Part shown: piece after piece, positions 1 to 20,000 of the stretch | How the letters are laid out: each line of letters starts with the position of its first letter | Position numbering within the stretch: position 1 is the first letter of the stretch | Source of the DNA: Catajapyx aquilonaris | Lineage: Eukaryota | Direction: 5' to 3' | Length of the DNA stretch: 20,000 nt | NCBI GenBank assembly: GCA_000934665.2 | Contig: KZ538496.1 | Span: 46,143 to 66,142 of the forward strand | The notes under the pieces: model-generated | The model's database searches: none | The model's input: only the letters and a program-made list of their open reading frames with translations | Told to the model about the DNA's origin: nothing | Program-made: the position numbers and the translations under genes

Positions 1-1353
1 GGGCGTCTCGAATTCTTTCCTAATTGGCTCAAGAAGCGAGTTCAGCATCCTTTCAACCGTTGCCTTCAGGTCGCCTGGATGAAGCTCCTGCTTTGCGTAG
101 GCCTGCTCCAGCGCATCGTAGGAAGTGTAGTTCGCGGATCCTCCATTCGCCTCATCTCGTTCCACCTTAAAACCTTAAACATTTCACAAACTGCATCTGA
201 GAGCCAAAAAATGTACGTTTCATCATAATTAGCGGAAATAATTTTACAAAGAATTGCAGTGTACGAACGGCTGTATAATTCTCACCTTCGTTAGGTTTCA
301 TCAGTGGAAACAGCACATGCTTGACGAAGGAAAGGACACCGTTGTCCTCCACGTTCCCTGGCTCGCAAAAGGCCTTCTTCAGCTTCTTCTTAACGGCTGC
401 CGGAGTGTCCAGTAGGTCTATCTTGCTGTCTTCCTCAGACGAAGACATCTTCGCTCCAGTTAGCCCTGGAACTATGATCAAATGGTAAGTATTCTGCATA
501 CAAACGTGACGTAGCGTGCAACATACCCATCGGATTCATAAGATGTATCCGCTTCTTGTACCCAAGCTGCGGCAGATATTTCTCAGCGAATGTGAAAATC
601 TTCCTCTGGTCCACCCCGCCAAACTGTGCGTCCACTTCCAGGTACTCCTCGTCCAAGGCCTGGAGTCCTGGATAAATAAGACCGGACAGCAGCGGATGCT
701 CCACCTGCTTGACCACCTCGGCCCCAGCCTTTCTCGCATCATGCTCAGTCACCATGGAGGTCAGCCTGTACACGTCTAAAGTGTACTTCCTGTCCAGCTG
801 GTAGTCCGTTCCCCGCACGAATCTTAGTTTCTCAAGAGGTACCCCGATGGAACTGAGCATCGCACGGATAATCGCCTGGTAATACTCGACTCGTAACTCC
901 AGCAGTTCCCACGGCGCTTTCATATTGTCCAAGTAAGCGTGCAAGTCCGCAAACAATATGGTCACCTGGAAAGGAATCTCTGTTGCATCAGTTACATGCT
1001 GCTGCTTATTATCACTTCAAAACATATCGTTATGTCCCACTCAGTAAACTTAATCATCACGCTCTAAATACAGAGAGGGCAAGTTTATCATCATTGTGGG
1101 CACATTTCAGAGCAAACAAATCCCTAACCTCACACCCCGCTCGCAACAGGTCGCCAATCTTGGTCATGGGCACGAAGTACGCAATGTGCGGCTTCCCAGT
1201 CGTGGCCGTCCCCCAGTAGACCTTCAGGCTCCTCTCCTTCAGGATCTGGTCCAGCTGGTCCTCCCCCAAAATTTCCTGCAAGTTGCGTCTCACCAGCTGC
1301 TGCTTCTCCTCCCACGTCTGGCCGTCTGAGACCCCAACAAGATTCGCCGCCAT
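1..1353 (-). CDS. YARS1: Cytoplasmic tyrosine--tRNA ligase, 5' part (runs off the left edge); exons 1353-1129, 965-527, 471-286, 173-<1
   Basis: Spliced translation gives [15 protein letters not shown] (HIGH-like), [29 protein letters not shown] (KMSKS-like) and LHPGDLK. All three introns are GT-AG and keep the frame. Confidence 0.97.
1036..1100 (-). ncRNA. Intronic box C/D snoRNA, SNORD103/SNORD85-like (predicted guide for the 18S site equivalent to human Gm601)
   Basis: Minus strand reads CCCAC-A-ATGATGA (C)...AAACTTGCCCTCT-CTGT (D')...GTGATGA (C')...CTGA (D)-GTGGG, with a terminal stem, 70 nt from the 3' splice site. Guide ACTTGCCCTC is complementary to conserved 18S GAGGGCAAGU, and the D'+5 rule points to the middle G. 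Confidence 0.88.
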
Positions 1354-1442
1354 GTTCACAATCTGCAAATAAACTTGATGATGTACCACAAATTTTCAAA
1401 AGCAAGATCACGCATATTTTTAAAGTCGCAGTTCATGAGTGT

Positions 1443-1520
1443 CCCCTCAGAGTCTGGTTCATTATTTTTTACGTTTTCGCTTTCTTCACTTGATGTAAGT
1501 ACAGACGATCATCACCGGGG
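1443..1520 (-). ncRNA. Intronic box C/D snoRNA, target uncertain
   Basis: Minus strand reads CCCC-G-GTGATGA (C)...AATGAACCAGACT-CTGA (D)-GGGG, with a 4-bp terminal stem, 80 nt upstream of the acceptor at 1363. It is almost perfectly retained in the duplicate at 5352-5433. Confidence 0.8.
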
Positions 1521-1573
1521 TTGCGTTTACAAGCCTGAGCGTGCCATGCGGTTAGTATGAAGCTTCCCGTCAC

Positions 1574-1825
1574 CTGCGCTCCCATGCAAGACGACTGCAG
1601 CTTGACAAATGGAAGGTTGCTCCGTTCCCTGCAGTCCAGGCTGGAGATGTGCCTTCTCCAGCGTGTCGCATGCGGATAACTAGTGGCGTCCAGACTAATG
1701 TTCTGTACGGCCCTATGCACCTGGATGTCCACTTGGGTCAACCAGTGGTCCAGAATGTATGTCCTGGAGGCCAGGTGGTCCTCCAGAACTTGCAAAAAGT
1801 CCATCTGAAACCCCAACAACTCCAT
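1574..1825 (-). CDS. EF1B-N-terminal/GST-C-like domain exon (84 codons), probable alternative N-terminal exon of TyrRS
   Basis: MELLGFQMDFLQVLEDHLASRTYILDHWLTQVDIQVHRAV...YPHATRWRRHISS matches the recalled L..HL..RSY..G...SQAD..VF.......HA.RW..HI pattern of eEF1B and the CARS1 GST-like exon. The phase-0 donor CAG|GTGACG at 1574/1573 matches the phase-0 acceptor TTGCAG|ATT at 1363/1362. Confidence 0.72.
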
Positions 1826-1990
1826 TGTTCTCAATATACAGAGTCATTCAACATGGGGCTTCCTTTCGATTATTTTTAGTGATGCAAGAGTGGTTTTCAG
1901 GGCGAGCCTAAACCGACCGTGTCCCCAAGCCGAAGCGCCATGATTCCGGCCTCCCAAATCCCCGAATAAAGAAGGGAAAACGAAACGAAC

Positions 1991-2176
1991 CTGACCAGTT
2001 CGCCGACCACGCCATCAGAGAGAGAAAGGCCGGATGTGACGTCACTTCAACCGTTACTCCCCGTTTACATCTGCTAGGCCACCACTCACATTGGGCCAAT
2101 CAGAAAGCAGGAAGCCACATGACGCATGCGTGTATAATTCACGCCAACTGGCGCGTGTAAACTATGCCGGAAGTGT
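1991..2176 (-). promoter_or_regulatory. TyrRS promoter and probable short first exon
   Basis: TOP/TCT-like tract CCTTTCTCTCTCT (2029-2017), donor CAG|GTTCGT at 1991/1990, CRE palindrome TGACGTCA (2037-2044), CCAAT box near 2096 and ETS-like CCGGAAGT near 2167. Most of these are retained in the copy at 5441-5876. Confidence 0.6.
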
Positions 2177-2875
2177 CACCCGGCGTAATCTATTTACTCA
2201 CAGTTTAATATGAAGCTTTTAATTTAGATGCAAATTAAATTTTAAAGTATTTTGCAACCATCTTTGAAACTTATTAAAGAGAATCGCTATTATTGGCAGG
2301 ATTGTGGCCAAAGATTGTGGCGCGAATTCAAATGTCTGCAAATGGGGTTGAAATTCCTCTAGTCACAAAATGGCTTCGTTCTGCACTACCCAATTATTAT
2401 TATTAATTATTATTATTCGCAATACGCAGAAGCGGCGCCCACAGCATGTGCTGGTCAGGTATGAAACGCCTTCCAATATTGAAACCAATGTTTCAACTAT
2501 TGAAATTGGAGAATTCAGAACGGACGTTGGTTGTCACTGGAATAAACGTGAAAGGTTTGGAACACAAGCACTCTCAGGTTCGGTTGTTTACTTTTTTAAT
2601 GATCTCTCTCTCTCTCTCATCTCTCCCTCCCGCCTGGATACATGTTGATTTTTCAGACGGAGGTTGAGGCAGCAGCGGCTGCTTTGGCAACAAGGCGCTG
2701 GTCCCTCTCCTCTGCGACGGTCAGCTTGATACCCTTGCCCTTTGGCAGGGATACGTACGCCTTCGTGCCCTTTCCAATCATGAAAATGTAGTTTTACCTG
2801 GAATCGGAAAGGAAGACACGCATTATTAACCCAAGTGTAAACAATGCTAGTGTCCAACACTGAGTATGGCAAAAA

Positions 2876-3017
2876 GTATGTCCTCGCTGTGGGTAATGCT
2901 GATTCGACACTTAATAATCCAGACCAGCGACCTTTCAGAGAGAGTTACTATGCCCACCTTTTTGACCGCCCGTACACAGGAAATTTAACATAACAGGCGG
3001 CTTCGATCAGGGGCATG
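2876..3017 (-). ncRNA. H/ACA snoRNA, SNORA16-like (copy in the RPS4 pseudogene intron)
   Basis: Near-identical to 9689-9830. Both pocket strands, the H box and the ACA box are intact; the differences lie in the apical loop region. Confidence 0.82.
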
Positions 3018-3413
3018 CTTTCAGAATAACAGGTACAAACGTACCTGGTGGCAAACACATTTCCATTTGTGTCCTTGACGTGCACGATGTCAAAGGACCC
3101 CAGATGTCTCTCCCTGGACACGACTGTGCCCACTCGCCCCAAGTTGCGCCCTCCAGTGATCATGCAGAGGTTCCCCGTCTCAAACTTGATGAAGTCCAGG
3201 ATCTTCCCTGTGCCAATGTCCATCTGGATGGAGTCGTTGGCCTTGATCAGGGGATCGGGATAGCGGATGGTACGGCCATCATGGGTCACCAGGTACGGGA
3301 CAGCCTTGGGGCCCAACTGCGCACGCAGGACACGACACAGCTTGTACTGCAACCAAACAACGCGTTAAAAAATGGCCAAAAAATCCAATCGCAGATTTCA
3401 CGGAGCTAAGAAA

Positions 3414-3490
3414 TCCTCTCAGCATCTGCCTCATTCTTTCGTCAATTAATAATCAGGTCAAGCGTCTATTACATTTTACATCCTTGAGGA
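3414..3490 (-). ncRNA. Box C/D snoRNA (copy of the RPS4 intron 2 snoRNA)
   Basis: Near-identical to 10227-10303. GACGCTTGAC-CTGA and ATGAGGCAGATG-CTGA are retained, with a TCCTC/GAGGA stem; the C box is degenerate. Confidence 0.65.
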
Positions 3491-3798
3491 TTGCGCGACA
3501 AGATTTGTTAATAATTAAATTGTTATAATCACCTTGTCCTCTTCTGGCATGATCTGATGTATGATGAACCTTGGTGTCGTAAATGAGCCGAAAGTCGCCG
3601 GTGTTGTCGATGGTGATTACATCCATGAATCCGGACAGATAGTTGGGATCCATTTGTGCCTTCCCATCCTCCATTATTAGAAGCTGCATCACTATCAAAA
3701 TAATGATCCCTCCAAACAATATGGTCACCTGGAACGGAACCTCTGTTGCATCAGTTACATGCTGCCACTTGTTAACATTTCAAAATTTATCGGTATGT

Positions 3799-3863
3799 CC
3801 CACTCAGTAAACTTAATCATCACACTCTAAATGCAGAGAGGGCAAGTTTGTCATCATTGTGGG
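3799..3863 (-). ncRNA. Box C/D snoRNA, SNORD103/85-like copy
   Basis: Copy of 1036-1100 with C, C' and D boxes, guide AACTTGCCCTC and CCCAC/GTGGG stem intact. Confidence 0.8.
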
Positions 3864-4455
3864 AACATTTCAAAGCAAATAAATCTCTAACCTCACACCC
3901 CGCTCTCAACAGGTCGCCAATTTTGGTCATGGGCACAAAGAACGCAATGTGCGCCTTCCCACACTTTCTTCTTTGGGTTGAGCACCGCGTCTGGTGAGCC
4001 TGTTTCGTACCCATCGACGTACACTCTGTCCCCTGCGATGCTCTCGCTTGGAAGGTCAAGTGGCGCCAGGGCTCAAGGGCTGCCGGCTGATGCGCACAAC
4101 ACCATTACTTTCGACTCGACCCCTTTGAGTTTCGCAGGGTTCAGGTTGCACAGGACCACAACCAGGCGGTTCTGCATCTCCTCAAGCGGCACAAATGATG
4201 TTGTCACTGAATCATTAGGAACTCATCATTTTTATCAAATGTTGCACTAGCTACATTACATATTTGACAAAAGCAACTATCAAGTTACCTAAATCAATAG
4301 ATTCTATGTACAGGATGTTTCTTCACATCGACGACTTTCCCAATGCGGATGTCCAGTTTGTGTGGCGCAATCACGTCATCCTCCTCTGCAATGAAAATGA
4401 TCGCAATCAGAACAAGTTTGTGCGAACTAAATTCATTACATGAATAAGCAAATTT

Positions 4456-4516
4456 CCATTCAGATAGTTATATTAGTCATTAATATTCTGTGAGGGCAAG
4501 TTTGATCATCATTATC
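4456..4516 (-). ncRNA. Box C/D snoRNA, diverged paralogue with the same 18S guide
   Basis: Minus strand reads ATGATGA-TC-AAACTTGCCCTCA-CAGA (D')...ATGACTA (C')...CTGA, 70 nt upstream of the EMAP II exon acceptor at 4386. The terminal stem is weak. Confidence 0.72.
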
Positions 4517-4817
4517 TCCACACTCAATCTCCAAGCGCTGTGCAGGACAGAGACAGAGGCAGACACCCAGTTGCAAGCATGACTACCGGTGTCAACCTAT
4601 GCATTACTGTGCAAGAGATATTTGCCAAACTTGTAGTTCTGCACAGCACCCAGAGCCCGTGCATGACCTTCCAGACGTCGACTCCTCCCACCAATCTGCA
4701 AACATTCTCTAGCCCTTCCGAAAAATTCAATGGCACTGCCATTCCTCACAAACCCGTGAATATTCTACCCATTAATTAACCTGCGCCATTTACTCCTATC
4801 CATAGAAACAACCTTAG

Positions 4818-4876
4818 CCTCAGCCACGTCCATGGTCCTACTGACACATGAACGTTAAGTTCGATCATCATCAAGG
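4818..4876 (-). ncRNA. Candidate box C/D snoRNA (orphan)
   Basis: Minus strand reads CCTTG-ATGATGA...CCATGGACGTGG-CTGA-GG, downstream of a GTAAGT donor at 4929. The stem is short and no target was recognised. Confidence 0.42.
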
Positions 4877-5079
4877 AAAATCTCATCGCTTCATGTTCGA
4901 GAATCAAATTCAATGAAATTATGACTTACGTTTCTCCCAACTCCAGCAGTTCCCACGGCGCTTTCATATTGTCCAAGTAAGCGTGCAGGTCCGCAAACAA
5001 TATGGTCACCTGGAACGGAACCTCTGTTGCATCAGTTACATGCTGCCACTTGTTAACATTTCAAAATTTATCGGTATGC

Positions 5080-5144
5080 CCCACTCAGTAAACTTAATCA
5101 TCACGCTCTAAATACAGAGAGGGCAAGTTTATCATCATTGTGGG
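5080..5144 (-). ncRNA. Box C/D snoRNA, SNORD103/85-like copy
   Basis: Identical by eye to 1036-1100. Confidence 0.83.
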
Positions 5145-5351
5145 CACATTTCAGAGCAAACAAATCCCTAACCTCACACCCCAAAATTTCCTGCAAGTTG
5201 CGTCTCACCAGCTGCTGCTTCTCCCAACTCGGGCCGTCGGGGACCCCAACAAGATTCGCCGCCATGTTCACAATCTGCAAATAAACATGCTGACGAATCA
5301 CAAATTTTCAGAAGCAAGACCACGCATCTTGTTAAAGTCGCAGTTCAGTGT

Positions 5352-5433
5352 CCCCTCAGAGTCTGGTTCATTAATTATTTTTTACGTTTTCGCTTTCTTC
5401 ACTTGATGTAAGTACAGACGATCATCACCGGGG
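5352..5433 (-). ncRNA. Box C/D snoRNA, copy of 1443-1520
   Basis: Same boxes, guide and CCCC/GGGG stem, with a 4-nt insertion in the AT-rich middle. Confidence 0.75.
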
Positions 5434-5440
5434 TTGCGTT

Positions 5441-5876
5441 AGGCAGAAGCCCCATGAAGCAGCCTCTATATTCCGGCCCCCCAAATCCCCCGAAGAAAAG
5501 AAGGAAAAACGAAACAAACCTGACCACGCGGCCATCGAAAGAGAAAGAGACCGGGCGGATGTGACGTCACTTCAAGTCTTCAACCGTTACTCCCCGTTTA
5601 CATCTGCTAGGCCACCACTCACATTCGGCCAATCAGAACGCAGGATATTACATGACGCATGCGTGTATGATTCAGGCCAACTGGTGCGTGTAAACCATGC
5701 CGGAAGCGTCATCTATTTACTGCAATTGCTTGTATTTACTGACAGTTTAAACGGTTTAAACCTTTACTTTGATATAAATTAATTTTTGGAAGTATTTTCA
5801 AACATTCTTTGGACTTATGGAACAGGATTGAACAGGTCGGCAGGGATGCGGCGCCAATTCAAATATGAAATTCCTC
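5441..5876 (-). promoter_or_regulatory. Duplicate of the TyrRS promoter and first exon
   Basis: Aligns to about 1927-2358. Keeps the TCTCTTTCTCTTTC tract (5550-5537), CAG|GTTTGT donor, TGACGTCA, CCAAT and CCGGAAG. Confidence 0.75.
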
Positions 5877-6136
5877 AATTGATCGCTCATGAACTTGCAA
5901 CATTTTCAACCATGGTTTTTGTAGGCTAGGCTCTGGCTATATAATATTCTTCCTCGAATTATTATGCAACAATAACACACAATATAGCGATGGGGACCCC
6001 CCCCCCCCAAAGATATCTCCTAAAGGAAAAGTGAAGCCAGGTTCTACCGGCCGCCATCTTTGCTTTGGGCGACTCGGATCGATGGTGCCCCATCTGCACA
6101 GGGGCCGCCCCTAATTCTGCTGCCCACTGTTCCATC

Positions 6137-9100
6137 ATGCCGCAGCACTGCTCTGCAGATGGGTGCAAATCGAGGGCCGACAAGGGCGGCTCGGGAATAT
6201 CCTTTCACAGGTGAAGCAAAACGCAGCGCAGCGCCGTACACAGCACTTAACGACAATGAATTTTTAACATTGCAGTTACCCCTTGAAGAATCCAGAGTTG
6301 CTCGCCAAATGGATGAACAACCTGCGTCGGGTGAATTTCACGCCATCAATTCACAGCAAACTGTGCAGCCTGCACTTCACACACGACAGCTACCAGAAAA
6401 GACCAGGTGCTAATATACCACTCTTGAAGAAGGATGCTGTACCGACAGTATTCATCTCTCAGCAGCACCTGCGAGAGAAAGTGCCCTCACGGAAACCACC
6501 ACCACCAAAGAGGAGATGCGCCAGTGACAGTTCTCAGCCTACAGCGAAGGTAACGCATATTGTGTGTACGACAATATGCCATTATGGGTAATCCACATGA
6601 AATGTGTGAGCATTGTCATGACAAATGTTACTACTCCATGTCACATTGGAATCCATTGTTCTTGCATGCATCTCTTTTTTTGCACAAAATGATGCCCACT
6701 GCCCACAGGAAATGTTACTGCCTACATAATAGCGTAGTGACCTGTGACTGGTCAACCATCAAATGATGTCTCAAGTTGTTATTAAAGTTCATTGATTGAT
6801 TATTTCTCAGAGGATGAAAAGCGATGGACTTGCCAAGAACACGCTGACAGCTGATACATCTGGAAATAATAGTCGTCACATCCATGCAGCTGGAAACCCC
6901 ACGGAACCCATTATTACTTCATCACCAACGAAGAAGAAATTGCCCCAGAAGATGCTTCAACAGAATCTGCGGCGCCGACCAACCAAGATCAACAAGATGA
7001 AGGATCTCCTCGAGTCATTAAGGAGAAAAAACTTGATTGGGGAGGTGGCAGAGAGTCTTCTGGCCGAGTCTTTTTCTGGATTGCAGCTGCTTAATAAGGA
7101 TCCCATTAAGAACGACTCCGCCAGCAGCCCAAATGGGTACAGGTATTCAAAGGAAGTGAAAAGATTTTCCATGACTTTGTATTACCAGTCTCCGAAGGCA
7201 TACAGGTTCGCGCGGTCTCACTTTAGGTTGCCACATGTCTCCCTGCTTCAGAAATGGTGCTCTAATGTAGAAGCAGAACCAGGGTTCTTAACTGATGCTT
7301 TCAACTACTTGCAAAAAAAAACCAGTGAGCAACCGTGGCTGGCTGACTGCGGTTTGGTGCTTGGCAGTATGTCAATTAGGAAATGCATGGAGTACAATTC
7401 AGCTACAAAAAGCTATGCTGGATATGTAGATTACGGTGGAGCTATAGCGGAAGCATGTGAAACTCTAGCTTCGGAAGTCTTGGTGTTTATGGTGGTATCA
7501 CTTGTCGGCAAATTTAAATTTCCAGTTGCATACTTCCTTACGGACAAAGTTGCAGGAAACGTGCAGTGTCAGCTTATCCGAGTTTGCCTGGAGAAACTGG
7601 ATAATGTTGGAATTAGGGTATGGACACTTACATTAGATGGGTGTGCCTCTAGTGTTCGTACAGTCCAGGAACTAGGTGTGAATTTCACCGGTGACGTCCC
7701 CAAACTGACCACACACTTCTTGCATCCTACTAGACAGTATGAGGTCTACGTAATTTTCGATCCTTGCCACATGCTGAAACTGGCAAGGAACAGCCTCGCA
7801 GATTTAAAGGTATTGCAGTCGCTAAAGGGCACAATATCATGGAATTATGTTGCGAAACTGCATGAATTGCAGGAAAAGGAAGTGGGCAATAAGCTGTCCC
7901 GAAATCATGTACAAAAATTGAAAGTGTGCGTGGCCGCTCAAACACTGAGTGGCTCAGTGGCCTCTGCGCTTCATTTTTTGAGAGATGGACTGAAGCTTAA
8001 GGAGTTCATGGGGTCAGAAGCAACATGTGAGTTCATGGAGATGCTGGACAAGATATTTGATTTGTGTAATTCAAAGAATCCATTTGCAAAGGGCTACAAG
8101 GCTGCTTTACGACTATCCAATCAACATGTTTGGCTGGCAACTGTCTCTCAAGCCGAAAAGTACCTCACGTCCTTGCAAATTGTCATGGAGTCGGGTCGAG
8201 CACACCCCATTATTCTTCATAGACGCAAGACTTTTGTGATTGGTTTTCTGCTTACCTTGAAATCATTGAAGTCCGTTGCAATGCACTTTCTCACTAGAGA
8301 GGTCAATCCACTGAATTACGTCATAACATATCGTTTCTCGCAAGATCACTTAGAAATGCATTTTGCAAAAATCCGAGGATGGAACAATAACCCTAGCTCT
8401 CTTCAGGTGAAACGGTTGCTTTGCCATGTACAAGCTTCTTCAACAGGCAATTGCAGGATGCCTAATGATTTGCCTGACCCTGCAGACATATTTGAGTTTA
8501 GGTCATCAAAGAGATCGCTGAGGGACCTATCAAATGAAGAGGATACCTGCAGAGAGAGAGAATCTTGTGTGGCAGAATTACTAGATTCCTGTGCCCTGTC
8601 AGAGTTCACAGAAAACGTATTGTATTACATTGGTGGTTTCATAGTGCGCCGTTTAATGAAAACCATCACATGTCAACCTTGCATGGAGGGTCTTGTCGCC
8701 AGTCCAGTTGGAGACCATAATTATTCCTTCGCTGGGCCAATGAGCGTGTTTACAGACATGGACAACAATGGGGGTTTAATAAAACCATCCGCAGCTGCGT
8801 TCACTGTTGTCAAAGCATGTGAACGTGCTTTCCGTGTGGTAATGTTTGGTGAGGATTTCTCGCAAATTAAAAAAAAAAGTTTTGCAAGTGTTCTTGTGCA
8901 TAGTGTTTTCCGCCGAGTGTGCCATTTGCCACTGTTTCAAGGAGGTACTGCACATGACTTATACGAGTGTGAAATTTTTGATGAGAGGCACTCTTTTCAA
9001 GTGATCAAGAAAATTGCAGAGTGCTACTTTTCGCTCAGACTGAAAACCTATGCAAAGAATTTCACTACTGAGAACTTCCATATTGGTGTGCGCCAGAAGC

Positions 9101-9141
9101 TTATGAAACGTATTTTATTTTGCCACGAATCAACAAAGTGA
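6137..9141 (+). CDS. THAP-domain P-element-family transposase (THAP9-like), about 892 aa; exons 6137-6210, 6276-6549, 6811-9141
   Basis: Spliced N-terminus MPQHCSADGC...SFHSYPLKNPELLAKW...LCSLHF...LKKDAVPTVF is a C2CH THAP zinc finger. It is followed by SPKAY..R..LP, EPGF, LTLDG, DPCHMLKLARN, SQDHLE, WNNNP, YYIGGF and GGLIKPS motifs. Both GT-AG introns keep the frame. Confidence 0.93.
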
Positions 9142-9477
9142 CCTAACATGCAAAGGCTGAGGTGGCGTTTGTACAGTAGTGTCGGTATGGGTTGTAATGT
9201 TGACTTTCTTATTTTGTATATCTTGCACTATAATTCTTGTTTTACTTTCAACATGTAGCATTGTAATGTGTTATTATGAAGGTTTCCTTGAGAAAATACA
9301 CTTGTATGGAAAGGGATAGCGAGTTATGCATCTTACGTGCTGTCATCAGTGCCCTGTGGCTGAATGCCACTGGAATAAATGGGAAAGGTTTGGAACGCAA
9401 GAACTCTCATGTTCGGTTGTTTACTTTTTTTAATGATCTCTCTCTCTCTCCCTCCCGCCTGGATACATGTTGATTTT

Positions 9478-11101
9478 TCAGACGGACGTTGAGGCAGCAG
9501 CGGCTGCTTTGGCAGCAAGGCGCTGGTCCCTTTCCTCTGCGATGGTCAGCTTGATACCCTTGCCCTTTGGCAGGGATACGTACGCCTTCGTGCCCTTTCC
9601 AATCATGAAAATGTAGTTTTGCCTGGAATCGGAAAAGAAGACACGCATTATTAACCCAAGTGTAAACAACGCTAGTGTCCAACACTGAGTATGTCCTCGC
9701 TGTGGGTAATGCTGATTCGACACTTAATAATCCAGACCAGCGACCTTTCAGAGAGAGTTACTATGCCCACCTTTTTGACCGCCCGTACGCAGGTAATTTA
9801 ACATAACAGGCGGCTTCGATCAGGGGCATGCTTTCAGAATAACAGGTGCAAACGTACCTGGTGGCAAACACATTTCCATTTGTGTCCTTGACGTGCACGA
9901 TGTCAAAGGACCCCGGATGTCTCTCCCTGGACACGACTGTGCCCACTCGCCCCAAGTTGCGCCCTCCAGTGATCATGCAGAGGTTCCCGGTCTCAAACTT
10001 GATGAAGTCCAGGATCTTCCCTGTGCCAATGTCCATCTGGATGGAGTCGTTGGCCTTGATCAGGGGATCGGGGTAGCGGATGGTACGGCCATCATGGGTC
10101 ACCAGGTACGGGACAGCCTTGGGGCCCAACTGCGCACGCAGGACACGACACAGCTTGTACTGCAACCAAACAAGGTGTTAAAAAATGGCCAAAAAATCAA
10201 ACCACAAATTTCACGGAGTTAAGAAATCCTCTCAGAATCTGCCTCATTCTTTCGTCAATGAATAATCAGGTCAAGCGTCTATTACATTCTACATCCTTGA
10301 GGATCGCACGACAAGATTTGTTAATAATTAATTTCTTATAGTCACCTTCGCCTCTTCTGGAGTGATCCGATGCACGATGAACCTCCCCTTGGTGTCGTAA
10401 ATGAGCCGAAAGTGCTCTCCGGTCTTGTCAATGGTGATCACATCCATGAATCCGGATGGATAGTTGGGATCCGTTCGCACCTTCCCGTCCACCTTTATTA
10501 GACGCTGCATCACTATTTTTTTAACCTCCGCCGCAGTCAGTGCGTACTTCAGCCGGTTCCGAAGAAAGATGATTAGCGGCAGGCATTCCCTCAGCTTGTG
10601 GGGGCCTGAGCTAGGCCGAGGTGCGAACACCCCGGCCAGCTTCCCCAACATCCAGTGCTTCGGCGCATGGATACGCTTCAAGTGTTTACGCGGTCCGCGA
10701 ACCTGTAAAAATTAATAACACATAAGTAAACATGTCCCACTTGCTGCAACGGACTGTGTCCGCCCCAGAAAATTCCTCTCAGAATCTGCCTCATGCTATC
10801 TTCACTTGTAAAAATCAGGTCAAGCGTCATGATCATTCATCACTGAGGATCTGTACACACAATTAATTGCACTAATTGGCCCCCCCTAAAATTTGGAACA
10901 TATCGGGAATAATTCGAACACTTTTTTTCCCCCACATTGATTTTCAGGCTGCTCTCAACCAACACCGGTTCGACCAGTACCGTTTTTCATCCGGAATTTT
11001 TCCCGGGACAATCCGGACACCTGGATGAACCGGGGATGGCCGATCCGGTGGCGGATAAGCCCGGATTTTATGTTGAAAAGGGAAGAAAAAGGACTCACCA
11101 T
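9478..11101 (-). CDS. RPS4: 40S ribosomal protein S4 (eS4), 268 aa; exons 11101-11099 (ATG only), 10702-10346, 10159-9858, 9622-9478
   Basis: [20 protein letters not shown]...[11 protein letters not shown]...[12 protein letters not shown]...GGRNLGRVG...[14 protein letters not shown], with canonical splice sites and no stops. Confidence 0.97.
9689..9830 (-). ncRNA. H/ACA snoRNA, SNORA16 (ACA16)/yeast snR46-like, in RPS4 intron 3
   Basis: Hairpin 1 ATGCCC..ATCGAAG-CCGCCTGT...ACGGGCGG-TCAAAAAG..GGGCAT, H box ATAGTA, hairpin 2 TCGCTG...CAGCGA, then ACA plus 3 nt. The pocket pairs with conserved 28S CUUUUUGA-UC-CUUCGAU. Confidence 0.9.
10227..10303 (-). ncRNA. Box C/D snoRNA in RPS4 intron 2 (paralogue of the intron 1 snoRNA; degenerate C box)
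   Basis: TCCTC-AAGGATGT...GACGCTTGAC-CTGA...TTGACGA...ATGAGGCAGATT-CTGA-GAGGA, 67 nt from the acceptor. Confidence 0.72.
10774..10849 (-). ncRNA. Box C/D snoRNA in RPS4 intron 1, probably dual-guide (D guide SNORD90-like)
   Basis: TCCTC-A-GTGATGA (C)...GACGCTTGAC-CTGA (D')...GTGAAGA (C')...ATGAGGCAGATT-CTGA (D)-GAGGA, 71 nt from the acceptor. Confidence 0.88.
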
Positions 11102-11130
11102 CTTGGCTACACACACGCCACACGCCGAAC

Positions 11131-11250
11131 CGGAAAAGGATTGAAGCAGGGGTGCCAGGTGAAGGACAGGGTTGCCAGATGGTGAGAAAGAGGGAGATGA
11201 ACGACGTGCCCTGATTGGCTGGGGGTCACACTGGACAGCCAATCGATGCT
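11131..11250 (-). promoter_or_regulatory. RPS4 TCT/5'TOP start with upstream CCAAT pair and Motif-1-like site
   Basis: TCCTTTTCCG (11140-11131) lies about 40 nt before the ATG. GATTGGCTG...CAGCCAATC is an inverted CCAAT pair enclosing GGTCACACTG (11224-11233). Confidence 0.65.
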
Positions 11251-11506
11251 TCTGTGCGCTCTGTATGCGGCGTAGGATTAATGCTGGCTGTCATTTAAAC
11301 AGCATTAAATTCTAAATTCAGTGCGCCAGAAGTTAATTAAATATTACTTAATAATTTAAAAAAATATTAGTGTGTTAAATAAATATGATTAGCGCATACT
11401 AGCCGTGTGATACCGGCGCAACAGCGCGTCTGAATTCAACGAACATTATCATTTTTGTTCGATTGTTTTTAAAAAATGAAAGGGCTGCTGCACATTAAAT
11501 TTTATA

Positions 11507-11517
11507 TTCCGCGAAAA
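11507..11517. promoter_or_regulatory. Candidate E2F site upstream of DONSON
   Basis: TTCCGCGAAAA reads TTTTCGCGGAA on the minus strand, matching the E2F consensus. Plausible for a replication gene, but the motif is short. Confidence 0.35.
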
Positions 11518-11828
11518 TCAAAATAATTGCAACATTTAATCTGGTTTAAACATGCGATTTGTTTAATACATTTGGACACGGTCTACCGGTTCGGATGCGA
11601 ATCGGTTTTGTGCAAAAAGTTTCGCCAATCGTTTTATATTCGCATCTCCGGACGACCGACCTGAAGTTCGGTAAGGAAACTGGGGCCTTTCATAGAATGC
11701 GATTCGAACCCGAAATCCGCCGAAAACCAACATTGAGTATTTTGCACCAATATCAGCACAGTTAATTAGCAAGTAATATACATACAAATTTTCAGCACAA
11801 TTATTTATGCAATGAGCAGATGAGCTCA

Positions 11829-14258
11829 ATGGCAGATCCGCCTTCTCCGTGGAAGCATCCGGAAGAGGTGAACCGACTGAGGCAGCTGCGGAAGAAGAAG
11901 CTTGCATTGCAGGCCAGGCTCACAGGCCTCCTCCGCTCATCATCGTCACCATCGGAGCCCAGCTCCTCCCCGGCACCGCAGAAAAAATTTATTATCAAGA
12001 AGAGGAGTCGAAATCCATTCAGGTGATACCCACCAAAAAGTACCCGCCCATGACATGTTACCAATTTCATACGTTCCTTTCCAGTGCGCCGGATGCCAAC
12101 GACGCAAAGAAGCCATGTCTGGAGCCTCCCCCGGAGTTGGATCCCTCGGCAGACGTGACCCTTTTCCAGCTGCTGACTTCCAGCTACGGGAGTCCTAGCA
12201 CCAGTGGAGAGTTGGTCACCTCATTTTCAGATGTTTTTGCAAAAGAGTCCAGCTGTCATGTAAGCTACGGGAATCGTGTCGTTTCTGGAACAGTGCAACT
12301 AATGTTGTCTTATTAGTCAGATGCATCGAAGGATGACGATGCAGGTTGGGAAGAGGAGCTTCCGATAGACTGGAGTCTTAAGACCAGCCTCCGATTCACG
12401 TCTTCGCTTCCGTTTCCATGGGATCCCAAGCTGAAGGTGAGCTTGATATGCTCGGAAGAAACAGGCAAGCTGAAAATCGAAGCGGTTGCGAAGGTGCAAT
12501 TTGCACTCCAAAATTGCTCTCTGCACTCCAGTTGGGCCTGATAACATGGCTAAATCCAGTAATTAAATATTACGCACTCCGAGTAAGTAATGTAATAATT
12601 GTGGTGCGTTCCAGGCTTGTGAGGAGGCCTCAGGAGTGAGCATGTTTACCCGCTGCCTGCCTTCAAACGACTGCTCCTCTGCTTCGTTGGACACAAGCCC
12701 AGCCGCACATCTCCGCCGCTGCAGCTTCTATTGGCAGCACCCTGCAAAATCTGGGGTCAACCTCTTCCCACGCTACAGGACCAGGGGACTCAAGGGCGCG
12801 GACTCCAGTGGAGGAGGGTCGAAGGCCGCTCCTTCCCAGTCAGACCAGGAGGCCATGCACAAGGACTGGTCAGTTCTGTTAGCCTTCGCATCTGTCATTT
12901 TGCTCTGATCTCATCCGCTGAATTGTTCCCTCCAAGGAAAGAGAGCCTGACTTCTCTGTACCAGCTGCTTCGGACACGCCAATGCCCCTTCTTCTACCTG
13001 TGCGCGCCGGCATTCACATGTCTGTTTAGGGCAGCAGGAATGTCGTCTGCTCTAGAAATTAACGCCATCCTCACCCCGAGTACGTCAGGACTCAGGAACT
13101 CCATGAAGCGGGAAGGTCAGTTCCATCCGGAAATTACGACTCCTTCAAACGAAATTGGCAGTACCTGAAGCATATGTCAATGTAAAGAGCAGTTCATCAA
13201 GGCTCGCAGCAAACAAAGTGACAATCTGTAATTTGATGCTTATTTAGTAATTATAATCGCATGCACGGCCTGCATATTAATTTCACCTTCTTAATTTATC
13301 CTCCAGGTATTGAGTTTTCCATGCCGTTGAAGAAAGAATCTCCAACCAAGTGAGTGTTGATGCTTCGATAATATTGCCGTACATAAATCTACACATGTGA
13401 CTTTAACGTGACATTTGCTGAAACACAGACCCTCTGCTCATGTTGTGACTCTGTTGCAGGCGGAACTCAGACGAGGAGCCAGCAGTTGACGACAGTCCCA
13501 AAAAGGGCGGGACAGAAGACGAGGAGACCTTGGATTTGCTGGCCAGCATGGGTGCCAATCAGACTTCATTGGTTGGACTGAGCATCAGGGACAGAATGTA
13601 ATTATTTTATTTTAGTTTAATTACCCCAGCGCCAGGAAAACTCCTTTTATTTTAAAGACGACGTGAAGGTGGCATCAAGGATGACTTCAGACCTGAGTCA
13701 GCAGTTCAAGTGAATGGCGTGGAGACACAGTCACTGCTTGACTTCTTGCTGTCGAGCAGGAGTTGCATTGCCGCTTCTGGCCACACCGCGGGGATCCCAC
13801 CTACGTTGTTGGCACCTGTGGCGTTCCAGGGGGCAACACTCATGAAGCTTCAGGTGAGGAGAGAGCTTAAATGCGTACTTGACATGCGTTTGACATGCTT
13901 GTCGTTGCAGGTTCATTACAGCACCATCCAGGCGGGAACAGGTTCGTCTTATGTGGTTGAGCTTCGTGGCCCCATCTTACCACATGTGGTTCACGAAATG
14001 ATGGATTCCACCCTGCGTAATGTAACTCTCTCGACAATAACCAGCGTAACCTGCCAGGGTAGTGAAGCCTTTGCTCGTCTCCCTGACCGACCGTCCTCGA
14101 GCGAATCTGGAGCTGAGTCGGATGCGTTTGGATTGGTGAATCTCAGTGACTGTGGACTTGGAGATTTGCTTCTCCAGAGGTTCTGCGGAAGGGACACCAA
14201 GTGTCAGAAAGAAGTCGTCGAGATTCAGTGCAAGGACAAGGTGTTCAGGTGGAAGTAA
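11829..14258 (+). CDS. DONSON: Protein downstream neighbor of Son / humpty dumpty; exons 11829-12022, 12085-12259, 12317-12436, 12615-12868, 12937-13115, 13307-13349, 13460-13597, 13658-13853, 13911-14258 (alternative ATG at 11820)
   Basis: Motifs KKKLALQARL, RNPF, LPIDWSLKTSLRFTSSLPFPW, YWQHP...LFPR, SLYQLLR..QCPFFY, FRAAG, GIEFSMP, PPTLLAPVAFQGA and GPILPH. The GT-AG intron phases are consistent. Confidence 0.93.
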
Positions 14259-16269
14259 CTGTTTACTCTGCATATCTATTTATGCTGGTTTTTTATTATT
14301 ATTTATGACACTGAGGAATGCTCAAGAGCTCAATTTTATGTAAGAACTGTTTTATAAAATGAAGTTAAAACATCGAGAGTTGTCCATTCTTTAAATCTGT
14401 TTATGTACGGCAACATTTTTAATGTAAATTCTGAACCTCTGCATGCGGTTAATTAGATGTCGACCTTTATTGTCACTGTTTGCGTTGGAATAATTTGCAT
14501 GTTCTGGCGGACAAGCTGCGAATCCCTGATGCCCGCTGTCCAGTGATCCTTTCCTCCCCCAACCCCTGCTTCATGTCATCCCCTTTTCTCCCCCTCCCAC
14601 TGCCCCTCCCATCCCCTCCAATCTCCTTCTTTCCGCAGTATCCCTTTGGCCAGCTCCGGACCATCTCATTAAGCAAGTCAGAAGTGCTCTGTGGCTTTAT
14701 GGCTGCCTGCCACTTGACGTAATTGGGCTTCAGGCTTTTCCTGCTTCCACTCGGCTGCTTTCTGCTGCTGAGGCTGCTTCTCACAGAATATTCCAATCCG
14801 CAGGCACTCCCTGCGGATCTACAGGCCTGCTCCTATATAACGCATGTCTGGACTAGTTTATTACACGATCGGCCGATCGAACACAACATGGGAAATAGTT
14901 CGCAATCTCTTTCACATGGTTACGCTAATTAGGAATCCTGTCCAGCTTTATTGTTTTGGAAAGCATGTTAAACAAACGTACAACGTCGCAAGATGTTATG
15001 TTGCTTTTTGTGCAATTGTTTTACGTTCCGAGCTGCTTAAAATAACACTGCATGTAATTATGAAACCAGCAGTGCATGTGATGCAAAATATGCGGCTGCA
15101 TATGAGTGCGCATGCAAAAATATCATCACTTGACTGCAACCGATGTCATGTTGAAACATTGTATTCTGTCCAAACATTTTAAAAACGTGTACTTATACTC
15201 TCAGCCATGGTCGCGAGGGAATTTTAAAACAGCCCAAAAATTACGGAGCGAAGTTATCAATATGACAAGTGTACTGATTGTGTGAGCAATGTCGTAATTA
15301 GACCAATTACATGTCCGACAATTCGCGCAATTAATTCGTCATTTTTTTAAAACATGCACATTTTTAGCCTCCCAAGAAAGATTCCCACCCATGAAATATT
15401 AAACACGTTTCAAAATTTACAACTATTTATTAAAATATGATGACGTAACAGCAGGCGGAAAAGCGGGGGCGGGGTTTTTTTTTTTTGTGTGGTTTGGTAC
15501 CAAGTTCTAACATGTCGCAATAAGTGTGTGCTGGATCGCAGATTCGGGTTAGTGCTGCAGCTGGAGCCAACTTTTGCGAACACAGGGGCCGCCCACGGGC
15601 CGGGTGCCGCTCAACCACGAAGGTAAGACGACAAACCAGAGGGGGGAAATAATCACCCTGGCCACAATATGGCGATTATTTCTCCAAGAAATCAACTCAA
15701 TTCCGGGGTCATGCATCGGTGGGCAGCAGAGAAACCCTCCAGAGTAAACTAACTTTGATGTGTTCCTCTGGAGCCTACAAAATCCAGCACACTTGTTGCG
15801 TTTTCCCCCCCTCATCCCCATCATGCATAATAGGAGGCTGTTGCGTTGTCCAGTGAGTCTTTGCAAGCATCTATTCCAGCACCAGTGCTGCTGCGCCCCC
15901 TATTTCCTCTCTCTCTGCTGGACTCTTTTTCTTCCTTTTTTCCTCTCCTGCCAGTTGATTCTATCCGCTTCCCAGCCTCCCTGGACCTGGCCTGTGGGCT
16001 CATCCATATTCCAACTCTGGGTTTGTCCAGGAGAAGGGACAACACGGATGCTGCTGCTGCAGCCCGCGCTTCTCTCCCGCTGGAAAAACATGCAAGGAAA
16101 ATACAGGAGTAGAGGTTGGGGGGGTCAGTGAGTCTGACTGCTGCTGGAGAAACAGGACTATAGGTAGCCTCTCTAGCTGTTTTATTGCACTTCAGGAGGA
16201 ACAAAAGGTTGTTCAAATTCACAGTTTATTTCCACATCCTCAGTGTCACAAGATATAGGTTGGCTGATT

Positions 16270-16862
16270 TCACTCGTAAAAAAAAACTTTGAGCGAAAAT
16301 GTCACTCGAAAATATATTCTAAAAACTTTTGAGTCGAAATCTCACTCTAAAAATGTTGATTGAAAATCTCACTAAATTTTTATTGTCGCTCTCGAAAATA
16401 TTTTGAGTGAAAATCTCGCTCTAAAATGTTGAGTGATAATCTCGCTCTAAACATTTTTGAGTGAAAATCTCTCTCTAAATATTTTGAGGGAAAATATCGC
16501 TCTAAAATGTTGATTGAAAATCTCACTAAATTTTTTATTATCTCTCTCGAAAATATTTTGAGTGAAAATCTCGCTCTAAAAATGTTGAGTGAAAATCTCG
16601 CTCTAAACATTTTTGAGTGAAAATCTCGCTCTAAATATTTTGAGTTAAAAATCTCTCGAAACATTTTAAGTGAATAATCTCACTCTAAAATGTTGAGTTA
16701 AAAATCACTCGAAACATTGGTTTTAAGTGAATAATCTCACTCTAAAAATGTTGAGTGAAAATCTTGCTCTGAAATATTTTGAGTGAAAATCTCGCTCTAA
16801 ACATTTTTGAGTGAAAATATCACTCGAAACATTTTTAAGTGAATAATCTCACTCTAAAAATG
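16270..16862. repeat. Tandem array of about 26-bp imperfectly palindromic units (TTTGAGTGAAAATCTCGCTCTAAAxAT) with a 154-bp higher-order duplication
   Basis: Roughly 20 visible units. The variant block GTTGATTGAAAATCTCACTAAATTTTTTATT recurs at 16355 and 16509. Confidence 0.92.
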
Positions 16863-17217
16863 AGAACTTACGCAAAATGTTACTTTTTGAGTGAATTTCA
16901 CTCCGCAAAGAGCTACTTGAACTCAAATCGAGTGAAAAAAATAGTCGAAAGAAGAGTGAAATTGAGTGGGGGGAGGAAACTGTTCTTTCAGTGAGTGATA
17001 CCGGTTTCACTCATTTTGAGTTGTTTTTTTTTCGCTCGAATGTGAAATGATCACTCAATTTTAGTGGAAATATGTCACTCAAGTGATGATCGAGTGATTT
17101 TCCACTCAATTTGAGCCGTAATCAATCCAGGTTAGAATCACACATTCAGTAAAAAAATCACTCAAATTGAGTGAAAAATTACTCTAAAGAAGAGTGAAAA
17201 TGAGCGGGGGGGGGGGG

Positions 17218-17243
17218 NNNNNNNNNNNNNNNNNNNNNNNNNN
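17218..17243. other. Assembly gap (26 N) after a poly-G run
   Basis: Run of n characters. Confidence 1.
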
Positions 17244-18080
17244 GCGATATGCCCATTTCACTCAATTTCAGTGGTTTTTTCGCTCGAATCTGAGTGAAAT
17301 GATCGCTCAGTTTGAGTGGATATATTTCACTCACGTGATCGAGTGATTTCCACTTAATTTGAGCCGCAATCAATCCGGGTAGAGGGTTGAGTGACAAAAT
17401 CACTCAAATTGAGTGTAAATCCACACAAATTTGTGTAAGAGTTACAACCAGCAGCACTAATTGAAAGGTCATGTTCGTGATCCCACACTGGATGAAAGGG
17501 AATTTTGTTTTACACCATTTGGTTTCCCTCAGCCACAGCCAAAGACGTTAATAACACTTCTTCATACAAGGACATCGTTTCTAGACCACTGATAAGGGGG
17601 GGTAAAAAGAGATAAGACTTTCTTTTCCCCTCTCCAGTACAGTAGCCCCACGCGCCATTGCATTTAATCGGGGCCCCCCTTTTCCTTCCCCTAGTCCAAT
17701 GGTACTCCGATATCGTTTCCCCCTGTAAAGGTTCATAGAGGAAAAAGAAGAAGAAGAGTGGAGGCGAAAACCTGCCTCCGGTTCATCTTTTATGGATGAG
17801 ATCGGCTGCCGTTTCATCGCCCCCCACCCTTCCACCCTTCCACCCCCCTCTCCCGCTTTAAAAAAATATAAGTAAACATGGCTCCTGGACCTTGCTCCTG
17901 ATAAATAAGAGGAACCTCTCTCTTTTTATGGTGGCTCGCTCGATGAGTAGATGTTGGGGATCGACCTCAAAAGGAGAAGAAAAACTCGGATGTGATGCAT
18001 GGAAAGTCAGCCTGGAAAATGAGAGAGAGAAAATGGCGGTTAACATGCTGGACTATATGTCCGTTTTGACTCACCTTGTA

Positions 18081-18297
18081 CAGTACTGGACAATGGTGTC
18101 GCCACGAGCCGATAACGGCAAAAGAGCGAATCGAAAGTACATGACCACCTTTCACTTGGAAATTTTCCCTCCGGATGACCATCTTCATTTGATCATAAGT
18201 CAAGAAGTTGGTCATCCGAAGGGCAAATTTCGATTCGCTCCTTTGCCACCAACGGCTCGTCGCGCCACCAGTACGACACCATTAATGTCCAGCACTG
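18081..18297. mobile_element. 217-bp palindromic MITE of Tc1/mariner type
   Basis: TA|CAGTACTGGACA...TGTCCAGCACTG|TA. The arms pair nearly end to end (ATGGTGTCG/CGACACCAT, GAGCGAATCGAAA/TTTCGATTCGCTC, CGGATGACCA/TGGTCATCCG). Confidence 0.85.
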
Positions 18298-18832
18298 TAT
18301 ACCCAACGACAAAAGCGTCGTTTTTCGCGAGTTGCCCTCGATTTTATTCCAGCCCCCTTATATATTATTGTCCTCAATGCCGATTAGTGTTGTTCACAAA
18401 TCAAAGCGACAACTGGCCAGTGTTGTGTGGTCATAATGGATCTCCCCCTCCTCAACTTTTGTCCACCTCCTTACGCCAAAAGAATACATTAGTGCGTATA
18501 TCGGAAGCATATCGCCCTTTCCCCCCCATTATTTGATAGGAAAAAGGGGCTGACGTCAGATGAAAAATGGCTTCCTATTGGTCATGCGTCGTCGACTGAC
18601 CCCAACAATAGGGGGCTACAAATGGACCTGTGGGCCATAATTATATGACAAAAGTCTAACAATGGTCGCTGAAATAAATTACACAACATATACTCGATTT
18701 AGATAAATTCGTATAGAAATCGCATAGAATTGGCTAAGGACAAAGTCACGCCTATATCCAATCAATTACATATATGATTTGGTGTTGTCCTATAGTTTTT
18801 TTACGTAGCCTGATTGGGCTTTTTCCCTTTTA

Positions 18833-19044
18833 TTTTTACTCAAAACGAGTGGGGTTCAAATCAAGTGGAAGAACGAGTGGAAATCACTCAAAACGAGTGG
18901 AAAAATACTCGAAATTTGTTAGAGTGATAGAGGATAAAGTAGTGTCTTCTATCGCTCTAAAAATATTTAATGTATTTTTCCATTCGTTTTGAGTGACTTT
19001 CACTCTTCCACTTGATTTGAATCCCACTCGTTTGGAGTGAAAAA
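18833..19044. repeat. Imperfect palindrome with about 100-bp arms
   Basis: ACTCAAAACGAGTGGGGTTCAAATCAAGTGGAAGA...TTAGAGTGATAGAGGA is mirrored by TCTTCTATCGCTCTAA...TCTTCCACTTGATTTGAATCCCACTCGTTTGGAGT. Confidence 0.85.
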
Positions 19045-20000
19045 AAAATCACTCTATCTTCTAAGTTATTTTCACTCAGAATGAGTTATCATTTCATATT
19101 CACTGAAAGAGTTAGTCCCTCATTCTATATATTTTCACTCTTCTTTAATATTCCACTCGATTTGAGTTGAAGTAAATATTTGCATATAGGATATAGGAAA
19201 ATTCACTCAAAAATATAGCATTTTTCGAAATGGGGTCCTATAGCTTTGGTCTGGGATTTGGGAATTTGTATACACGAACAGCTTCACCATTTGCAGTCAT
19301 GTATAAACAAGCACTTTCAGCACCAATATGTCATTCCTATAGGTAAATTATCGCGGGTTTAAAAGTCACTCAAATTGGCTGGAAAAAAGGGGCGTGGTCT
19401 AGAGGGCGCATTCCGACTCCTGCCTATTCCGCGTGACGTCAGATGGCAATGCGATACCGTACAAGTAATAATGATCTTTGATAGATCCTAGCTAGAAAAC
19501 TAATACGTATTTCTTAGAACAAAAAAAAACAAAATTCATTTAAAAATAAGGACGATTTTTTAATACATATGTTTGCAAAATGTAGGCTATACATTGCTCA
19601 TTTTTTGAGTGAAATCTTCACAGTCGAAATTTTTAGAGACTTTTTTTTTTGTCGAAACCGAATTGGAGACAAACAGATTCATAACCTGTGTATAAGATGG
19701 AGTCAGTTTGAGAGGATTGACCTATTAGACTGCTGCGTTTTCTGATGGGATGCTAATAGAGCTGGTTCCTATATAAGAGGAGGTGATGGGGGATGGGGTG
19801 GAGGGGGGCAGGAACAAAGTAAAAGCGGGGAATTAGTTTTTCCCACGTGATCTTTTCCAGATTCTTACAGATTGATGAGAGCGACTCCCTGTGAGGGGAA
19901 CATTTGTAATTACATGGGAGGGGGTGGGGCAGAGTCCTCATTTCGCCCTCTGCTTGCCTCCTCTTTTATACTGAAACCTTCTTTTGCGATCAGAAAAGAG

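Follow-up and report, generated by a model that had tools for sequence, protein, structure and literature searches.

The tyrosyl-tRNA synthetase (TyrRS) gene on the minus strand of the window, the 20,000-nt stretch of Catajapyx aquilonaris DNA analyzed here, produces an mRNA with an extra 5' coding exon (exon E), the product of which is homologous to the eEF1B-alpha N-terminal domain and probably docks the enzyme onto the elongation factor complex. The exon, its reading frame, its junction, its occurrence in a transcript as well as the domain family and predicted fold of its product were established by the analyses described below; docking onto eEF1B-gamma is proposed by analogy. Splicing joins exon E in phase 0 to what was formerly the first coding exon, at a point 9 nt upstream of the ancestral ATG, and the resulting protein begins with a helical module (about 77-84 aa), followed by the residues IVN and then a complete TyrRS. 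If the module docks TyrRS onto eEF1B-gamma as proposed, Tyr-tRNA would be made beside eEF1A.

Exon E (1574..1825, minus strand) was translated from 1825 to 1574 and yielded 84 residues free of stops, ending at ...GCG CAG|GTGACG with a phase-0 donor at 1574. The acceptor TTTGCAG|ATT GTG AAC ATG opens the next exon at 1362, likewise in phase 0, and IVN-MAANLV reads into TyrRS without a stop. Both the 84-codon segment with its donor and this acceptor had been proposed in a previous sequence-only reading of the locus, and they were borne out by translation of the minus strand and of the spliced sequence. A single 1701-nt contig of the public run X1 matched the minus strand of the window with 0 differences in five pieces (1808-1574, 1362-1127, 963-527, 471-284, and 171-1). 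Its joint 1574>1362, one of the two junctions named beforehand to look for, skips the 211 nt of a GT..AG intron (1363..1573); the contig is 100% identical to the window. The contig also spans three further TyrRS introns, each with GT..AG ends. The TyrRS exons joined in this way are exon 2 (1129..1362) with the three former leader codons IVN, the ancestral ATG (1353-1351), and the N-terminal catalytic part, exon 3 (527..965) with the catalytic core, exon 4 (286..471) with the KMSSS loop seen in the spliced translation, and exon 5 (1..173), beyond which the gene continues past window base 1, the contig extending for another 434 nt. Transcript support consists of one contig from one run (X1), the record of which does not state RNA (kind '?'). 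This contig confirmed that exon E is joined to TyrRS in frame in an actual transcript.

A putative non-coding leader exon was read from the sequence at 1991..2028 (minus strand), in a region (1809-2600) with no cover by the one contig of run X1. It ends at the donor GGTCAG|GTTCGT, with 1991 as the last exon base, and holds a pyrimidine-rich CTTTCTCTCTCT tract at about 2027-2016. The leader region is conserved in a truncated second copy of the gene in the window, termed copy B, with 78% identity between 1943-2274 and 5470-5818 (self-BLAST). An out-of-frame ATG at 2015 lies within the putative leader and could disturb translation. Exon E contains in-frame ATGs at 1825 and 1804 and a possible acceptor, tttcag|ATG, at 1805/1804. 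Since the 5' end of the contig is 1808, ATG 1804 is covered and ATG 1825 is not, and the link to the leader exon lies beyond the reach of the contig. Translation would start at the ATG of exon E itself, probably the one at 1804 if the leader is joined at the 1805 acceptor.

The identity of the downstream part was examined by profile and sequence comparison. Exon 2 matched the TyrRS family PF00579 with 30.1 bits as compared to a cut-off of 21.1 (E 3.9e-7, Pfam), exon 3 was 84-88% identical to annotated animal TyrRS, and the spliced partial translation displayed ...GKPHIAYF... and ...KMSSS.... For this partial TyrRS, identity was in the same range of 74-79% whether the comparison was with termite, lepidopteran, or fish proteins. 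A Trp in ...TWEEK occurred, besides the window, only in blattodean sequences and one other protein among those compared, which hints only weakly at an arthropod and does not place the gene. By its sequence, the minus-strand gene is a cytoplasmic animal-type class I TyrRS. The window ends before the C-terminal EMAP II-like region of TyrRS; a stray fragment of such an exon was found at about 3956-4072.

The 84-aa module of exon E, termed P0001, was used as a query to identify its family. A phmmer search against the PDB gave 5dqs_D ('Elongation factor 1-beta') at E 6.3e-7 over query residues 11-76, and the remaining five PDB matches were all GSTs with E 0.12-1. A HMMER search of 1.84 billion representatives returned 18 matches at E ≤ 0.001. 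Twelve of the 18 were scanned with Pfam, and four proved to be eEF1B subunits (three with EF1_GNE, one with EF-1_beta_acid) that were matched N-terminally; the eEF1B proteins P0004, P0005, and P0014 matched P0001 at E 8.9e-6 to 5.9e-4. No TyrRS was among the 18 matches from the 1.84 billion representatives; P0002 and P0003, the only ones longer than 300 aa, turned out to be proteins with multiple GST_C repeats and were rejected as TyrRS candidates. A homologue search with the 84 aa restricted to longer proteins gave seven candidates, none at E ≤ 0.01. A scan of metagenomes with P0001 gave two loci matching over 10 residues each (a SYPHATRW-type word), which were discarded as they are not relatives.

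The best Pfam model of the module was PF21972 (Arc1p_N_like) with 22.6 bits and E 1.4e-4, under its curated cut-off of 27, and GST_C reached 16 bits, under its cut-off of 20.7. Bona fide eEF1B proteins also score under the PF21972 cut-off (P0004 with 23.1 and P0016 with 26.5 bits); this model is therefore weak for the subfamily. In an alignment of 17 sequences, P0001 among them, Y23, D33, R55, W56, and H59 do not vary in any of the 17; P0001 differs at several positions from a conserved eEF1B stretch (consensus SYV.G..PTQAD).

An AF2 model of the module reached a pLDDT of 80.4 and comprised four helices (residues 2-20, 31-40, 51-62, and 65-69). Foldseek ranked 5dqs_D first with probability 1.00, TM 0.60, rmsd 3.0 over 65 columns, and 42% identity, at an E-value of only 0.057, the module being small. 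Among the matches listed, ranks 2-10 were GSTs or GST-like N-terminal domains of synthetases, and so were most others; four weak matches (probability ≤ 0.04) were unrelated proteins. In the ESM Atlas, the nearest clusters to P0001 were one at 0.92 and one named 'Arc1p domain' at 0.91, in which 24% of the members carry PF21972. As judged from sequence comparison and the structural model, the module is a homologue of the eEF1B-alpha (EEF1B2) N-terminal domain, a truncated GST_C-like helical bundle. The EF1B/GST_C-like domain suspected in exon E was thus recovered by the sequence match to 5dqs_D, by Foldseek, and by the invariant residues. The EEF1B2 N-domain in 5DQS is the best match of the module in sequence and structure, and the two share the invariant Y, D, RW, and H positions; several positions conserved in eEF1B are altered in the window module, however, and it lacks the acidic region and the guanine-nucleotide exchange domain that follow in EEF1B2, being fused to TyrRS instead.

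It might be argued that exon E is an exonised leader of no function, with ATG 1353 serving as the main start of TyrRS translation or with an appended domain that has no role. The single contig and the profile scores under the Pfam cut-offs would fit such a leader. The 84-codon frame is open and fused in phase 0, though, all five core residues invariant in the family are kept, the fold is predicted with confidence, and an in-frame ATG of exon E precedes ATG 1353 in the mRNA; moreover, six blattodean sequences described below have kept the architecture. We therefore regard a functionless leader as highly improbable.

PDB 5DQS is the solved human complex in which the eEF1B-alpha N-domain is bound to the GST-like domain of eEF1B-gamma, and eEF1B-gamma is accordingly the partner that homology would predict for the TyrRS module. 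Instead of eEF1B-gamma, the partner might be a GST-like domain within the multisynthetase complex (MetRS, GluProRS, AIMP2, or AIMP3), which appears improbable to us. GST-like domains drive the pairwise assembly of synthetase complexes, according to the parts of two publications considered here (PMC4394549, PMC3930741), Arc1p_N_like is the best Pfam model of the module, and TyrRS belongs to the Toxoplasma complex (PMC3930741, in part). In the same part of that publication, however, Toxoplasma TyrRS is described as the only complex subunit for which no GST-like domain is predicted (PMC3930741). Furthermore, the closest relative of the module in both sequence and structure is specifically the eEF1B-alpha N-domain, the partner of which in 5DQS is eEF1B-gamma.

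Animal TyrRS is usually regarded as a free enzyme with a C-terminal EMAP II-like domain as its only appendage. The statement of the sequence-only reading that metazoan TyrRS carries nothing but this appendage was too broad, since blattodean entries with the kind of N-terminal domain found here are already public. Long TyrRS forms in which an EF1B-like N-terminal domain precedes the old Met were found in the termite proteins P0131 (612 aa) and P0140 (616 aa), in P0142 of Zootermopsis nevadensis (615 aa, labeled 'isoform X2' by NCBI), and in P0143 of the cockroach Blattella germanica (563 aa); P0141 of Cryptotermes secundus (partial) and P0149 of Coptotermes formosanus have the same layout. P0151 is another long TyrRS form of this layout in public data. 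Like the window gene, the blattodean long forms combine an EF1B-like helical domain of about 70 aa, a short linker, the kept ancestral Met, and TyrRS, but the linker is shorter in the window protein; the blattodean forms include the EMAP II-like C-terminus, which the window does not reach. The termite exon translations P0144 and P0145 run through a donor just after ...KLVE, and the mature proteins go on with KFST-MAAS. In the termite gene, the module is thus on an exon of its own with a phase-0 junction four codons before the old ATG, as compared to three codons in the window gene. Because termites and cockroaches share this layout, the architecture of the window gene is real but not unique: it is present in automated annotations of these arthropods and is not novel as an architecture. 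A full-text literature search retrieved no paper describing an EF1B-like N-domain on TyrRS, and the part of the 2015 review of synthetase complexes considered here makes no mention of it (PMC4394549).

The termite annotations also bear on the use of exon E as an optional cassette, included in some transcripts only and skipped in others (1991>1362) to give the standard TyrRS from ATG 1353. Optional inclusion could allow the cell to tune the amount of tethered TyrRS, and we consider it a reasonable possibility, if short of an even chance. Both the old start codon and the context around it have stayed intact, NCBI labels the long termite form P0142 'isoform X2', and P0100, a protein of 524 aa that begins with the old Met, shares 96.6% identity with the long P0131 across the 524 residues common to both. 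P0100 and P0131 come from different, closely related species, however, and the start of P0100 may reflect the gene caller. In addition, the sole contig of run X1 includes exon E and passes 1362 unbroken, where a break would be expected if an abundant form skipped the exon. The skipped form 1991>1362 was not seen in this single contig of run X1, but contigs can drop rare variants, which makes this weak evidence.

The relationship between the window module and its blattodean counterparts was analyzed next to that with eEF1B. P0001 was 28% identical to P0131 over 64 aa (pairwise E 3e-7); it scored 15-28 bits against blattodean TyrRS N-domains and 35-41 bits against eEF1B N-domains. A tree of 25 N-domains placed the window module in an open polytomy, and only a blattodean TyrRS clade and a ThrRS-type clade were supported. 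The higher scores against eEF1B and the polytomy leave homology of the exon with that of Blattodea as a proposal. The TyrRS core of the window gene is 75-77% identical to that of termites, about as distant as fish. Within Blattodea, termite and cockroach share 54% identity in the N-domain and 85% in the core, the N-domain evolving about three times faster. The ESM Atlas, queried with residues 1-200 of P0131, gave nearest clusters with PF00579 only (commonest phylum Arthropoda) and no cluster of TyrRS with the N-domain. The module was also found on a class II enzyme: P0156 is a ThrRS of 814 aa with an EF1B-like N-terminal domain, and P0015, a member of its 90% cluster, matched P0001 at E 7.5e-4. 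P0156 thus resembles the window TyrRS in carrying the same kind of N-terminal module on a synthetase, but the ThrRS modules form a separate, well-supported clade (99/98).

Two broken copies of the TyrRS gene were detected nearby on the minus strand. Copy B (4939..5818; self-BLAST and alignments) contains the promoter, the leader exon, the intron that follows, a portion of exon 2, intron 2, and the first stretch of exon 3. The segment 1528-1942 (415 nt), which holds exon E, is absent from it, and 29 nt stand there instead; a segment equivalent to 1139-1263 is also missing. A search for target-site duplications or transposon ends around the 415-nt segment revealed only a short GCTTC motif near both edges and was uninformative. 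Copy C (3713..4072; self-BLAST and protein match) is a chimeric fragment in which a piece of the C-terminal EMAP II-like exon (about 3956-4072) is fused to a segment (3713-3961) that comprises the 3' part of exon 2 together with intron 2 and the beginning of exon 3. The EMAP II piece is 59% identical to residues 535-573 of P0131 over 39 aa (E 2e-14). Copy C adjoins a broken RPS4 copy.

The 211-nt intron contains a box C/D snoRNA-like element at 1441..1522 (minus strand), read from the sequence, with the C box TGATGA at 1514-1509, the D box CTGA at 1450-1447, and a terminal stem of CCCC (1520-1517) and GGGG (1446-1443); some 80 nt separate its 3' end from the acceptor. The window gave no Rfam match at gathering level, and the best match of the element was below threshold (snoR20a, 17.3 bits as compared to 42, E 3.7). 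The element is conserved in copy B, which agrees with it at 82 of 82 aligned bases and differs by a single 4-nt indel, and the remainder of the intron downstream is identical at 66 of 75 positions. A snoRNA in this intron had been put forward as an argument for the intron being real. A C/D-like element is present, but copy B keeps the snoRNA-bearing intron without exon E, so the intron is independent of the exon and the argument is weak.

We propose that exon E is old and homologous to the termite and cockroach exon, and that copy B may have lost it by deletion. The absence of exon E from copy B fits a recent insertion equally well. A piece of an eEF1B-type gene might have entered the TyrRS leader intron of this lineage after the local duplication, independently of Blattodea. 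Such a gain, which we hold to be rather unlikely, would account for copy B having promoter, leader, snoRNA intron, and exon 2 yet only 29 nt where the 415-nt segment would be, and for P0001 resembling blattodean N-domains no more closely than it does eEF1B; the occurrence of the module on ThrRS P0156 indicates that capture of this domain recurs. On the other hand, copy B is decayed and carries at least one other deletion (1139-1263), so that the exon could have been lost just as easily. P0001 differs at several positions from the conserved eEF1B stretch, unlike a fresh copy, and the junction geometry matches the termite gene. Furthermore, with an N-domain evolving about three times as fast as the core, shared descent would be expected to leave distant lineages with 28% identity. 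A broader proposal, in our view doubtful, is that the eEF1B-alpha-type N-domain is a mobile docking module captured independently by the TyrRS of the window lineage, the TyrRS of Blattodea, and the ThrRS of another eukaryote. If so, animals whose ValRS has no GST handle would possess a synthetase-eEF1B channeling complex of their own, and copy B would represent the state before a recent exon-shuffling insertion.

Tethering of a synthetase to elongation factor 1 is known from vertebrate ValRS, in which an appended GST-family domain links the enzyme to the complex, and ValRS's GST-like domain at the N-terminus is placed in Deuterostomia only (PMC4394549, in the part considered here). The GST-like domain of ValRS binds an eEF1B subunit, whereas the window module is only a short helical N-domain of the eEF1B-alpha type. 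By analogy, such a handle predicts that TyrRS sits on the eEF1B-gamma scaffold in this animal as well as in termites and cockroaches, where the enzyme would pass Tyr-tRNA directly to eEF1A. Arrangements of a synthetase with eEF1 have so far been tied to deuterostome ValRS and one human CysRS isoform. The window gene would also be a clean case of domain gain in which splicing places a new 5' exon immediately upstream of the old start. The CysRS (CARS1) isoform is said to arise by alternative splicing that inserts an 'elongation factor-associating domain' (Kim et al. 2000), and this module reportedly binds an EF-1 subunit. Like the window TyrRS, it is a class I synthetase that obtains an EF1-subunit-like module from one extra exon; it is a different synthetase, however, and alternative use of its exon is established, whereas the window TyrRS was seen in the inclusion form only (one contig) and its binding is predicted.

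The TyrRS gene (copy A) is encoded on the minus strand. Its 5'-most part, above the leader, looks promoter-like and contains a GTGACGTCAC palindrome and a pyrimidine tract, as read from the sequence; it is followed by a putative short leader exon with 1991 as last exon base (donor GGTCAG/GTTCGT). An ATG in this leader (2013-2015, minus strand) is in the reading frame of neither exon E nor exon 2, is also present in a truncated 5' copy of the gene (copy B, 4939-5818), and may open an upstream ORF or lie too near the cap for use. Exon E, the extra 5' coding exon, is an open frame of 84 codons (1825..1574); ATGs at 1825 and 1804 are in its frame, and it ends at a phase-0 donor (CAG/GTGACG). A 211-nt intron (1573..1363) separates it from the acceptor of exon 2 at 1362 (TTTGCAG/ATT GTG AAC ATG). 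Exon 2 (1362-1129) reads IVN-MAANLV... into TyrRS, and the same frame is kept by exons 3 (965-527), 4 (471-286), and 5 (173-1), where the gene exits the window past base 1. Exon 2 on its own clears the Pfam TyrRS/TrpRS model PF00579 (30.1 bits, cut-off 21.1); exon 3 shares 84-88% identity with annotated animal TyrRS.

Transcript evidence was obtained from X1, a public sequencing run of unrecorded library kind, available as assembled contigs, which contains 41% of the sampled words from window 1100-2100. Comparison with window 1-2600 yielded a single contig of 1701 nt with 0 differences, in five pieces (1808-1574, 1362-1127, 963-527, 471-284, 171-1). All four joints are GT..AG on the minus strand, and one is exactly 1574>1362, with 211 nt skipped. 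The contig lacks the four introns and therefore derives from spliced RNA, irrespective of the library label; a processed DNA copy would carry the same splice record. The phase-0 join of exon E onto TyrRS, predicted by the sequence-only reading, was thus recovered exactly: the fusion is real and expressed, and the fusion protein very probably exists. The same reading had made exon E optional, skipping giving the standard protein from ATG 1353; the corresponding 1991>1362 joint was not found in the X1 contigs for window 1-2600. Since the contig also passes through 1362 unbroken, the exon-containing form is at least dominant in X1. Assembled contigs lose rare variants and a minor skipped form could go unrecorded; optional use of exon E is a candidate.

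The 5' end of the X1 contig lies at 1808, where TCAG precedes ATG 1804. The leader exon (...GGTCAG) and the genome ahead of 1804 (...GTTTCAG) share this ending, and a de Bruijn contig would be expected to break right at 1808 if leader-spliced and unspliced forms coexist. The contig end beside the shared TCAG therefore hints that the acceptor 1805/1804 is in use and that translation starts at ATG 1804; a start site upstream of ATG 1825 is a possible alternative.

The 84-residue product of exon E scored below the curated Pfam thresholds (Arc1p_N_like, E 1.4e-4, 22.6 bits, cut-off 27; GST_C, E 0.015). Its assignment as an EF1B/GST-like domain was nevertheless borne out. Among PDB chains the best sequence match was 5dqs_D, the N-terminal domain of human 'Elongation factor 1-beta' (E 6.3e-7, residues 11-76), followed by five GSTs (E 0.12-1). 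HMMER, run exhaustively against 1.84 billion representatives, returned 18 proteins at E ≤ 0.001; of the 12 scanned with Pfam, three have an EF1 guanine-nucleotide-exchange domain and a fourth has the EF-1-beta acidic region, and all four align to the module via their own N-terminal region. The five invariant columns of a 17-sequence alignment (Y23, D33, R55, W56, H59, window numbering) are all kept in exon E. An AlphaFold2 model built on this alignment (mean pLDDT 80.4) has four helices and a confident core, and Foldseek against the PDB again ranked 5dqs_D first (probability 1.00, TM 0.60, 42% identity, E 0.057). In the Foldseek rows shown, ranks 2-10 and most remaining rows are GSTs or GST-like N-terminal domains of synthetases; four weak ones (probability ≤0.04) are unrelated. 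Together these results show the module to be homologous to the N-terminal domain of eEF1B-alpha, a helical bundle of the GST_C type in shortened form.

Exon 3 had 4826 TyrRS matches; of the best 120, one, P0131 (612 aa, Logan), combines PF21972 with TyrRS and EMAP II domains. Its first 95 residues, used as query, matched five proteins from 16 candidates: P0131 itself, P0140 (616 aa), a partial Cryptotermes secundus TyrRS (381 aa), the Zootermopsis nevadensis 'tyrosine--tRNA ligase, cytoplasmic isoform X2' (615 aa), and Blattella germanica TyrRS (563 aa). The P0131 cluster also includes a Coptotermes formosanus model (909 aa) and two termite 'glutathione S-transferase' calls (94 and 98 aa). Both calls are the module exon read past its donor (...KLVE, then intron), whereas the mature proteins read KFST-MAAS...; termite and window genes therefore share one layout, in which the module has a 5' exon of its own that splices in phase 0 ahead of the retained old Met, four codons upstream of it in termites and three in the window. 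The long TyrRS of Blattodea is already in automated annotations, so the fusion is real but not unique to the window. A termite TyrRS of 524 aa, P0100, begins at the old Met and shares 96.6% identity with P0131 across the common region; this and the 'isoform X2' label are a hint that termites have both long and short forms. Many crustacean and mite TyrRS entries (among P0020-P0049) are about 700-1000 aa long and one gastropod entry (1151 aa) has the N-terminal motif three times, a pattern suggestive of TyrRS units duplicated in tandem or fused in these lineages.

The window and termite modules share only 28% identity (pairwise E 3e-7), and a maximum-likelihood tree of 25 modules gave the window module no resolved position. 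It scored 35-41 bits against eEF1B N-domains and 15-28 bits against blattodean TyrRS modules. Between termite and cockroach, identity is 54% for the module and 85% for the TyrRS core, a rate about three times that of the core within Blattodea. Two descendants of so fast-evolving a module are each expected to be closer to slow eEF1B than to one another; the higher score against eEF1B would thus fit shared descent and independent capture alike.

Self-comparison revealed the window to be a patchwork of duplicates. Copy B matches the functional gene over promoter and leader (78%), snoRNA intron and exon 2 start (91%), and intron 2 and exon 3 start (95%); it has only 29 nt in place of the exon E-bearing segment of 415 nt (1528-1942), and also lacks the segment matching 1139-1263. 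Deletion of exon E from the decaying copy B is favoured as somewhat more likely than not, in view of the other deletion there, the divergence of the module from the eEF1B consensus, and a junction geometry agreeing with termites. Insertion of exon E into the leader intron after local duplication would leave the same difference and is the less probable course. The box C/D snoRNA-like element in the 211-nt intron (1522-1441, minus strand), which matched no Rfam family, is identical in copies A and B at 82/82 aligned bases with one 4-nt indel, the intron downstream at 66/75. The element is older than the presence or absence of exon E in the two copies and therefore uninformative on its reality; as support for the intron of exon E it is a weak argument, copy B having the element without the exon.

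Copy C, a chimeric fragment (3713-4072, minus strand), joins an EMAP II exon piece to exon 2, intron 2, and exon 3. The piece (59% identity over 39 aa to termite TyrRS residues 535-573, E 2e-14) is fused directly, out of frame, onto the 3' part of exon 2, a join resembling the breakpoint left by tandem duplication of the TyrRS gene. Adjoining it, a broken RPS4 copy (2532-3695, minus strand) keeps its 3' exons, its degraded 5' part being replaced by the TyrRS fragment. An intact-looking RPS4 with open exons (9333-10711, minus strand; matched part 9365-10516; RS4NT, S4, and Ribosomal_S4e matches) is 92.8% identical to it over 1173 aligned bases, and the pair looks like reciprocal decay following duplication of an RPS4-TyrRS unit. 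Between the duplicated blocks, a THAP-domain exon (6268-6591, plus strand) and a 781-codon open frame (6796-9141, plus strand) with Tnp_P_element, TNP-like RNaseH N and C, GTP-binding insertion, and THAP9_C domains, the full domain set of P-element/THAP9 transposases, apparently form an intact THAP9-like transposase. At 16318-16862 and 17153-17438 lie a tandem array of about 20 copies of a 28-nt unit, for which a 55-nt unit was scored as well, and short repeats on either side of an N run (26 N in the window).

Related modules occur on other proteins. P0156 (Logan), an 814-aa ThrRS with TGS, tRNA_SAD, class II core, and anticodon-binding domains, has an N-terminal EF1B-like module from a separate well-supported clade of the module tree; the domain was therefore attached to synthetases more than once. 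P0002 (2930 aa) and P0003 (642 aa) contain many tandem GST_C/EF1B-like repeats, the window module aligning to P0002 in 27 stretches and P0003 having three GST_C stretches. A full-text literature search for a GST/EF1B-like domain in metazoan TyrRS found no paper; the architecture, annotated automatically in Blattodea, appears undescribed in searchable papers.

The title of PDB entry 5DQS describes a complex of the eEF1B-alpha N-domain with the eEF1B-gamma GST-like domain. By this homology, the module would dock dimeric TyrRS onto eEF1B-gamma, beside eEF1A, where Tyr-tRNA could be handed over directly. We consider this the likeliest role, at slightly better than an even chance; the chief rival is docking on a GST domain of the multisynthetase complex, and the binding partner is putative. 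A splice form of human CysRS reportedly follows the same EF1-docking logic. In a 2015 review of synthetase complexes (PMC4394549), the searched passages mention TyrRS for no other groups than archaea and Toxoplasma, and in the Toxoplasma complex TyrRS alone among the subunits has no GST-like domain predicted (PMC3930741). Vertebrate ValRS, according to the same passages of the review, is tethered to the EF1 complex by the same docking logic, a GST-like link apparently restricted to Deuterostomia (PMC4394549).

Follow-up and report, generated by a model that had tools for sequence, protein, structure and literature searches.

The minus strand of the window, a stretch of 20,000 nt of Catajapyx aquilonaris DNA, carries between positions 5876 and 2532 a single same-strand chimera of the TyrRS and RPS4 genes. 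We consider it probable (about 0.6) that we are dealing with a true chimeric pseudogene, duplicated and non-processed, that carries its snoRNAs as passengers, with no selection demonstrated. Read from its sequence, the pseudogene is structurally able to host snoRNAs, and it may conceivably be a newborn snoRNA host gene. The term newborn would be relative, because a divergence of 8-13% separates the unconverted parts from the parents.

Structure of the chimera

The chimera begins with a copy of the TyrRS promoter and exon 1, continues through TyrRS fragments that include EMAP II exons, and ends in RPS4 exons 2′–4 (Table 1). Both parents flank it within the window, TyrRS at <1–2333 and RPS4 at 9365–~11000. 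A same-strand TyrRS-RPS4 unit had been proposed in the first-pass annotation of the DNA, and self-BLAST and gapped alignments to the parents bear this out. By these methods 5470-5818 is 78% identical to the TyrRS promoter at 1943-2274, and a more sensitive search extends the match to 5864/2333. The segments 5179-5440, 4939-5182 and 3713-3961 correspond to TyrRS 1264-1527, 895-1138 and 950-1198 with identities of 91%, 95% and 91% respectively, and 2532-3695 is 92.8% identical to RPS4 9365-10516. Pfam confirms tRNA-synt_1b, tRNA_bind (EMAP II) and RS4NT/S4/Ribosomal_S4e/KOW domains. The locus has the marks of a duplicated (non-processed) pseudogene, with homology to the parents that includes introns, disabling lesions, and presence in real DNA. 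The long intron contains a high-copy repeat, where the summed contig depth is 2100-7500 compared with about 30-40 in unique parts and many loose contig ends fall at 4571, 4734, 4781 and 4855; no tRNA was found that would make it a tRNA-derived SINE.

Table 1. Features of the chimera, in order along the minus strand, and of the adjacent gene.
Feature	Position	Strand	Parent, evidence or remark
THAP9 / P-element-transposase-like gene, head-to-head with chimera	6023..9141	+	Pfam
TyrRS upstream region and core promoter copy (core 5578-5711)	5578..5864	-	alignment to parent 2051-2330
Putative exon 1, pyrimidine (TOP-like) tract, CAG/GT donor	5520..5549	-	putative start
sno1 copy, box C/D, 4-bp terminal stem	5352..5433	-	parent 1443-1520
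TyrRS start-codon exon, shortened by 129-nt in-frame deletion	5173..5274	-	alignment; 5/102 substitutions
SNORD103-like box C/D, copy C	5079..5145	-	parent 1035-1101; Rfam SNORD103 30.9 bits, gathering score 45
TyrRS exon 3 stub (71 nt), then 9 unrelated nt and GTAAGT donor	4930..5009	-	
High-copy repeat within long intron	4571..4855		contig depth
Divergent SNORD103-like box C/D	4456..4530	-	Rfam SNORD103 18.7 bits, E=0.85; parent off-window
EMAP II-domain exon, internal deletion and frameshift	4289..4385	-	ORF list; read by eye against expected protein
EMAP II exon (tRNA_bind) with in-frame TGA	3892..4206	-	Pfam tRNA_bind E=9e-12
SNORD103-like box C/D, copy E	3798..3864	-	Rfam 37.4 bits, gathering score 45
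17-nt filler, TyrRS-to-RPS4 junction	3696..3712	-	alignments; bridged by DNA contigs
3′ part of RPS4 exon 2 (deletions of 3 nt and 5 nt)	3533..3695	-	21/162 substitutions
RPS4 intron 2 box C/D copy	3412..3491	-	parent 10225-10304; snoR53Y 27.1 bits, gathering score 43
RPS4 exon 3 copy, in near-identical (converted) tract	3045..3346	-	3/302 substitutions; ~2x contig depth
SNORA16-like H/ACA copy	2876..3017	-	parent 9689-9830; Rfam 30.9 bits, gathering score 35
RPS4 exon 4 copy, TAA as first full codon, plus 3′ UTR and flank	2532..2797	-	alignment

Comparison with the parents confirmed the coding lesions described in the first-pass annotation. A GST-like exon is removed by a 397-nt deletion; the lost 84-codon exon is GST-C-like, matching the EF-1beta N-domain 5dqs_D (E=6e-7) and also Arc1p_N_like (E=2e-4, below Pfam's cut-off). 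The reported 129-nt loss is in frame and contains the K-P-H-I-A-Y codons (HIAY motif), and in the parent it is bordered by GGGG on either side. Most of the catalytic domain is missing, since self-BLAST gives no match in the chimera to parent 1-894. The deletion said to stop 7 nt outside a snoRNA stem is the 397-nt one; its junction is indeed at 5440, with the terminal stem of sno1 at 5433-5430. The TGA in the EMAP II domain is in frame, with the ORFs 4073-4222 and 3893-4072 abutting in one frame. The exon that contains it is fused at 3961/3962 to the tail of a second copy of the TyrRS start-codon exon (segment E), and this junction, bridged by DNA contigs, carries TGGGAAG as a possible microhomology. 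The other EMAP II-domain exon was read by eye because its parent lies off-window. The frameshift and stop codon reported for RPS4 correspond to the deletions in exon 2 and the TAA of exon 4.

Eight exons are predicted, all on one strand, with consensus-like donors (7/7) and acceptors (7/7). Six of the seven predicted introns carry one snoRNA each, located 77, 69, about 70, 69, 65 and 79 nt upstream of an intact acceptor. The predicted spliced RNA is 1359 nt in length; its first ATG ORF encodes 38 aa and its longest 128 aa. The lack of a long ORF and the presence of one snoRNA per intron at the usual spacing are features of host genes, and support the view that the locus is laid out, in prediction, like a non-coding host of several snoRNAs. 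Such hosts are transcribed by Pol II from a 5′TOP start into spliced, polyadenylated RNA. Run X5, which behaves as RNA contigs, has none on the chimera-specific parts, and its one RPS4 mRNA contig carries the letters of the parent at 2690, 2707, 2718, 3102, 3176 and 3260 and is uninformative on the copy.

The chimera in DNA contigs

The DNA contigs come from four runs of one sample, possibly the data of the assembly itself. Contigs of three runs bridge the boundaries at 2532, 3696-3712, 3961/3962 and 5864-5876 with no differing letters. The 3696-3712 junction is spanned by contigs 3462-3742 in runs X1 and X3, again with no differing letters, and by 3331-3742 in X2. In run X1, unique and chimera-specific pieces have a contig depth of 29-40, whereas the RPS4 exon-3 tract, which the parent shares, reaches 60. 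Depth is thus 1x over the chimera-specific parts and about 2x over the near-identical RPS4 part. With its boundaries bridged and its depth consistent, the chimera is therefore not the misassembly against which the first-pass annotation had cautioned. We regard it as very improbable that the region is an assembly artefact, i.e. a collapsed, mis-joined or haplotypic duplicate that corresponds to no real locus. That explanation could draw on the single, possibly shared, source of the contigs, and on the lack of a bridge for 5440, 5182 and 4938 among the 32 of 325 pieces listed. However, the bridging unitigs of the three runs are independent, chimera-specific depth equals that of the unique flanks, and the many private indels and 8-13% divergence of the unconverted parts are unlike allelic or collapsed copies.

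The snoRNA copies

Six snoRNAs had been described as persisting in the introns. Rfam at its gathering thresholds gives no matches across the window; weak sub-threshold matches are found at the six places, and the boxes are kept in the five copies that have in-window parents. The final scan for rRNA targets used all 101 loci. Earlier scans of six complete rDNA units with a 4-of-6 filter found nothing; the SNORD103 target is present in just 3/6 of those units.

The sno1 copy, which may be U33-like and which has weak Rfam hits only, differs from its parent at 0/76 sites but has gained 4 nt in a single insertion, 13-16 nt upstream of box D. The guide next to box D pairs with 18S in 4/101 loci over 11-13 nt and in 28/101 over an 8-nt core, with 0-14 hits for each shuffled control, and the D′ side has no consistent rRNA target in the 101 loci. 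Three copies resemble the SNORD103 family in their C and D boxes, terminal stem and 10-nt rRNA-complementary guide beside D′, all scoring below the Rfam gathering score. Copy C has 1/67 substitutions and matches the parent at each of the 37 nt upstream of it as well. Copy E has 4/67 substitutions relative to the parent, all of them outside the C and D boxes and the 10-nt guide. The copy at 4456 has the same 10-nt guide, a poor terminal stem (read from the sequence) and a deviant D′. The complement of this guide occurs in 61/101 eukaryotic 18S loci, 16 nt before a primer site. The RPS4 intron 2 box C/D copy has 3/80 substitutions, and a C box that deviates at 2/7 positions in parent and copy alike; there is a paralogue in intron 1 of the parent (10771-10851). 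For the RPS4 C/D snoRNAs the 101 loci, 18 of which extend into the LSU, gave no consistent rRNA target but only scattered 8-9-mers. In the H/ACA copy the substitutions number 2/137 and both fall near the apex of hairpin 1; there is also a 12-nt insertion just after ACA+3. Its two-hairpin fold is kept (-44.4 kcal/mol, compared with -47.9 in the parent), and its pocket motifs align with those of SNORA16.

A further box C/D candidate at 4818..4885 (minus strand) was rejected. It has no Rfam match at E<=10, and its D-box half (<=4855) lies within the high-copy repeat while the C-box half lies outside. It would also give its intron two snoRNAs, and the next acceptor is about 430 nt away.

Divergence and signs of gene conversion

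Divergence from the parent is uneven, at about 10-13% over RPS4 exon 2 and intron 2 and 1-3.5% from exon 3 through the H/ACA snoRNA to exon 4. A three-way comparison of the SNORD103-like sequences gives a mosaic. Over the upstream and snoRNA sites the parent and copy C agree at 103/104, and over the downstream sites C and E agree at 85/85. Differences between C and E number 8/104 and 0/85 (p=0.009), and those between parent and C 1/104 and 10/85 (p=0.003). This pattern indicates gene conversion. Identity over the 37 non-snoRNA nt upstream of copy C would have P of about 0.01 if unconverted. The two near-identical snoRNA copies, sno1 and copy C, both sit in parent-identical tracts that abut deletion junctions, and conversion tracts probably explain them. 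In both tracts the identity stops 0-3 nt from the 3′ end of the snoRNA, an arrangement that purifying selection on the snoRNAs also predicts.

The comparisons with parents cover two thirds of the chimera, since for the snoRNA at 4456 and for the EMAP II exons the parents are off-window. In these comparisons the pseudo-exons have 32/406 substitutions (7.9%) and the introns 44/348 (12.6%, both lineages). The substitution-density comparison that the first-pass annotation had suggested gives a divided answer. The four snoRNA copies from unconverted regions, when pooled, fall below the pseudo-exons (8/290 against 32/406; Fisher p=0.0045). Yet three of the five testable copies fit neutral expectation, with observed and expected substitutions of 4 and 4.6 for copy E, 3 and 4.5 for the RPS4 C/D, and 2 and 2.1 for the H/ACA copy, where the expected values assume a drifting copy with constraint on the parent alone. 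The deficit is driven by the two copies that lie in conversion-like tracts (1/143 compared with 7.9%, p=0.0008). The other two pooled copies have 7/147 (p=0.26), and the H/ACA copy equals its flanks. No box has been lost, and the SNORD103 guide and all 14 splice dinucleotides are likewise intact. Avoidance of snoRNAs by two deletions is not unusual (permutation P=0.23); for a deletion to come within 10 nt of a snoRNA and still spare it, a post hoc permutation gives P=0.02.

The promoter copy and its neighbor

The promoter core has 11/128 substitutions (8.6%), not different from the pseudo-exons (Fisher p=0.85), and carries an insertion of 6-8 nt. In the distal part there are 23/120 substitutions and many indels. 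Of two CCAAT-type motifs, the alignment shows that the one at 5626 has been lost. The pyrimidine tract of exon 1 is kept but altered by indels relative to the parent. Of the retained TOP-like promoter copy that had been described, the promoter copy is real and its core partly conserved, but the TOP-like start amounts to a pyrimidine tract.

The adjacent THAP9-like gene has THAP, Tnp_P_element, TNP-like RNaseH/GBD and THAP9_C domains (Pfam), and one contig of run X5 shows its 65-nt GT..AG intron (6208-6272) spliced out. Capture of the chimera by this P-like element was rejected, since a search found no terminal inverted repeats and the DNA depth is unique.

Origin of the chimera and the question of selection

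The chimera probably arose by a complex local duplication of two neighboring housekeeping genes that host snoRNAs. This would have joined the 5′ part of TyrRS, two EMAP II exons, a second TyrRS exon 2-intron-exon 3 piece and the 3′ part of RPS4 head-to-tail on one strand, creating at least five novel junctions by way of possible microhomologies (GGGG, TGGGAAG), the 17-nt filler and a later repeat insertion. The snoRNAs within the introns would have been carried along, and the parents appear to keep overwriting parts of the chimera by gene conversion. A simple tandem duplication is insufficient, because segment E and the EMAP II exons require extra junctions; in addition, 2334-2531 (198 nt) has no counterpart beside the full RPS4 or the promoter copy. 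The snoRNAs probably look intact because the divergence is moderate (about 6.5-8% per lineage) and because of conversion by the parents. Given seven consensus-spliced introns, six of them with a well-spaced snoRNA, the pseudogene would act as an NMD-prone non-coding multi-snoRNA host if its promoter fires. The odds that the promoter copy still does so are roughly even.

The first-pass annotation had suggested a newborn non-coding host of the UHG/GAS5 type, selected for the dosage of useful extra snoRNA copies while its exons decay. The complete host-like architecture, the pyrimidine tract after the promoter copy, the low divergence of sno1 and copy C, the end of sequence identity at snoRNA 3′ ends, the deletion that halts just before sno1 and the SNORD103-type guide intact in all copies, with its wide 18S match, are all in its favor. 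We nevertheless think it unlikely. The promoter core drifts like the pseudo-exons and has lost a CCAAT-type motif, three of the five testable snoRNA copies behave as neutral, the SNORD103 mosaic and its identical non-snoRNA flank call for conversion and not selection, and avoidance of snoRNAs by the deletions is unremarkable. Moreover, these families were already multi-copy in the parents, with two RPS4 C/D paralogues and at least two SNORD103-like copies in TyrRS. Retention for dosage is thus unsupported. It is also distinctly unlikely that this is a host gene caught at birth, in which a coding-dead chimera of two coding hosts is kept for its six snoRNAs by selection helped by gene conversion.

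A different role for the promoter copy, that it survives by serving or forming part of a bidirectional 5′ region of the THAP9-like gene, with chimera transcription as a by-product, seems quite improbable. The start of that gene lies about 470-510 nt from the putative start of the chimera on the opposite strand, and the gene has intact domains, no transposon ends and unique depth, and is expressed and spliced in run X5 (no differing letters). Against this, the core block is no more conserved than neutral sequence, contigs cannot mark the 5′ end of the THAP9-like transcript, and a core promoter shared by both genes would have to bridge about 0.5 kb, which is long. Our preferred reading remains the chimeric pseudogene with passenger snoRNAs; the sequence points to youth and gene conversion, and not to selective maintenance.

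Comparison with known systems

The origin of non-coding snoRNA host genes is poorly documented. A full-text literature search found no described non-coding snoRNA host that had formed as a duplicated fusion of two coding ones, and passages of PMC11405852 and PMC5644071 contain nothing on host-gene origin by duplication. If the chimera were transcribed and spliced to yield copy-specific snoRNAs it would be a concrete intermediate, with junk exons and still productive introns. For the present, it represents a complex duplication, well resolved and marked by gene conversion, and a candidate for a cheap expression test. It also carries a warning for annotation, because the locus holds pseudo-RPS4 and pseudo-TyrRS exons together with five to six redundant snoRNA loci.

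SnoRNA retroposons were reportedly described by Weber in 2006. Unlike these, the chimera has no signs of retroposition, in that it keeps its introns and no poly-A or target-site duplication was noticed. Segmental duplication also makes snoRNA paralogues, according to a passage in Hoeppner et al. 2009 (PMC2817437), citing Zemann 2006 and Nahkuri 2008. The copies studied here were likewise made by duplication at the DNA level with flanking intron sequence, but whole host introns and splice sites from two genes have been assembled into one unit. As in non-processed chimeric pseudogenes that lie at junctions of segmental or tandem duplications, introns are retained, the parents are adjacent, truncated fragments are fused on the same strand, and there are stops, frameshifts, junctions with microhomology or filler, and patchy conversion by the parents. 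Both parents are snoRNA hosts, and the pseudogene therefore inherits six snoRNA-bearing introns; unlike most of its kind, it has a plausible function at the RNA level.

The non-coding 5′TOP hosts UHG, GAS5, U17HG and the SNHG family were reportedly described by Tycowski et al. 1996, Smith & Steitz 1998 and Pelczar & Filipowicz 1998. Like them, the chimera has several introns with one snoRNA each about 70 nt from the 3′ splice site, exons without a meaningful ORF, a pyrimidine tract at the presumed start, and a transcript predicted to be a target of NMD. It differs from UHG and GAS5 in that it is known here from its sequence, with its transcript and mature snoRNAs predicted, and in that, with gene conversion taken into account, no greater constraint can be demonstrated on its snoRNAs than on its other sequence. 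Moreover, unlike the exons of those hosts, its exons are recognizable fresh fragments of two neighboring protein genes.

Gene content of the window

The DNA is eukaryotic and of animal type, and the Pfam families confirmed in it are tRNA-synt_1b, tRNA_bind (the EMAP II part), RS4NT/S4/Ribosomal_S4e/KOW, THAP and TNP-like domains. The upstream exon of the parental TyrRS gene matches the EF-1beta N-domain with E=6e-7 and Arc1p_N_like with E=2e-4, the latter below the Pfam cut-off, and a protein-atlas search led to Arc1p_N-like/GST_C clusters. This exon would yield a TyrRS isoform extended at the N-terminus by a GST-C-like domain, its type being that of the N-domains of EF-1beta and Arc1p. The box C/D snoRNAs of the two parental RPS4 introns are paralogous, being 80% identical with two guide elements in common.

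In the THAP9-like gene a pair of exons encodes a THAP zinc finger, and one frame stays open for 781 codons. Its DNA depth is that of unique sequence, and a search for terminal inverted repeats found none. In run X5, whose contigs behave like those of a transcriptome, one contig has its 65-nt GT..AG intron (6208-6272) spliced out. The gene stands head-to-head with the chimera promoter copy and has the look of a transposase gene that is domesticated or single-copy. X5 also has a spliced RPS4 contig, which shows the parent letter at each of the six diagnostic places listed; no X5 contigs lie on chimera-specific sequence, which says nothing on chimera expression. Elsewhere there is an AT-rich array of ~27-nt tandem repeats, plus related long inverted repeats (16284-16870, 18828-19048, 19600-19639). 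The latter have 45-nt arms, 91% complementary, and give weak miRNA-family matches far below threshold; the region looks like satellite or MITE-like sequence.

Genes of the window and pieces of the chimera, the latter from 5′ to 3′
Feature	Position	Strand	Evidence
Complete RPS4 gene	about 11000→9365	minus	self-BLAST, ORFs, Pfam
Box C/D snoRNAs of RPS4 introns 1 and 2	10771-10851, 10225-10304	minus	
THAP9/P-element-transposase-like gene	about 6023–9141	plus	Pfam THAP + TNP-like domains
Parental TyrRS, 5′ two-thirds only within window	2333→<1	minus	self-BLAST, Pfam
Parental TyrRS upstream exon, 84 codons, GST-C-like	1825–1574	minus	in frame with canonical start exon
Chimera	5876→2532	minus	self-BLAST + gapped alignments
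TyrRS upstream region, core promoter, exon 1 copy	5864–5441	minus	alignment to parent
397-nt deletion (GST-like exon gone), edge 7 nt before stem of sno1 (5433–5352)		minus	alignment
Start-codon exon minus 129 nt in frame (HIAY codons); parent has GGGG flanking deleted stretch on both sides		minus	alignment
Intron with SNORD103-like copy C	5145–5079	minus	Rfam sub-threshold + alignment
Exon 3 stub, 71 nt, then 9 unrelated nt + GTAAGT donor		minus	alignment
Long intron: high-copy repeat + divergent SNORD103-like snoRNA	4530–4456 (snoRNA)	minus	contig depth, Rfam sub-threshold
Two EMAP II exons, one frameshifted, other with in-frame TGA		minus	ORFs, Pfam
Junction, possible TGGGAAG microhomology, then second TyrRS exon tail	3961	minus	alignment
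SNORD103 intron, copy E, then 17 nt of exon 3	3864–3798 (copy E)	minus	alignment
17-nt filler, TyrRS piece to RPS4 piece		minus	alignment
RPS4 mid-exon 2 through 3′ flank	3695–2532	minus	alignment
RPS4 intronic C/D copy	3491–3412	minus	Rfam sub-threshold
SNORA16-like H/ACA copy	3017–2876	minus	Rfam sub-threshold

Anatomy and reality of the chimera

We resolved the chimera by self-BLAST and gapped alignments against its parents in the window. These bear out the first-pass annotation in describing a same-strand TyrRS–RPS4 unit with a promoter copy, in the losses and the TGA, frameshift and TAA that destroy its coding capacity, and in placing a deletion edge just outside the stem of sno1, the first box C/D copy. 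Self-BLAST gave no match anywhere in the chimera to parental TyrRS 1–894, most of the catalytic domain. In the RPS4 part, exon 2 carries two deletions, of 3 nt and 5 nt, and exon 4 opens with a TAA. Eight exons are predicted, with consensus-like donors and acceptors throughout; from a putative start near 5549 their joins would be 5520|5274, 5173|5009, 4930|4385, 4289|4206, 3892|3728, 3533|3346 and 3045|2797. Six of the seven predicted introns hold one snoRNA each, placed 65–79 nt ahead of the acceptor. The predicted spliced product is 1359 nt, with a first ORF of 38 aa and a longest of 128 aa. The repeat in the long intron (4571-4855) is high-copy and interspersed, at roughly 60-230x unique depth, and no tRNA-like part was found in it.

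Misassembly, a possibility that the earlier annotation had itself raised, was checked with DNA contigs from four runs of one sample, which cover ~80% of the window's words and are possibly the assembly's own data. Contigs bridge four boundaries, at 2532, 3696–3712, 3961/3962 and 5864–5876, and in most cases show 0 other letters; the 32 of 325 pieces listed include no bridging contig for 5440, 5182 or 4938. Run X1 has single contig depth (29–40) on pieces that are unique or specific to the chimera, and double depth (60) on an RPS4 exon-3 tract nearly identical to the parent. This pattern agrees with a genuine second copy present at full dosage. In a homopolymer at 5997-6016, a poly-G as read on the minus strand, one DNA run has contigs that conflict with the window over many neighbouring positions; sequencing or assembly is probably uncertain there.

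Identity of the snoRNAs and their guides

A scan of the window at Rfam gathering thresholds gave no matches. Sub-threshold matches agree between parents and copies: SNORD103 scores 31–37 bits (threshold 45), SNORA16 31 (threshold 35) and snoR53Y, for the RPS4 C/D snoRNA, 27 (threshold 43). These weak matches fall at places where the first-pass annotation had put snoRNA copies. The H/ACA copy has kept its two-hairpin fold, H box and ACA, and the C/D snoRNA of RPS4 intron 2 has a deviant C box in parent as well as copy. The extra C/D candidate of the first-pass annotation, at 4818, was discarded. It has no Rfam match at E≤10; its D-box half lies in repeat (depth 2100–7500 against ~33 for unique sequence), with contigs breaking mid-candidate at 4855; and it would be the second snoRNA of one intron, ~430 nt from the acceptor.

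Eukaryotic rDNA served for comparison with the guides: 101 loci on metagenome contigs, recovered with an 18S primer, among them six complete units verified by Rfam. The 10-nt SNORD103-type guide common to all four copies has an exact complement in 61 of the 101 loci, 16 nt before the primer site, far above shuffled controls. The box-D guide of sno1, a putatively U33-like snoRNA, matches an 18S site across 11–13 nt in no more than four loci and by an 8-nt core in 28, a result that is only suggestive. For the RPS4 C/D snoRNAs of both introns no consistent rRNA target was found among the 101 loci, only 18 of which reach LSU.

Divergence and gene conversion

Substitutions between copy and parent were counted by sequence class. 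The pseudo-exons, or decayed exon copies, differ at 32/406 sites outside converted tracts (7.9%); as the parental exons are under constraint, most of this change belongs to the lineage of the copy. In the intron flanks the count is 44/348 (12.6%, both lineages summed). Taken per lineage, the two rates come to about 6.5–8%. In the core promoter copy 11/128 sites are changed (8.6%; p=0.85 against pseudo-exons), indels come on top, and one CCAAT-type motif is gone; nothing in these comparisons points to constraint.

For the snoRNAs the expectation assumes that the copy drifts, with constraint on the parent alone. The comparison divides them. The snoRNA of copy E (S103-E) has 4 substitutions where 4.6 are expected, RPS4 C/D 3 (4.5) and H/ACA 2 (2.1), so that these three fit drift, and the H/ACA flanks match the parent as closely as H/ACA itself. 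Only sno1 (0/76, with one 4-nt insertion) and the snoRNA of copy C (S103-C, 1/67) are significantly too parent-like, and both lie in identity tracts. Letters specific to the copies stand at 3864, 3850, 3833 and 3824 in S103-E, at 3476, 3447 and 3423 in RPS4 C/D, at 2981 and 2976 in H/ACA, and at 5079 in S103-C. The two deletions miss the snoRNAs in 23% of random placements, and do so with an edge within 10 nt in 2%, the test being post hoc.

The RPS4 block from exon 3 through H/ACA to exon 4 is taken as a conversion tract because it is 1–3.5% divergent, against 10–13% in the adjoining exon 2 and intron 2. The SNORD103 region was compared three ways. Over the upstream flank and snoRNA the parent and C agree at 103/104 sites, with 8 differences between E and C; over the downstream intron and exon stub C and E agree at 85/85 and the parent differs at 10. 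The C–E differences are thus 8/104 upstream against 0/85 downstream (p=0.009). Identity to the parent also extends over the 37 nt upstream of S103-C that lie outside the snoRNA, for which P is about 0.01 if there was no conversion. What such a mosaic requires is conversion or recombination between gene copies, not selection on S103-C.

Origin of the chimera and relation to known host genes

The reading we prefer for the chimera is that of a duplicated chimeric pseudogene. A complex rearrangement within the locus would have produced it, leaving five junctions or more, of which some show microhomology or filler; a single tandem duplication does not suffice as an explanation. Conversion from the parents would later have patched it. 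The identity tracts of sno1 and S103-C each begin exactly at a deletion junction, which would fit parent-templated break repair, a process that makes deletion and patch together. Both tracts end 0–3 nt from the snoRNA 3′ ends. Selection would predict the same; conversion end-points are likewise expected in the best-conserved stretches. Retention for dosage, proposed in the first-pass annotation, seems to us unlikely: it finds no positive support and meets several neutral-looking counter-indications, namely a promoter core drifting like the pseudo-exons, three neutral-like snoRNA copies, and the conversion mosaic at S103-C. The promoter-proximal sequence may persist for another reason, the expressed, single-copy THAP9-like gene head-to-head with it.

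The chimera has inherited all the parts that a non-coding snoRNA host needs, so that the snoRNAs could still be delivered if the promoter copy fires. UHG, GAS5 and U17HG are the classical non-coding TOP snoRNA hosts. Full-text literature searches gave no account of a host gene that originated as a duplicated chimera of two protein-coding hosts. Segmental duplication is itself a documented source of snoRNA paralogues, as set out in PMC2817437.
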